Under the pieces are notes generated by a model. That model saw only the letters and a list, made by a program, of their open reading frames with translations, had not been told where the DNA came from and did no database searches. This document shows positions 1 through 64,000 of a stretch of DNA of 64,000 nucleotides, one piece after another. The stretch covers positions 64,657-128,656 of the forward strand of contig MU619309.1 of the NCBI GenBank assembly GCA_025201805.1, written 5' to 3'. The stretch comes from Parasitella parasitica NRRL 2501 (taxonomy: Eukaryota > Fungi > Mucoromycota). Position numbers and translations under genes: made by a program. The number at the start of each line of letters is the position of its first letter. Position 1 is the first letter of the stretch.

Positions 1-1742
1 TTCGAAGAAGGTGATGAGGTACAGTTATTGCACTAGTAATAGGATGTATACCTGGCTTAGACCGAAAATCCATACCTAAAAATGACCCTGAAGGTTGCCC
101 TTAAGTTGAAAACTGAAAATTGAATATGGGTTCGGTGGAAGGGGGGGGGGGGTCCAAACATAAAAATATTCAGAGGTGAGTGAGACTCAAATATGTTGTA
201 GAATGATGCAAAGAAAGAAGATTTTGGCTGAAGGTTGTGTCTTTATAGCCTATTGGTTTGCAAATATATTAGACATTTTAAATTATGCCTTTAAGCGGGG
301 GAAAAAGATAAAACTTTAGATTGTGTGCGAGTTATTTGATTCAAACATAATGCTTACATAGAAATGGGTTTTAAGATCACATTCTATGACATCTCAGCTA
401 TTGATTTATATCAAGATATTTCCAAGTTGCCTATTGCGATCATACTTTGATCCCCAATTGAAAATCGATGGTGCACCCTATAGCGGTGATGATATAGTAG
501 ACTTAAATAAAACACCGCTGTAATGAAAGACTACCGACCTTGGAGCCATCACCCAAAAACAAAGGTATTCAAGTCAAAAGGATCAAACTTCAAGTTGTGC
601 TCTCAGGTACCGTGTATTTTAAGAAGATTTTATACCTGAAGATAGTGTTGATACGAGCGCAGGTTAATTTTCAGCATTTGAGTTTCTATGCAGTCATCGT
701 AGCTGTTAGTTTTAAAATGCAATTAGGCTTCAATTTGCGAGCACAATCTTAGACTCAAAATAGATACCACTATATTGATATCTTCTCTCGGTTATTTGGC
801 TTGGGACAAGCTAAATTTTAGCGTACATGGGCATTTGCGTCTCTCCTTTTTGATATTCTGCGAGCCTTTGCCTGTCAAACCGATGCTCCCGTCAATTCAA
901 CATTGACATCTTCGTCTAAACCAAAAACCCTCTGTATAGATAACGAAAAAAGAGCGACCTTCAATTTAAGTAATAGGAAGGTTTTAAAATGAATGATCTA
1001 CTACGTTTATAGTAATTTTGGACATTACAAATGTCATGTTCGCTCATCGCAAAGCGAGTGGCAGCCGATGATAGAAAGCGTTTCAACACAGAAAGAGAAG
1101 TAGGTTTATAAATGGGTATTTTATTATAAAAATAAAAACAAAAAAACCATAAGGATAAGGAGACGTAAAAGGATGCATGTGTCAACTAAAATTGACGGAA
1201 TATTAGTAACTAATATTAATTATATAGGTTGGATATTCGATTATTAGATGCATCATCAAGATCAGTTAACAAATTTTTACATCAAGCATTCAGGCAATGT
1301 AGGTAAGAAATATTGTATTCATCACTTTGGTTTGGTGACACATCTGATAACCTTCAGCTTTTGGTACATAATACTTACATTAGACACCATTGGATCCTTC
1401 ATCCATCGGTATATCATATCCATCCATATCGCATGTAGCTCAGATACAGCCATACTTACCAAAATACAATCGAAATGAGATATGAAAAAGTTAAAGGATG
1501 TAAGTAGATGCCCTTGTAAGTTAGTTGGGCTTTTTATACTCGTTTAGTGTGCGGGCATTTAGCTGAACAAAGCAACGCAAAAATTTATCTCGGATAGACC
1601 AATATTCCGGCATGGCTGGCCCGGACGGTGGTGGGAAATAGACGTCTCTTCTGGTAAACTCTTCCATAATGTTGGATAATACGCTGGCCTGATTAAGAAT
1701 CCTTCTCTTCCTCATCGTCTTTTTGTACTAGGTGTATCAAAC

Positions 1743-3144
1743 ATGGTAAGCTGAATGCATCAATCCATCCATAATCGAAGCTAACTATACATCGAATCAT
1801 AGTCTCACAGGTTAGTCTTCGTCATCCTTTGAATTATCGATGCCTTCTAGGGCTCAAATGCGATAGCCTACCATGGAAGAAATTTACGTCAAACTGACAA
1901 CTTACACTTTACTCAATTATACAGAAAATTCGAGGCTCCCCGTCATGGTCATTTGGGTTTCGGCCCCCGTAAGAGAACTAGATCTCACCGTGGTCGTGTC
2001 AAGGCTTATCCTAAGGATGATGCCAAGAAGCCCGTCCATATGACCGCTTTCATGGGTTACAAGGCTGGTATGACCCACATTGTCCGTGATCTTGAACGTC
2101 CTGGCTCCAGTAAGTCTAATTTTATAGCATGTCTGTAAAGCTCCACCAATCTGACATGTCAAACCCAACTTTACAGAGATGCACAAGAAGGAAATTGTCG
2201 AGGCCGTTACTGTCATCGAAGCTCCCGCTATGGTTGTTGTTGGTGTCGTTGGTTACATCGAGACTCCCCGTGGTCTTCGTTCTTTGACCACCGTCTGGGC
2301 CGAGCATCTTTCCGAAGAAGCCAAGCGCCGCTTCTACAAGAACTGGTACCGTTCCAAGAAGAAGGCCTTCACTAAGTATGCTCAAAAGTATGCTGAAGGT
2401 GCCAAGGATGTTACTCGTGAACTTGAGCGTATCAAAAAATACTGTTCCGTAGTCCGTGTCATTGCTCACACCCAAATCTCCAAGGCCAAGCTCCACCAAC
2501 GTAAGGCTCACCTTATGGAAGTCCAATTGAACGGTGGTTCCATCGCTGATAAGGTTGAATGGGCCCGTGAACATTTCGAGAAGGAAGTTACCGTTGGCTC
2601 CATCTTTGAACAAGATGAGATGATCGATATCATTGCCACCACCAAGGGTCATGGTTTCGAGGGTGTTACCGCTCGTTGGGGTACCAAAAAGTTGCCTCGT
2701 AAGACTCATCGTGGTCTCCGTAAGGTTGCTTGTATCGGTGCCTGGCATCCTAGCAGAGTCATGTACTCTGTTGCTCGTGCTGGTCAACGCGGTTACCACC
2801 GTCGTACTGAGATCAACAAGAAAGTCTACCGTATTGCCACTGGCTCTGATGCCAAGTCTGGTACCACTGAATACGATCTTACTGAGAAGCCCATTACCCC
2901 CATGGGTGGTTTCCCTCACTACGGTGTTGTCAATGACGACTTTGTCATGATCAAGGGCTGTTGTGCTGGTTCCAAGAAGCGTGTCATCACTCTCCGCAAG
3001 TCTCTCACTGTACACACCAAGCGCTCCGCTTTGGAAAATGTCTCTATCAAGTTCATCGATACTTCCTCCAAGTTCGGTCACGGTCGTTTCCAAACTGCTG
3101 CCGAAAAGCACCAATTCATGGGCGCACTCAAGAAGGATATTTAA
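1743..3144 (+). CDS. RPL3: 60S ribosomal protein L3 (uL3); exons 1743-1745 (ATG only), 1803-1810 (8-nt micro-exon), 1925-2109, 2177-3144
   Basis: Splicing the GT-AG introns gives [12 protein letters not shown]..., continuing through [22 protein letters not shown] and [11 protein letters not shown]. Codon bias is strong. Confidence 0.98.
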
Positions 3145-3228
3145 GATGGTTTCTAATTTTTATCTTTTACAGATCAAAAATAATCGCATTGTTATTTTTG
3201 GTTTAAAAAAAAGGCAATAAAACTTTAT

Positions 3229-4180
3229 TCATACAAAAGAGACATCGGGTTTCTCGAATTTCACAATGCCTGCATTGAGGTTTTCGCCGCCATATTTTTC
3301 CAATGCTTGCAGTTCACGTCTAATATACTGTACGACCAGTGCCAGATCCGTAGCGTTGTTTGACGATATAGCAAATAAATTTCTCCATAATGCAGCAGCC
3401 AGGACAGGATCATCCTTGCACATGCCCTCATCGTAGGCAACGACACCTCCATGGAATTGTGCTAATAGATCCTTGATGTAGCTGTTGATCACCTTTTGTT
3501 GCGAAATGCCATGTTCTCTGATTCTGACTTCAGCATCCTCAAAGAAACGGTTGACTAATTCTTGGATATATAGTTTGCCCTGCCCCTCAGCTCGAAGATG
3601 GACCATCAGCATCCATACATGCAGCTGAGTCACTGAGAACCATGACTGAAAGTTATCAGGCAGATTACACTCTATGGAAACCGACTGGGTTAGACTATGC
3701 AGCCCCCCTGTCAAACTCGTTTTCGCCTACCTTTGATGTAAAAATCCTTGTTCAGCTCCATTTGCTGAGCACAGGTGCCGTACAGACTATGGCTAGCCTT
3801 GATAGCGGTTGACCCTGTCGAATAATAACCCATTGCCTTTGCTAAGCCCAACACGATCTTCTTTGTGGTTGCCGAGTATTTGGGCGTCTGCTCTTTGGAT
3901 TCTGTGGTATTGATGGGTGATGCGGAGGAATTCCAGCGTGCGTAGATTAAGCTTGTAGATTTCTACGCAAACAATATCAGCCTCCAATGTCCAATACTCG
4001 GTGCGCCATGTACTTACCAAAGCAGCAGACTGTACGGGGTACTTGGACTGAGCTAATGAGGGTCGTTGAATTGCCCATGTCTGGATTTATAAAAATATTT
4101 AATACTTTCTAGAGGCTGTTTGCATGGTCATTTACATGTTTCGTAGCAGCGAAAATGGCTTTTCTGGAAATAACAGACAT
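3229..4180 (-). CDS. CBP3: Cbp3/UQCC1 ubiquinol-cytochrome c chaperone, 4 exons
   Basis: Spliced start MSVISRKAIFAATKH resembles a mitochondrial presequence. The last exon has LPDNFQSWFSVTQLHVWML...AYDEG...DPVLAAALWRNLF, typical of the Ubiq_cyt_C_chap family. Confidence 0.9.
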
Positions 4181-4212
4181 TGCTTATTGCGTCGATAATT
4201 TATTACAAGTAA

Positions 4213-4732
4213 NNNNNNNNNNNNNNNNNNNNNNNNNNNNNNNNNNNNNNNNNNNNNNNNNNNNNNNNNNNNNNNNNNNNNNNNNNNNNNNNNNNNNNNN
4301 NNNNNNNNNNNNNNNNNNNNNNNNNNNNNNNNNNNNNNNNNNNNNNNNNNNNNNNNNNNNNNNNNNNNNNNNNNNNNNNNNNNNNNNNNNNNNNNNNNNN
4401 NNNNNNNNNNNNNNNNNNNNNNNNNNNNNNNNNNNNNNNNNNNNNNNNNNNNNNNNNNNNNNNNNNNNNNNNNNNNNNNNNNNNNNNNNNNNNNNNNNNN
4501 NNNNNNNNNNNNNNNNNNNNNNNNNNNNNNNNNNNNNNNNNNNNNNNNNNNNNNNNNNNNNNNNNNNNNNNNNNNNNNNNNNNNNNNNNNNNNNNNNNNN
4601 NNNNNNNNNNNNNNNNNNNNNNNNNNNNNNNNNNNNNNNNNNNNNNNNNNNNNNNNNNNNNNNNNNNNNNNNNNNNNNNNNNNNNNNNNNNNNNNNNNNN
4701 NNNNNNNNNNNNNNNNNNNNNNNNNNNNNNNN
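4213..4732. other. Assembly gap (N run), probably hiding the 3' exons of the NEM1-like gene
   Basis: 520 N bases. Smaller gaps occur near 12752, 27890, 46185, 48190 and 60330. Confidence 0.99.
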
Positions 4733-4809
4733 AAAAAAAAAAAAAAAAAAAAAGGCCATGCCATGTTCAATATACGCACTCATTGGTTAAACACAACATT
4801 TGCCCTTAC

Positions 4810-5410
4810 TTGTCTAAAGAACCTCTGAGAAATCAGATTATCTTGGTCCAACCAATCTATCACGGGGTCAGCGTATTCTGCCATAGAAGCTGTGTAGATC
4901 ACAACTTTATACCACTGACTAATCTATTTAATCTTGTTTAGTACTGCTCCGTAATGACATCAATACCAGGAACCTTACTGTCTTTAAAAAAAAGTCCACA
5001 TGTGGCCGCTTGTAGACTTGGTATATTAGGTTTTGTTTGTCGCAGTGAACCTCGATGTTTTTGCATATGACTGAGGCATTGACTTTTGTGTGAATAGAGG
5101 CATCAGAACCGAGACGTACCGAGTGAACTAGTGTTTCATCCAAATCAAGTATCAAAGTCTTGTTTTTGTAGTATTGCGAGGCTGCTGTAGTGGGTATATT
5201 TTTGGCTGGTGACGCTGCATTAGTCTTTAGCACTTTGGTCGAGGGCTTCATTATTGAGTATATAAAACGAAATGTAACGGCAAGATAATGGTAGATGTGA
5301 GTGAAGAAGAGTTTGGTATTTCTTTTGCGTATTGAATTGTTTACGTTTGCAGTTGCAGCTGCTGCATTTGTCGTCGGCGTAGACAATGCCGTTGTAAATG
5401 TAGTCGACAT
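4810..5410 (-). CDS. NIF/FCP1-like HAD phosphatase, Nem1/CTDNEP1 (Dullard)-like; partial, runs into gap; exons 5410-4979, 4923-4810
   Basis: KTLILDLDETLVHS catalytic motif and VYKRPHVDFFL. The next exon reads ISQWYKVVIYTASMAEYADPVIDWLD. An N-terminal hydrophobic/amphipathic stretch is present. Confidence 0.85.
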
Positions 5411-5597
5411 TGTTGTGTATAGGATAAAGAAAGAGAAGAAGAAGAAAGGGAGAATGCTGAAATATCGACTTTTAGGAACAACTAGTAACTCTATTGTAAA
5501 AGCGAGTCATCCTTTTTTTTTTGACTCTCTGTAGACATTTTGGTATTTTGCCGCGCTCGTTTAGCATATAACCCCATCCTTTTTTCTTATCACCTCA

Positions 5598-6714
5598 ATG
5601 CTTTTTCCAAGTTTATTTATATCAAAAGACCGTAAAATAGACTTTGAATTAACGATTCTGATTCAAGATCTTACCAATGTACCTCTAGTCAGTGGGCTAT
5701 ACTATGTCAAATGGAAGCTAAAAAATGCTGCCCACACAAGCGGCTCAACAGCAAGGTATACATGTCTGAAATTGCCACTTTTTAGTGACTAAATTTCCCT
5801 CCAAGAGCTCCTATTAGAGACCATTGCATATTTTGGGGCCACCCTATAAGCACAATGGCACAGTTGATCGTATCAAAACAAAAGGTTCTAGGATCCTGTG
5901 AATTCCGCTTGGAAGTGTACCAAGAATTAGGTGGCAGCAGAGACACCATCCCAATTGGAAGCCTCACAATCAATTTATCCGAATACGCAAGTTCAGGACT
6001 GACAACAAGAAGATACCTACTGGATAAATGTAAATTCAACTCAACGATCAAGGTAAAGAATCCAAAATGTGTCTTTTTAATGTTGTTGTCTGACATGAGC
6101 AATTTCTATACCGTAGCTATCAATAAAAGTAGACAAAAAATCGCATTCCTCGACAGAATTCGAAATGTAAATGAGAAAACTTGTCAGTTGATTTATGCAT
6201 ATTAATATAATTGTCTAGCCCACCATTGAAAAAACAACAAATATTTACAGATATACCGTCCATGATCACTGAAAGACAAGAAAGATCAGCTGTGTTTGAT
6301 GAGCGATCACTTCGTAAGGAGTAAATCATTGCCATACGAACAATTTTTTAAATGGCTTCATTATTAATTAGATTCGGCACATATGAGTGCTAGTAGCTAC
6401 AACATTAGTGGGAGCAGTAATGGTAATACCAACAATAATGAAGCCGCTTTTCGCCCTCAAACACCTATTCTGAGGAAATCTCAGTCTGCTATATCTTTGG
6501 TATGTGTGAGCCCAAGAAACTTGGTTATGACTAACTCGTTTTTATTCAGCCTCAATATTGCCGGCAAGTTACACCCTTCAGCAATACAGATGACCCCTCA
6601 CCCACAGATTTAGTGGAGCAATTATTCAAACCAAAACCAGCTACAAACTCAAAATTAGCTATTCAAGTAGGTAGTGGTAATGGCGGATCTAGTCCTAGTT
6701 CGTCTCCACGATAG
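5598..6714 (+). CDS. N-terminal C2 (NT-C2, EEIG1/EHBP1-type) domain protein, 6 exons
   Basis: FELTILIQDLTNVPLVSGLYYVKWKLK ... IGSLTINLSEYA...RRYLLDKCKFNSTIK. Five GT-AG introns restore one frame ending at TAG 6712-6714. Confidence 0.8.
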
Positions 6715-7717
6715 TATATAGAATCGAACAACAATAAAGCATAAATATATATAGCTCAACTGATCCCCACATCACATTAGTTTCTTTTTCCGTCAAATTC
6801 ACTTTTCCACAATATGTATAACATCTGACAATTACCAAGCTAATACCTAATGGGGTTTTAAATCTTTAAATTTTGCATTTCAATATATAGTAGGCGACCA
6901 AAGAGAAATGTGTTGCTCTACTAAAAATCTAAAATTTGCACAAATAATGCCCAAAATGGCAACTATACATCAATTTTGACCACCAAAAAGTGCATTCTTG
7001 GGCCAAGTTTGAGAAATTGTCCTTTGCATACTCTCACCCATTTTTATGGATGCTATCCACCAAGCAATTCTGAAAATAAAATCAACTGTACAGTTTTTTT
7101 TGTAATGCAAAGACTGATCCTTACCAAGCATAACTTGTTTGACAATACCATACTCACATCTTCAACTGTCCACACTGTGCCCTATCTTCATTTGAAAAGT
7201 GCGGACACTTATTCGCAGCATCTAAGCACCTGCAAATATCTTCAGCAGGTGTGTTCGCAAACCTCGTAAAGCTCACTCAAAATTAAATAAACCTAATTGG
7301 TAATGCAGCTATAAAATCAGAGCCACACGAAATAAGTCTCTCTAAAAATTAGACTTTGTATACACTTATCTTACTATAGTAAGTTGCTTATTATTATGTT
7401 TGCTCATGCCTAGCGTTACAGTAAATATACTGTATCCGCATAAAGCATGGCCTAGCTCAATCGCAATCATCAAATGAAACTTATCTTGTGCGATTGACAT
7501 CCATTATTTACTTTGAATAATACCACTCGTCTCACCAATATGTTCTAGTAAATAAAAGTATCTCCATTTCCTAACCCCCCCAAAACAAATCGACATATGC
7601 ACACAAAGGCAACGATGCGATGAGAAAACGGCCCAAAGTTTATTTTCTTCCAACAGGAAAAAAAAACAATCGAAAAAATAGGACTGAATGACCAAATCTG
7701 ATCTAGCAATATGGGAT

Positions 7718-8406
7718 TTAAGCAGAGGCAGCAACTTGCTTCTTGGCTTGAGAACCTGTAGATTTATAAATGTCAACATATATATATATATAATAACGTA
7801 CTGCATAAAAAGACATACCCTCACGGAAACCGTTCTTGAAACGACGTTGGACCTCCTTCAAGTGAGCCATGCGGCCTGTACCGGTGGTCTTTCTACGTTG
7901 ACCCTTTTCGGACCAGTTGACTTTATGATTGAATTTATAAGTAAACAAAATTCTAAATTGACTATAAAGACAACTTACAGGATCTGATCTTAGCGGCGGG
8001 GTAGCCACATTGAGCACAGGTGTGCTTTTGTTTGTGGAAAGAACGGTTACCGCAACGTCTGCAGAGAGTGTGGGTCTTGGTATGACGCTTACCGAAGGAA
8101 CTGGTACCCTTGGACTATTTCACAGCGAAGGTTAATTTATGCTAAACATTGGTATGCTCAATCTAAATCTAATCCATTACGATAAGCTGTCAAATCCATC
8201 ATACATTATACGAATATGTATTGAATGGGCCCACACACAATGAAAAGAAAAAAAAAATCGCATCTTCAATCGTTTCGGATGTATGTGAATGCCGTATCCA
8301 TCCATTCCATCTCAACTGACAGGTATTCGACTTTGATAATGTATGATGGATGTATTTGATTGCTGTATGGATTGATGAGATTGATGTTTTTTTTTTACGT
8401 TACCAT
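7718..8406 (-). CDS. RPL37: 60S ribosomal protein L37 (eL37); ATG-only first exon, 289-nt intron 1
   Basis: Spliced product [63 protein letters not shown], with a zinc-finger CxxC...CxxC. Confidence 0.97.
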
Positions 8407-8708
8407 GGTGATTAATTAGACCGTGTTTAGAAGGAAGGTTTGACTATAGGGTGGGCCAGCAACTCCAGTTGAACCCCTTCCTCGAGAAATCCCGAGTACT
8501 TCCCCCAAGCCACCCTTTTTTTTTCTCCTATATGCCAATGCATAATGAGTGCAAATGAGAGATCGCCATTGCGGTCTAGGAAAGCTCAACCATAGGCGAC
8601 ATGTATACCAAATGGCATGGAAATCACGAATATCTCGAGAAAAAGAGTGATTGCCCACCATGGTTTAGTGTATCTGCAATCAATACAATATTTTTATCAA
8701 AGTTCTGA

Positions 8709-8746
8709 TGTGTGTGTGTGTGTGCGTGTGCGTGTGTGTGTGTGTG
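8709..8746. repeat. (TG)n microsatellite in the RPL37/importin-9 divergent promoter
   Basis: Nearly pure TG run with two CG interruptions. Confidence 0.9.
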
Positions 8747-8873
8747 AGCAATAGATACCCAAAATTGGTTTTCGTGTATATGTTTGTACGCGATGTTTGA
8801 ATATTTTCGTACTTTTTCGACTCTCGAGAATTAAAATCTTTTTCTTTCTTTAAAACAACCAAAAAATAAATAA

Positions 8874-11800
8874 ATGGATAACGCTGTATTTGAGGCCCTT
8901 TTAGGTGTCGCAGATAGCGATGGTACTATTCGTGTAGCTGCCGAGAACAAACTCAAAGAGCTGGCAGTTCAACCTGGTAAGATGTCTTTGTCTGTTAATG
9001 CATATCATTCAACTGACACCCCTTAAACAAACACATTACGGTTCAGAATTCCCCATCAGTCTTGCAAAGCTTACTGTCTCTCAACAACATATGATTTCTC
9101 AACGTCAAATATCCTTTTTTTTTTTTTTTTTTTAATACTTGAAATGCGACTAACTGCTATACTGATCTGTATTTCCTTAACCGATACTTGTTTACTTGGC
9201 AGCAGTTACTCTCAAATCATTTGTCACAACCCATTGGTCCAGCAAAAACGACGATAAATTTATCGGCCCTGAAGCTTCTCCAGAGGTAAATCAAGCAAAA
9301 AGCAGGGAATGATTGTCAGGGTTTATGAAACTTACCGCTCAGCGCAGAGCAAATCTGCAGTCCGTGAAATCATCATTACAGGTCTCACAGATCCAGAATC
9401 CAAAATCAGAATTGTAAGTGCGTATGTTGTCTCCAAGATTGCTCATGATGATTTCCCTGAAGATTGGCCCAATTTGTTTGACATTTTGCTGAGCTATCTT
9501 ATGGCTGATAACAGCGACAGTGTTCACGGAGCCATGCATGTATTGTTAGAGATGGTCAAGAACGACATCAGCATCCAGCAACTCCCCCAAATCGGTCCTG
9601 TATTGATCCCCGAAATGTATCGCATCCTGACATCTGACAACGTCTATTCTTTCAGCACTCGTGGAAGAGCTGTCAACATTTTCACCAGCTGCGTAAAGAT
9701 GATATCCACGCTGCGCGAAGAGAATCCTAATTTGGCCGATAAATTCATCGCTCCCATCATTCCTCAATGGATTGAGGCTTTTATACACGTCTTGAAGCAC
9801 CATGTGGAAGGCGACGCTGAAAAGGCTACTGAAGAGTACGGGCTCAAGATGAAGGTTGTGAAATGCATCTGCACTATCTCGGTGGAATTCCCCAAGTACG
9901 TTTCAGCTAATTTACCTCAAATTTTTGAACCTATTTGGATGGATCTGTACAACTTGCGCGAGCGGTACGCTCAGGAGTTTGTCAGTGAGGATGGAGATAT
10001 TGGAGAAACATATCAAGATTCTGACGGAAATGAGGTTGGCTTCCAAAACCTGTTGTATGTGCTTTTTGAATTTGTTGGTACTGCATGCACCAAGAAGACC
10101 GTGAGGGACTTGTTCGTCAATGCTGAGCACGCTGCCACTGGTTTCTTTGAACAGCTCTTGTACGTCCTGATCATTTATATGCAGATCACGCATGAGCAGA
10201 TTGAGGCATGGTCCTCAGACGCCAATCAGTTTGTTGCTGACGAGGAAGATGGCACATTTACGTTCAATTCCCGTGTGGCTTCCATCGACGTGCTCATAAA
10301 CTTGCAAGATGCTTTTCCTGCTCCTTTCTTCAACGCTCTATCTGCTGCCACTCAGCGTCATATCACTGAATCAAAGCAGGCCCACCAAGCTGGCAGCAAT
10401 GATTGGTGGAAGATCCAGGAAGCCTGTTTGCTGTCCATAGGTCGTCTCTCTGTAGAGTTGACGGAAGCACTGAGCGACGAATCCAAAAGTGTCCAGTTTG
10501 ACCTCAAGAGTCTGTTTGACCATGTTGTCTTGGAGGATATGCAGGCGGCTGATTTACCTTTCTTGCAGGGCCGCGCCTTTGTATTTGCATCAGAATTTGC
10601 CAAAATCCTACCCAGCGACATGGCCAGCCAGTACGTATCTGTTGCAGTTCAGGCACTTCAGTCACCTGTGAGTGGCATTCCTGTCAAGATATCTGCTCTA
10701 AGAGCTTTGGACAACTACTGTAAATACTTGAATGCCGAGTTTGTGACACCCTATCAGGTCAATATCATGGTGGGCACCTGTCAACTCATGTCTTCTGCGA
10801 CAGAAGAATCATTGATGCTGTTGTTGGATACTTTGGCTTCCGCAATCAAGATCAATCAAGAAGTAACTGCCAAATACGAACACATCCTCACACCGGCCAT
10901 CCTGCAAATCTGGCAAAATTATGCGGACGACTCGATTATAACTAGCTATATCCTCGATTTGTTTGAAGAGTTTGCAAAGAATGAATTCTACTACAGTTCT
11001 CTTTGCACTAAGGCGCTTCCTTTTATTAGTCAAGTATTGTCTACCCCTGATACTGATCCTGTCGTGTTGGCGGTAAGTTTGAATTGTCTTTCCCCCCCCC
11101 CCTTCTCCACCCTCCCCCCTCCCCACCCCATACCAGTTCAACCAGTTACTCATTCTCTCTGCGTAGTCTGCCATTGATTTGTTAACTGCTATGATCTCTT
11201 TCAGCCCTTCTCCTCTTCCTGATGAATTTACCGAGCAAATGTTCCCCAGTTTAATGCAACTTGCTTGGAATGTGCCGGTCATTGATTTGCTCCAGAGCGC
11301 TCAAGAATGCTTGAAACAGTTTATCAGCAAAGACGTGGACCATATTATGAGATGGCATGACCAGCAGGGCAAGACTGGTTTAGATTATGTTATCCACTTT
11401 ATTGCAAAGTTGCTGGAGCCCACTGGCACTGATTCTGACGCTCTCTTTGTTGGTGATCTGATCATTACTCTTATCCAAAAAGCCGGCAGCGGGATTGCAC
11501 CCGTCCTGCCCAACTTGTTAACTGCAGTGCTCAGCCGCTTGCTAAATACTAGCCACCAGCCTTTCATCCAATCTCTTGTCATGGTTTTTGCTCATTTGGT
11601 CATTTCTCAGCAAGATACCGTTTTCCAGTTCCTCTGCGACACTAACATCAATGGCAAGAGTGGTTTGGAAATCCTTATGACTACATGGTGCGAGAATTAT
11701 GACAGTTTCTCGGGCTATTACACTATCAAAGTCAGGTAAGTTGCTGTTGAATGATTCTTTGCGTGCAACACCAACACGCTCTCCAATCTAGCACGATTGC

Positions 11801-12475
11801 GCTGTCAAAGATCTTCCTCCTCTCCAGTGATCCACGACTCCAGACCATTACAGTCAATGGCGAGATTGTTGTTAACCCTAATGCTGGCATTGTGACACGT
11901 TCGAGATCAAAGAGAAGTCAGTTTCCAGTGATTTGTTTTGTTGGTTCTATCAGTCAACTAATATGCTCAATTAGATCCTGATCAGTACACCACCATCTCT
12001 TTGCCAGCCAAAATAATCAAGCTTTTGGTTTCTGATGCTACTAATGCTTACATCAGCGAGCAAGCTCCTGCAGAAGACGCCGAATCTGTTGAAGATGAAG
12101 TGAGTTGTGCTGGCAAGGACGCAAAACCAGCAACTAACAGTATACTAGGGAGGTGATTGGGAAGATGTGGATGATGGGCCGTTTGCTTCTCACAATGACA
12201 TAAACCTTTTATCTGGTAAATATAAGTCCCTTGATCCTCAAGCAAGCCGCTAACAGTATTCTGCGATAGAAATGTTGGGCAACATTGAAGACAATGACGA
12301 CGAAGAAAACAGCCCAGACCTGAAGAATGACCCCATTTACCAGACTGACATCAAGGCTTATTTATCAGACTTTTTCCGTAACTGTCAAGCACACAATGTC
12401 AACAACTTCCACGAGATATGCCAAACACAACTAAACCAAGAAGAAAAGTTGACATTAGATTATGTGCTTCGCTAA
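8874..12475 (+). CDS. IPO9: Importin-9 / Kap114-like karyopherin-beta, about 9 exons
   Basis: IBN_N motif RVAAENKL...RQ|LAAVTLKSFVTTHW, IAHDDFPEDWPNL, WWKIQEACLL, PFLQGRAFVFAS, and a C-terminal DLKNDPIYQTDIKAYL. Confidence 0.9.
9109..9195 (+). other. U12-type (minor spliceosome) AT-AC intron
   Basis: 5' splice site ATATCCTTT, branch site TTCCTTAAC at 9173-9181, 3' splice site TAC at 9193-9195. Removal joins ...SQRQ to LAAVTLK in frame. Confidence 0.93.
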
Positions 12476-12946
12476 CAACCACAATAAACAAGGCATTATC
12501 CCGCGCGGATCTCGAGCGTGGAACATTTTAATACATTCTTTTTCTTTCCTTCTTTACTGCACTTTACAGCCATGTTTTCTTATGATGATATGTATGTCAA
12601 AATCATCAGCAGATGTTTGTCTTTGCTATTATCATTTGCATCATTTGTGCCTGACTATAAGAATTTTGTTGAAAGGCTAATTCAGGGATTGATGGTTGTC
12701 ATGGCAGCGTGTTTTATTTTGATATTTATAGTCACTTTTTTTTTTTTTTTTNNNNNNNNNNNNNNNNNNNNNNNNNNNNNNNNNNNNNNNNNNNNNNNNN
12801 NNNNNNNNNNNNNNNNNNNNNATTAACTCTTGTAGCCTTTGTTCCAAAGCGATCTCCTTCCTCTCATTCTAGTGTATTTATCTAATCATAATATATATCC
12901 ACAAGGAAGGATCGATATTCAATGAGGTATTAAAGAGAATGATGAC

Positions 12947-15900
12947 ATGAATACAGAGAGGAATAAACGCGTTAATAATGTAAAAAAAAATAGCAACCCA
13001 CATCCTGATCGCCCAATTGCTCAACCTAGACGTCGTTTAAACAGAACAACTTCAACCAATTCAGTTGGGAGCGCTGGCAGTGCTACTGGCAGCACGAGCC
13101 CAATGACTCATTTTGGACTGGGAAGCCCTTCGTCCACAGGAACAGCAGCCAAACCTCCGGTGCAGCCAGCATTTGGAGGTTTTGGTACTGCCGCTACTTC
13201 GACCGTGGGGTTCAATACTCAACCTAGCCATGGCACAGGATTTCAATCAGGCTTTGGCAGCCCCATGACAAATCCCCCTGCAACTTCAGCGACCACCTCT
13301 TCTATAGGATTCGGTGGATTTGGTGGATTTGGAAGCCCATCGGCACCTACACCAGCAGGCAATCAGCCATTTGGGGGATTTGCGACTCAAAGCAATATGA
13401 GTGCATTTGGAAGTGCAGATAAACCACCTACTTCTAGCAGCACTGCTGGAGGATTCCAGTCAGGATTTGGAAACACTTCTGGAAACTTGTTTGGTGGTTT
13501 TGGTTAGTATATTTTCACAGGAACGTCAGAATGCAGTCCATTCAACCGCCACATGTGTAGGAAAACCATCGCAAGCACCCAAGAACGATGATGACAATAT
13601 GGATGCGGATGAACAGCCCTCTGCAGCGCCTATCTTTGGCGGCTTTGGAGCTAGCAAACCTCAGACCTCAACGCCTGTGTCTGCTCCTACCTTTTCCTTT
13701 GCCTCTACCGAGCAAAAGCAATCACCATCCCCATTTGCAGGATTCTCGTTTGGTAAACCAGCAACGACTAGTGCCTCTACAACCAATCCTCCAGCGTCAA
13801 CAGCAACAACAGCAACAACAGCAACAACAGCAACAACAGCAACAACAGCAATAACAGCAGCAACAACAACAACAACATCATCATCACCTTTTGGTGGATT
13901 CAATCAAACCGGTTCCAGCGACACCAAAGATACGCAGAAATCTGCAGAAGCAAATAAGCCATTCAGTGGATTTAGTTTTGGGACACCCAATACCAGCACA
14001 TCGACCATCTCATTTGGCACTACGAAAGCAACCGAAGACAAGCCTAGTATTGCCCCGTCACCGTTTGCATCATTTGGAATGCCACCCAAAACCACATCTC
14101 TGACTGCTGCCTCTACCGCTGCGAGCACATCTACCATTTCGTTTGGCACCACCAAAGCCATCAATGACAAACCATCACCATTTGCTTCATTCGGTGCTCC
14201 GTCCAAAACCACCCCATCACCATTCACTTCATTCGGTGCCCCATCACAAGTCGCAGCTTTGCCATTTACCGGCTTTGGCCAATCTGCTCCCTCTGCCAAG
14301 ATTACCGAGATTCACTCCCCTGAAAGTAACAAAGGAGAGGACAAAGAAGAGCAAACTGGCATTAATGAACCGTCTGCATCTGAAAGCCTCAAGTCAGCCA
14401 GTGAAAGTGCCGCCCCACCACCAGCATTTTCGCTGAATACTCCCTCTGTCAAGCCTGCTGAGGAAGCATCTGCGAAAGATGATAAAAAAGTAACAGCAAC
14501 TTCCGCCGCAAACGATACCTCAGACAATGAAACTGCCTCTTCTTTGTCTGACCAACAGCGCAAAATCAGCTCAACATCTACAGCCTCTGACACCAGCACT
14601 CAGGTAGTAGCAGTAGCATCTCCTGCCCCTTTTGCCTCTCTCGCTGCAAAAAAATCCGACGAGCCTTCAGAGCCAAACAAACCCGCATTTACTTTTGGTT
14701 CGTCTAGTAAAAATGCAACAGACGGATTTTCTATCGCAAAGCCATCAGACCCTCCTGCAGCTGCATCTTTATTCTCTGATAAATCTGACAAGAAATCTGA
14801 AGGCACAGTATCAGACAGCGCAAGCACCAAAAGTGATAAAACGCCCGTGTTTTCATTTGGAAACCTCCCAGCAGCAACGTCTTTAGCTGATAAGCCTACT
14901 TCCTCTCCCTTCTCGTTCTCATTCAACAAACCATCCAGCAGTGATACAGCTGCTGCAACCCCCAAGCCTTTTGCGTTTGGAATGAATACAGCCACAACAG
15001 CAACCGACAAGCCCGAAGCGTCGCAACCTTTCACGTTTAATGCGCCTGCATCTACAACTGTTGACAAGCCCTCTCCATTCAAATTCTCTGGGTCCACTAG
15101 CAGCTCTGGGGACAAGCCTGCAAGCTTCTCATTCAATGCCCCTGCCGTCGCCACTGCCAGCAGTAGTACTGGTTTTGGCAAAAAGAGAGATAGAGACGTA
15201 GATACAGACGATAGCAGCAACGAGCAACAATTGCACAAAAAGAGCAACACATCAAGCTTTGGTGCGCCCAAATCAACTTCTACACCTCCATTCTCATTCA
15301 ATACTCCAGCCAAGGACTCTAGTTCTTCTTCCGTTACATTTGGCGCGACACCTAGCAAATCAGACAATAGCACCAAGGAATCCACCGCTGCTCCCACTTT
15401 TACATTTGGCAAATCGCCTGAAAAGGGAGACTTTCAAACGTTTACATTTGGCTCGCCTGCAAATGCTGGTGGCGCTGAAAAGAAAGACTCCTCTGCAGCG
15501 GCATCTACCACACCAAAGAAAACCTTTACTTTTGGTGCGCCTCCATTGACAACAGATTCAGCAACCACTGAAGACAAAGGAAAGGCTAAGGCTACCGCTG
15601 TTGACAGTAATAAGCCTGCTCTCTCATCTGGTCCTGCTACCACCGCCCCATCTTTGACACCTTCTTTCGGTGACAAGTCAGGTGCTGGCAAAGGCGACAG
15701 TGCCGCTGCTATTTCCAAGGCAGACAGCAGCACGCTGATCCACGGCAAATCTCCTTTATCCAAATCAATCTCACCAAAGACAGGCGAAGCTTCTTCAAAT
15801 GAGGAAGCGAGCGACGAGAGCAAAGCATCCGCAAATGCTACCAAGAAAGTCAGCTTTAATCTCCCAGAAACCTCTTCTTCCTTTAGTTTGCAATCTGCGG

Positions 15901-16785
15901 CTTCGGGATCATCAGAGCCTGCATCTGTGTCTCTTGCTTTCAGCAAAGTCAAGAGCACAGAGGATCCAAATGCACCTGCAACATTGAGCATTCTTCCAAG
16001 CGCCAAAAAGGATACTTCCAGGTAAAAGTGACATCCACACAATTGGAAACAGCACAACTGACCTTTTTTTTTTTTTTTCGCTTTATATGTTAGCTCTGGC
16101 ATAAGCTTACAAACGACACTAAAGTCTAGTATTACTGAGATGAACCAAATCACATACAAGACACGCTTCTGGGAGCTTCCGGATGAAGCTAGAAATGAAC
16201 TAGCCTTGCTCGCCCACTTTATCACAGAACAGACAGACAAAAAGGATAAAATTGATCGGGAGATTGGCTCTTATTTTGGCTCCGCTTTAAAGGAAACGCA
16301 TGCTAACACCATGGCACTGAATGATGTACGTTTTTTTTTTTAATTTGACCCCTGTGTGAAGGGTTCCTATCTAACTTTTTTTTCGACAGGATGCTGTTAT
16401 TTTAGGCGAATGTTTAGAGGTTCAAAGCAAATCCATTGATGATCTCATTCTTTTGAACAAGACGCAGCGTTTGAATGCTGCTTCGGCAAGCAATATCCAG
16501 CAACAAGACTCCAAGAACTGGCGTATTCGTGGTGCTACCGAGAACTGGAACTTCTTTAACGATGCCATCTCAAACATGGAAGAAAGAATTGGCCAGTTAT
16601 CCGATTCAGTGGCTTTTGTGGAAGAGGCCGTCCACGGTTTACAGGCGCCCACGCAATTCTCGCCCCAATATGTCGGTGCAATGCTGGACGAACAACGTAA
16701 AATGTACATGTCATTGGCTGGACGTGTCGCCGACATTCACCAAGAGGCGGATCGCGTTGTGAAAAGACGTAAATTGACTAAATAA
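12947..16785 (+). CDS. Large FG/FxFG-repeat nucleoporin with Nup49/Nup58-like C-terminal coiled coil, 4 exons
   Basis: Many FGGFG, FSFG and FTFG repeats. The C-terminal ITYKTRFWELPDEARNEL segment is followed by coiled coil. Introns at about 13503-13560, 16022-16093 and 16326-16390. Confidence 0.75.
13797..13876 (+). repeat. Coding tandem repeat (ACAGCAACA)n / (CAA)n encoding a T-A-T tract
   Basis: About 6 copies of a 9-nt unit followed by a CAA run. Confidence 0.9.
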
Positions 16786-16833
16786 GATGGCTTTATATAA
16801 TTATACACACTCTCTCACAAAATACTCGCTCAA

Positions 16834-16867
<34 letters not shown>

Positions 16868-17639
16868 TAAACACATTTTTTCAAATAATAAATTGTACAT
16901 TATTATCATAAATTCCTGGTATGAAGGCCGGCTTTTTCAGAGAAAAAGAAGACGGTGGCTCATTTTTAAAAGCAGAAGCACCATCTCTTCCAACATAATA
17001 AACAAAAACGGCATCCATGTGCCTGAGAAAATGCGCTTTTTTAAAGTTCAAGTTGGGGCTTGGTATGCGCTTGCAACTTTGATGCCTTGCTTCTATAATG
17101 CCAGTTCCTCTATTCAGGGAGAAAGGAATGCATTTGCTGAATCTCGAACCTCGAACGAATTATCAATAATATGACGAGAATAGAAAGCGTAAAATCAAGG
17201 TTCATAGCCCGCGATCTCTGCTACTCCTCTTTTTTGTAATTAAAAAGTATAAGGAAAGCTGCTACTTGGTCTTTACTACAGTACTTTCTGATATACTTGA
17301 GTAGATTTCGCCGCAGGTCTCTTTATACAAGTATGCTGAGTAGTCTTGTTAAACTCAAAGGCCCGGCATGTAAAATTTTCTTCAAAAAAAAAAGTTGCAG
17401 AGTGTATCGTTCAAAGAAACTAAAAGAAGGTTTCGGAATTACCGAGAATAATATGGTATTTTTAGATTCTTGCTCATGTGTACGGATACAGTATATGTGG
17501 GCTTTTTGTTGCACAGCAACCATACAACGCGACGATTAAGTAGTATACTCCCCTCACAATAGTGAATTAACGTAGAAGTTGTTACATTTGATTTATTTCA
17601 TTTAAAAAAAATAGTGGAGCAAATGCACTGAAATGTCGT

Positions 17640-18264
17640 TTACTGAATGAAATTATTAGCACACATACTGCACATGTCGAAACAAAGGTTTACTTACATA
17701 TCTAACAGAAATCAAATAGTCACCCAACCCTTGAACAGTTTTATTACAATCACCGGCTTGCATATTTTCGCCGTACATGCCAATCAACAAAGCTTGCGTG
17801 GTCTTGACGATACACGCGCCAGTATTGTCCTAAATCAAACGAGAGAAAAAAATCAGACGCAGAGGCTCCTACAGAGTTTTTTTCGTCTATCATACCTTGA
17901 TGATTCAAGTAAACAAGAAAGAAGTTAGCTTGAAAGGTTCTTGCAGAATTCTCGTAACTAACCTTTTTGCAGTAAATATAATTATCTTCACATTTTAAAG
18001 TAAAGTACTTGTTACTATTAATATAAACACCATTGGCTTGCACTGAGTCGAGATTGCTGAAGCCCTCAATAATCTTTTTAACCTCTTCGTTGCTCACCTA
18101 TGCACTACATGCGTAAGTTTCAAGAGTGATGTCTATTAAATGGTATCTTTTACCTTAAACCCGGGAGAGGTAGCCCATGGATTTCCATCTAAACCGTAGA
18201 TTCCTGCTTGCGAAACCTTACCACTACCAACGAGATTTGTATCTATATAGGCTTGCCAAGACAT
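17640..18264 (-). CDS. PFY1: Profilin; stop codon alone in the last exon
   Basis: Spliced product MSWQAYIDTNLVGSGKVSQAGIYGLDG..WATSPGF...YIYCKK|DNTGACIVKTTQALLIGMY...LGDYLISVRY|*. Confidence 0.93.
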
Positions 18265-18487
18265 AATTTGTATTTTTTTTTATAAAACTGACTAAGAAGA
18301 AAAAGAAACGCACAAAAATCTTAACGATACTGGGCGCGTAATATAATCAAAAATTTAAACAAGAGGGTAGCACTAGGGGCTGTAATGTATCACGTGATTT
18401 AAACAACATATGATGATGATTGAATATGGTAGTAGCACACTTGAATATTGTTTAAGCATTTGGCTTTATTTTGTCTATGAGCGTTGC

Positions 18488-21400
18488 TTAGCGACCACGG
18501 CCACGACCCTGGCCCCGGCCTCCACCACGGCCACCTCTTCCTCTGCCGCCACGGCCAGATGATGAAGGTCTATTTGATTTCTCTCTTCTCTTTTCAAGAG
18601 CCACTCGGTCCTTACGAATCTGACTAGCATTCTTCAATTCACTCTTGGTACTACTAAAATTACCTACACGCTTCTTGCCTATACCGCCCTGTTCAGCAGA
18701 ACCATCCGCTTCATTCATTTTTCTCTTCTTCATCTTCTTTTCATAGTCAAATGCAAGCGGATCAACACGTTTTGCTTCTTCTGATTTGTTGTGGCGGAAG
18801 CGCTTTTGCCCCATGTTTCCTGCACCTGCCAACTCACGCTCACCAGCACGAGGCAACGTAATGTGTTTCTTTTTAGCCCATTCATCAAATCGACCACTCT
18901 TGTATGTGGCAGAAATCAACGCGCCGCTTTCCGTACGAATTAACTTTTTGTTATCAGAACCAATACCAGTGCCCTTGATGAATTTCCTCTTTTTGGAATC
19001 CCACCGAAGCATATTCTGGCTCTTTTTGATAGCATCGTTGTCATCACCTGTCAGATCAAGCTGAGCTTTGCTAGCTTGTTCCATGAAACTGCCTTCGTTG
19101 GCCATTGAATAACCGCGTTCTGTATTAGCATCCTTTTGAGTGTACGATATGTAGAATTCTTCATCACGAAAGTTGGTCTTTTTCATTTTGTCTGCAAAAA
19201 TGGCATTAGATTTCGCACGTAAAAAAAAAATTGCAAACCATCCTACAATTACCTTCTTTTGACTCTGGTATAATAAACGTCTGTGCCAGCTCTTCTTCTT
19301 CCACATTGCCGCCTAACTTTTCAACTACTTTGTTTTCATCACGAATATCAAGCGGTTTGTCTATTACGACAGACTCGGCTTCCTTTTTAGATTTATGCGC
19401 AATGATAATATTGTCAACAACTTGACGACGTCCGCGCATCATGACAGTAGCAGGAGTCAATTTCCTTGTGCCACGAATACCAAACTCAAAGATGGTTTCC
19501 GCAGGTCTGAATCCACTGATGGCGTTGATCATATTAGCGCGCACAATTTCAGCAGCGCTCTGATTTTCGTCATTGAGCAAAAGAGGATGCAGGTTGCTGA
19601 AAGCCTTCTTCTTTATGGTTACTTTGGCACGGCTGTAGCTCTCTGCTGCAGCGCGCGGTTTGGTACGATTGTATAGTTTGTATGCATTCATTGCGGTTCT
19701 GTAGATGCCTTCTAATGCAGCGTCCTTTGCGATCTTGTCATGCACCCAAGCATTGTCGTCAATCAACGAATCCTTGGGCATGGTGCCCAACACCAATTCG
19801 GACGTGTAGTCATATTCTTCTTTTTCACCTCCGAGCACAAGAGGGCGAGTAAGGAAAAGCTGCAGATCCACCAGGTAAGGAAGTTCATCAGCAGATACAA
19901 ATGAATACGCCCAGCCACGACGACCAGCACGGGCAGCACGGCCGACACGATGAACAAATACCTTGGAAGAGCCAGAGAAATCATAGTTGATGACATTTTC
20001 CAAAATTGGGATGTCAATACCACGAGCAGCAACATCAGTTACGACGAGTATGTTGGTGACACCATTTCTGAATCGATTAATCTGGATACTACGGGCAGTT
20101 TGGTCAAGGGAGCCGTAGACATAAGATACTTGATATCCAGCAATTTCTAGCAGCGTCGCTAAATACTCTACATGATGTTTTGTAGCCGCAAACAGAATGG
20201 TTTGATGGTCTGCTTCTGTGCCAGATTTTTCCTTTTGGCCAGCTTTTCTCTTTTTGTACTTTTTGATGTCTGTTTGGTCTTCGTTTTGTGTGTGTTTCGG
20301 TAGTTTGATCACATTCTTCAGCAAATAGAGCAAGGCGCCTTCCTTTTCATTGTCCTTTACAGAGAAAAAGGCCATCTCAAGATCACGAGAAATCTTTGTA
20401 TCCACATCTAAACGGACCAGCGTTGGTTCTTGCAAGCCAGCCTTTGCAAAGTCAACAAGCATTTTGGGCAAAGTGGCAGAGAACAGCAAAGTTTGGCGAC
20501 TTGGGGGTAAGCGGGACAGAATTTCGTGCAATTGAACGGCAAACCCCATTTCAAAGAGACGATCAGCTTCATCGAAAACGACGTATTCGATCGTACGGAG
20601 ATCCAGGTTCATTTCGACAGCCAAGTGCAACAGACGGCCAGGTGTGGCAATTAAAATGTCAGGGTTGGACGCAATCATTTCGAACTGTTCGTCCAAACTG
20701 TCGCCACCAACAATGCATCCACTTCGAAGGTCAGTGTATTTCATCAGCTCCTTGCAAACCTTTTGTGTCTGGAGCGCCAATTCACGCGAGGGCGACAACA
20801 CCAACCCACGGGCGCCGGTTTTCGCTGAATGGGCCTTGAGTTTTTCCAGCATTGGGATCAGAAACGCAGCAGTCTTACCAGAACCTGTACGAGCCATACC
20901 AACAACATCGTTTCCCTGGAGGATAAGAGGGATACACTTGCGCTGAACTGGTGTTGGCACTTTGAAGCCTTTGTGGATGATGGCTTTAAAGACCGAATTG
21001 CTCAGGCCCATTGACTGGAAACCACCAGACTTCTTGTTTTTGCGATTTGCTGCCAACGTTTCGGAAGCAATGAATTTTTCATCCTGATCTTCTTCGTCGC
21101 TGTCGTTCATTGTAATCGGTTTCTGCTTCTTGACTGACGCAGCAGGCGCAGCCACTGCAACTGCAGCGGGTTTCTTGGCTTTGAACTTGCCAAACATGTC
21201 CAACTCGAGATCGGAATCGCTGTCGTCCTCCTCAGCGTTATTATTCTCTGGGCGATCGCTTTGATCGCTATCACTGTCCATGATACTCTTTGTATTCGTT
21301 GGTACAATTTCAAAATCAGAGTCGTCATCGTCTTGTTCAGTTTTCTTCTTCTTGTCCTTGTTGTATTTCTTTCGTTGGAATTCTTGCTTCTTCAATTTGG

Positions 21401-21542
21401 ACTTCGAAAGTACCTTCTCGGGTGCTTTTTCTTCTTCTTTTTCTTTAGATGGAACCTTTTTTGAAAACTTTCCAGCAGCCTTTTTGCCCAACAGAGGCTT
21501 CTTGGACACAGACCTCTTGGACACAGACTTTTTAGCAACCAT
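18488..21542 (-). CDS. DBP10: DEAD-box RNA helicase Dbp10/DDX54
   Basis: [27 protein letters not shown] and HRVGRAAR motifs. C-terminal DBP10CT-like segment ([20 protein letters not shown]) and an RGG tail. One intron near 19193-19251. Confidence 0.95.
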
Positions 21543-22116
21543 ATTCGAAAGCAAAAAACTACAAAAGATTTTTAATAAAAAAGCAATCCTTCAAAATAAT
21601 ACAGTGCATGTGGCTTATGGGGAAATAATGCAAAGGATATATGTAAAGCCAGCCACGGGTTGTCAAATTCAATCCTAAATCTAAAGAGACACAGAAACTT
21701 TTGATTGCATGATGTGTAAACGAAAAGATGTAATGAGCTTGGTTCGTACTGTAGACTACAGATTCATGAAATAGATGGTACTTTTTGCAAACTGAGCAAA
21801 GAACAATAAATAAACAAGCTGTTGTTATCAGCATTTATGTTTTGAAATCGCAGCATTATGGGCTACATGAAATCGAGAAAATATCTCTCCCAAAATATAG
21901 GTAATCAAATATTATACAAAACATTATCAGCAAGTAGTATAAAAAGCGGTAATCTATGAATTATTTCTCTCTAATAAGCGTATTTTGATACAGATAGAAT
22001 TATCGGAAAAGGTGGTTTATCATGGCCAGAATTTAAATTGGCATATTATTATAGAGTAAAAAAAAAAAAAAAAAAAGGTAGATTAAAATCAAGCTATATA
22101 CATTTTTATGGTTAAA

Positions 22117-22646
22117 TTATCGCTCGACAGCTGATGCAGATCTATACTGATGTCTGGTAGCACGCTCCTGGTAATTGGTTAGTCAATAGTGATCAATTTA
22201 TGCTATTAAATGAGAGTAAAATACCTTTTGCCACTTGTCTACATATGGTTTCGCAAGTGAAAATAAGATTAAACTGATGGTGATGATCAAAAACGAGCGT
22301 ACGATAATTTCGTCTTTATAAGAATCGCGCGCTATCATGTTTATATATATTTAAGCTTTCATGGTTTTTTATTGACAGGAGCAATATCGTACTCACCAAA
22401 GCAGGCTGTTTTGAAATCATTGCTTGGACATGTGGCGTCCGCAATGCCATCGCATATTCCGTCTTTTACGTTGTCTAAGCAAAATTGCTTTGTGCAGTTG
22501 CTGCAGGGTTTAGGGTCGAGCAGTGGAAGCTCAAAAACCGTCGAGTTGGATCCACAAAAGCACTTGCAAAACATTTTGATGTCGCCTGCTTGTATCGAAG
22601 CCATGAACGTGCTGACTACAAATGATGATAATAAATGGGACTTCAT
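22117..22646 (-). CDS. Small conserved-looking fungal membrane protein: signal peptide, Cys-rich ectodomain, one TM helix; 3 exons
   Basis: FCKCFCGSNSTV...CSNCTKQFCL...TACF|ARDSYKDEIIVRSFLIITISLILFSLAKPY|ERATRHQYR...*. The splice sites are canonical. Confidence 0.75.
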
Positions 22647-25280
22647 TATAATCTAGGAGTTGGTGTGAGCTGTTTAGTTTGGAAAGAAATGGGTGCTGCT
22701 AAACGAGTAACGTTTAAAAGAGTTTGATTTGGAAGGGCGCACACAATCTTGAATTGCAAATGTGCAAGAGAAAATAGTACTAAAAATAACAAAAGTTCAT
22801 TGAAAAGATTGACCTATGGCTATTTTCAAAAGAAAAGAAAAAGGACATAATAATACAAATTATCTTGTTTAATTGTCTTTGGTTATGGATAGATCTTACA
22901 TCAGAGAATATGCAAAAAAAAATTGTGGTGCAAAACGCGTTCTGCTTCCAATAGCCATCATTCTTTGGCTGTTATTGGGATTTTTTATCTAGAGAGACTA
23001 TGCAGAACGTTTCTGTCTCTATTCATTCAAACTATTGAGCAATTGGGACATTAGACGCTGTTATTAGATGCTACAGTAAATGCCACTAATCCCATACGTT
23101 GACAAACATCTGCGATGCTGGGTGTAAGTATGTCTGTTGACTTTGGATCAAAAATCTTTAATTGGATTCAGGAACTGAGAGCAAGGTTGAAGGTAAACAA
23201 ATTTATGTCCTTGGGACTTCATAAATTTCTATACAGATAATTTTTTATGAATAGGCGTGTTATCCTGGTGGCAGATTGTTTCCTTTTTCTCCGGCACTTT
23301 CTTATGCTTTCAGTTGATCTGGCGTCTTCTAGTGTAGAAGGCCTTGTCAGACAAGCACCCAAGCTGGGCTCTCTATATGTAGTTGCACAATAGAACAGCT
23401 AGTCAAACCTGTGCCATTTTTTCCATGATTTGGAATGGTTCAAAAGTGAGTGTCTTTGTAAAGCCAGCGTAGATTTTAGGCACCTGATCCCTTTTTTTTT
23501 TTTTTTTTTTTTTGGGTCTACGCGAACTTCACTGTGTTATTGTTAGAAAAAAGACAAAAAAAGTAAGAAAACAATGTTTAGCAATCTCAATCACACAAAC
23601 AAGAAATGCAAAGTAATGCATTAGACAATAAGGCACCTTTTGGTTACATATTTGCGTAGCTTGGAGCAAGTTATTGTACTTTTAAGTTGACATCAGATGG
23701 AAGGTAGCGACATTTCTGACTTTTTTGGGAAAGGTATTTTTCAAAATCGGAGCGTGAGATCGTCAGGCCCGTTACAGGCATGCAATTTCTACCATTAGAA
23801 AGCCAAGAAGCACAAAATTAAAATAAATTAAATTTTAATTGTTTTTCTCTAGAATTGGGGAAGCTATAAATTCTCAAAGCTAATGCTTTCTTGAAAAAAA
23901 AAAAAAAAACACCAAATTTCTTTGGTAGCGGAGATTTAACGTATCCAAAAACAGGAAAGAAAAGTTCTTTCAAAAACTCTATTTGGACAATTCGAGAACA
24001 AAATTACTCCTTTGAGGTAAGATATCATCCTCTGATACTATGCATACCACGGTTGTCAGTCTATGATAACAGCTGTATTTTTGGGCGCTCTACAAGCTGG
24101 CATAATTTTGTATTTCCCGTATGCTTATGGAAGGAATTCTGTCGCGAAAACCTCAAAAACAAATTCAGAGGGATAAGTCAATATTTTGCTTAGTCAGAGC
24201 GCATTTTTAGTCTTTCAGATCAAGGAATGGCCTTGTACGATCATTTTCCTCCAATATATACCATAGTAAAAAGTTGCATTTTTGGGGTCAAAATCGAGGA
24301 TAATGCACTTTCAATAATTTTGGATGTGTAGACACAAGGAAAAAATCGAAAAAATTTGTCATTTTTGCATCGAAAAAAAAATCATGCTCAAATTGCACCA
24401 AAATCATATATAATATAGTTTTTTCCCAATGGATACTATTTCTGGTGTTTTCAGGGCACTTTTAACTAAAGAAATCGGTCAAAAAATGGCACACAAAGCT
24501 AAAGTTCTTGCTTTTAGGCTGTAAAAAGACTTATCTGGAGATGGTGTCACGTCAATATCAATTCTAGTACATAACACAGCTCTACAAAGTAAGTATTCTT
24601 GATACCACAAGTATACCTTTCTTCATGTTAATATAAAAAAAGAGGCGTGGCCCATCGAGTTGGGAGTATAAAAGGATAATTAATGAATACTTTGCTGCAA
24701 CAACCCCTTGTTCTTTGTGGAAAATTAATAAGTTGCTAATTGCTAGTCTCAGAGAAGCTCTATTACCGTTGTTGCTTATAATAATGCTTAATGCCAGTTC
24801 AAGAGCTCCTTCTTTTTGTGATTTTAATGCTAAACATGTGAAATAGAAAGCAAAATAGAGGTTTGAATTGAGGTTGAGGGTAATTTTACTAACACAAACG
24901 TTAAGCCTCATAATAAGCGTCTGGTAGAAATGTGATTGTATTTACTACTTCTTGTCCCTGCTTGAAATATTCAAGAGAGACATCTCTCTTCCCTCAGAAA
25001 CTTTTCAGCTTTTATCAGTAATAAAAGTTTGTTCTCAAAAACCCTAACATATATTATCACGCACACTGTGATATTTATCATTTAAGTGAACCTTTTTTTT
25101 TTTCTTCCAAAAATCATAAAAAGACTGTATTTGAACAAAACAATAATTGTATTTTTATACATTTGATGGTGAATAAAGTTAGGTGATTAATATATTAGGT
25201 GTAAAAACAAGAATAGAGAAGATGATAATACTAGTGCTATGTACGTCTACGTATATCTAGTTGCCTGTGTATACCTATCC

Positions 25281-26433
25281 TTAGGCCCACACTTTCAATA
25301 GATTGTCCCAGCTACCTGTGCATAAAGCCATACCATCTGTTGATACACCCAAACATGATACTCGATTCTCATGGGCGCTCAGAACACCGGCTCTTTCTCC
25401 TCTTAGGGTGTCCCAAACATGGCATTGGTAGTCATCGTAGCCGCCAAATAAGAGCCTACCAGAGATCGAAAATGCCACCGAGGTGATCCCACTAAACACC
25501 TGTTCATGCGTGAATATGTTAAGCTCTCGGTCGGCTCGAAGATCAAACAATCGGCAACTAGCGTCATCAGACCCTGTGCCGATAGCGTTACCGCTAGGAA
25601 AGAACTGGACAGCATTGATATCTGATTCATGACCGCTGAAGGATTGTACGCATTTTTTGCTTCTGATGTCCCAAATCTTGGCCGTTGCATCACAGGCGCC
25701 CGAAACAAAAATGCTGGGATTTGACGAGATTGATAAGCTATAGCATATACATTAGATATGTTGGCGAAGGGTTAAAGCTCTGTAATCACCTCATGACATC
25801 ACCAGTATGTTCAGTGAATTCATCAATCTTTACACCAGCATCAACGTCCCAGAGCACACATGTGGTATCACCACTTGACGTTAAAATTTTAGAATCGCTT
25901 AAAAACCGACAGCAGCTCAAATAGCCTGTGTGACCCGACAGCTCTCTTGCAGGCTTTGTCGGTTCTCCAGCTTTCAAATTGAATACTGAGCACATGTTGT
26001 CCAATCCACCCGAAGCAACAAAATCCCCACTTGGAGCATAGGCACAAGTCATGACCCATGAAGATTTCAATGGTATAGCGTATTTTTTGTTTGTCGAATA
26101 AGCGTCCCAGACTAGCAGCTTTCCATCCTGCGACGCTGAGACTAAATGTCGTTTATCGGCTGCCCAGTGCATGGCATAAATCTTTGCTAAATGCCCTTTT
26201 AATGTACGACGCACCTTCATTGATAGCCGTGGTAATTTTTCGACTTTTTGTGCAACTTGATGAACTGTGTTTTTGAGTGTCAACACAAATATACACCCAA
26301 TGTCTGCCTTGCATTACTTACGTGTGGTGTCTGCTAGATTTTCTTTCTTTTGCTTGATCTTGTCTTTCAATTGCTCTGCCTCTCGCCTTGCTGCTGCTGT
26401 TCTTTCAGCTATGTCTGCTGTGCTTGAGCTCAT
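25281..26433 (-). CDS. gpb1: Heterotrimeric G-protein beta subunit, 3 exons
   Basis: [50 protein letters not shown] and [13 protein letters not shown]. Confidence 0.97.
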
Positions 26434-28094
26434 TCTATGTGCTCTGACTGAATGCCAAAAAAAAAAAAAAGGAAAATGTAATTGATACAAAAGAAAGAAG
26501 AACGGAAAAAAAAATAATCTAGATATTTTCATATATACAGAGGGAGACAATGTTATTGGTCAACAGATCACCTCAAATGGCTCAAAAGTCTCCCATTACG
26601 AGATGGTAATGACGATGAATATGATGTGCGTCTATCAGGTAGAACTGACGTTTTCAGTATTTGTTCATAGGACAAGGAATAGTTGCTTTTTGAAATCGAA
26701 TCGGTGGTAATAGTGCCATCAAATGCTACATTTATCAGATCAAGAAATCTTTTGTAGATCAGAAAATTAATCATCATGCCCCAATTCTTGTAGCCTGATA
26801 CTTGAGCCTTGACATTGCAACACTGTCTGAACCTTATTTATGTAAGGAAAGGCTAAAGGACATTTAGAGTCATTGGATGTGGACTATGTTTGCTTATACC
26901 CTTTATTTCTTCCTTATCTCACAAATATGAGTGTATACTATTAGCACTGTTTAAGAATTGAATGTATAAATTAATATGTAGCATAAAGACCTACAAAAAA
27001 AAAAGAGTGGTATGTTTGAATTTATAAATTTACTTTACTGGGATTGCGCTAACGCCAACAATATAAATCAAAGCTTTATGAATCAAAAATGAGTCTTGAG
27101 TTGGTTGTCAATCGCAAGAAGCTAACTTTGGTAGGTACCGCGCGGGTACCAAGACATATATGAGTAAGTAGCACATTTTATATTAGTAAATGACGAAGAG
27201 TTTTTTCTTTCTTTCTTGGATGTTGCAAATCGTAAAGTTAATAATTTATTACCACAGTAAAACGAAGGTGCTAACTCCACATGATCGAGGCTACAAGCCA
27301 AGGCATTGTCACTATAGTTTTTATCGTGTTATATAATCAAGCAAAAAGGCACATGGCCCTAGTACGATAACAACACTTAATAGAAACATTATATAGCCAA
27401 TACTCACGGAAAGCTAATAGGTATTTTGTCGCAGCATAGCCAATACAATATTAGCACCATTGAGGTTTGTAACAAAACTGAAAAGCCTATCTAGTTGAGT
27501 CCTTTACTTTGGCATATTGACGGTATAAAAAGGAAATCAGATAATTAGGTATGATATAAACAAATTTCAGGGCAGCAAATGAAAAGTTGGTGAATAAATT
27601 GCTCATTTGATTAAACTAAAAAGTCTGGAAGCTCTGAATTCATTAATAGCTTGGTAAAGGAAATTATTTCAAATACAAGAATAGCTGCTTCACAAGGTAA
27701 GCTGAACCAAAGATCGATTTATACCATGTCAAAGCGATTTGCAAAAATCACCGTAATGGACGAGGTCCATTCATACATACACATATCTATCGCGGGAAAT
27801 AAATAAGAGTTATCTAAAAAAAGTATGCTGGGAAACTCGCCTGGGAAACCAGCTTGGAGGTCTCCCATTTAAAATAATTGAAATTCAGANNNNNNNNNNG
27901 TTTCCTCTTGAATAAGTTCAATTAATTGCCTGCGGGATATGAAATCAGAGGTTTCCTTTTGGTCTCCTCAGGTTTCCCGACCCACATATAAATCAAGCTA
28001 TCCGGATATTAAGCAGGGCAGAAATTTCAATTATTCTTGTACCTCCTTCTTTTTTCTTTGTCTCTCTCAGTTTACAACATTATAAACCAACAAA

Positions 28095-30761
28095 ATGACA
28101 ATAGCAATGGACCCAACGAGCAACGAGACGGTTATCCAAAAAGAACCTCTACCTGAAAAACAAAAAAGCATAGACTTTTACCCTGGTGATTCAACTGATG
28201 AATATAAAGTGTACAAGACCGATTCTGCCGTCCTGGGCTCAAGAAATCTCAATCAAACGTCTATCATCAAATCAAGCAGTAAATATACATTCTATTGACA
28301 ATATTTATTGAGAAATTCAATAACACTATTATAGACTCGATTGATTTAGTAGCTACGGCACCTGTTAATGAGAACGATGAAGATTCTTCGTCAGTGTCAT
28401 CATCGTCGTTTGACTCGACATCTTATTTTGAGAAACCGTTGCGCACATTTTCTGAAGATACCATCCTAACGCCTTCAATTAGACCACCAAATAAGAAGGA
28501 CGCAATTCACGAAGAAGAAGATGAGGAGGAAGATGCAACAATTATCGCCTCTCCTATTAGGGATCTTCCTCCTTCTCAATCAGAATCTCGCCAATCAACT
28601 TCTACAATATCCTCGCTATCTGACTTGAAGGAAATTTCATTAAGCGAACAGCAACCATCAATGCCTGCACAAGAGAAAGAGGAAGAATATAATCCGCTTA
28701 AAATCATCACATCTGCTCTTGTAAGCGGCGAGAAACCACAAATTGCAGCTGTCCCTGTGCCAACTCGATTCCAACAAAAATCAGTTCCATTTTTGCCATC
28801 CAAAGATACCACCCACGAGTCCACTGTAACGCTCCTCAACCAGTCCTCAAGTTGTCCACTACCTACTCCAAGAGACAGCATCGATAATGAATCCATTAAG
28901 AGCGCTTCGACCGCTCGTTCTATATTTAATCTCTGGTCGCCATTCCGCTCATCCTCCTCTTTGAACACATCTCCTGCATCTTCGAGAAGACCATCCAAAC
29001 AGAATACAGTCCCTTCCATTAATACCACCTCTTCTGCTTCACGACCATCTGCATCATTTACCGCTAGACAGACCAAGCTATCGAGGCCTACTAGTGTTAT
29101 TTCACCTTTGCCCGGATTTCAAGAAACTCTGTTGGCACAAATGGAGCAATTAAACGTATCGAATACCAATGATCCCAAATCCAAAATGATCAAGAATCTC
29201 AAAAGACAGTCGCTTCGCCATAGTCTTGTGTCTCAAAACAAGGGTGATGATTATGATTGGGGTAAGAGCCGATGGGTCATATCGTTTGAAATCAAGTAGT
29301 TGCCTGCCTCTAACGCTTTGTCCTGCTCATCTAGACTTTTGGGCTGGAATTATGTGCGACTTTCAGAGCATCAGCAAGATCGATAAAGACCTAATTAACC
29401 AAATTCGATTCGGCATCCCCCCTTCTATTCGAGGCATGGTTTGGCAATTATTAGCTAAATCAAAGGATGAAGATTTGGTCGCAAAGTACATGGACTTACT
29501 CAAGCTGCCAAGTCCGTATGACAAAATGATTCAGCGTGATCTAGCTCGCACATTTCCAGGACACACTTACTTTAAAGAAACCGATGGGCAAGGCCAAGAA
29601 GGCCTTTATAACGTGGTTAGAGCCTACAGTCTATATGACACAGAAGTTGGCTATTGCCAAGGATTAGCATTTATTGTGGGTCCTATGCTATTAAATGTAG
29701 GTTATTACAGTGTCACGTTACTGGGGAAATAATTATGCTGATCAGACTATAGATGCCAGACGAAGACGCTTTCTGTGTGCTCATCCATCTGATGAACCAA
29801 TATGGCCTTAGAGGCCATTTCACACCAGATATGGATGGACTCCAAATGCGCTTATACCAGTTTGATGCGCTAGTGCAGGAACATTTGCCTCATGTAGCCC
29901 GTCATTTAAAGCAACAGGGCATCAATTCAACCATGTATGCCTCACAGTGGTTTATGACGCTGTTCGCTTATAAATTCCCCCTGAATCTTGTATATCGCAT
30001 ATACGATGTTATCTTTGCTGAAGGCATCAATTCTATCTTCAAATTTGCAATCGCCTTACTAAAGAGGAACCAGACAACTATCCTGGGGCTTGATTTTGAA
30101 CATGTACTAGACTTTTTGAAGAACGGTTTATTTGAAGAATATAAGGTATAGCTGTTGATTTTTTTTTGGGGGGGGGGGAGGAGGGGAGGAGGAGGTTTGC
30201 TAGCTCATATTAACCGAGATAGCTTAGGACGATGACCGTCGATTTGTTGCCGATGCTTGTCAACTGGAGTTTCCATCAAAAAGACTGCAGCAGTTAGAAA
30301 AAGAACATAAGACCTTGATACAAAAAGAACTGGCCGATGCCAACATTATCGATGAGCTTCAAAAATCAAATATTGAAATGCAAAGACAATTGAAAGCACT
30401 TGAAACAAAGACAGAAACATTGAAACAGGAGCACAACGACGTTAATAGCGAGTTTCAGAACACTTTACAGCAACTAAATACGCTTAAAGATGAAGGCTCG
30501 TCACTATCGATGTTGGTTAATTCATTAAAGAAGGCCGTTGATGAATTGCCAGAGAAGGTTGAATCCAAAACCAAAGTTCAATTTGAGAGTTTGTGCAGTG
30601 AAAATGCGTCGCTAATTGGACGCAATTCAACGCTAGAAGACCGGCTACAGAAAGCAGAATCCGTTCTGATTGATATAAAAATCCGATATGCTCAAAGTGA
30701 AAACGACAAGGAGTCATTGCACCAAAGATTATATGAATTAAAAAAACTCATGAGCTTTTAA
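28095..30761 (+). CDS. TBC-domain Rab-GAP (Gyp5/EVI5-like) with C-terminal coiled coil, 5 exons
   Basis: GIPPSIRGMVWQ, IQRDLARTFP (R-finger), GYCQGL (Q-finger) and YASQWFMTLF. Confidence 0.92.
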
Positions 30762-30780
30762 TACGAATAAAATTACAAAA

Positions 30781-32174
30781 TTAAATTTCGTCAGTTGTTC
30801 TAACGAGGTTATCACGATGGATAACGCAATCAGCGTCTATGTAACCCAAAATGTTGGGAATCTCTGTGCTACGGCAACGTTTGATACGGTTGATTTCGAT
30901 ACTGGTATAGTTGACAAGTCCCTTTCCAATGACAGTATCTTGAAATGTGCCATCTGGAAGCTTTCTACGCAGTGCGATAGCAACTGCTTGTTGTGCCACA
31001 AATTGGCCATCTACTTGAACAATACCTGCTGCAAACAAACTACTCTTTAAACGAGGGGTCAACATGGCCTTTGCGGCGCCTTCGTCTACGTAAATCGTGC
31101 CTGCTGTATGCAGACCGTACTGGATCCACCATTTGCGGTCTAATAACGGATTGTCCTTGGCAATAAATCTAGTGTGCAGAGGGTGTTCTGCAGTGAATTC
31201 AAGGGTGCTACTACTCTGCTTATCGGCCTCGATAATTTTAGCAATATTGAAAGCTTTCGATCCATTGGTGATGATGGTGGTTACACCAGCTGCAATAGCC
31301 AGATCAGCCGCAATTAATTTTGTTGCCATGCCACCTGTTCCAAGCGACGAGCCCATTGAGGCAACCGAGACTGAGCGAAATTAAGGGGTAAGCAGACAAC
31401 AAACAAAGCAAGTGTAATAGACATTTACCTTGCTCTCTCAGGTTGACTATATCATCGCAAACAGTAACAGGCTTTGCATCAGGGTTCGTACGGGGATTGT
31501 CGGTGTAGAGACAGTCAACGTCAGTCAACAAAAACAGGTAATCTGCCTTGATCATACCGGCCATCACTGCAGCCAAAGTGTCGTTATCGCCAAAACGAAC
31601 ACCCTGTGTGGAAATAGTATCGTTTTCATTGACTATAGGCACAACGCCCATATCTAGCAGCTCTTCTAGGCAATTGACTGCATTGAGATATTGAGAGCGA
31701 TCAGCAAGATCGTTTTTTGTTAGCAAGAGTTGAGCAACAGGCTGGTGAAATTGGCCAAACAGATCATCATACAATGCCATTAAGCGACCCTGACCTACTG
31801 CAGCTACAGCCTTGACTGGACGTTAATATCTGCAAAAGTAAGGAAGATGCCGAAATGGAAACATCTACCTGTTTGGCTGCCAATTTAGAGGGCTTTTCTG
31901 CCATGTTCAATCTTCGCAGGCCTATTTCCCGGGTTAGACCATGATTCACAAATTCAGAAGAGACATTACCTGTTCCAATGGCAGCGCTTGTTACTAAGAT
32001 AACACGATGGCCGCTGCTTCTCAAGTTCAGGACGCTTTCAACCAAGGCCGACAAATTGGACAATAATGGAAAATGTGTTGCCTCATTGCAAATTGACGAG
32101 GTTCCGATCTTTAGCACAATCGTAAGAGAGGATTTGTCGGCACGATGGTTGTTTTGCTGGTTTTTATGAAGCAT
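30781..32174 (-). CDS. PRO1: Glutamate 5-kinase with PUA domain, 4 exons
   Basis: [37 protein letters not shown] and a C-terminal PUA domain. Confidence 0.95.
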
Positions 32175-32214
32175 GTTGTTTGTAAGAATAGAAGAAGGAA
32201 TCTCAAGAATCGAA

Positions 32215-32223
32215 ATGACTCAC
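32215..32223. promoter_or_regulatory. Gcn4/CpcA (AP-1) site ATGACTCAC upstream of PRO1
   Basis: Perfect TGACTCA about 40 bp upstream of the ATG of an amino-acid biosynthesis gene. Confidence 0.5.
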
Positions 32224-33060
32224 AGTTGCTTTATATACATCCAGGAAAAAAATTTAAATAATCTGCTTGATGGGACTCCGCATCTCGCATGCTCAAAATG
32301 ATCTTCCGTTGCGTGAGACATTTCAGACATGTAGACGATAACAGGCTTTCAAAGAAAAGAACAGACGTGAGTATTGTAACTGGAACATCTAGGCGGTTTA
32401 TAGGCAGCCAACTAAAGTTAGATCATGCTAAAAGCATCGCTAATTTTTCAAGGCAAATAGTTTAGACATTGATTACCGCAGCAACTTGTATTACATGTCA
32501 ACACAACATGCGTGGGTATTCCTGGTTACGGAGATAATCTATTGATTCATTCTTGATGGCAAAGTCTCTCAAGGGGTATTCAACATTACATACAGATGTG
32601 GCAACAGCAAATGTCAAAATTATATTCAATATCCGATCTCTATTCAAATGCTTATTAGGAGATTGATGGCTTCATAGCACGCATTGTGGTGTCTATTGGT
32701 AGCCCCCCAGACCAATTCTATTTTGCTTACTGAATAGATTATTTGTGAAGGTATAGCCGCTAAAAAATTAAACTATATAACTCAATGCAAATTTTGTTAA
32801 AATTATTCAATCCAGTAAAACCTTGAAATGGGAGCGGCAGGAGCGTCTCCTGAGCTATCCAAACGCTCGCTACTACAACTACTATTACCGGTACAACTAG
32901 CTGATATTTGAACGCCAGTCTTTCATGTAACCGGGTGACGTATGTGAAGGAAGATAGATTTGACGCGCAATACTCTTAAGAAAAAAGGCATAGAATACTG
33001 TAATTGCAATTTTCTTCTTTCCTTAGACACAAATATCCACCAAAAAAAAAAGATAAATAA

Positions 33061-34348
33061 ATGAAGAAAGAAGGTATCAAATCTTACTACCAGGCTAAAA
33101 TTGAAGAATGCGAATTAGTCATGAATGAAAAGTCTCAAGATTTGAGACGTTTGGAGGCACAAAGGAATGCTTTAAACGCCAAAGGTATACTTTGCAGAAC
33201 GAAATTCTTGATTTAAGACTACTCACCGCTTTCAAAAGTTCGTCTCTTGAAAGAAGAGCTTCAATTATTACAAGAGCCTGGATCTTATGTTGGCGAAGTT
33301 GTCAAGGTGATGGGCAAGAAGAAGGTCTTGGTTAAGGTATGTTGTTTTCTGCGATAGCGACCCACATGGATTCAAACAAAGGAACATGTAGGTTCATCCT
33401 GAAGGAAAGTTTGTCGTTGATCTCGGTGCAGACATTGATGTTGCGCAATTAACACCAACAACCCGCGTGGCCCTCCGCAACGACTCTTATCAACTTCACA
33501 AAGTATTACCCAACAAAATCGACCCTCTTGTATCTCTCATGATGGTCGAGAAAGTGCCTGATTCTACATATGAAATGGTAGGTGGTCTTGACCAGCAAAT
33601 CAAGGAAATAAAGGAAGTGATTGAACTACCTGTCAAACACCCTGAACTCTTTGAAGCACTTGGCATTGCGCAACCCAAAGGTGTTTTGCTGTACGGTCCA
33701 CCTGGTACCGGTAAGACGCTTTTGGCCAGAGCTGTCGCCCATCACACAGATTGTCGCTTTATTCGTGTGTCTGGTTCAGAATTAGTGCAGAAATATATCG
33801 GTGAAGGTAGTCGAATGGTTCGCGAACTTTTTGTAATGGCCAGAGAGCATGCTCCTTCGATTATTTTCATGGATGAAATTGATTCCATTGGCTCGGCTCG
33901 TATGGAGAGTGGCGGCGGTGGTGATTCTGAAGTACAAAGAACCATGCTCGAGTTGCTGAATCAATTGGATGGCTTTGAAGCGACAAAAAACATCAAGGTC
34001 ATTATGGCAACCAATCGTATAGATATTTTAGATCCTGCATTACTACGTCCTGGACGTATTGATCGTAAGATTGAATTCCCTCCTCCAAGCGAGGAGGCTC
34101 GTGCTGACATTTTGAAGATTCACTCTCGCAAGATGAACTTGACTCGTGGCATTAATCTTCGTAAAATTGCAGAAAAGATGAGCGGAAGTAGTGGTGCGGA
34201 GGTCAAGGCTGTCTGTACAGAAGCCGGTATGTTTGCTCTGCGTGAGCGCCGTGTTCACGTTACTCAGGAAGACTTTGAGATGTCTGTTGCAAAAGTCATG
34301 AAGAAGGATTCCGATGCAAATACCAGTTTGAAGAAACTTTGGAAGTAG
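33061..34348 (+). CDS. RPT6: 26S proteasome AAA ATPase Rpt6 (PSMC5), 3 exons
   Basis: [46 protein letters not shown] and a C-terminal KKLWK. Confidence 0.97.
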
Positions 34349-34389
34349 ACTCGCTAATAAAATACATATATACATATATATACAACTGT

Positions 34390-35153
34390 TTATTTCTGTT
34401 CCTTTTTCAGCTTTTTCTCTAACTCTGCCAGCTCTGCCTCTAATGTTTGCAATTTGGTATCTAATAATTCATTGTATTCATCTTCTGAAAGCTGATGGAT
34501 GGGGAACCACGAGGGCAGATTAATATACTTTAGCAGACTAAATCCCGTCTTTTTCTGCTCCTCTTGCATGTTGTTCTGCCTCATTGTAAATTGGAATTTA
34601 GAATCATCCAATTTGCCGCTCTCCAAGATGGATTCCTGACGCCAATTGTTTCCTGCAGTGAAAACTGCCTGAATGCCTGTGCAGAGGGTACCAAACATTA
34701 CAGCTCCTGAAATCATGCTCTTTGGCCCTTTGTATGCTGCTGATAACAGGCCTCCAGTAGTGACTCCTGCCATGGCACTACTGAATAATGCATCAAAGTC
34801 TCTGGTTTGTGAGTCTTTTAATCCAAATTGTGCGTTTTTCTGTCGCTGGTAAGTGATGAATGTTTCTCTGACCACTGTCGCAAAGAGATGTCAGTCCAAT
34901 ATGTTTCATAATTGTATAAGAATAAACCTACAGAAAAATGTAGCTCCAAAGACTCCACAATTTAAGCCTGTCGATACAGTCCATTGCTTTACGGGTGCAT
35001 TCTTGAGAACAGCGATCGTAGCGCCTGTGGATGCACCTGCCAATGCTATATTCAACGAATGTCAACAAAAAGTAATTGCATCCCATAAAACGACATACCA
35101 ACTAGTCCTGATCCAACAAGGACGGTCTTTGCCGTGTCACTCTTTCTACTCAT
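34390..35153 (-). CDS. Tim17/Tim22/Tim23-family-like membrane protein, 3 exons
   Basis: Gly-zipper TM helices (ALAGASTGATIA, TGLNCGVFGATFF, SSAMAGVTTGGLL, GAVMFGTLCTG) and a coiled-coil tail. Confidence 0.65.
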
Positions 35154-36056
35154 ATACTTTTTGTTATACCAGGGGTAAATAGTATGTGTAAAGCACATTA
35201 GAAATCATGTCAAAAACTGCTCTTTATTACCGAGTAATTCGAGTCACAGGGGAGTACAATTGCAATCCTGGATTAGCATTCGACATCGATTGTTGATCAT
35301 AGTATGATTTTAATACAACGGTATACATGAAACAGTAGTCAAACGATGCAGAATAATCGCATCGAAATGGCATTAAAATGTGTCAAACAGCGTATCTGTT
35401 AAACAAGTACGTTTGTAGCTTTTGAGGTTTTTTCACAAGCTCAAGTATTTTTTTTTTTTCAACAGAATCCTGATTATACTTGACAAATACCTGATTTTAT
35501 ATTTTTCTCGGTCTTTCTGTTAATGCTTCATGTTGCAAATGTTGGTATAATGAGGGCAAAAATAAACCGGCACTGTGATATCGAACGCTGCCGGGATGCT
35601 TGACGGCATCTGCTTTTGGACTAAACGGATACTTACATTTGCACACTGTATAGTGTGCGCCAGTGTGCGCTACGGTGAGTAACAGTAAACCGATGAAGGA
35701 CTATGCGTAAACAACGCAACTCGTGAGACATGGCTGTCAGTTAAAAAAAAAAAGGGCACATTCTTCAATATGCATGCATAAAACACCACCGTTACTTTTT
35801 GCAAGCAGCATCATGGCATCTTGCCCATGTAGCAAGTAAAGAAAATGCTAACTTACCGTACGGCATGCTTCCCTCTTGGACCTGATTTCAACAGGGATTT
35901 TGAACCTTTGCTTGAGGAAACTTAGTCACCTGCAATGCTTCACTTTTTTACCTTCTTCACAAGCCTCAAATTTTTTTTTGACAAATTTAAAGAACCCATT
36001 TTGATTGATATTTCTTTTTTTTTTTGTATTTTTCAAATAGACAACATCATAAAATC

Positions 36057-37556
36057 ATGGGTAAAGATTCCAGCAAGCATGTGGGTAATCGCCCTCAACG
36101 CCATGATCCTTTGCATGTGCAATTGGCTGACATGCCTGAGAATAACACCTTGAAAAAGGCCACCCGTCAGAAATTTGTAGATCGTAATAACAGAGCAGAG
36201 GAAGCGGGCGAGGTAAAAACCCAAATAATAATAAAAAAATAAAAAAATAAAAAGTAAAAAATTATATCACTTTGATTACTGACACATTATGTAGGAATAC
36301 TTGGACGCCAAACTTTCCAAAAAGATTTTGAAAATCGCTAGAGAGCAGCAAGAACAAATCGAAAAGCAAAATGAGGACGAAGAAGAAAGGTACAATGGAA
36401 AGATCCCGCCTTGCAAATCATGTGCTGACATTGTCGCCTTTCTTTTAGAGATTCTTCTGTAAAAAATAAATATCCCTTGGGCTTTGAGATTGATGAAGAA
36501 GAAATTGAGGAGATTGACCAATACGCAAATTACGAAGAGTTAGAAATCGATGCAGCAGATGCTGATGTGCTAGAAAAGTTTCTGCCCAGTGCGCCAAGAG
36601 AGAAAAAGACATTGGCAGATTTGATTATGGAAAAGATCAATGAAAAGAACGCAGCTGAAGCTAGAGAAGCCCATGAAGGCGAAGACGAGCTATCGCCTTC
36701 TGTCAATCCCAAGGTCGTCGAAGTATACACAAAGTAGGTGATACATCATTTTTAGATGATGCATAAATTTTCTAACGACATGTGCAGAGTGGGTCAGTTA
36801 TTAAGTCGCTATAAATCTGGCAAGTTACCCAAGGCCTTCAAGATCATCCCTTCGCTAGGAAACTGGGAAGAAATTCTTTACTACACTGCACCTGAAAACT
36901 GGACACCTCATGCTACGTATGAAGCTACCCGTATGTTTGTCTCTAATTTGAAAGCTAGACAAGTCCAACGTTTCTTTTCGCTTGTGCTCTTGGATCGTGT
37001 CCGTGATGACATTGCTGAAAACAAAAAGTTGAGCTATCATCTCTATTTGGCCCTCAAAAAGGGACTCTATAAGCCTGCTGCTTTCTTTAAGGGTATTCTT
37101 TTCCCTCTCTGTGAGTCTGGTAACTGTACATTGAAAGAAGCTGCCATCCTCGGCAGTGTCCTCACAAAAGTATCTATTCCCGTTTTGCATTCCTCTGCTG
37201 CCATCTTACGTTTGGCTGAAATGGAGTACACTGGCCCAAACTCCTTGTTCATTCGTATTTTGCTCGACAAAAAGTACGCTTTACCCTTCAAGGTTGTTGA
37301 TGCTCTTGTGATGCATTTTGCTCGTTTCATGAACGATCCTCGTGATATGCCTGTGCTTTGGCATCAGTCCATGCTGGTGTTTGTTCAACGCTATAAGCAA
37401 GACTTGGTAGGTGAGCAGAAAGACATTTTATTAGAGGTTATGAAAAAGAAATATCACAATGGTATTTCTCCTGAAGTTCGTCGTGAAATTGTCCATTCTC
37501 AAGCAAGAGATGAAATGTTGGCCGAAAAAGACGACGATATCATGATGATGGAGTAA
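36057..37556 (+). CDS. ENP1: Bystin / Enp1 40S biogenesis factor, 4 exons
   Basis: [44 protein letters not shown] and PVLWHQ. Confidence 0.96.
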
Positions 37557-37759
37557 AACCTTCTTGCAACCCACGAAACTCTCCCTCCCCCCTCCCCCCC
37601 TCCTCTTCCTCCTTTGCTTCTCTAATTTTTGCACATATTCTATATATAAAGATCATTTCCCACATTAACAAAAAGATGCTTAGTATATATATTTTATTAA
37701 AAAAAAAAGTATATTATATTTTTGTATATAAAATGTGTGATTATTGCTTTGTTTATGGT

Positions 37760-39858
37760 TTATAATACGAGTGATGATGTTGGAGGTGGCGGTGGAGATT
37801 GTGCAGGCTGTGGTGGAGGAGGCGACAGTTGTTGCTGTTGATTAGCTGCTAATTTTTTACCTTTGAGCATGTTCTTTAGTGCTCTCAAAGCAAAGACAGT
37901 TAAACCAATTCCGGCCCAATCTTCGTCATGTAAATCACGCAAATCGCCAACTGTCATGATATCTTGGTTTTGTAACTTTCTAGCCCATTCATGTGCTTTG
38001 TCTGCCCCACGGTGTGACGCTTGAGCACAATCTGCAACAAACACACCGATATCCGTGTCATCTGAATATTCTGCAAAAAGAGTATCAGCATCAGCCTGTA
38101 TATAAATACACAAAAACGAAACATACCATCCAATATGTGATTGACAAGCTTTTCCCTCTCTTCTTGAGTGTGTCCATTTGTTATCGGCAAACTGGAGGAC
38201 ACGGTTTCGCTTAATCCGGTCTCTGATAAAGACGTAGGCGACTTTAACTCTTCCAGTTCTCGTAAATTCTTCAGAGCCTCCCGATATCTAGTTTCGGCGG
38301 CACGAGCTCTGTTTTCAAAATCATCACATTTTTGCTCGATTTCAAGCACACGATCAGTGGCATGATTCAAGTCCTCACGAGTGCGATCTAATTCGTTACG
38401 GATATCGCTTTCTCGTCTCCAGACAGATCTGCGCACTTGCTCAGCTTGCTCGGATTCTGTAGGCTTATCAATGTCACGCAGTATACGGTTGATTTCCTTT
38501 GTGATATGGTGCTGATAGCGTTCAGGCAACACTTGCTCTTCGATCATTTCCCGCACGACTTCCTCAGCAGTGTCTGTCTCCACATTAAAGTCGAACTTGA
38601 CGGACAGTTTGTCCATACCCTTGAACACCACTTGAAGCGTAAGATGAACGTTGTCTGGATCCGCAGCCAACAGCACAACATCGGGCTCCACTGCCAGAAA
38701 TGAATGTTCCAGAATTTCCTGTGCTGACATACGTTCATCTTCGTTGCTAAGACAATTTTCAATGACATTCAATACTTCGGGATTTTGCACCTTCAGGAGA
38801 CAAGCAGGTTTAATGCCCTTGAATGAATGAACACGAAAATTAATCAAGTGATATCATGCTACGAGAAGAATACTTACAGCAGAGACCTTTTTGTAAATCT
38901 GTGCCGCATTTTTGCATTCGCCGTACGGGTATTCACCTGTTGCCATTTCCAGCAAACACATACCGAACGCATAGATGTCGACCTTTTCGTTATAGCCCTG
39001 TTCCTCGTACATCTCTGGAGCCATGAACTCGGGAGTGCCGATGACTGTGTACTTTTTACCCAGCTTCATTTCTGCCGTGCCCATGTCGCCAATCTTGACT
39101 TCGCCGTGAGCGCCATTGATAAAGATGTTGTCGCACTTGATGTCTCGATGGATGATGGGAGGATTGTGGCCGTGCAGATAAGCCAGCCCCTTGAGGATTT
39201 GACGTGACCAACGTTTGATGATCTTGAGGTTTGGAAGTGGTGCCAGCTTCCTAATGTATTCACGAAGCGTGCCCGAAGTCATGAGTTCTGTGATAAAGAC
39301 AAACTCGTTCTCACCGTACCAAGCATCGTGAAAGGCAATGATGTTGGGATGGCGAACCGATTTCAAAATCTGGATCTCATGCTCCAAGTCCTTGTTGTTT
39401 GGCGATTGCATGGATTGCATTGTGTTCCATGCAACTTCGTAGCCTTCTTCACGATCAATGGCTTTGTAGACTACTTTATACGCTCCTTTACCGAGCAGTG
39501 TGTTGAGCTTTACGTATCTTTCATTAGGAGACACTTCCACCACCTTCTCGACGTCATGCGAGCTGGATTGGTCGTTTATCTCGGTGTGTGGCGGGATGCC
39601 GTAAGCGCTGTCCAATGTACTGCGATGCTGAAATGATGTACGCGTGGGGTAACTGTGGTATAGCTCATCTGGGCTTTGCTGATTTGTTATGGTATCGTTG
39701 GCACTAAACGACTGTGAGAGTGGTGCATAATAGTTGGAATATTCTTCGTTGGTTTTATTGTCGTTGAACTGTGGTGTTGCAACACTGTCTGAGCTAAAGC
39801 GAACGTGTAGGCTATTGCTTCGCTCCAGCGATTGTTGCTGCTGATTATCAGAAGACAT
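37760..39858 (-). CDS. WNK-family Ser/Thr kinase (PkpA-like) with CCT/PF2-like domain, coiled coil and SAM-like tail; 3 exons
   Basis: LGKGAYKVVYK has the lysine in subdomain I and EVAWN lacks it in subdomain II. Also ITELMTSGTL, PPIIHRDIKCDNIFING and VIGTPEFMAPEMY. Confidence 0.92.
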
Positions 39859-40261
39859 GATTTGTATTTTGAACAAACAGAGAGACGAAAAAAAAAAAAA
39901 AAAAAAAAAGCAATCTTGGTTTTTTAAAGGGTTTTGTTCGAGAATTCGATAAAGAATTAGCTCTAGTGAATTCTACGTATGCAATACAAATTCAACGTCG
40001 TATTAGTATTTATTTATTTGGGAGGAAAGAGAAGGGAGAGAAAGAAAAAATGAATTTCGAAAGAAGAAGACGAAGAAGAAACCGAAAAAACAAAACAAAA
40101 CAAAAAAAAAAAAAAGGTTTTGTGTTGGGTCGAATGACGCTTAGAACTAGGCTCTGGTTCCAAGCAATTTCCTTTTAACGCTTGGTGGTACTTGAAGACC
40201 TGACAGACCCGTTTGATAATATCCAAATTACATAATATCCATGTAACACCAGAGAGTTGAT

Positions 40262-41786
40262 TCAAGCCAGCTCTTTGATTTTTATTCTTTTGCTTGGCTG
40301 ATTCAAAGATGACAACACATTTTGAAGGCGTAGCAGCTCGGATTCCGTATTAATTGGCTGGGCCAGACTAACAGATTCCTTGGTGCTGGTCTTATTGTCA
40401 GCAGACATGATGGAATCCAACTCATTTTCCAGTTCCTCGTTTGTTATTCCTGTGGTTTGATTGAATATCTCCTCGCTTCCCAGTGCAATTGCTTGTTCAA
40501 CCGCATTTTGGTCTTCCAACGTGTCTTTTAGCTTATCCATCGTCTCTGCTACCTCATCTTTACCACTCAGCAGCAACCTCAGAGTGTTTGCGCCAATGTT
40601 GAATGCCTCGATTACTTGCAAATCATTCTGCGATGTTTCTATCTTTAGTAAAATGGTCTCCATGGTCTCCAATGTTTTCAGTCTTTGCTCTAATATCTCT
40701 TCAATGTGCTTCTTTTTTCGCAGCATGTATACGGCTTGGAGCTTTTTATTCTCTGTATTGTATTCTCTAGTCAATCTCAGGAATCTACACAAGGTTTCTT
40801 TCTGTTATCAGTAAAACAATCAACTCGTTCAATATGCCAGCGCATTACTCTTCGCTCTTTGTTTGCAATTCATCCACCTGCTTATGCAATGTGGAACAAG
40901 CAGTCTTCAAATTGGCAATTGCTTTATCGTTTTCTGTGATTTTGGCATTCACTTTGACGGCTTCGTTTCTGTGTGGAAATTTGATTACCGTGCTGGTTGC
41001 TCCAAATGCTTGTGTCGTATCAGCAATGGCAACACCGAAACAGTGATGCAAGTAGCGAAGTATAATCCACAGATCCATGTCGCTTAACCGTACAATTGTC
41101 TCTTGGTGGCAAAAAATGGTGCTGTATTCACCCCGAAACTCTAAAAATGTAAACAGGTTGTCTAGAGAGCTGCACAAGGGTTTACTGTAATGCTTTTGGA
41201 CGATTAGTTTGGAGTATTCGCGCACTGTTGGTAAAACAATGTACACATGTGATGGCGTTTCTGGTATAACCCAACGGTAAGGTGTGTAGTAGATCCATTG
41301 GAGCCATGTCAATGTGTTGCTAGATGGGTTGTGGGCTTGGATCGGGTACTGCTTCTCGTATTCTTTCTGCACCATCAAGTCATAAGTCTTTTCAACCATA
41401 TCTTGCTAAAAAAACAATGCCATATAAACACAAATGCTGTTGGTACATCTTTTTTTTTAACAAAGTACACTTACAACAACATAATCGAGTGAAAGTGGTT
41501 TTCCATTTTGTGACCGATAGAATAAATCAGCAAGTTCGTTTTTGTCTAAAAAGCAGCCGTGGTCCTTGGTTGTTAAATAGCCATGTAAATTGCAATCGAG
41601 AATAACTGCCCTCCAGTAATTCACATTGGCATCATACCCGTAGCTGTTTAGAAGTTTGAGCTTTGAAAAGTCAGAGTAAAGCGATAACAGTCGATCTGTG
41701 GCTTTCTCTCGATCAAAGTCTACGTATTGTGATGATAAGTATTCTTGTAGACGTGATACACGCTCTGTAAAGGGGTTGTTGTTCAT
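40262..41786 (-). CDS. CHMP7/Cmp7-like ESCRT-II/III hybrid, 3 exons
   Basis: N-terminal RLLSLYSDFS...GYDANVNYWR winged-helix segment and a C-terminal Snf7 domain (LLKIETSQNDLQVIEAF...EELENELD). Confidence 0.85.
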
Positions 41787-43415
41787 GTTTTGTATTTGGA
41801 GGAAAAAGTGTAGAAAGGGAATCAGAGCAAACCTGAATATTTTATATGCATTTTGAGGATGTTTGTAGGGCTTGAAAATGAACTTGAAAGTCAATATCAA
41901 TTCGCATAAATAAGGCTCATCCCAAAGAACCGTTTAGATTAGAGTGAAACATATACGAACGACTTTCTATATCTCTTGATATTATAATAATAGAAAAGCC
42001 TTAATAGAGGATATAAGTGTATATATTTTTACGCTTGTGAGTTTCTCCATACCTAGCATGACATATGTGTCAAAACTTTTAGCAAGTTTTTACGCATTTC
42101 AAGGTTAGTATTTATTATGTTGTTGCACCATAGCTACTTACCATTAAGTAAGCAAAATCCCAATATATGACATGGAAAAAATATCTACTGGAATAAATCT
42201 ATAGCTGAGATGTTTTAGAATATGAGCCCAAAAAGCTAGTTTTATACAGCTTATTGCTTTTTTCGCCCCTACTCTTGTCGAAATAATCGGTGATGCTAAT
42301 AACTTTGTATATCACTGGTATTTCTTTCACTAAAAATATTGCGTCGAGTCGACGCTATGTTTTCGAAGTTAGATCTCAATTCTATGGTTCTTTTATAAGA
42401 TGAAATTCAAATCATCCAGGAACATCTTACATAGATCACAATCATAAAGAACAAGCTAGTACGGATTTAAGAATTCGTGCCAATTGTTATGTCAAAATAA
42501 GTCAGTATAAATGAATCTGCCAAAGAGTTAAAGTTTATTAGAAATACATTTTTCGGATGAATTTATATAAACCAACATTATGTGCTAATATCATAATGTA
42601 CGACTGTAACTATGGTGTAATAATTCAAATTTCAGCACCATCTAAAAATTTCCACTGCCATGGATTGAGTTTTTTTATGATTTTCTAATTGTTATGTCGC
42701 CAAAATGCTAAAATCACGGAAGGGCACTCAGTAACTTTAAAAAAGCGTAAAATAACCAAATCAAGTACAAGGACGAATTTCCTCCTACCCGTTTAAAAGA
42801 GTATCCAAGCGTAAAAATTCGACTTTAACCATGTGATCAATGATCTTGAACGAAAGATCACTTTTCATCACTACACCATCAAACAGAGATATCATCTAGC
42901 CAATGAGTAGCCTCAATTCACTAATGGTTGAGCTGTAGGCAGGGCTCAAATAACTTGCTGGCCACGTCAGAAAGCTTTTTATTGCCTGGAGAGCTGAAAA
43001 CTGTTGTTAAAGTTGGTTCGGCTTGACACAGTAAATTCTATGATGTGATTATATATACATAAGTGGAGTAAACTTTAAAATTATTGCCTGTTGCTCTAAA
43101 TAATGTGAAATTATTTTACCCTTGATAAGAATTGTTGACACAGATCTCTCTGTACAGCAATTTTTGGGACATGTCAAGTATACTTAAGGCGATGAAGTAT
43201 TAATCCGTGTTCGTTTTACTAGCTACACAATCAAAAATCGTCTGATTCTTTAAATACAGTTAAAATCATTGGCTGAATCTGTGCTTTTTTTTATTTTATA
43301 ATGCACATAATGTGACATATGGGATAAATGAATGGGGTTGATTGAAAGTATATAAAAACCTTTAAGCATCGAGAAAAATACAGATTATTCTTTCCTTATC
43401 TCTTTATTTTAAAAA

Positions 43416-44288
43416 ATGACTTTTATATCAACAAGCATAGCATTTCTCGTAGTGGTTTCCATCATCCTTCCAATATTTACCTATGTAATTGGCATGCTCA
43501 TTCCAGCAAGCCATATAGTTTCTCGATCTGTGAATCTCAAGCTATCACCCGAAAGACTCTGGAAAATCCTAACTGATGTATCCAAGTATCCCGAATGGCA
43601 ATCCAAGGTGCAAAAAGTGACAATTCAAGAAGAAAAAGAAAGCCAAACGGTTTTTGTTGAGTATTCAACACGTAAGCGACACACTGTCATCATCCATCAT
43701 GAAAGAGTGCCTTGCAAATGCTTGCTAAGAATCCTGGAAGAAAGACCTAGCATTGACGGACAAAAAAAGGTCCCCACATTTTCAGGTTCATGGACATTTG
43801 AAGTAACTCAAGATAAGGAAACTGCAGATCAAGTGACATTGAAAATAACCGAGCAGGGTGTAATAAAGAAACCTATGGTTCGTGTTACTCATATGCTGCT
43901 ATTTGGTTTCCATCGCAGGATTGACAGATTTATTCATGATTTGCAAGCGCTAATTGCACAGCAAGATGCTTGTAAAGAACCACAAGAGCAAGAAAACTCT
44001 GAAGCGTCAAAAGTCATCAGCCACAGCAAGGATGCATTAGAGGGCGGGAAAGTGATGACCGAAGATCAGGAGTCATACGATACCACAGAGCTATTGAAAA
44101 CAAACAGCGAAGAATATATCGCAAAGGAAGAGAATTTATCAGACAACGCAAATCTGCATGTAACCGCAGACAGTTCATCTGACCAGCAAACAGAACCAAA
44201 TGACACATTGATGACCGAGTCAAAGCTAGTCAGTGGGTGGGATATTGTGAGTGCCATATGCGAAAGCCCGCCAAAAACGTCTGCGTGA
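43416..44288 (+). CDS. SRPBCC/polyketide-cyclase-like domain protein with N-terminal TM helix and acidic tail; intronless
   Basis: SHIVSRSV...SPERLWKILTDVSKYPEW, FSGSWTFEV and TLKITEQG. TATA-like TATATAAAA near 43348. Confidence 0.8.
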   Translation: MTFISTSIAFLVVVSIILPIFTYVIGMLIPASHIVSRSVNLKLSPERLWKILTDVSKYPEWQSKVQKVTIQEEKESQTVFVEYSTRKRHTVIIHHERVPCKCLLRILEERPSIDGQKKVPTFSGSWTFEVTQDKETADQVTLKITEQGVIKKPMVRVTHMLLFGFHRRIDRFIHDLQALIAQQDACKEPQEQENSEASKVISHSKDALEGGKVMTEDQESYDTTELLKTNSEEYIAKEENLSDNANLHVTADSSSDQQTEPNDTLMTESKLVSGWDIVSAICESPPKTSA

Positions 44289-44715
44289 TCAGCAGCCGTG
44301 TCATTTAACACTATCCCCATTGTTATTTAATGTGATATATAGAGATTAAACATCTGCCGATAAATTGAACTAGTACATCCAGCACCTTTTGTGAATACAC
44401 CATGCATTTAATAAATAAATAATCCGAGACCAAACTATAACTCAGAGACTTGTACTAGACATGCAATAAAGCTTCGATGTTAAGCAGTTGATCTATACAT
44501 GACCCGACTCCATTGCAATTCAAGATGGTCGGTGCATTTCAAAATGAGGTGACGTAGTGGTGATCTTGTTCGTTTCTCTTTATTTTTGACAGCACAGTTA
44601 CACCCTAATCCAATGGAATGTAAATTTTTATAAATAACTCAAACTTTCTTTTTTTTGCTCTTATTTCTTTCATCACAATTTGGAAGAAAGAAAGAAAAAA
44701 AAACAGATTTGAGAA

Positions 44716-45326
44716 ATGGATAAAATTCGTGAGGTAGATAAATTACTATTGCAACTGGGATCTAAGCTAAAAAGTACCATTATTGTGTATAAATTTAGAA
44801 AATTGCTACCATCCGCATTGAAGCAGATACCGCCAATGCTAAAGTTGAAGAGTTGGAAAACGAGCTCAAAAATATTAAACAAGAGCACACTCAACAAGAG
44901 CGTGAAATCATTTCATTGAACAACAAGAACAAGCAACTTGAAGAGGATTTAGATACTGCCCATGACACCATCAAGTCCTTGAGGGACAATGAAACTGAGG
45001 ACAGCGATCACAAGAAGCACCATGAGAATTCTTTGCGCAAGATTACTCTGCTTGAAGAAGAGTTGGAGGAATCAGACAAGGCACTCAAGGAAACCACCAA
45101 AAAGTAAGACATTTCAATGATGGGGAAGGGTACATTTGACTAATGCTCACTCTAAAACGCTAGTTTCCGTGAAGCTGATATTAAAGCTGAGCAACTTGAA
45201 AAGAAGGTCGAGCAATTAACAGCCAAACTCGCCGAGGAAGAACAGAAAAATGAAGATCTTGAACGAAAGAACGAAGAATTGAGTGGTCAATTGGAAGAGA
45301 TCAACAAGCAACTGGATGACATGTAA
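44716..45326 (+). CDS. TPM1: Tropomyosin, 3 exons
   Basis: Spliced product MDKIRE|KIATIRIEADTANAKVEELE...RKITLLEEELEESDKAL...|FREADIKAEQLEKKV, about 160 aa of coiled coil. Confidence 0.92.
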
Positions 45327-45685
45327 ATTGGGATTGGCTGGTTCCCAGAAATTGATATATATGTATATTTAATTTTTTTTTTATTTGAATAAAATTTCCG
45401 ATAAACATATGTTGCTATGAAACACACACCTGTCAGAAATAAATGCTGTCATGGCAACAAAAACGGATCTGCACGAACAATGCATAATGAAATTTTGGAA
45501 ATACGTACATCAGGCAGTAAAACAATATTACGTTTATCTCTAGATAATTACTTGGAATAAAGCTCCAGCTCATTTGAGGAAACCTCCCACACCCAAATAG
45601 TATCATCAATACTACTTTGCCCACTTTTCAAAAGAAAAACGACTAAATTTATTTAGACTAATAAACAAATGAAATTGATCCTAAC

Positions 45686-46094
45686 TTAGATCTCGGCCAA
45701 TTCACGAAGACGACGAACGGTGGAGCGGACAGTAGCGGCAGCAGTAGTGCTAAAAAAAAAATTGTTATCAACATGTTAGCATTGCAATCGAAATCTTGCC
45801 ACCAAAATCAACTTACGAAACAGTGTAAGCACCACCAGCCATGGTCTTTTTGCAACCCTTGCACTTCCAGATACCGACAGCAGTACGTTTGACAGCATCC
45901 TTACCACAGAAGGTACAGGTGTAAGTGGAATGTTGAGTGATTTCCATCTTCTTGACGGTCTTTCTGAGAGAAGCACCATAACGGGTACCGTATTTACCGG
46001 TGATTCCGACCTTCTTAGTGCGTTTGGCCTACAAGTGATGTATTTTAGTTGAGCACGATGGATGGATGGATAGATTTGCTATGATATATACCAT
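45686..46094 (-). CDS. RPL43: 60S ribosomal protein L43 (eL43); ATG-only first exon
   Basis: Spliced product M|[23 protein letters not shown]...CTFCGK...WKCKGC...AGGAYTVS...[10 protein letters not shown]. Confidence 0.97.
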
Positions 46095-46383
46095 TTTAGA
46101 TAAAGTACCAAAGAGGAGGAAGTATTCAATGTGCAGCTGGCTGCTCTTCTTTTGGCCTACCCGGAATTTGTTTTTTTTTTTTTTNNNNNNNNNNAATGCC
46201 CTTCAATCCGGACTAAGCAAGCAGGTAGTTGCTCTATACACAGTGACGCGCGTTTCCTTTCATGAGAGGAGTTTAACAGCTCTTCATGGGAAGCACAAGC
46301 ATGAAATTATCTTTTTTTGTAATGACAAACAAGTTTTTTCTGGTTTTTTATTGTTTCTTTGTAGAAAAGCCTAGATATTAAAC

Positions 46384-48102
46384 ATGATCAACTCTCGCCC
46401 AAACTCACCTCGAACAGCAGCACCTTCTAGAGATAGAACTCCATCTTCTAATGGAGTACCAGTGGTACATTACTCGCAGCCACTTCGAACAACCGGTGAA
46501 CGACTTGCCTCACTTCTAGGCGCCTCCCTGACTACGGTTAATAATTCTATATATGTCTTTGGGGGGTTTGATCAATACAGTGATGAAATCTACAATAAAT
46601 TGTATAGACTTGACTATGACGACATTTGCCAGTGGAAGCATGTAATTTACACAAAGGGAGAGCCACCAGCAAAGCGGAATGACCACTCTGCGACATTATG
46701 GAATAGAGACAAGCTAGTTATCTTTGGCGGTAACTCTGAAGAAGACAGCTACTTTAACGATATTGCTGTACTGGATCTTACTACCTTGACTTGGTGGCAC
46801 CCTGAAGTCCATGGATTCATACCTGAAGGCAGAATTCGACACTCTGCAACAATTTATCAAGACAAGCTCTACATTGCAGGCGGAATGCGAGTAGACTCTA
46901 GTGTGGCATTTGCAGATACTCTGTTGATTTTAGATTTAAATACCTGGGAATGGGACCAGCCTATACCGTTTGTGAAGAGATCCCAGCACATGAGTTTTGT
47001 CTACAATTCAAGGCTGTATCTTTTTGGTGGCTTGAGAGAAGACATGAGCAGATCAAACCATCTGGCCTTTATTGATTTGAACAAAACTGAAGATGTGACA
47101 CAATTGGACATTAGCTCCCCTTCAGCTCCCTCCTTGCTGGGTCAACGGTCTGCTCAGATATGCGGCGACCAGTTGATCGTTTTGGTGACATTGCCATTCA
47201 GGGAGGCTATGGTAGAAGCCCCAGTTACTGGTCTGTGGTCTTTGGATTTACCTTCTATGCAATGGCAATGCAGAGAGGTGGGGACTCGCTATGAAGCATG
47301 TAGCTGGCATTGCTTTTCAATGACAGAGCATGATACATCATTCTATCTTTTTGGCACGACTGAAGATGACCCTGATGAATTCTATTCGATGGCTCTGAAA
47401 GTAGAATTGGAGGAACTGGGCATTGTCCCTGTACCTCCGCCTCAACTAGGGACAGATCTCATCGGCCTACTACTGAATCAACAGCAGCTGGAAAAGCAGA
47501 GAACTGACTTCACCATTTACTCGTCCACCGAGCCCAATGCATCACCCATTCACGTCCATCGACTAGTCTTGTTGGCAAGGTGGCCACATTTTGTTCATTT
47601 AATGGACTCTGGCATGCAAGAATCAATTTCTAATAAGCTCACAATGTCAGAACCAATTTCAACATTGGAAAGTTTTGTCCGCTATTTGTATACCGATACA
47701 TTGAATGATCCCCACTTTACAACGGATTTGATCGCGGATCTTATGGTCATGGCCCACATCTACTCCTTGCCCCGCTTATTGGCATTATGTGTACGCCATC
47801 TGTTCAGCAAGATGGATATAGAGAGCACCAGCAAAATATATCACACTGCTAGCTTATCAGAGCAAAGAGGCCTTCAACAAGCGTCTTTGCACTACATATT
47901 TCAACATTTTGGTGCGATTTCTCATACAGACGGATTTCGTCAATTGCCGCGCAACATTTTGTTTCAGATATGGGATGACATGCCATTGAACGCAACCATT
48001 GTTAATCAACAAGAACTGATACAGCAGCAGCAGCAGCAACAGCAGCTACAACAGAATGGTGATGATGCTGAGAACGATGATGATGAAGAAATGGAAGCCT
48101 AA
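46384..48102 (+). CDS. Kelch-repeat + BTB/BACK protein (LZTR1-like architecture), intronless, C-terminal polyQ
   Basis: Repeated YVFGG / VIFGG / YIAGG / YLFGG Kelch blades, followed by the BTB segment IHVHRLVLLARWPHF...MDSGMQES...FVRYLYTD. Confidence 0.88.
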   Translation: MINSRPNSPRTAAPSRDRTPSSNGVPVVHYSQPLRTTGERLASLLGASLTTVNNSIYVFGGFDQYSDEIYNKLYRLDYDDICQWKHVIYTKGEPPAKRNDHSATLWNRDKLVIFGGNSEEDSYFNDIAVLDLTTLTWWHPEVHGFIPEGRIRHSATIYQDKLYIAGGMRVDSSVAFADTLLILDLNTWEWDQPIPFVKRSQHMSFVYNSRLYLFGGLREDMSRSNHLAFIDLNKTEDVTQLDISSPSAPSLLGQRSAQICGDQLIVLVTLPFREAMVEAPVTGLWSLDLPSMQWQCREVGTRYEACSWHCFSMTEHDTSFYLFGTTEDDPDEFYSMALKVELEELGIVPVPPPQLGTDLIGLLLNQQQLEKQRTDFTIYSSTEPNASPIHVHRLVLLARWPHFVHLMDSGMQESISNKLTMSEPISTLESFVRYLYTDTLNDPHFTTDLIADLMVMAHIYSLPRLLALCVRHLFSKMDIESTSKIYHTASLSEQRGLQQASLHYIFQHFGAISHTDGFRQLPRNILFQIWDDMPLNATIVNQQELIQQQQQQQQLQQNGDDAENDDDEEMEA

Positions 48103-48157
48103 TGAAATCTAATTTGAAGAGTATTTACGCCCGGGTTGAACGTCCTTAGCCGGATCG

Positions 48158-48189
<32 letters not shown>

Positions 48190-48319
48190 NNNNNNNNNNN
48201 NNNNNNNNNNNNNNNNNNNNNNNNNNNNNNNNCAGAAAAAAAAAAAAAAGAATTGACTATAGAATTGAAAAAGAATAATAATAAAAGATCCCCCTCTTAA
48301 TAATCATCCATAAACTCAA

Positions 48320-49045
48320 ATGGTTAGTTGAAATAAGCATTGTCTATTGCATCATATATCAGAGCAAGAGCAGATCACATTAATACGAAATGGATGCTTG
48401 CAAGCAAGATGGATTCGATGCATGGAGAAATCAGATTGCTGGATGTAGTTTGCAATTGGGAATAGGGGGATGTTGAAAGCCGGCCATTAGCTCAGAAACA
48501 TTCACAAGAGCAGCATGCGTGCAACCGAAAAATGATGTGTTTTGCTCTGTTCTGATATAGATGTACGAGACGCTACGTATATTCGTAGACTCTGACCTTT
48601 TCCTATGTTGTTTTTTTTTATTTATTAGGCTGCCATCAAAGCTCACGAACTCCGTAACAAAAACAAGGCCGAGCTCGTCAAGATCCTTGACGAACAAAAG
48701 CAACAACTTGCCAACATCCGTGTCCAAAAGGTTGCTGGTGGTAAGCTCCAAGAAATGTAAGTGTTATTTCAAAGAGAATGGACAAAGCCGGGTTTATTAA
48801 TCGAATACACTAGTGGTGAGGCCCGTAAGAACGTTGCCCGTGTTTTGACAGTTATCAACCAGACTCAACGTGAGCAACTTCGCCTCTTTTACCAAAAGAA
48901 GCGTTTCACTCCCTTGGATCTCCGTGTCAAGAAGACTCGTGCCATGCGTAGAGCTTTGACTCCTTTTGAAAAGTCCAAGAAGACTGTTCGTGAGCAAAAG
49001 AAGTTGGCTCACTTCCCTCTTCGCAAGTATGCTGTCAAGGCCTAA
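48320..49045 (+). CDS. RPL35: 60S ribosomal protein L35 (uL29); ATG-only first exon, 306-nt intron 1
   Basis: Spliced product M|[16 protein letters not shown]...[13 protein letters not shown]...[14 protein letters not shown]...[10 protein letters not shown]. Confidence 0.97.
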
Positions 49046-49467
49046 ATTTTTTGATGTAAGAATTTAGACTTGAGAAATATGTTTTTGGTGCGTTTCTTTT
49101 TTTTTTGTATAAAATTTGCGGCATTATTAAAACGTTGATTGTTAAAAAGAAGAGCATTGTGGATCATTTGACTTGTGTTTGCCGTGGACCCGGCTATCAT
49201 CTTCAATTTTTGAATAATGTATATGGAAGATGTTTTGAATTTTCCATGTGCGCATGGCATTTGAGTGTAAGAGGTTCATTCATAAAGTAAAATATTCTCG
49301 GGAGGATGAATGAGAGCTGGATTCTGTTAGGTGTCTTGTTTCTTTAGATGGCGTCCCCAATAACAATTTTTTGATTTATATTATAAATCGAACTGCTGCA
49401 AGTAGAACAATGAGGTATATGCGGAATTTCGCTCATCAAAAAACATAGGAATCGAGGAGGAGCTTGT

Positions 49468-49578
49468 AGAAATTTCCAGAACTCACTGACAACATACATG
49501 CCTTTGAGATCCAAGGCGATTTAATCTGGAATTTGCTCGAAATCTGGTATTGAATTAAAGCATTGTTGTGTATAAATA
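49468..49578 (+). promoter_or_regulatory. Heat-shock element and TATA box of HSP90
   Basis: Perfect GAAatTTCcaGAA at 49469-49481, a degenerate second HSE near 49525-49542, and TATAAATA at 49571-49578. Confidence 0.8.
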
Positions 49579-49646
49579 GAGGCATGAATTTGGCTTGAAT
49601 ACATCTTTACTTTTTCTCTTACTCTCAAACAAGACTTTATACTGAA

Positions 49647-51818
49647 ATGAGCGCTGAAACGGAAACTTTCTCCTTCCAAGCTGAAATCTCCCAATTGATG
49701 AGCTTGATCATCAATACTTTCTATTCAAACAAGGTAATGTAGAGGGTGGCGTGGCTTCTTTTGTGTCACTGCAGACGCTGACTCATTTTGTTTTTACTAC
49801 AGGAAATTTTCTTGCGTGAATTGATCTCCAATGCTTCTGATGCTTTAGATAAGGTGCGCTATCAATCTCTGACTGACCCCTCTGTTCTCGATTCTGAGAA
49901 GGAGCTGTACATCCGTATTACACCTGATAAGGAACACAACGTCCTGTCTATCCGCGATACTGGTATTGGTATGACCAAGGCTGATTTGGTCAACAACTTG
50001 GGTACCATTGCCAAGTCTGGTACCAAAGCTTTCATGGAAGCTCTCTCTTCTGGCGCTGACATATCCATGATTGGCCAATTTGGCGTTGGTTTCTACTCTG
50101 CTTACCTTGTTGCTGACAAGGTGCAAGTGATTACCAAGCACAATGACGATGAGCAATACATTTGGGAATCTGCTGCTGGCGGCTCTTTTACTATTACTCG
50201 TGATGAAGTCAATCCTTCTCTTGGCCGCGGTACTGAAATGCGTCTTTTCATGAAGGAGGACCAACTTGAATACCTTGACGAAAAGAAGATCAAGGACATT
50301 GTCAAGAAGCATTCTGAATTCATCTCCTATCCGATTCAGCTAGTCGTTGAAAAGGAGATTGAGAAGGAGGTGTCTGACGATGAGGTTGACGAGCCTGCCT
50401 CTGAAGGTGCCAAGATTGAAGAGGTGACTGATGAAGATGACAAGAAGGACGAAAAGAAGAAAAAGACAATCAAGGAAACCGTTACCGAGAATGAGGAACT
50501 CAACAAGACCAAGCCCCTCTGGACGCGCAATCCCGAGGATGTCAAGCCTGAAGAGTACTCTGAATTCTACAAGGCTCTTAGTAATGACTGGGAAGACCAA
50601 CTGGCTGTCAAGCACTTTTCTGTAGAGGGCCAACTTGAATTCCGTGCTATCCTTTTCGTCCCTAAGCGTGCTCCCTTTGACATGTTTGAAACCAAGAAGA
50701 AGAGAAACAACATTAAACTCTACGTGCGCCGTGTCTTTATTATGGACGACTGCGAGGAGTTGATCCCTGAATGGCTGGGCTTCGTTAAGGGTGTCGTCGA
50801 TTCGGAAGATCTCCCTCTCAACATTTCTCGTGAAATGCTTCAGCAAAACAAGATTTTGAAGGTCATTCGCAAAAACCTGGTCAAAAAGTGTCTCGAAATG
50901 TTCCAAGAAATTGCCGAAGACAAGGAGCAATTTGACAAGTTCTACGAGGCTTTTGGCAAGAATATCAAGCTTGGAATCCACGAAGACACCCAAAACCGTG
51001 CCAAGCTCGCTGATTTACTGCGCTATCACTCTACCAAGTCTGGCGATGAAATGACCTCCTTTAAGGATTACATTACTCGTATGCCCGAGAAGCAAAAGAA
51101 CATTTACTACATTACTGGCGAATCTCGCACTGCTGTCGAAAACTCTCCCTTCCTCGAAGGTTTCAAAAAGAAGGGTATTGAAGTCCTGTTGATGACAGAT
51201 CCCATTGATGAATATGCAATCACTCAATTGAAGGAATACGAGGATCACAAAATGGTCTGTATCACCAAGGAAGGTGCTGAAATCGAGGAAGATGAAGAAG
51301 AAAAGAAGGTTCGTGAGGCTGAACAAAAGGAATACGAAGGTCTCTGCAAGACTGTCAAGGATATCCTCGGCGATAAGGTTGAAAAAGTTGTTCTCTCCAA
51401 CATCCTAACCGACTCTCCTTGCGTATTGACTACTGGCCAGTTTGGTTGGTCTGCTAATATGGAACGCATCATGAAAGCCCAAGCTCTCCGCGATTCCTCC
51501 ATGTCCAGTTATATGGCATCCAAGAAGACTTTGGAGTTGAATCCTAATCACCCCATCATCAAGGCTCTCCGTGCAAAGGCTTCTGCTGATGCTGGTGATC
51601 GTACTGTTAAGGATCTTGTCACTTTGTTATACGAGACATCTCTCTTGACTTCAGGCTTCTCCTTGGACGATCCTAGCTCATTTGCTAGTCGCATTAATCG
51701 TATGGTCTCCCTTGGTCTTAGCATAGATGAAGAAGAGCTTGAAAATGCTGCTGCTCCTGCCACTGAGGAGGTTTTAGAGGAAACTGACAAGGCTTCCCAG
51801 ATGGAGGAAGTCGACTAA
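49647..51818 (+). CDS. HSP90: Cytosolic Hsp90; intron 49734-49802
   Basis: [24 protein letters not shown]|[27 protein letters not shown] and a C-terminal MEEVD. Confidence 0.99.
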
Positions 51819-52174
51819 AACGTTTCATACGTCCAAATCTCTTATATATATATATTATATACTTACATACTTGCACACACTCTCATATCCCCCTTTACCA
51901 TTCATTTTCTAATATTGTATATCGAAATAAATCTGTATTTAGCAATATTCATTTGTTTTGCTTCATAAAACGCCCTTTGTATTCTCTCCAGAGTATCGCA
52001 CATGCGCAGTGTACAAATGACTGAAAAGTACATTAGATAGTGGCATACGCATGATTCAAGGGGTTATCCAGATTGACAATAATTCAGGGCGCGTACCAAC
52101 TCCCTTTAAAAATGATGAGTGATGTTTTTTTTTTGTTTTTGAATTTCCCTTTTTCTTTTTCTCTGCACAAAAAA

Positions 52175-53617
52175 ATGAAATCTGATAAGGAAAACAACTT
52201 TATTGGGTTAAAGTTGCTAAGTGTCTTCAGCATAGGGTGTATCGGCTCAGGCCAGATGTTTTTACCCATCTTTTACAAAAAGGTATTGGGCCTCGGCAAC
52301 GATAAAATCGGATTTATTTTCTCTATCAGTAAGTGTGGCAAACAGAGATGAGGGTAGTGTGATTCTGACATTCGGAAACTCAACAGCGCCTTTTGTATCA
52401 TTTGTCGCATTCCCATATTGGACATCGCTGGTGGATAGGACTGGAAAATACAAGGAAATTATGATCAGCAATATGCTGGTTGCATTAGTGGTATGTTTTC
52501 CCTCTCGAGCTTTCAGCAAAACGCAGGCACTCATTTGGTAATGATTTAGTGCATTTTATCCATTGGATGTGTGCCGTATCTGTCCGAAACAGAGTGGGTC
52601 CGAATCACACTGACGTCCATAGGATGCTTTGGCTATGCGTTTTTCGGCTATCCGGTCATTGCAGCCTTGGTGGATACGGTAATTCTTCGAGTGCTGGCAA
52701 ACCGCAGAGACCTGTACGGCCGTCAGAAGATTGGTGTTCCAATTGGGTTTGCTACCTCTGTGTTTCTGACTGGATTTCTGACAGAAAAATTAGATACTCT
52801 ATATGCTTTGTTTGCTGTTTATCTTGTTTATTGTTTAGGGTTTGTGGTTACAGCTGCAGTGATCGACTTGAACCCGCACTACGAACCTATTGAAAATCTA
52901 GACGATACGTATGGCTCCCTGTCGCCCACAACTGGTATAGATGATGTAGTCATCGAGGACGTAAATGATGGCATTCGTGTGACACCAGATCCGTCCATGT
53001 GGCATCTCCTCCAAGAGCCGGAAGCTGTTCAGTTTTTCGCATACATGACAGCAATGGGGTTTGCTATCGCTGTCGTGCAAGCATTTTTGTACCTGTTTAT
53101 GGAAAATGATCTGCATGCTCCTTCTTCCTTGGTAGGGTTGTTTGGCCCATTGGGAAGCATTACAGAGGTGATTGTGTTTTTCTTTTTCAAGCATGTCCTC
53201 GACAGAATGGGCTCACACCGTTTGCTGGTGTTTACGCAATGCATCATCATTTACCGATGTCTTACATACATGGTATGTACGCACATCAGCTGGGGCGCCT
53301 ACCTGGCTACCGTGACCCAGCTGTTACATGGTGTAGGGTTTGCAGTCGCCTGGAGTGCAGCTTCGTTGCAGGCAGATCAGATTGCGCCGGCCAATCTTAA
53401 GAGTAGAGCTCAGGGCCTGCTTAACATGGCCTTTAATGGATTGGGAAGTGGTCTAGGTGCGTTAGCCGGCGGCTTTATCTATGAGAATTGGGGAGCTACC
53501 GCCATGTGGGCTGTAGTCGCTGTATTGGCTCTCATCAGTATTGTACTATATACCTCTGATTTTGTATCAAGACATGTTTTTCTACCTATATCTAATTTTG
53601 TCAAGAAACACACGTAA
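52175..53617 (+). CDS. MFS transporter (MFSD6/MFS_1-like), 3 exons
   Basis: About 12 hydrophobic segments, LYGRQKIG, and QLLHGVGFAVAW...AQGLL..GLGSGLGALAGG. Confidence 0.85.
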
Positions 53618-53807
53618 TAAACTATTTCACAGCATGTTGACATTTCACACCTCATTGTCCAATCGAAACTCTATCATGTGTGTAACTCTTCCCCTTTCTC
53701 CCTTCAAAAAGAACATTAGTGTTAAAAGGCTTTTTACGGCTTCCTCTTGTTTTTTTTTGTTTTTTTTCTTTTAAATACACTTTTTTTTTTTTTTTCACTA
53801 GACTATC

Positions 53808-55216
53808 ATGGTAGCTAGCACATCCGCATCAGCTACCAGCACTACCTCACCTTCCACAACAACAGCGAGTACCGGCAGTGCATTTTCATTCTTGAAGTTA
53901 AAGTGGAGAGGCTCCAAAGATCCAAAATTAAACATAAGAGAGGCCCTACCGAACTCGGTTGATGATATTGAGAGGGATTGGGTTAGACATAGCGCTCTTA
54001 AGCTGGCTTTTGAGAGGTATTTTAAAGACGGTATCAATCATTTTGTATCGACACTAATCGGGATTCTCGATTTGTTGGCATTATACAGTGACTTTAAAGC
54101 TCCAATCCATCGTTTACTGCAAGCCGGTGGCAGTGAAGTACTAGACATTGGGTAACGTTGGATCAATATTTCTTTTCTGTATGTATTCTGATAATTTTAT
54201 ATTTATAAAACCACCAACCCCAACCCCAACCCCCCTCCCAGATGTGGTGCCGGGTTTTGGTCAAGCGTATGTATCTTGTCGATTACCGTTTTTTTTTTTT
54301 TCAGGGGTAACATTTGCTGATATGCTGTTTTCCTAGGATATGGCATCCCAGTATCCGATATCATATTTTACAGGCATTGATATCGATAAAAACGTGCTGC
54401 CCTCAAGGTAAGTTGTATACAGCATGTATTACGGCGTTCTCATCGACTGTGGCTGCGCAGCTCTTTGTCAAAGAACGTATTTTATCAGCGAATCGATCTG
54501 GTTGAACTTCCTTTACCGTACGAGGATGCAACTTTCGACTTTATATTTATACGTTCCATGATGGACACACTGCCTGATTCGATGTGGGATGATGTACTGA
54601 AGGAACTAGTACGGATTATGAAGAAAGGCGCCTACATCGAATGCGTCGAAGCCTATGACAATCTATTTGATGCGGGGCCTTGTATGAGCAGGCTAAATCA
54701 ATGCAAGTATATTTTAGCTCTGGTAACATGTGTGTCGTATACCACACAAACTAAAAAACGTCGCTATTAATAGTAATTCAGTCGAGTATAAAGCATCCAC
54801 CGCAGTCGCCCACTACCCCTACCTCTGCATACAACACTCTAAATAACACACCCCATACAGCCACAACTCTGTACAATCCATGGCCAAACAGAATTGCAAA
54901 TATGAGCCAATTAATAGGCATGCAGATAAATCACACACACACGCCAGTCGGCACATACGGAGACACTGTTGGATCGCTGCTATTAGAGTACTGGGAGAGA
55001 ATCATCAGCGGCTTCCGACGGGACTGGATTGCCAACAAGCTGATTGCAGAAGACGAGCTAGAGAAAACAGTAGCGACAATGAAGGGTGAAGTCAACGAAT
55101 ACAACACTTATATGTCTTGGTATTCTGTCGTAGCACAAAAAAAGGGTTACAAGGGACCCACTATTCAGTTTGACGATGTAGACGACTTTGATACTGTACG
55201 CACGCACATATTTTAA
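53808..55216 (+). CDS. SAM-dependent methyltransferase-like protein (LaeA/Methyltransf_25-like), 6 exons
   Basis: Spliced VLDIG|CGAGFWSS|DMASQYP..FTGIDI, then LPYEDATFDFIFIR and ELVRIMKKGAYIE. Confidence 0.85.
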
Positions 55217-55228
55217 TAAAATTTACAT

Positions 55229-56479
55229 CTAAAAACCACCAAGAGCATCGGCGCCAGAGTTGGCTGCGTCTGCTAAACCACGGGAGATGATCAGACGCTG
55301 GATCTGTGCTGTGCCTTCATAGATTTGGAAAATCTTTGCATCGCGCATCAATTTCTCCACGGGGTATTCTGTGTTGAAGCCGTTGCCGCCAAAGATCTGG
55401 ACGGCGTCTGCGGCGCACTTGTTGGCAACGTCACCGGCCAAAGCCTTGGCAATACTCGCATGCCATGTGTTTCTCTCGCCATTGTCGCGCATAAAGGCAG
55501 AGCGATATACCATCATGCGAGCGCTTTCAATGCCAATAGCCATATCTGCCAGCATGAAAGAGACTGCTTGGTGATTGAAAATAGGCTTTCCCATTGTTTT
55601 GCGCTCCAGCGAGTACTTTGTAGCCTCTTCCATTGCACGGCGAGCCAAGCCGACAGCACCAGAAGCGACCAGAGGACGAGTGATGTCGAACGCATTCATG
55701 GCAATCTTGAAGCCTTGGCCTTCAGAGCCCAATACGTTTTCGGCAGGAACCACAACGTCCTCAAATGTAACGCCGCGAGTGTCTGAGGCACGTTGTCCCA
55801 TGTTGATTTCCTTTCGCCCCACAGTGATACCAGGCGTGTCAGCATCGACAATAAACCCAGTAAAGGCTTTGCCGGTGTTGGCGTTGGCGTCAGTGCGAGC
55901 AAGCACAAAAAACCAGTTGGCGTGCCCTGAATTTGTGATCCACATCTTTTGGCCGTTCAACACCCAACTTCCGTCTGCCTTCTTGGCAGCAGAGGTCTTT
56001 AATCCAGCGACATCCGAACCGGCCCCCGGCTCCGTAACGCCGTAAGAAGCAATCAAAGGGGCTTCAGTCATGCGTCCCAAGTACTTTTTCTTTTGGAAAT
56101 CGTTACCGGCGACGATAAGTGGAGCCTCAGCAAGGTTGTTGGCTTCGATGGCAGTTTGGATCCCACTGCAGCCAAAAGCCAGCTCTTCGGATATGATGGC
56201 GCTGTCCAGGACACTCAAATCCATGCCGCCATACTTTGCTTCGATGTGGGTGTTGACCAGGCCGAGCTCCCAAGCCTTTCTGATGATTTCAGTGGGGTAC
56301 TTGCCGGTAACGTCGTGTTCAGCCGCGACAGGGATGATCTCTTCACGTGTAAACTTGCGAGCCATCTGCTGGATTGACTTTTGCTCTTCAGTCAGTGAGA
56401 AGCCCATGCCCAAGGGCGCAGCTTGGGATGAGTAATAGCGTGTGTAAGGACGGGCTAATCTTTGAAAAGATCGTAGCAT
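55229..56479 (-). CDS. Mitochondrial medium-chain acyl-CoA dehydrogenase, intronless
   Basis: Presequence [10 protein letters not shown]; [23 protein letters not shown] and [35 protein letters not shown]. Confidence 0.95.
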
Positions 56480-57298
56480 TGTGTTTGTGGTGGAAGGGGA
56501 GAAGAAATAAGAAAGAGGGGGAGAAATGACCAAAAGCCAGACCTCACCATGCCTATTATATAGGTAGCGCCCCCCAATTTCCATGTGAAAATTGCACTGC
56601 ATGTGAACATGAGCGATCGTATTTCTTTATAAATGATGCAACATGGCCAAACTGTGGTACACCCAAGCGGCATGTGGGATATATTCATGATTTGTGTGTT
56701 TCAGCGCATTTTTACCCAAGCCAAGGCATCTCTACACATTGTACGGTATATGGCTTGAATGAAATGAATGTGCAAACACCGTAATGCGCCATTTTCAATT
56801 CGTCCAACAGACAAGACTTACACTGAGTTGCACTGCTTAAATTGATAGGCAAACGTTATTCATGCCTTGTGAAATAATCTCGAATCTATAAAGCAGCAAC
56901 TACGGCGATTACGGCGGCAAATTGAACCTTCAAATGTTGGCCTATTTCATCAATATTAAATAGACAGAATACAAAAGCAACATACATATATATTATATGG
57001 GGTGTAAATACAAATGTCCTTGGATGCGTCTACTATCCTCAGCAGCTATTTGGCACTGCTCGATAGACATTGCAACACACATTAGTAGTTTTGCCCTGTA
57101 CGCCAAGTGCTAAACTAGGACGTAATGAGAGCTACCGAGAGCCATTATGAAAACAGACTGAACCAAGCACAACAACCTTGCTTCATGCTGTAAACAGTGG
57201 TGTTGTTAATACGGTGACTGTTTTGAAATGCATATATCGGCTGCTTCCACTTTTGCGATTCAACCATGAAAATTTTTCCCCATACAAACATAACCGAT

Positions 57299-60293
57299 AT
57301 GAGCTCTGTCAACGAAAATACGCCCTCCACAAGCTCATCCAACACCAATAGCGAAAGACCTGATAATACGAACGAGACATCAACGCCTTCCCCATCCTCA
57401 TCGGCACCAAATAATGCAGCATTGGATGTCCATGCACTGAAAGAAAGAATTATAGCAACCAACAAGCTTTTCAAATACCTGCAGGATGCAAAGAAAGGCA
57501 AGTCTTTGGCCAAGTTCTTTCTAGATGCGTACTAACCGCACCTTCAACCATAGAACTGTCTACGCGCGAAGCCCAAATTAGCACATTAAAAGCAAACTTG
57601 GGCCTATCAGTCAAGAATTCCCAAGAATCAGATGAGAAATACAACAAAGTAGCAGACCAAGTCAAAGTATTAGAGGATCAACTAAAGGCAAAGTCGTTTC
57701 AAATAGATTCTTTAAAAAACGACCTGAGAAAGCAAGCTGACCTGGCAAAGCGGATGGGGTCCAATGCTGCAGAATTCAGAACCGCAAAGGATCAAGTAGC
57801 AAAGTTAAAGGAAGAGAACCAAAAGTTGACAGAAACCATATCAAAGTTGCAGGCTGAGAAAGACCAGATGGACGAGGAGGCCATGGAAACTAGCATCAAC
57901 CATAATTTGACGATCGAATCACTTCGCGAGGAAATCACAGATCTGCAATCGTCCTTAACGACCGACGATTCAGAATTAGTCTCTTTGCGGCTCCAATTGT
58001 CGGCTGAAAAGAGCAAGGCATCTAAAGCCGCTTTACATATCAAATCACTCGAGCAGAGCTTACAACAGTCTAATGAACAAATCAAAGAGTTGAATGTCCA
58101 GCTACTTGAGAAAGAGCCCCAGCAAGCACCAACATCTGCCACCAATGACAACATGGATAATATAAAACGAATGCATGCGGAGCAAGTGAATAGTCTGAAG
58201 CAACAGATTTCACAATTGGATTCAAAGCTGGAAAGAAAGGCAGCATTACCACCAACAACACAATCAGCAGCAAATCCAACTCTGCTCAAGAAATACCACC
58301 AACTTAAAGGAAAATACCAATTGATGAAAAAGACAAATGTATTTTTGAATCAAGAGCTGCAATCTGCACTATCCAATGCCTCAGAAGACCGAGGGCTTAC
58401 ATCCGACAGTGATCCTGATAGCGCGAGCCATGAGTCTAGCGACGATGCGAATATACCAACACTTGTTGATTTGGAAACCTCACTTCCAGAATCAGCCAAA
58501 ATTCCAACCGCAAATCAGCACAGCTCTACTCTTCCCCGCCCAAAATCTGCTAATGCCAGCAAAGCGCCTCCTGTTTCCCTTGTTCAACACAGAAATCCGT
58601 CCAGAGATCCCCGCCTTGCTCATCAGCCAAATCAACATCAAGAAACAGAGGAACTCGGTCTCCAACAAAAGTCAGGTCTCATTGCTCCACCGCCACAAGG
58701 AACTGCCACAAAGTTACCCAAAAAGCGAAAGAGCTTGCTACTCAAGTTTGTGAATGCCAAAAATCCTTCCAAAGTGCTCGAGAGAGCCAAAGCCCCCACC
58801 GCCTCCAATACAACCGCACTTGCTCTTTCAAAAAAACGCTCGCATAGCTCAATACAAAACGACGATCAGGCCACAGAAAGCGCTTCTAATCAAGTCGACA
58901 GTGCCCCTGCCAATGCTGCTGCTGCTACCACCAGTACCACCGCTAGTACTGCTAGTAGTAGTGCCACTGACGTTCCATCGAAAAGGATTAGAGCAGACTA
59001 CCATTGGAATCATGTTATTGAAGGCATATTCAACAAGAGTCACGGGAAAGTGTTGCCCACAAGGGTAGAGTGCAAAGAAATCACTCTTCATTTGCTGGAT
59101 GAAATCCAAGATTGCTACTCTAGAATCAAGTCTGCTGCTGTGCTTACCGATTCCAGCCTCGTTCCGTTTGGTGCTTCTGACTTGGAACTGCCTAAATCGA
59201 TGGATCATCGTGAAAAAGTGTATGCTTGGTTCCTGGTGTCGTTGTTGAAAGTCGATGTAAGTTGACCAGAATGTGGGAAACAGGGTCGGTTTTTTTGCTC
59301 AGTAGCATTCATAATAGCGACAAGAGTTCAATTCAGTCATGTTCAAGTTGGCGGAAAGTACCAAGAATTGCCCAGTGTCCAAGGCTCCAATAAATAACAA
59401 ACTTGTGTAAGTGTTTTGGTAGTTTTCAAACATCTATCAATCTAACCGTTTTTCTCGATTCCAGCCGTCTGATCAGGTTATTCGCTATAGTTTGTAAGGC
59501 TGAAGACTCGCTTGGCCGGCTTTGTACCCTGGTTTATACATTGCTCAGGATTCCAGCCTTCCAATCAAGTCTCATTCCATCTCTGCTGAACGTAGGCTTT
59601 GTCTGGAAAGAAAGCTTTGCTTTTGTGAGCGCTGATCCTCATTTCGACTCCTTGCACAATACTTTTGTCTCTTGTATCCACCTTGTAAGTTGCCGATCAA
59701 GCTCTACAAAGAATGTAAGTAATCTAGCTTGTGTTTTTTTTTTTTTTTTTGCGATTCCTCGTATTCATGCCCTATTGCCTTAGCTAAAGCAGATGGAAGC
59801 ACAATTGTCAACGCTCTTTAACTGGCCGCCGCCAAAACTCGTTTTAGATTGCATAGAAGACTCGATGAAGATTCTCCAAAGCACCTACTTTAAAGAGCTG
59901 CACGCAAACGACAGGAGCAAATTTGATTTATTGTCGTTCAATTTGATCACGTCCTTTGAATTGGCTCTTGTCGTTTTGGATGACTGGAAACAGACGTATG
60001 ATATATTTATCAGACAAAGGCTGTGGCCATTGTTGAGCATGGAGGTTATTGACGTGGTAGCCATGGAGCTGCTCGGAAAGCTCGCAAGACTAGGCATCTC
60101 TGACGACCCCTTGAAGGCAGACAAGCCTGGAGTTGTAACTCTGCTCGATACTTTTTCGACAATCATTGATTTGGGCAAGGATATCGATCCCAGCGAGAAG
60201 CATTTACAATTTGCCGCTGCAAGGTCCATGGTCGCTGTGGCTGGAAACCATCATCATTACAAAAAGTTTTTGGCTAATGTGCATGGTATTTGA
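57299..60293 (+). CDS. Coiled-coil + low-complexity + helical C-terminal protein, ICE1 (little elongation complex subunit 1)-like; 5 exons, first intron GC-AG
   Basis: Introns 57498-57553, 59257-59317, 59407-59464 and 59714-59783 give one frame. N- and C-terminal motifs resemble metazoan ICE1 (from memory). The gene model is solid; the identity is inferred. Confidence 0.6.
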
Positions 60294-60789
60294 AATAATG
60301 GAATTACATCATCTTGAGATTTTTGGTTTNNNNNNNNNNNNNNNNNNNNNNNNNNNNNNNNNNNAAAAAAAAAGCCTCTGATATCTAATGAAATAAGCAA
60401 CGAAATCTCTTTTATATACCGTACAAATTTTTGCTGGCCATGCCATATCGATGACTCCCGCCTTTATCAATATGTCAAAATGTGGATGGGCCGAGGACAA
60501 TCGAGAATCGTGTAGCTTTCCCCCTATGACAGACTATTCCTATGTATCCCAATGTCTCGGTTGATGATTTATAAATAAATAAAAATAAAAAAGGATTGTA
60601 TCATTGTGGAGCTATAACCAATATTTGTCGGCACTGCTGTATTGACTCTTTGTCATTAAAAGTCTTTGAAAGATTTATTCAAAAAAAAAAAAAGAAAAAA
60701 AAAAATATATAATATATTAGCTGCGAGGTTTTTTTTTTCTTTTTTTTTTGGTTGATTAAACCATTTCTTTTTGTCTTTCAACACTTAAT

Positions 60790-62175
60790 ATGTCGCGCCA
60801 TAGAGCCGTTAGAAATCTTAACATTGACGGTGAATTTCCGAGCTAAAAGTAGGCGTAGAAAGGCAGCTAATCTCTGTTGTAAAATAGATATTCTTGACGA
60901 AAATGAGTATGGAGAGTACGATGAAGATCAAAGTAAATTGCGGCACAACTGTAAAAGGATGAGATACTGACTACCGTTGCTCTAGTCGATGAAACCGAAA
61001 TGTCAACTGAAGATTTAGATAAATTAGACGAAGGATTGGCCTACGTTTATAGTGTTATTGGAGACGACACCATCTTGACTTCGAGAGAAATCAAGGAAGC
61101 TTTGTGGTATTACTATTTTGACAGAGAAGAGACAGTGAATTGGGCACTCGGTAATGCATACTGATTGGGGGACTTTCGAAATTTGATCATTAATAAGCCT
61201 GTATGCAGAGCATATTGCCAAAGAAAAGGCATTGGAGGAGAAGAAAAAGGCTAAAGAAGAAGCCAAGAAAGGTGGGTTCATTAACCAGCATTTTCCAGAG
61301 AGAGAGAGAGAGAGAGGAGAATATAAATACGCACAAGGAAAAAAAAATTTCTTTCCTTTTCTTTCCATTGATCAACACTCCAAAGGTAAGCAGACGTCCT
61401 TGATAAAACGAGTTTGCAATGCTAATTTTCATGCCAAGGATTATTATGGCCGATAATAGTGGCAATAAACAGGCAATGCCTACTCTCTCTAGTCTGTCCA
61501 GCGCGCGTCAGTCAGCATCCTCGACCAACAGTTTAACTCAACTACGACAGAAAATACAGAAACCTACCGCTCCACTTGTTTCTTCGTCTAATGAAACAAA
61601 AAAGCCGCTTTCGTCCTTGCAAACATTAGCACAAAGATCCAATACCAACGCTCGACCCACCCCTTCCCTTGCTTCTCTTGCTGTGAACTCCTCCACAGTA
61701 AAAACATCAAACAGCTTGGCCCATTTGGCCTCCCGTCAAGCAGCTCCCAAACCCACTCCCAGCGCTGCAGGAGGAGGAGGAGGAAGAGGAGGAGGCTCTC
61801 TAACTGATCTTGCATTGAGTAAACAATTATCAAAGCCAACATTGATCCAACCTTCCTGTTTGCCTGCAAAAACCCCTCCAGCTGGACCAAACGCTGATAG
61901 CCCAACTCTAGAGGAATCAGCATCATCGTCGGATGAGGAAGAAGGGCCAGAAGCAATGTACGAAAACCCATTATGCGCAAAACCGTCAGCAGCAGCGCAA
62001 TTCCTGTTCAAGCCTCAACGATTATTACAGTTTGATCCACAGGCAGTATTTCAACAAGCCCGCAATAAGCCCACGTCAATCCACGTATTTGAGTTTAATC
62101 AACCTAGTCCTGATGACATTGTCATTGCTGCCCAAAGCGAACGTAGCGGAAAGCGATCATAATCCTTTATTACCG

Positions 62176-62225
<50 letters not shown>

Positions 62226-63936
62226 ACCAAATAAAACTAACAAAAAAACATTCGCATTTTTAATAGCTGCCGCAGAAAAGAAAGCCGCTGCCACCGCCGC
62301 TTCAGCTAAAGCCAAAGCTAAAGCTGTCAAAGCTCCCAAGGAAGAGGCTGTTGAATTCCTTTCTGATCAAGAAGATATCAGTCAAGAAATGGATGCCATG
62401 GGGCTCGGTAGCAAGACAGCGGCAACCAAGTCTGTTGCAGCAACTGAGCCGTTTGTCAAAGTGCCTGCGTCCAAGCGAGTAAACGTAGCAGAAGAGTACC
62501 AGAAGCGATCTGGCGAGAAGCCCAAGTTAAATCTAGTTGTAATCGGACATGTAGATGCGGGTAAATCGACACTGATGGGGCATTTCTTGTACGACTTGGG
62601 CCAGGTAAACGAACGCACCATGCGCAAATTTGAACGGGAATCGCAAAAAATTGGAAAAGGGTCGTTTGCGTATGCCTGGGTTCTGGACGAAACAGGCGAA
62701 GAACGAGATCGTGGCATTACTATGGACATTGCTACCAACCATTTCGAGACTGAACACCGTCAATTTACATTGCTGGATGCACCTGGCCACCGTGATTTCA
62801 TCCCTAATATGATATCTGGCACTGCACAAGCCGACGCTGCTATTTTAGTTGTAGATGCCTCGACAAACGCTTTTGAGGCTGGCTTTGATGCTGGAGGGCA
62901 GACCAAGGAGCACGCGGTCTTGGCTAGAAGTTTGGGTGTGCAGCAATTGATTGTGGCCATCAACAAGCTGGATATGACAGACTGGTCTCAAGAGCGCTTC
63001 AAGGAGATTGAAGCCAAGCTTGGAGCCTATCTTTATCAAGTTGGGTTCAGGAAATCCAAGGTGGTATTCGTACCTGTGTCTGGGCTGACTGGTGAGAATC
63101 TGGTCAAAAGGAGCCAGATTTCTCAGTTGACAAGCTGGTATAATGGACCTTCGCTGATGGAGCAAATCGATAAATTCGACGCTCCTGTGCGTCTGTTGGA
63201 CAAGCCCTTGCGAATGCGTGTTACTGATTTCTTTAAAGGTGGCATTGGGAGCAGCGGTGGCGTCTCTGTTTCAGGAAACATTGAATCTGGCACTCTTCAA
63301 ATAGGCGAACAGATTATGATTGTGCCTGGCAATGAAGTGGGCTTTGTTAAAAGTAAGTAGACTATGCCGTAGCAATGTAAGGAGGCATGTATTCATTATT
63401 TTGCTTAGCCATGCAAGTCAATGAAGAACCAGCTACCTGGGCTGCTGCAGGCGATTCCGTACTGATGACATTAGTCAATTTGGATATCATGAATCTAAGG
63501 TAAAAAAAAAAAAATCTTCGAGTGGCGAACTTTTGTTCTTGACAGATTCATCCATAGCAATGGATGTGTGCTATGTACAGGTGCAAAGCCTGTTCCGGTG
63601 ACAACGACATTTGAAGCGCAAATTGTAGTATTTGATATTCGTATTCCCATCACGCCTGGGTACCCTATTGTTCTTCACCATGGCAGTTTGGATGAACCAG
63701 CATCGGTTATGAAGCTCGTAGAAATTATAGACAAAGCAACTGGACAAGTGACAAAGAGGAATCCTCGATGCCTGACAAAGGGAATGACAGCAAAGATCCA
63801 GATCAAACTAGCCCAGCGTCCTATTCCGCTAGAAACGTTCAAGGACAATAAGCATTTGGGCCGAATCATGCTGCGTAAAGACGGCGAAACGGTTGCTGCT
63901 GGTGTTGTGAATGAAATTCTAACGTTTGGTTCCTGA
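60790..63936 (+). CDS. HBS1: Hbs1 translational GTPase, 7 exons; long intron 61272-62266
   Basis: [10 protein letters not shown] start, HBS1_N ([12 protein letters not shown]), [44 protein letters not shown] and NKLD. Confidence 0.95.
61297..61316 (+). repeat. (AG)10 microsatellite near the 5' end of the long HBS1 intron
   Basis: Seen directly in the sequence. Confidence 0.95.
61446..62162 (+). CDS. SKI7/HBS1Lv3-like exosome adaptor ORF (238 aa) nested in an HBS1 intron
   Basis: Motifs [12 protein letters not shown] and [16 protein letters not shown], preceded by repeated LxxLA helices in a disordered S/P-rich region. Confidence 0.85.
62181..62220 (+). repeat. (CT)20 microsatellite just upstream of the branch point of the long HBS1 intron
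   Basis: Seen directly in the sequence. Confidence 0.95.
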
Positions 63937-64000
63937 TTGTAAGAGAATAAAATCATCCTTTACATGACAATAAGAGCCTTTTTTTTTTTTTTTTTTTTTT

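Follow-up and report, generated by a model that had tools for sequence, protein, structure and literature searches.

The little elongation complex (LEC) has been studied in flies and mammals, where it drives RNA polymerase II (Pol II) transcription of snRNA genes, and it comprises ICE1, ICE2, ELL, EAF and ZC3H8, working with SNAPc and Integrator. Its scaffold is ICE1 (KIAA0947; 2266 aa in human; Pfam PF25817, ICE1_C), which is needed for Pol II recruitment and binds ELL through its N-terminus and ICE2 and ZC3H8 through its C-terminus (PMC5493778). Human ICE2 also contacts Integrator directly through INTS13-14 (10.1101/2024.01.24.576984). A second role has been reported for human ICE1, in which a predicted C-terminal MIF4G domain binds eIF4A3/EJC and links splicing to nonsense-mediated decay (NMD) (PMC5896957). 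Integrator is described as metazoan-only (PMC5493778), and ICE1 has been reported absent from Saccharomycotina and Basidiomycota, which led to the suggestion that it was lost early in fungal evolution (PMC6351623). No report of a fungal ICE1 or LEC was found in literature searches that left most subscription journals uncovered, and the fungal proteins described below are unnamed in public databases.

Here we describe an ICE1 homologue in Parasitella parasitica NRRL 2501 (Mucoromycota), located at 57299-60293 on the + strand of a window of 64,000 nucleotides (GCA_025201805.1, contig MU619309.1, positions 64,657 to 128,656). An initial annotation, made from the sequence alone, had proposed a candidate fungal ICE1 with an N-terminal block, a long coiled coil, a disordered middle and a C-terminal helical domain, whose conserved blocks follow the same order as in human ICE1. 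What it described in the sequence is confirmed in every element, and its reading of the protein as an ICE1 homologue is supported; its further inference, that early-diverging fungi may retain an LEC that Dikarya lost, is addressed only in part, by the partner genes found in this genome. The Parasitella protein resembles animal ICE1 in having an N-terminal motif with a coiled coil, a low-complexity middle and a homologous C-terminal helical domain with a MIF4G-like part, but it is 916 aa long rather than about 2200 aa.

Gene structure and transcript support at 57299-60293

The gene has five exons, 57299-57497, 57554-59256, 59318-59406, 59465-59714 and 59784-60293, which together give 2751 nt and 916 aa with no internal stop. 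One assembled transcript contig of 2820 nt (run X1, from a single study, whose RNA status is a software guess) starts at 57295 and skips introns 1-3 as listed joints and intron 4 in its aligned pieces. Intron 1 (57498-57553) is of the GC-AG type with a CTAAC branch point and corresponds to a 56-nt skip in the transcript contig, while the public model of this gene (P0001) misses it, reads into it and is wrong for about ten residues. The region 60294-60526 is a probable 3' UTR, covered by contigs to 60329 and at 60365-60526, but the A-run after 60329 borders an N gap and a genomic A-tract and is therefore not proven to be a poly(A) tail.

Exon 1 begins with the ATG at 57299 and encodes a Ser/Thr-rich leader followed by the conserved N-terminal motif (L/I-K-x-R/K-I-I-x-T-x-x-L), seen as the ALKERIIATN block at 57434-57496, where the coiled coil starts. 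Exon 2 carries the coiled coil (to about 58390), which is supported by weak coiled-coil Pfam hits, then a Pro/Ser/Thr/Ala-rich, low-complexity linker with basic KKRK/KKR patches (about 58390-58990), and then the start of the C-terminal domain. The C-terminal helical domain of about 370 aa (58993-60290) continues through exon 3 and exon 4, the latter encoding the helix pair with the C/R-rich motif that is best conserved with animal ICE1, and ends in exon 5 with the TGA stop. The other conserved blocks of the initial annotation are present in order, RLIRLFAIVC at 59466-59549, VWKESF at 59601, WKQTY at 59985-60035, MELLGK at 60063 and LQFAAA at 60204.

From their translations, the neighbouring genes were identified as a divergent acyl-CoA dehydrogenase-like gene and HBS1, and gene order is not conserved with Mucor circinelloides or Geosiphon. 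A low-depth 315-nt contig of run X1 lies at 56687-57001, in the intergenic region between the dehydrogenase gene and ICE1, and may be DNA.

Relationship to animal ICE1

Our spliced model was searched exon by exon, while whole-domain comparisons used the public entry P0001 and its relatives. Exon 5 alone hits Pfam ICE1_C (about 59829-60047; E 4.8e-4, 20.4 bits), below the gathering cut-off of 27 bits, and the gene is consequently not a cut-off member of this Pfam model, its assignment to ICE1 resting on the direct comparisons given below. Word searches with exon 2 and with the public model found only Mucor and Parasitella, a word search with the alignment gave nothing, and sequence searches of the PDB gave nothing relevant, with no solved relative found by the fungal profile. 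A profile of the Mucor/Parasitella C-terminal domain found 36 proteins at E up to 0.001 among 1.84 billion; this search returned no named animal, and every named protein is from Mucoromycota, spanning Mucorales, Endogonales and Glomeromycotina and including Bifiguratus, Jimgerdemannia, Calcarisporiella, Geosiphon, Ambispora and Acaulospora. Full-length members share the same layout, and the N-terminal motif is recognisable in 19 of the 20 examined. Of 32 aligned members, 17 hit ICE1_C (best E 4.2e-5), 7 hit DUF5087 (PF17006), and none hit INTS2 (PF14750), any other Integrator model or MIF4G; the best relative, from Choanephora, reaches 26.9 bits over ICE1_C model positions 12-175. DUF5087, a microsporidian family, is also hit by the animal ICE1 piece in overlapping model positions, and although all of these hits are weak and below cut-off, it may be a further remnant of ICE1.

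The gene is single-copy in the Parasitella genome, whereas two near-identical ICE1-like models (P0027 and P0054) on different contigs of Mucor mucedo suggest a duplication in that species. The domain tree recovers Mucorales (98/98) and Glomeromycotina (100/100) as groups and broadly follows fungal lineages, which fits vertical inheritance, but it includes only one full animal sequence, whose branch is long and of unsure position.

For a direct comparison with an animal protein, in which no human sequence was used, a degenerate DNA pattern taken from the fungal alignment was scanned over metagenome contigs. Two of the six hits were real, the other four (contigs L009, L011, L012 and L013) being chance matches. 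One vertebrate-like contig (L010) was translated and scored, and is not taken for human, since it has no Alu-like words in 10 kb and its translation differs from the human protein. Contig L014 holds an open frame of 2182 aa with Pfam ICE1_C at 62.3 bits (E 6.7e-17), and it appears to be an invertebrate ICE1. The fungal profile matches it with an hhalign probability of 98.8-99.0 and E 4e-17 to 4e-18 over about 200 columns. In pairwise BLASTP, the Geosiphon member gives 92 bits (33% over 204 aa) and P0001 gives 42.7 bits (24% over 176 aa). Because L014 had been selected by a 25-residue motif, it was also scored without it, and the profile still gave 47.4 bits downstream of the motif only and 41.1 bits with the motif masked, against at most 8.5 bits in 2000 shuffles and 5.1 bits for the reversed sequence. 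The fungal N-terminal motif finds its best site at residues 26-52 of the animal protein, with 7.0 bits, which is weak alone given that at least 5 of 5000 shuffles scored higher (top 9.5), although real coiled-coil decoys reached at most 2.6; both ends therefore match in the same order. The fungal domain shows about 17-24% identity to its animal counterpart, and the fungal protein lacks the roughly 90-aa insertion and the N-terminal CxxC seen in L014.

The AlphaFold model of the 370-aa domain has a mean pLDDT of 92.7 and a pTM of 0.90, and is almost all helical. Foldseek against the PDB gave no hit at E up to 0.001, and an Atlas fold search gave one UPF2/MIF4G cluster at TM 0.50 and no ICE1 cluster. 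Structural alignment with VIA-align ranks MIF4G domains first for the initial 236 residues (to about 59890), which are followed by further helical repeats: UPF2 MIF4G-III leads (Z 10.8, rmsd 3.8, 200 aligned), then eIF4G, CWC22 and DAP5, with PAIP1 and NOT1 also among the best fold matches. At 6-12% identity, with no Pfam MIF4G hit and a different architecture, this is a fold relationship only. A MIF4G domain is also the best compact natural match of the animal domain (Z 12.2, rmsd 3.0), but that model was built with fungal alignment rows and is not independent, and Z-scores of 10.8-12.2 are within the range common for helical proteins, so that they support rather than prove the link, in agreement with the MIF4G domain predicted for human ICE1 (PMC5896957). 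An Atlas feature search with exon 5 alone returned generic ARM/HEAT clusters, while another Atlas feature search ranked INTS2 clusters (0.91) above the ICE1 cluster (0.88), the latter sharing the most features (162 against at most 139).

Candidate partners and snRNA genes in the same genome

An ICE2 homologue is encoded on contig C78 of the assembly (10846-11334; NARG2_C 39.3 bits, cut-off 30.8), within a gene region at about 10700-13800 on the minus strand that has a long acidic N-terminal exon; no LxID Integrator-binding motif was found in that exon. INTS2 is encoded separately on contig C41 (109.6 bits), and SNAPC3 (SNAP50) is found at two loci, C42:43279-43893 and C189:6283-6857. Searches of the genome for ELL, Occludin_ELL and EAF gave no match, but the same kind of search, which had no eukaryotic control, also missed ICE1_C. 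A complete fungal LEC is thus inferred and not shown.

Two U1, two U2, one U4 and one U5 gene were found. All six share an A-tract/TATA/GG element about 45 to 30 nt upstream, and no significant PSE-like word was found among them, whereas human Pol II snRNA genes are PSE-driven and the addition of a TATA box switches them to Pol III (PMC5493778). A GTCAC/GTGAC word upstream of 5 of the 6 genes is not significant (12% of shuffles). The TATA element is not exclusive to snRNA genes, as versions with one mismatch occur about 300 times in the genome, mostly in two dispersed repeat families, one of which has a TCACC word about 20 nt upstream. Exact copies with no Rfam match downstream, at C48:85320, C91:31160, C157:37589 and C358:931, are possibly unannotated RNA genes or ordinary promoters. 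Downstream, AATGAAAA lies 13-40 nt after the 3' end in five of the six genes, with AACGAAAA in the sixth; none of 3000 dinucleotide shuffles reached five, and 3 of 254 A-rich background windows carry it. This candidate 3' signal differs from the human 3' box consensus and could be a 3'-box analogue or a poly(A)-signal variant, the sample being only six genes, two pairs of them paralogues.

Possible roles of the fungal protein

We consider the gene to be, very likely, the Mucoromycota orthologue of animal ICE1, a compact version that keeps both conserved ends and shortens the disordered middle. The analysis itself establishes the gene, its splicing and transcript support, its homology to ICE1, its single copy, a domain tree that broadly follows fungal lineages, and the presence of ICE2, INTS2, SNAPC3 and Pol II snRNA genes in the same genome, whereas its function, its binding to partners and its occupancy of snRNA genes are inferred from human biochemistry alone. 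In this view, it would be a nuclear scaffold whose N-terminal coiled coil binds an ELL-type elongation factor and whose C-terminal MIF4G-like domain binds ICE2, and the complex would bring Pol II to snRNA genes, support their elongation and work with Integrator on 3' end formation. We give this LEC-like role in snRNA transcription a probability of roughly 0.6; the missing ELL and EAF matches, the TATA-type snRNA promoters and the absence of an LxID motif in the long ICE2 exon speak against it.

A less likely alternative is that the protein is an ICE1 orthologue whose main job in fungi is the EJC-linked role in NMD. The conserved part is the MIF4G-like domain, with UPF2, CWC22 and eIF4G among its top fold matches, the human C-terminus binds eIF4A3 (PMC5896957), the gene itself has four introns, and Mucorales genomes are intron-rich. 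On the other hand, ICE2, whose described role is in LEC, is retained in the same genome, Yarrowia keeps an EJC without ICE1 (PMC6351623), and the N-terminal motif, in the region that binds ELL in human, is conserved. Slightly less likely still is an ELL-less ICE1-ICE2 module tied to Integrator or other Pol II attenuation machinery, which would be neither a true elongation complex nor snRNA-specific. The lack of ELL and EAF matches, the TATA-type promoters and the direct binding of human ICE2 to INTS13-14 favour it, but the ELL/EAF blank is uninformative for the reasons given above, ELL and EAF occur in fission yeast, and the shared downstream 8-mer suggests a dedicated snRNA 3' pathway. Convergence of an unrelated coiled-coil plus HEAT/MIF4G protein, for example an INTS2-like or UPF2-like one, could be suggested by the score below the Pfam cut-off, the INTS2 ranking in the Atlas search and the absence of named animals from the profile search, but it is largely refuted by the separate INTS2 gene, the lack of INTS2 or MIF4G Pfam hits in any aligned member, the larger number of features shared with the ICE1 cluster, and the match to an animal ICE1 that survives removal of the selecting motif, with both ends in the same order.

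A broader reading, which we hold only tentatively, is that the whole animal-type snRNA transcription axis (SNAPc, an LEC built on ICE1-ICE2, and Integrator) predates the animal-fungal split and survives in Mucoromycota, where it would work on TATA-type snRNA promoters with its own downstream AATGAAAA-like 3' signal, and that DUF5087 may be a microsporidian remnant of the same ICE1 domain. The finding is a range extension of a known protein, in line with other animal-like genes retained by these fungi, and not a new mechanism. It provides a compact, well-modelled 370-aa domain for structural work and genetically tractable moulds in which ICE1's older role, be it snRNA transcription or EJC-linked decay, can be addressed. 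A fungal ICE1 together with ICE2 dates the pair to at least the animal-fungal ancestor and shows which parts of a 2200-aa, mostly disordered protein are the conserved core.

Follow-up and report, generated by a model that had tools for sequence, protein, structure and literature searches.

A SKI7-like gene nested in intron 4 of HBS1, apparently with its own promoter, in Parasitella parasitica and related Mucorales

The 64-kb window of Parasitella parasitica DNA analysed here, meaning the whole stretch of 64,000 nucleotides, holds one HBS1 locus that probably comprises two transcription units: a spliced HBS1 gene and an independently promoted SKI7 gene nested within HBS1 intron 4. Ski7 is an adaptor in RNA decay that most organisms make by splicing HBS1 transcripts differently. 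The SKI7 start codon and the entire SKI7 ORF lie inside the host intron, and the predicted 238-residue product carries neither the HBS1_N domain nor the GTPase. An initial annotation had proposed a nested, Met-initiated Ski7 of this kind, lacking both domains, and comparison of HBS1 loci across relatives strongly supports it. The donor, branch point, introns, ORF and motif sites that it listed were all found in place.

The HBS1 host gene

HBS1 is assembled from seven exons, which together encode a full-length protein of 622 residues.

60790–60829, 60888–60932, 60986–61150 and 61209–61271, + strand: HBS1 exons 1–4, encoding HBS1_N (PF08938, E 6e-13)
61272–62266 (995 nt), + strand: HBS1 intron 4, phase 1, host of SKI7, with donor GTGGGT and acceptor TAG at 62264–62266
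62267–63352, 63409–63499 and 63558–63936, + strand: HBS1 exons 5–7, encoding the translational GTPase

Exons 1–4 sum to 313 nt, that is 104 codons plus 1 nt, and the HBS1 donor at 61272 is therefore phase 1. The equivalent intron measures 871–1221 nt in relatives. A public P. parasitica protein (P0124, 100% identical to the GTPase exon) is annotated with the 61271–62267 join; its model omits HBS1 exons 1 and 2 and begins at an internal Met. The P. parasitica genome holds one SKI7-like ORF and one HBS1 gene, and a search of it for a second copy of either found none.

Upstream of HBS1, a coiled-coil gene with multiple exons occupies positions 57598–60293. An assembly gap (a run of N) at 60330–60364, ~430 nt 5′ of the HBS1 start, leaves the finding unaffected. 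Among the public gene calls for loci L006, L009, L028 and L029, some divide HBS1 into an N-terminal and a GTPase gene, some join HBS1_N to SKI7 along routes that differ, and in Backusella SKI7 has been overlooked. Errors of annotation, in which HBS1 or SKI7 appears as split, fused or missing, affect several Mucorales genomes.

The SKI7 protein

The nested ORF opens with its own methionine, and its recognisable motifs extend over most of its length.

61446–62162, + strand: SKI7 ORF, 238 aa, own start Met, stop codon TAA at 62160–62162, without HBS1_N and without GTPase
61482–61814, + strand: six short repeats of SLxxL type (aa 13–123), candidate SKI-complex (Ski3) binding helices
61977–62006, + strand: Ski7-like motif AKPSxxAxFL (aa 178–187), from homologue alignment and PDB profile search
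62088–62123, + strand: Patch-4-like exosome-binding motif FxFxxPSPDDIV (aa 215–226)

At E ≤ 1e-3, 19 homologues of the 238-aa ORF were found, and all of the species-named ones belong to Mucorales; no Pfam family matches the ORF. Residues that are invariant among the homologues cluster at the Leu positions of the SLxxL-type repeats, in AKPSxxAxFL and in FxFxxPSPDD. The Patch-4 pattern, as defined in earlier work (PMC7924785, PMC4942675), is present at aa 215–230 in the form F-x-F-x-x-x-S-P-D-D-I-(I/V)-x-x-x-Q and aligns to human HBS1L3 and yeast Ski7, with F215, F217, P220–D224 and Q230 invariant across 20 homologues. Residues 176–188 align with the human Ski7-like motif in chain 9g8m_E.

A PDB profile search with 12 homologues gave human HBS1L3 as the top match, with an E-value of 0.009, and yeast Ski7 as the third, at E 0.22; both C-terminal motifs are aligned in these matches. 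As these E-values are weak, membership of the Ski7 family is assigned from the motifs together with the position inside HBS1. The ORF sits between the HBS1_N and GTPase exons, the location of Ski7/HBS1L3 adaptors, and SKI7 occupies this same position in all ten other HBS1 loci examined. A yeast-type GTPase-like C-terminal domain is absent: the Parasitella ORF stops at 62160–62162, and the stop position is conserved, falling 10–20 residues past the PSPDD motif in all homologues.

The SLxxL repeats are proposed to bind Ski3; their alignment with the human SKI-binding segment is weak and of low complexity, and the E-value of 0.009 applies to the whole chain. In human cells, a fragment containing the SKI-binding and exosome-binding regions is sufficient to bridge both complexes, and the shared human HBS1L N-terminus binds the 40S subunit (PMC11540850). 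Judged from its motifs, the nested 238-aa ORF matches this human minimal SKI–exosome bridge. At 170–260 residues, such proteins would constitute a natural minimal Ski7, useful for asking whether non-stop decay needs HBS1_N or the GTPase.

A metagenome scan returned two distant Patch-4 matches and an incomplete copy from R. arrhizus, and nothing else. Two GC-rich, probably algal HBS1 loci (L021, 343–414; L022, 1201–1269) show Patch-4 followed by a donor directed toward the GTPase exons, a plant-like layout.

Reading frames between HBS1_N and SKI7

The initial annotation had argued that simple alternative splicing of HBS1_N to SKI7 would be out of frame, and the frames bear this out. Donor 61386 is phase 1, like donor 61272, and joining either of them to 61439 shifts the frame and leads to a stop after 136 or 174 residues. 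Read-through from HBS1 exon 4 ends 61 codons into the intron and is not in the frame of the SKI7 ATG.

Eight loci were compared in which the SKI7 ORF is nested and Met-initiated. Six of these offer no in-frame route from the HBS1 donor to any point 5′ of the ATG; the in-frame acceptor or read-through by which alternative splicing would operate is missing from Parasitella and five other loci. Three nested loci have no AG at a distance of at least 40 nt from the donor. In Backusella, the 107-nt gap between donor and ATG is devoid of AG, and a stop lies two codons after the donor. The entire 203-nt gap is open and in frame in M. velutinosus (L006, 4488–4690), unlike in its close relative, Mucor sp. 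(L001), where the acceptor of the leader intron is in frame with the HBS1 donor. From these frames, a fused HBS1_N–Ski7 isoform, perhaps a minor one, is possible in the two Mucor loci.

A conventional alternative terminal exon, in which donor 61272 would be spliced to an acceptor in frame, located within the ORF or immediately 5′ of it, to make an HBS1_N–Ski7 fusion, appears quite unlikely for Parasitella. Such an exon is the ancestral state (as in animals, basidiomycetes and Phycomyces), AGs in the HBS1 frame occur inside the Parasitella ORF (e.g. 61515, 61629 and 61698), in-frame paths exist in the two Mucor loci, and HBS1_N is joined to Ski7 in the NCBI models P0001 and P0002, which come from two species of Mucor. 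However, acceptors inside the ORF would remove the conserved Met and the first motif, no path 5′ of the ATG exists in six of the eight loci, and the ancestral motif near the acceptor has been lost in the clade.

Models P0001 and P0002 were rejected as real fusions, as they resemble gene-predictor output: their junctions disagree and run via poly-T tracts, and the leader intron is retained. An assembly indel hiding an in-frame fusion was also rejected, since the path is absent from the independent assemblies of six species.

Origin of the internal start

The SKI7 start Met is conserved in one clade, comprising Mucor, Choanephora, Benjaminiella, Rhizopus, Pilobolus and Backusella, and Met followed by a PSLxSL motif opens 16 short homologues as well as the Backusella ORF. 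In Phycomyces and in a Lichtheimia-like locus, a phase 1 polypyrimidine-TAG acceptor is followed by the motif KPxYRRPP, with no start Met, and an in-frame route for alternative splicing is present. Annotated proteins of Dichotomocladium and Apophysomyces have HBS1_N fused to the KPxYRRPP motif.

In an HBS1 tree, the Met-type genera Backusella, Pilobolus, Rhizopus, Benjaminiella, Mucor and Parasitella form one clade with support of 100/100; Choanephora and Thamnidium were left out of this tree, and their relatives fall within the Met-type clade. The distribution of the two types fits a single switch from an alternative terminal exon to an internal start. The nested arrangement would thus have a single origin, an alternative terminal exon in the lineage ancestral to Backusella, Pilobolus, Rhizopus, Mucor and Choanephora. 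Within one fungal order, the loci form a graded series from the alternative terminal exon (Phycomyces and the Lichtheimia-like locus), through the nested Met-initiated gene (Parasitella, Mucor and Backusella), to separate genes with reciprocal remnants (Rhizopus arrhizus/delemar).

The predicted SKI7 leader

Between the HBS1 donor and the SKI7 ATG, the Parasitella intron contains candidate elements of an independent 5′ leader.

61322–61329, + strand: TATA-like element TATAAATA, putative internal SKI7 promoter
61330–61385, + strand: putative non-coding first exon of SKI7, pyrimidine-rich, the tract being aligned in four species
61386–61438, + strand: 53-nt 5′-UTR intron of SKI7, with GTAAGC at 61386, GCTAAT at 61421–61426 and AAG at 61436–61438

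An orthologous 53-nt GT-AG intron is present in M. velutinosus, Mucor sp. and Choanephora, and conservation of the same 53-nt length in four species argues that the leader intron is real. The spacer between its acceptor and the ATG measures 7 nt in Parasitella, 4 nt in M. velutinosus, 5 nt in Mucor sp. and 9 nt in Choanephora; the intron is thus free of frame constraint, as would be expected in a 5′ UTR. We infer an internal SKI7 promoter at HBS1 intron 4. The TATA-like element lies 136–140 nt 5′ of the ATG in two Mucor species; overall, it occurs in four of the eight nested loci and was not found in the other four. In locus L008 (3920–3927), TATAAA overlaps the HBS1 donor itself, 80 nt 5′ of the SKI7 ATG.

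Ski7 might instead be made with no internal promoter at all. In that case, transcripts from the HBS1 promoter, ending at an intronic poly(A) site and either retaining the start of the intron or using the 61438 acceptor, would yield Ski7 by reinitiation or internal entry after a truncated HBS1_N. This route requires no new promoter, the TATA-like element is not conserved in half of the loci, and the Parasitella read-through frame stops near the SKI7 ATG. It is nevertheless improbable, because, as is well established, ribosomes reinitiate poorly downstream of an ORF of >100 codons and such an RNA is a likely NMD target, and because the geometry between stop and ATG varies among species. Furthermore, the standalone SKI7 of Rhizopus has no upstream exons, and C. 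albicans answered the same situation with an internal start.

Separation of SKI7 and HBS1 in Rhizopus

The strongest indirect sign that SKI7 has its own promoter is its persistence without HBS1 exons in Rhizopus. The SKI7 gene of R. arrhizus has a predicted leader intron, and the 4 kb upstream of the gene lack HBS1_N; a broken remnant of the HBS1 3′ end, containing a stop, lies 2 kb downstream of it (71% over 87 nt, E 4e-6). Reciprocally, a remnant of SKI7 survives in the HBS1 intron of R. delemar, with its frame shifted (74% over 65 nt, E 4e-6).

L023, 6850–7025: SKI7 remnant in the R. delemar HBS1 intron
L003, 6693–6803: remnant of the HBS1 3′ end in R. arrhizus

The R. arrhizus/delemar lineage underwent a whole-genome duplication. 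The pattern is one of reciprocal loss after duplication, as read from the sequences of two loci that come from the sister species R. arrhizus and R. delemar and not from one assembly. Nested independence would have let SKI7 and HBS1 separate once they were duplicated in this lineage.

An R. stolonifer-like SKI7 is represented by three short Logan contigs (L024–L026), in which neither the 332 nt 5′ of the gene nor the 295 nt 3′ of it contain HBS1 sequence. This gene is possibly a second standalone SKI7; the SKI7 of the R. microsporus-like locus (L007) has kept its nested position. Three runs stop at about the same 3′ position; the contigs, being of unspecified library type, are not counted as transcript evidence.

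The 3′ end of SKI7

The sequence downstream of the SKI7 stop codon runs into the HBS1 splice signals.

62230–62266, + strand: AATAAA at 62230, overlapping the branch-point region (ACTAAC at 62236–62241), then the distal HBS1 acceptor

The hexamer at 62230 had been read as the SKI7 poly(A) signal, an assignment that lacks support: AATAAA does not occur in the equivalent 3′ segment of the seven other nested loci (L001 covered in part), and it was rejected as a conserved signal. The proposal that a weak donor at 62143 could join SKI7 in frame to the GTPase exon fared unevenly. The 62142–62267 join is indeed in frame and free of stops; its use is unsupported, as the donor is weak, has no counterpart in M. 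velutinosus and holds no fixed position elsewhere. Owing to this non-conservation, donor 62143 was rejected as a conserved feature.

A Candida-like isoform, in which an internal transcript spliced from 62143 to the GTPase exon would yield chiefly a Ski7 that continues into the GTPase and is devoid of HBS1_N, is accordingly very improbable, even though the stop-free join would recreate the domain layout of C. albicans and yeast Ski7. Besides the shortcomings of the donor, the stop shortly after PSPDD is common to all homologues, and in R. arrhizus the GTPase exons are no longer present at SKI7.

Complementarity between the intron ends

The two ends of HBS1 intron 4 carry complementary simple repeats that enclose the SKI7 gene.

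61297–61317, + strand: (AG)10 tract lying 5′ of the TATA-like element, 5′ arm of a predicted duplex between the intron ends
62181–62220, + strand: (CT)20 tract within the 3′ UTR of SKI7, 3′ arm of the predicted duplex

The arms are predicted to form a 21-bp helix, which outscores all 628 other windows tested. The (AG)10 and (CT)20 tracts are the sole ones of their kind in the 64-kb window, which contains no (AG)6+ tract besides the former. Complementary intron ends are found in 8 of 11 loci, including the HBS1-only copy, and the arm sequences differ from locus to locus. The helices measure 22 bp in Benjaminiella, 19 bp in Choanephora and 10 bp in the R. microsporus-like locus; that of R. delemar HBS1 consists of 13 non-repetitive bp, and that of the Lichtheimia-like locus spans 12 bp with reversed purine/pyrimidine polarity. 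No helix was found in Backusella or L008, which have the shortest, AG-poor gaps, and that of Phycomyces is weak and not above background. Arm pairs in other loci are as follows.

L009: 3739–3760 and 4789–4810
L023: 6529–6541 and 7148–7160
L007: 126–135 and 965–974
L010: 3928–3939 and 4955–4966
L029: 3860–3878 and 4694–4712

Cognate helices exceed 60 of 60 shuffles in 7 of the 11 loci, and all but one shuffle in an eighth. Cognate pairs also exceed non-cognate pairs (permutation p 1.6e-4; 1e-3 when three microsatellite loci are excluded), with the qualification that the loci are related and these p-values overstate their independence.

The HBS1-only copy of Rhizopus has kept the helix, which suggests that the helix serves the splicing of HBS1. 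As the 5′ arm lies upstream of the TATA-like element in Parasitella and in both Mucor loci, the helix could form only in the long pre-mRNA. A function in splicing may be proposed by analogy with intronic long-range RNA stems, which exclude introns as loops or connect remote splice sites and likewise have complementary boxes close to either end of the intron, a long one (PMC2724269). Compared with those stems, the present helix is sequence-predicted, the sequence of its arms is not conserved while complementarity is kept in each species, and it encloses a whole nested gene. The purine and pyrimidine tracts could instead pair through their composition, or serve as promoter or poly(A) elements. 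In the literature searched, no report of a helix at HBS1/SKI7 intron ends was found. The predicted helix lends itself to a direct test of whether RNA structure guards host splicing around a nested gene.

Proposed expression of the locus

It is proposed that an upstream promoter drives an HBS1 pre-mRNA, from which removal of the whole 995-nt intron would give the 622-aa ribosome-rescue GTPase. Pairing of the intron ends probably loops SKI7 out and would bring the donor to the distal acceptor. An internal promoter, situated just 3′ of the 5′ helix arm, would produce a short mRNA that loses the 53-nt leader intron, is translated from ATG 61446 and has its 3′ end within the final 100 nt of the host intron. 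As this transcript would not contain the 5′ arm, its own 3′ UTR would be left unpaired. The product would be a minimal Ski7 in which Leu-rich helices at the N-terminus serve the SKI complex and motifs at the C-terminus serve the exosome, with neither the 40S-binding N-terminus nor the GTPase.

Relation to known SKI7 systems

In Candida albicans, 5′ RACE has already shown SKI7 to be transcribed from an internal promoter within the HBS1 intron (PMC3597508), and in this respect the initial annotation overrated the degree of surprise. SKI7 and HBS1 of C. albicans likewise form a single locus, with an internal start at an own Met in the HBS1 intron and loss of the proximal acceptor (PMC3597508). 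C. albicans Ski7 continues into the GTPase exon, whereas the Parasitella ORF stops within the intron and shares no coding sequence with HBS1; Parasitella SKI7 also has its own leader intron, unlike that of C. albicans.

In human HBS1L3/HBS1LV3, zebrafish Ski7 and basidiomycete truncated isoforms, the Ski7 exon likewise ends in an HBS1 intron, with no GTPase, and encodes C-terminal Ski7-like and Patch-4 motifs, as in Parasitella (PMC4942675, PMC7924785, PMC3597508). These forms share HBS1_N by splicing, whereas the Parasitella type does without it. The form described here drops both HBS1_N and the GTPase; C. albicans keeps the GTPase, and basidiomycetes and animals keep HBS1_N (PMC3597508). The search found no relevant paper on Ski7 in Mucor or Rhizopus, or on SKI7 as a nested gene, Marshall et al. 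2018 lying outside its scope. According to the abstract of that study, the Ski7 that a species expresses reportedly falls into one of four types. By implication, a type without both domains is already known from it, and this type may be the Mucorales one.

The idea that a clade-wide, fully nested, own-promoter SKI7, hidden by a helix that turns over in sequence and remains complementary, is an undescribed arrangement is offered tentatively, with doubt somewhat outweighing confidence. It needs an internal start and a helix that are both functional, and an arrangement not already covered by Marshall et al. 2018. If true, independence before duplication explains the clean reciprocal split in Rhizopus.

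That split has a parallel in the SKI7 paralogues of Saccharomyces cerevisiae and Schizosaccharomyces, which acquired a new start at the first Ski7 motif and were split from HBS1 after duplication (PMC3597508). Yeast Ski7 retains a GTPase-like domain and acquired its start once duplication had taken place, whereas here the independent start preceded duplication.

Follow-up and report, generated by a model that had tools for sequence, protein, structure and literature searches.

A predicted long-range helix brackets the SKI7 unit nested in an HBS1 intron of Parasitella parasitica and related Mucorales

How is a 995-nt intron that holds another gene spliced in a fungal gene whose other introns are only 53–58 nt long? 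The locus of the ribosome-rescue gene HBS1 in Parasitella parasitica NRRL 2501 raises this question, for its fourth intron is about 17 times as long as the neighbouring ones and encloses SKI7, a gene of RNA decay. Dual coding of HBS1 and SKI7 is among the most widely conserved alternative-processing events in eukaryotes. The literature that we searched names no cis-element controlling the choice between the two, describes no RNA structure controlling HBS1/SKI7 and gives no account of the present arrangement in Mucorales, an earlier account in Marshall et al. 2018 (PNAS) being possible. The window, that is, the whole 64,000-nt stretch of contig MU619309.1 that was analysed, contains the complete locus, and all coordinates of Parasitella refer to it.

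The RNA evidence consists of the contigs of one public run, which we take to be RNA because the contigs are spliced at GT..AG; contigs fix neither starts nor levels and drop rare forms. Seven joints were found in them, namely those of five ordinary HBS1 introns of 53–58 nt, of the 995-nt intron and of a 53-nt inner intron. The long intron, originally predicted from the letters of the DNA, is thus confirmed by a GT..AG joint, and the typical intron size of about 70 nt that was assumed with it turned out too large, as each of the six other RNA-confirmed introns of the locus measures 53–58 nt. Pfam and homology searches of HBS1 were run exon by exon. The features are as follows, all on the forward strand.

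60790-60829, 60888-60932, 60986-61150 and 61209-61271, forward strand: HBS1 exons 1-4 (GT..AG joints in RNA contigs), encoding over 60790..61271 the HBS1_N region (Pfam HBS1_N, E=6e-13, in exon 3)
61272..62266, forward strand: HBS1 intron 4, phase 1, 995 nt, host of SKI7 (RNA joint skipping 995 nt, contig depth 235)
61297..61320, forward strand: 5' arm, (AG)10 at 61297-61316 plus a 4-nt purine flank (sequence, folding)
61322..61327, forward strand: TATA-like hexamer directly 3' of the 5' arm (sequence; putative promoter role)
61337..61385, forward strand: non-coding first exon of SKI7 (contig start; 5' end approximate)
61386..61438, forward strand: inner intron in the SKI7 5' UTR, 53 nt, consensus donor GTAAGC (RNA joint, depth 141)
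61446..62162, forward strand: SKI7 open reading frame (homology of profile A1, published motifs, transcribed in an RNA contig)
62180..62220, forward strand: 3' arm, a 41-nt TC repeat that is also SKI7 3' UTR (sequence, folding)
62230..62241, forward strand: AATAAA (62230-62235) next to a predicted branch-point motif with its branch A at 62240 (consensus; putative roles)
62267-63352, 63409-63499 and 63558-63936, forward strand: HBS1 exons 5-7 (RNA joints), encoding over 62267..63936 the translational GTPase domains (Pfam GTP_EFTU, E=5e-51)

The outer donor of the long intron at 61272 is the non-consensus GTGGGT, its acceptor AG ends at 62266, and the predicted branch-point motif CTAAC occupies 62237-62241. 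The nested open reading frame is SKI7, and RNA joints and homology show that it forms a complete small transcription unit within HBS1 intron 4. Its profile (A1) matches human HBS1L isoform 2 (9g8m_E, E=0.0076) and, weakly, yeast Ski7; two motif blocks that are invariant in alignment A1, both fitting the published consensus of the Ski7/HBS1LV3 exosome adaptor (PMC6143672), align to the human isoform in that match. The SKI7 contig (depth 141) runs from 61337 through the nested frame into the TC repeat, separate from the HBS1 contig and without a link to HBS1 exon 4, so both outputs are represented among the contigs. It begins only 15 nt past the TATA-like hexamer, with the AG repeat just upstream of its start, and the region 61272-61336 is covered by no RNA contig. 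An internal SKI7 start at about 61337, downstream of the 5' arm, is therefore supported rather than proven, since contigs cannot fix start sites. The original prediction had SKI7 transcripts starting 3' of the AG tract from an internal TATA; the contig agrees with that position, while the TATA as driver is unproven, the hexamer standing at the same place in M. velutinosus and M. bainieri and being present in only five of 12 species. A third contig (depth 44; span 62232-62294 noted) reaches from the repeat into HBS1 exon 5 without splicing, past the branch point and the acceptor, and represents either SKI7 transcripts reading into that exon or pre-mRNA.

In a frame test, splicing of HBS1 exon 4 to the inner acceptor was out of frame, so that SKI7 needs its own first exon here. 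Two other ways of making SKI7 in Parasitella were rejected, a cassette or alternative-acceptor form joining exon 4 to 61439 and a joint from an extended exon 4 to 61439; each is out of frame, and neither joint is among the RNA contigs. Exon 4 itself is open through the AG tract up to the inner donor (61209-61385), and the inner donor has the same phase as the outer one. Splicing from the inner donor to 62267, which would insert 38 aa into Hbs1 in frame, is not found among the RNA contigs.

The two ends of the intron carry complementary tracts. The (AG)10 starts at intron nucleotide 26, 25 nt past the donor GT, and the TC repeat starts 17 nt past the SKI7 stop and ends 16 nt 5' of CTAAC (15 nt before the preceding A), which verifies the placing of (AG)10 and (CT)20 from which a zipper across the intron had been proposed. 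Helices were scored with a compact-helix model, which replaced RNAduplex with long loops as too noisy. The perfect 20-bp stem of the proposal can form between the arms, and the best compact helix has 24 bp with one bulge (-43.9 kcal/mol; z -7.2 against dinucleotide shuffles). The folding check that had been suggested for the intron also came out in favour of the helix: in the partition-function fold of the whole intron, whose minimum free energy has a z of -2.7, 24 nt of the 5' arm have a probability above 0.5 of being paired to the 3' end. The register of the helix can slide, giving an effective intron of 71–91 nt; the shortening thus stands, and the single value of about 70 nt gives way to a range that depends on the register. 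The 5' leg measures 25 nt, registers ending at or before 62218 leave 21–39 nt to the predicted branch A, and the total donor-to-branch linker with the helix is then 46–64 nt for that predicted branch point. The stem had further been thought to hide the internal splice sites. The helix loops these sites out and does not pair with them, so that hiding has no support; nor is it needed, because removal of the looped-out inner intron first leaves the outer ends intact. None of the Rfam covariance models matched the intron near its gathering score.

Zipper stems of the RPS17B type in S. cerevisiae introns are defined as having 6 bp or more and no more than 5 bulged nt, as connecting a 5' part of the intron with a branch-proximal part, and as leaving a linker of 42–85 nt (PMC12350175). 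The predicted Parasitella fold lies within these values, with 24 bp, one bulge and a linker of about 45–65 nt.

The pair of repeats is exceptional in its own genome. With 167 tracts of at least (AG)10 in 32.8 Mb, chance would place about 0.2 AG-then-CT pairs within 1 kb in the whole genome, and the HBS1 pair is the only AG-then-CT pair within 2 kb among the approximately 142 tracts listed, in which inverted and direct AG/CT neighbours are equally rare. None of 40 other AG tracts has a partner at or below -30 kcal/mol within 1.3 kb on either side, so there is no genome-wide repeat class. The enrichment of paired AG/CT tracts that had been envisaged was accordingly not found, and such a class is ruled out for the AG/CT tracts of at least 10 units to which this test applies.

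Homologue searches and contig look-ups brought 11 further loci in which SKI7 is nested in the same phase-1 HBS1 intron, here of 871–1631 nt; a metagenome scan for nested loci yielded no usable one. Within fixed windows (intron nucleotides 7–100 against the last 150 nt), the compact helix was better than in dinucleotide shuffles at eight of the 11 loci (p 0.002-0.012), namely in M. velutinosus, M. bainieri, Mycotypha, Benjaminiella, Choanephora, R. microsporus, Absidia and a Lichtheimia-like locus. By the same fixed-window test, no significant helix is present in Phycomyces and in two related JGI loci (L005 and L015), which retain the intron. Complementary intron ends of possibly different sequence, as had been expected of orthologues, are thus found in eight cases and missing in three. 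The helices comprise 17–25 bp, and in all nine species with a significant helix the 5' arm starts 20–43 nt past the donor. For the seven species with a placeable, predicted branch point, the 42–85 nt linker is found in six (Parasitella, M. velutinosus, M. bainieri, Mycotypha, R. microsporus and, with one branch candidate, Choanephora), and Benjaminiella lies beyond it with a linker of about 105 nt.

The arms themselves differ widely among these species. In five species a purine tract faces a pyrimidine tract, both of them irregular; Rhizopus microsporus and Absidia repens have complex, unrelated arms that are not repeats; and at the Lichtheimia-like locus, the weakest case, the polarity is reversed with the pyrimidine arm at the 5' side. 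Within the pair of Mucor species, GGG in one 5' arm lies opposite CCC, and the corresponding A-rich run in the other lies opposite U, which reads as a compensatory change, the alignment of the tracts being ambiguous. Judged from the sequences, what is conserved is the potential to pair and not the sequence. We regard the complementary arms as a real and probably functional feature, probably those of a yeast-type zipper stem, conserved in position rather than in sequence, that bridges the donor and the branch point around the nested transcription unit; the AG/CT microsatellites would then be just Parasitella's form of a conserved pairing.

When blocks were shuffled so as to preserve local composition, the real helix was still better in seven of the 11 species tested (p 0.0025-0.027), with Absidia (borderline), Lichtheimia and the remaining loci not reaching significance. 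Cognate arms paired better than non-cognate arms (p=1.2e-4 by permutation over 12 species), a statistic drawn from related, non-independent species, the low complexity of whose arms precludes formal testing for covariation. The advantage persisted among the six GA/CT species (reached in 3 of 720 permutations, and in 1 of 120 with Parasitella left out). It was stable when the windows were set to five different sizes, and no cognate effect was seen for five pairs of control windows taken at the same loci (p 0.19-0.97). A positional scan placed the best partner at the opposite intron end in five of 11 species and among the top 5% of windows in two more. In whole-intron ensembles the end-to-end helix was dominant in eight of 11, and in M. 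bainieri it lost in the whole-intron fold.

These data bear on the view that two independent elements pair merely by composition. The 5' arm would then be a GA-rich part of the internal SKI7 promoter, the 3' arm a pyrimidine tract that serves the branch point or SKI7 3'-end formation, and the helix incidental. With the 5' window reversed, the cognate advantage weakened but was in good part kept (p 0.002; Wilcoxon test of real against reversed windows, p 0.09); likeness in composition and in repeat unit therefore accounts for part of the match. Helices of the sense and the antisense strand were equal in mean stability, with no sense-strand G-U bias, so strand asymmetry gives no demonstration of RNA-level selection. 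The same view is favoured by the three species without a helix and by the pyrimidine tract after the SKI7 stop, which occurs in nearly all nested copies, arm-less ones included, and likely has a second role, since it is kept where the 5' arm is missing. However, the shortfall of the block shuffles in seven species, the non-repeat arms of Rhizopus and Absidia, the species-specific pattern matches of Benjaminiella and Choanephora and the lack of a cognate effect in the other window pairs argue against it, and we consider such an incidental helix rather unlikely.

The stability of the antisense helices would also be expected of a DNA-level inverted repeat without RNA function, formed by opposed sites for GAGA-type factors that bound the nested unit, or as a mutational by-product. 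A protein site would keep its motif, whereas the arms change completely between genera, and the AG tracts of at least 10 units show no genome-wide pairing; this explanation appears highly improbable.

If the helix is real and selected, its main job could lie at the SKI7 3' end rather than in shortening the distance from donor to branch point. It might mask a pyrimidine 3'-end signal or hold the transcript together, so that the HBS1 pre-mRNA escapes intronic cleavage and polyadenylation, an idea of the kind proposed for human long-range pairings (PMC8052449). Such a role would suit the 3' arm lying 10–35 nt past the SKI7 stop in six species, the AATAAA abutting the branch point in Parasitella and the linker of Benjaminiella exceeding the zipper geometry. 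In Rhizopus and Absidia, however, the 3' arm lies near the branch region and far from the stop, the hexamer beside the branch point is not conserved across species, and the constant 20–43 nt from the donor points to the spliceosome; a main role at the 3' end thus seems distinctly improbable.

The zipper stem suggests the following course of events. Transcripts from the HBS1 promoter would carry both arms, and the arms would pair into the predicted helix, which comparison supports, starting 20–43 nt past the donor and closing 5' of the branch point. The helix would draw the non-consensus donor to the distal branch point, allowing a 1-kb intron to be spliced among introns of 53–58 nt. It may also tip the choice of acceptor towards the distal site and away from the inner, out-of-frame one, and let splicing prevail against cleavage at the SKI7 3' end, where the AATAAA adjoins the branch point. 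SKI7 transcripts, beginning 3' of the 5' arm, could form no helix and would use their own short intron. More tentatively, an RNA duplex that is old and independent of sequence might be what makes room, in a genome of short introns, for an intron housing an entire and highly expressed gene. Because the duplex would span the internal start, the choice of promoter might then switch the RNA structure automatically, and with it decide between splicing and 3'-end formation. The duplex may be an unrecognised control element of the eukaryote-wide choice between HBS1 and SKI7 isoforms.

Like the yeast zipper stems (PMC12350175), the Mucorales helix ties the region near the donor of a long fungal intron to the region near its branch point, and its sequence is poorly conserved. 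It differs in that yeast zipper stems are each reported from few orthologous introns, whereas the Mucorales one keeps its position over several families, and in that the Mucorales helix, known from prediction, encloses in its loop an entire expressed gene, complete with an intron and a 3' end of its own. The complementary dinucleotide repeats near both intron ends in Parasitella recall the (AC)m-(GT)n bridged introns of teleosts, a genome-wide class characterised by splicing independent of U2AF2, whose individual cases are poorly conserved (PMC4691745). In contrast, the pairing described here concerns a single locus without genome-wide enrichment, its position is conserved, and most orthologous arms are not pure repeats; the HBS1 intron lies outside the AC/GT class of fish. 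What survives of the splicing zipper first proposed is therefore the end-to-end pairing, seen in eight of 11 orthologues and best between cognate arms, and not a microsatellite system like that of fish.

As a functional analogue, the TPP riboswitch intron of Neurospora NCU01977 offers long-distance pairing from near the donor in a fungal intron: a conserved donor-near element pairs over hundreds of nucleotides and promotes that donor (PMC3597705). Unlike that intron, the HBS1 intron has no aptamer or Rfam match, its proposed switch is the transcription start rather than a ligand, and its arm sequence is unconserved. Long-range complementary regions in animal introns likewise loop out alternative terminal exons and transcript ends, but they were found through sequence conservation in large metazoan introns, whereas the Mucorales sequence turns over in a setting of introns of about 55 nt (PMC8052449). 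With regard to the gene arrangement, Candida albicans makes Hbs1 and Ski7 from one locus by alternative promoters with an internal SKI7 start (PMC3597508), and Parasitella shares with it the single locus, SKI7's own first exon and, as the contig suggests, probably the internal start. Human HBS1L isoform 2 (HBS1LV3) is similar in being a GTPase-less Ski7 that ends inside an intron; Parasitella differs by joining the Candida and human features in a fully nested unit with a 5'-UTR intron. A duplex whose position is conserved while its sequence turns over is a directly testable element, consisting of two short arms, and Mucor is genetically tractable. It would also be a naturally occurring zipper stem that several fungal families have retained, in a setting where covariation cannot be read from alignments, and it points to a way of searching early-diverging fungi for structured long introns and nested genes.

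The arm-less loci delimit the role of the helix. In L005 and L015, SKI7 starts 62–80 nt past the HBS1 donor, which leaves no room for an upstream arm; as both keep the intron, at least one lineage can do without the helix. As a substitute in the arm-less species, exon 4 might pair with the 3' tract (p 0.01 in L015, 0.32 in L005); this was not accepted, because of the value in L005 and because exon 4 is purine-rich everywhere. At these loci a TATA-like hexamer just 5' of the SKI7 start overlaps the HBS1 donor itself (L005:2420-2426 and L015:1429-1435).

SKI7 stands alone outside HBS1 in Rhizopus stolonifer (L014:1501-2151) and on another contig (L008:2001-2472), and R. microsporus still has it nested, so that the separation is apparently lineage-specific; the post-stop pyrimidine tracts of the stand-alone copies are weaker. 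The SKI7 acceptor is out of frame with HBS1 exon 4 in most Mucorineae and in frame at the Lichtheimia-like (L007:2444-2545), Phycomyces (L012:1292) and Absidia (L013:1463) loci, where it precedes a conserved basic motif, RKPxYRRPP. An HBS1_N-SKI7 fusion isoform, like human HBS1LV3, is possible at these three loci. The internal first exon of Lichtheimia encodes a start of its own, which agrees with the annotated start of L. hyalospora P0017.

Public annotations at six of the loci (L001, L002, L003, L004, L011 and L013) miss the long HBS1 intron and divide the gene in two, an N-terminal part that in some cases is joined to SKI7 and a GTPase gene of its own; full-length Mucorales Hbs1 is therefore systematically mis-annotated. 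In the Parasitella window, A-rich and T-rich tracts at 60680-60750, 5' of the HBS1 start in the space that separates HBS1 from its upstream neighbour, make up a perfect inverted repeat of 21 nt, which has a spacer of 24 nt and includes a matching G/C interruption.
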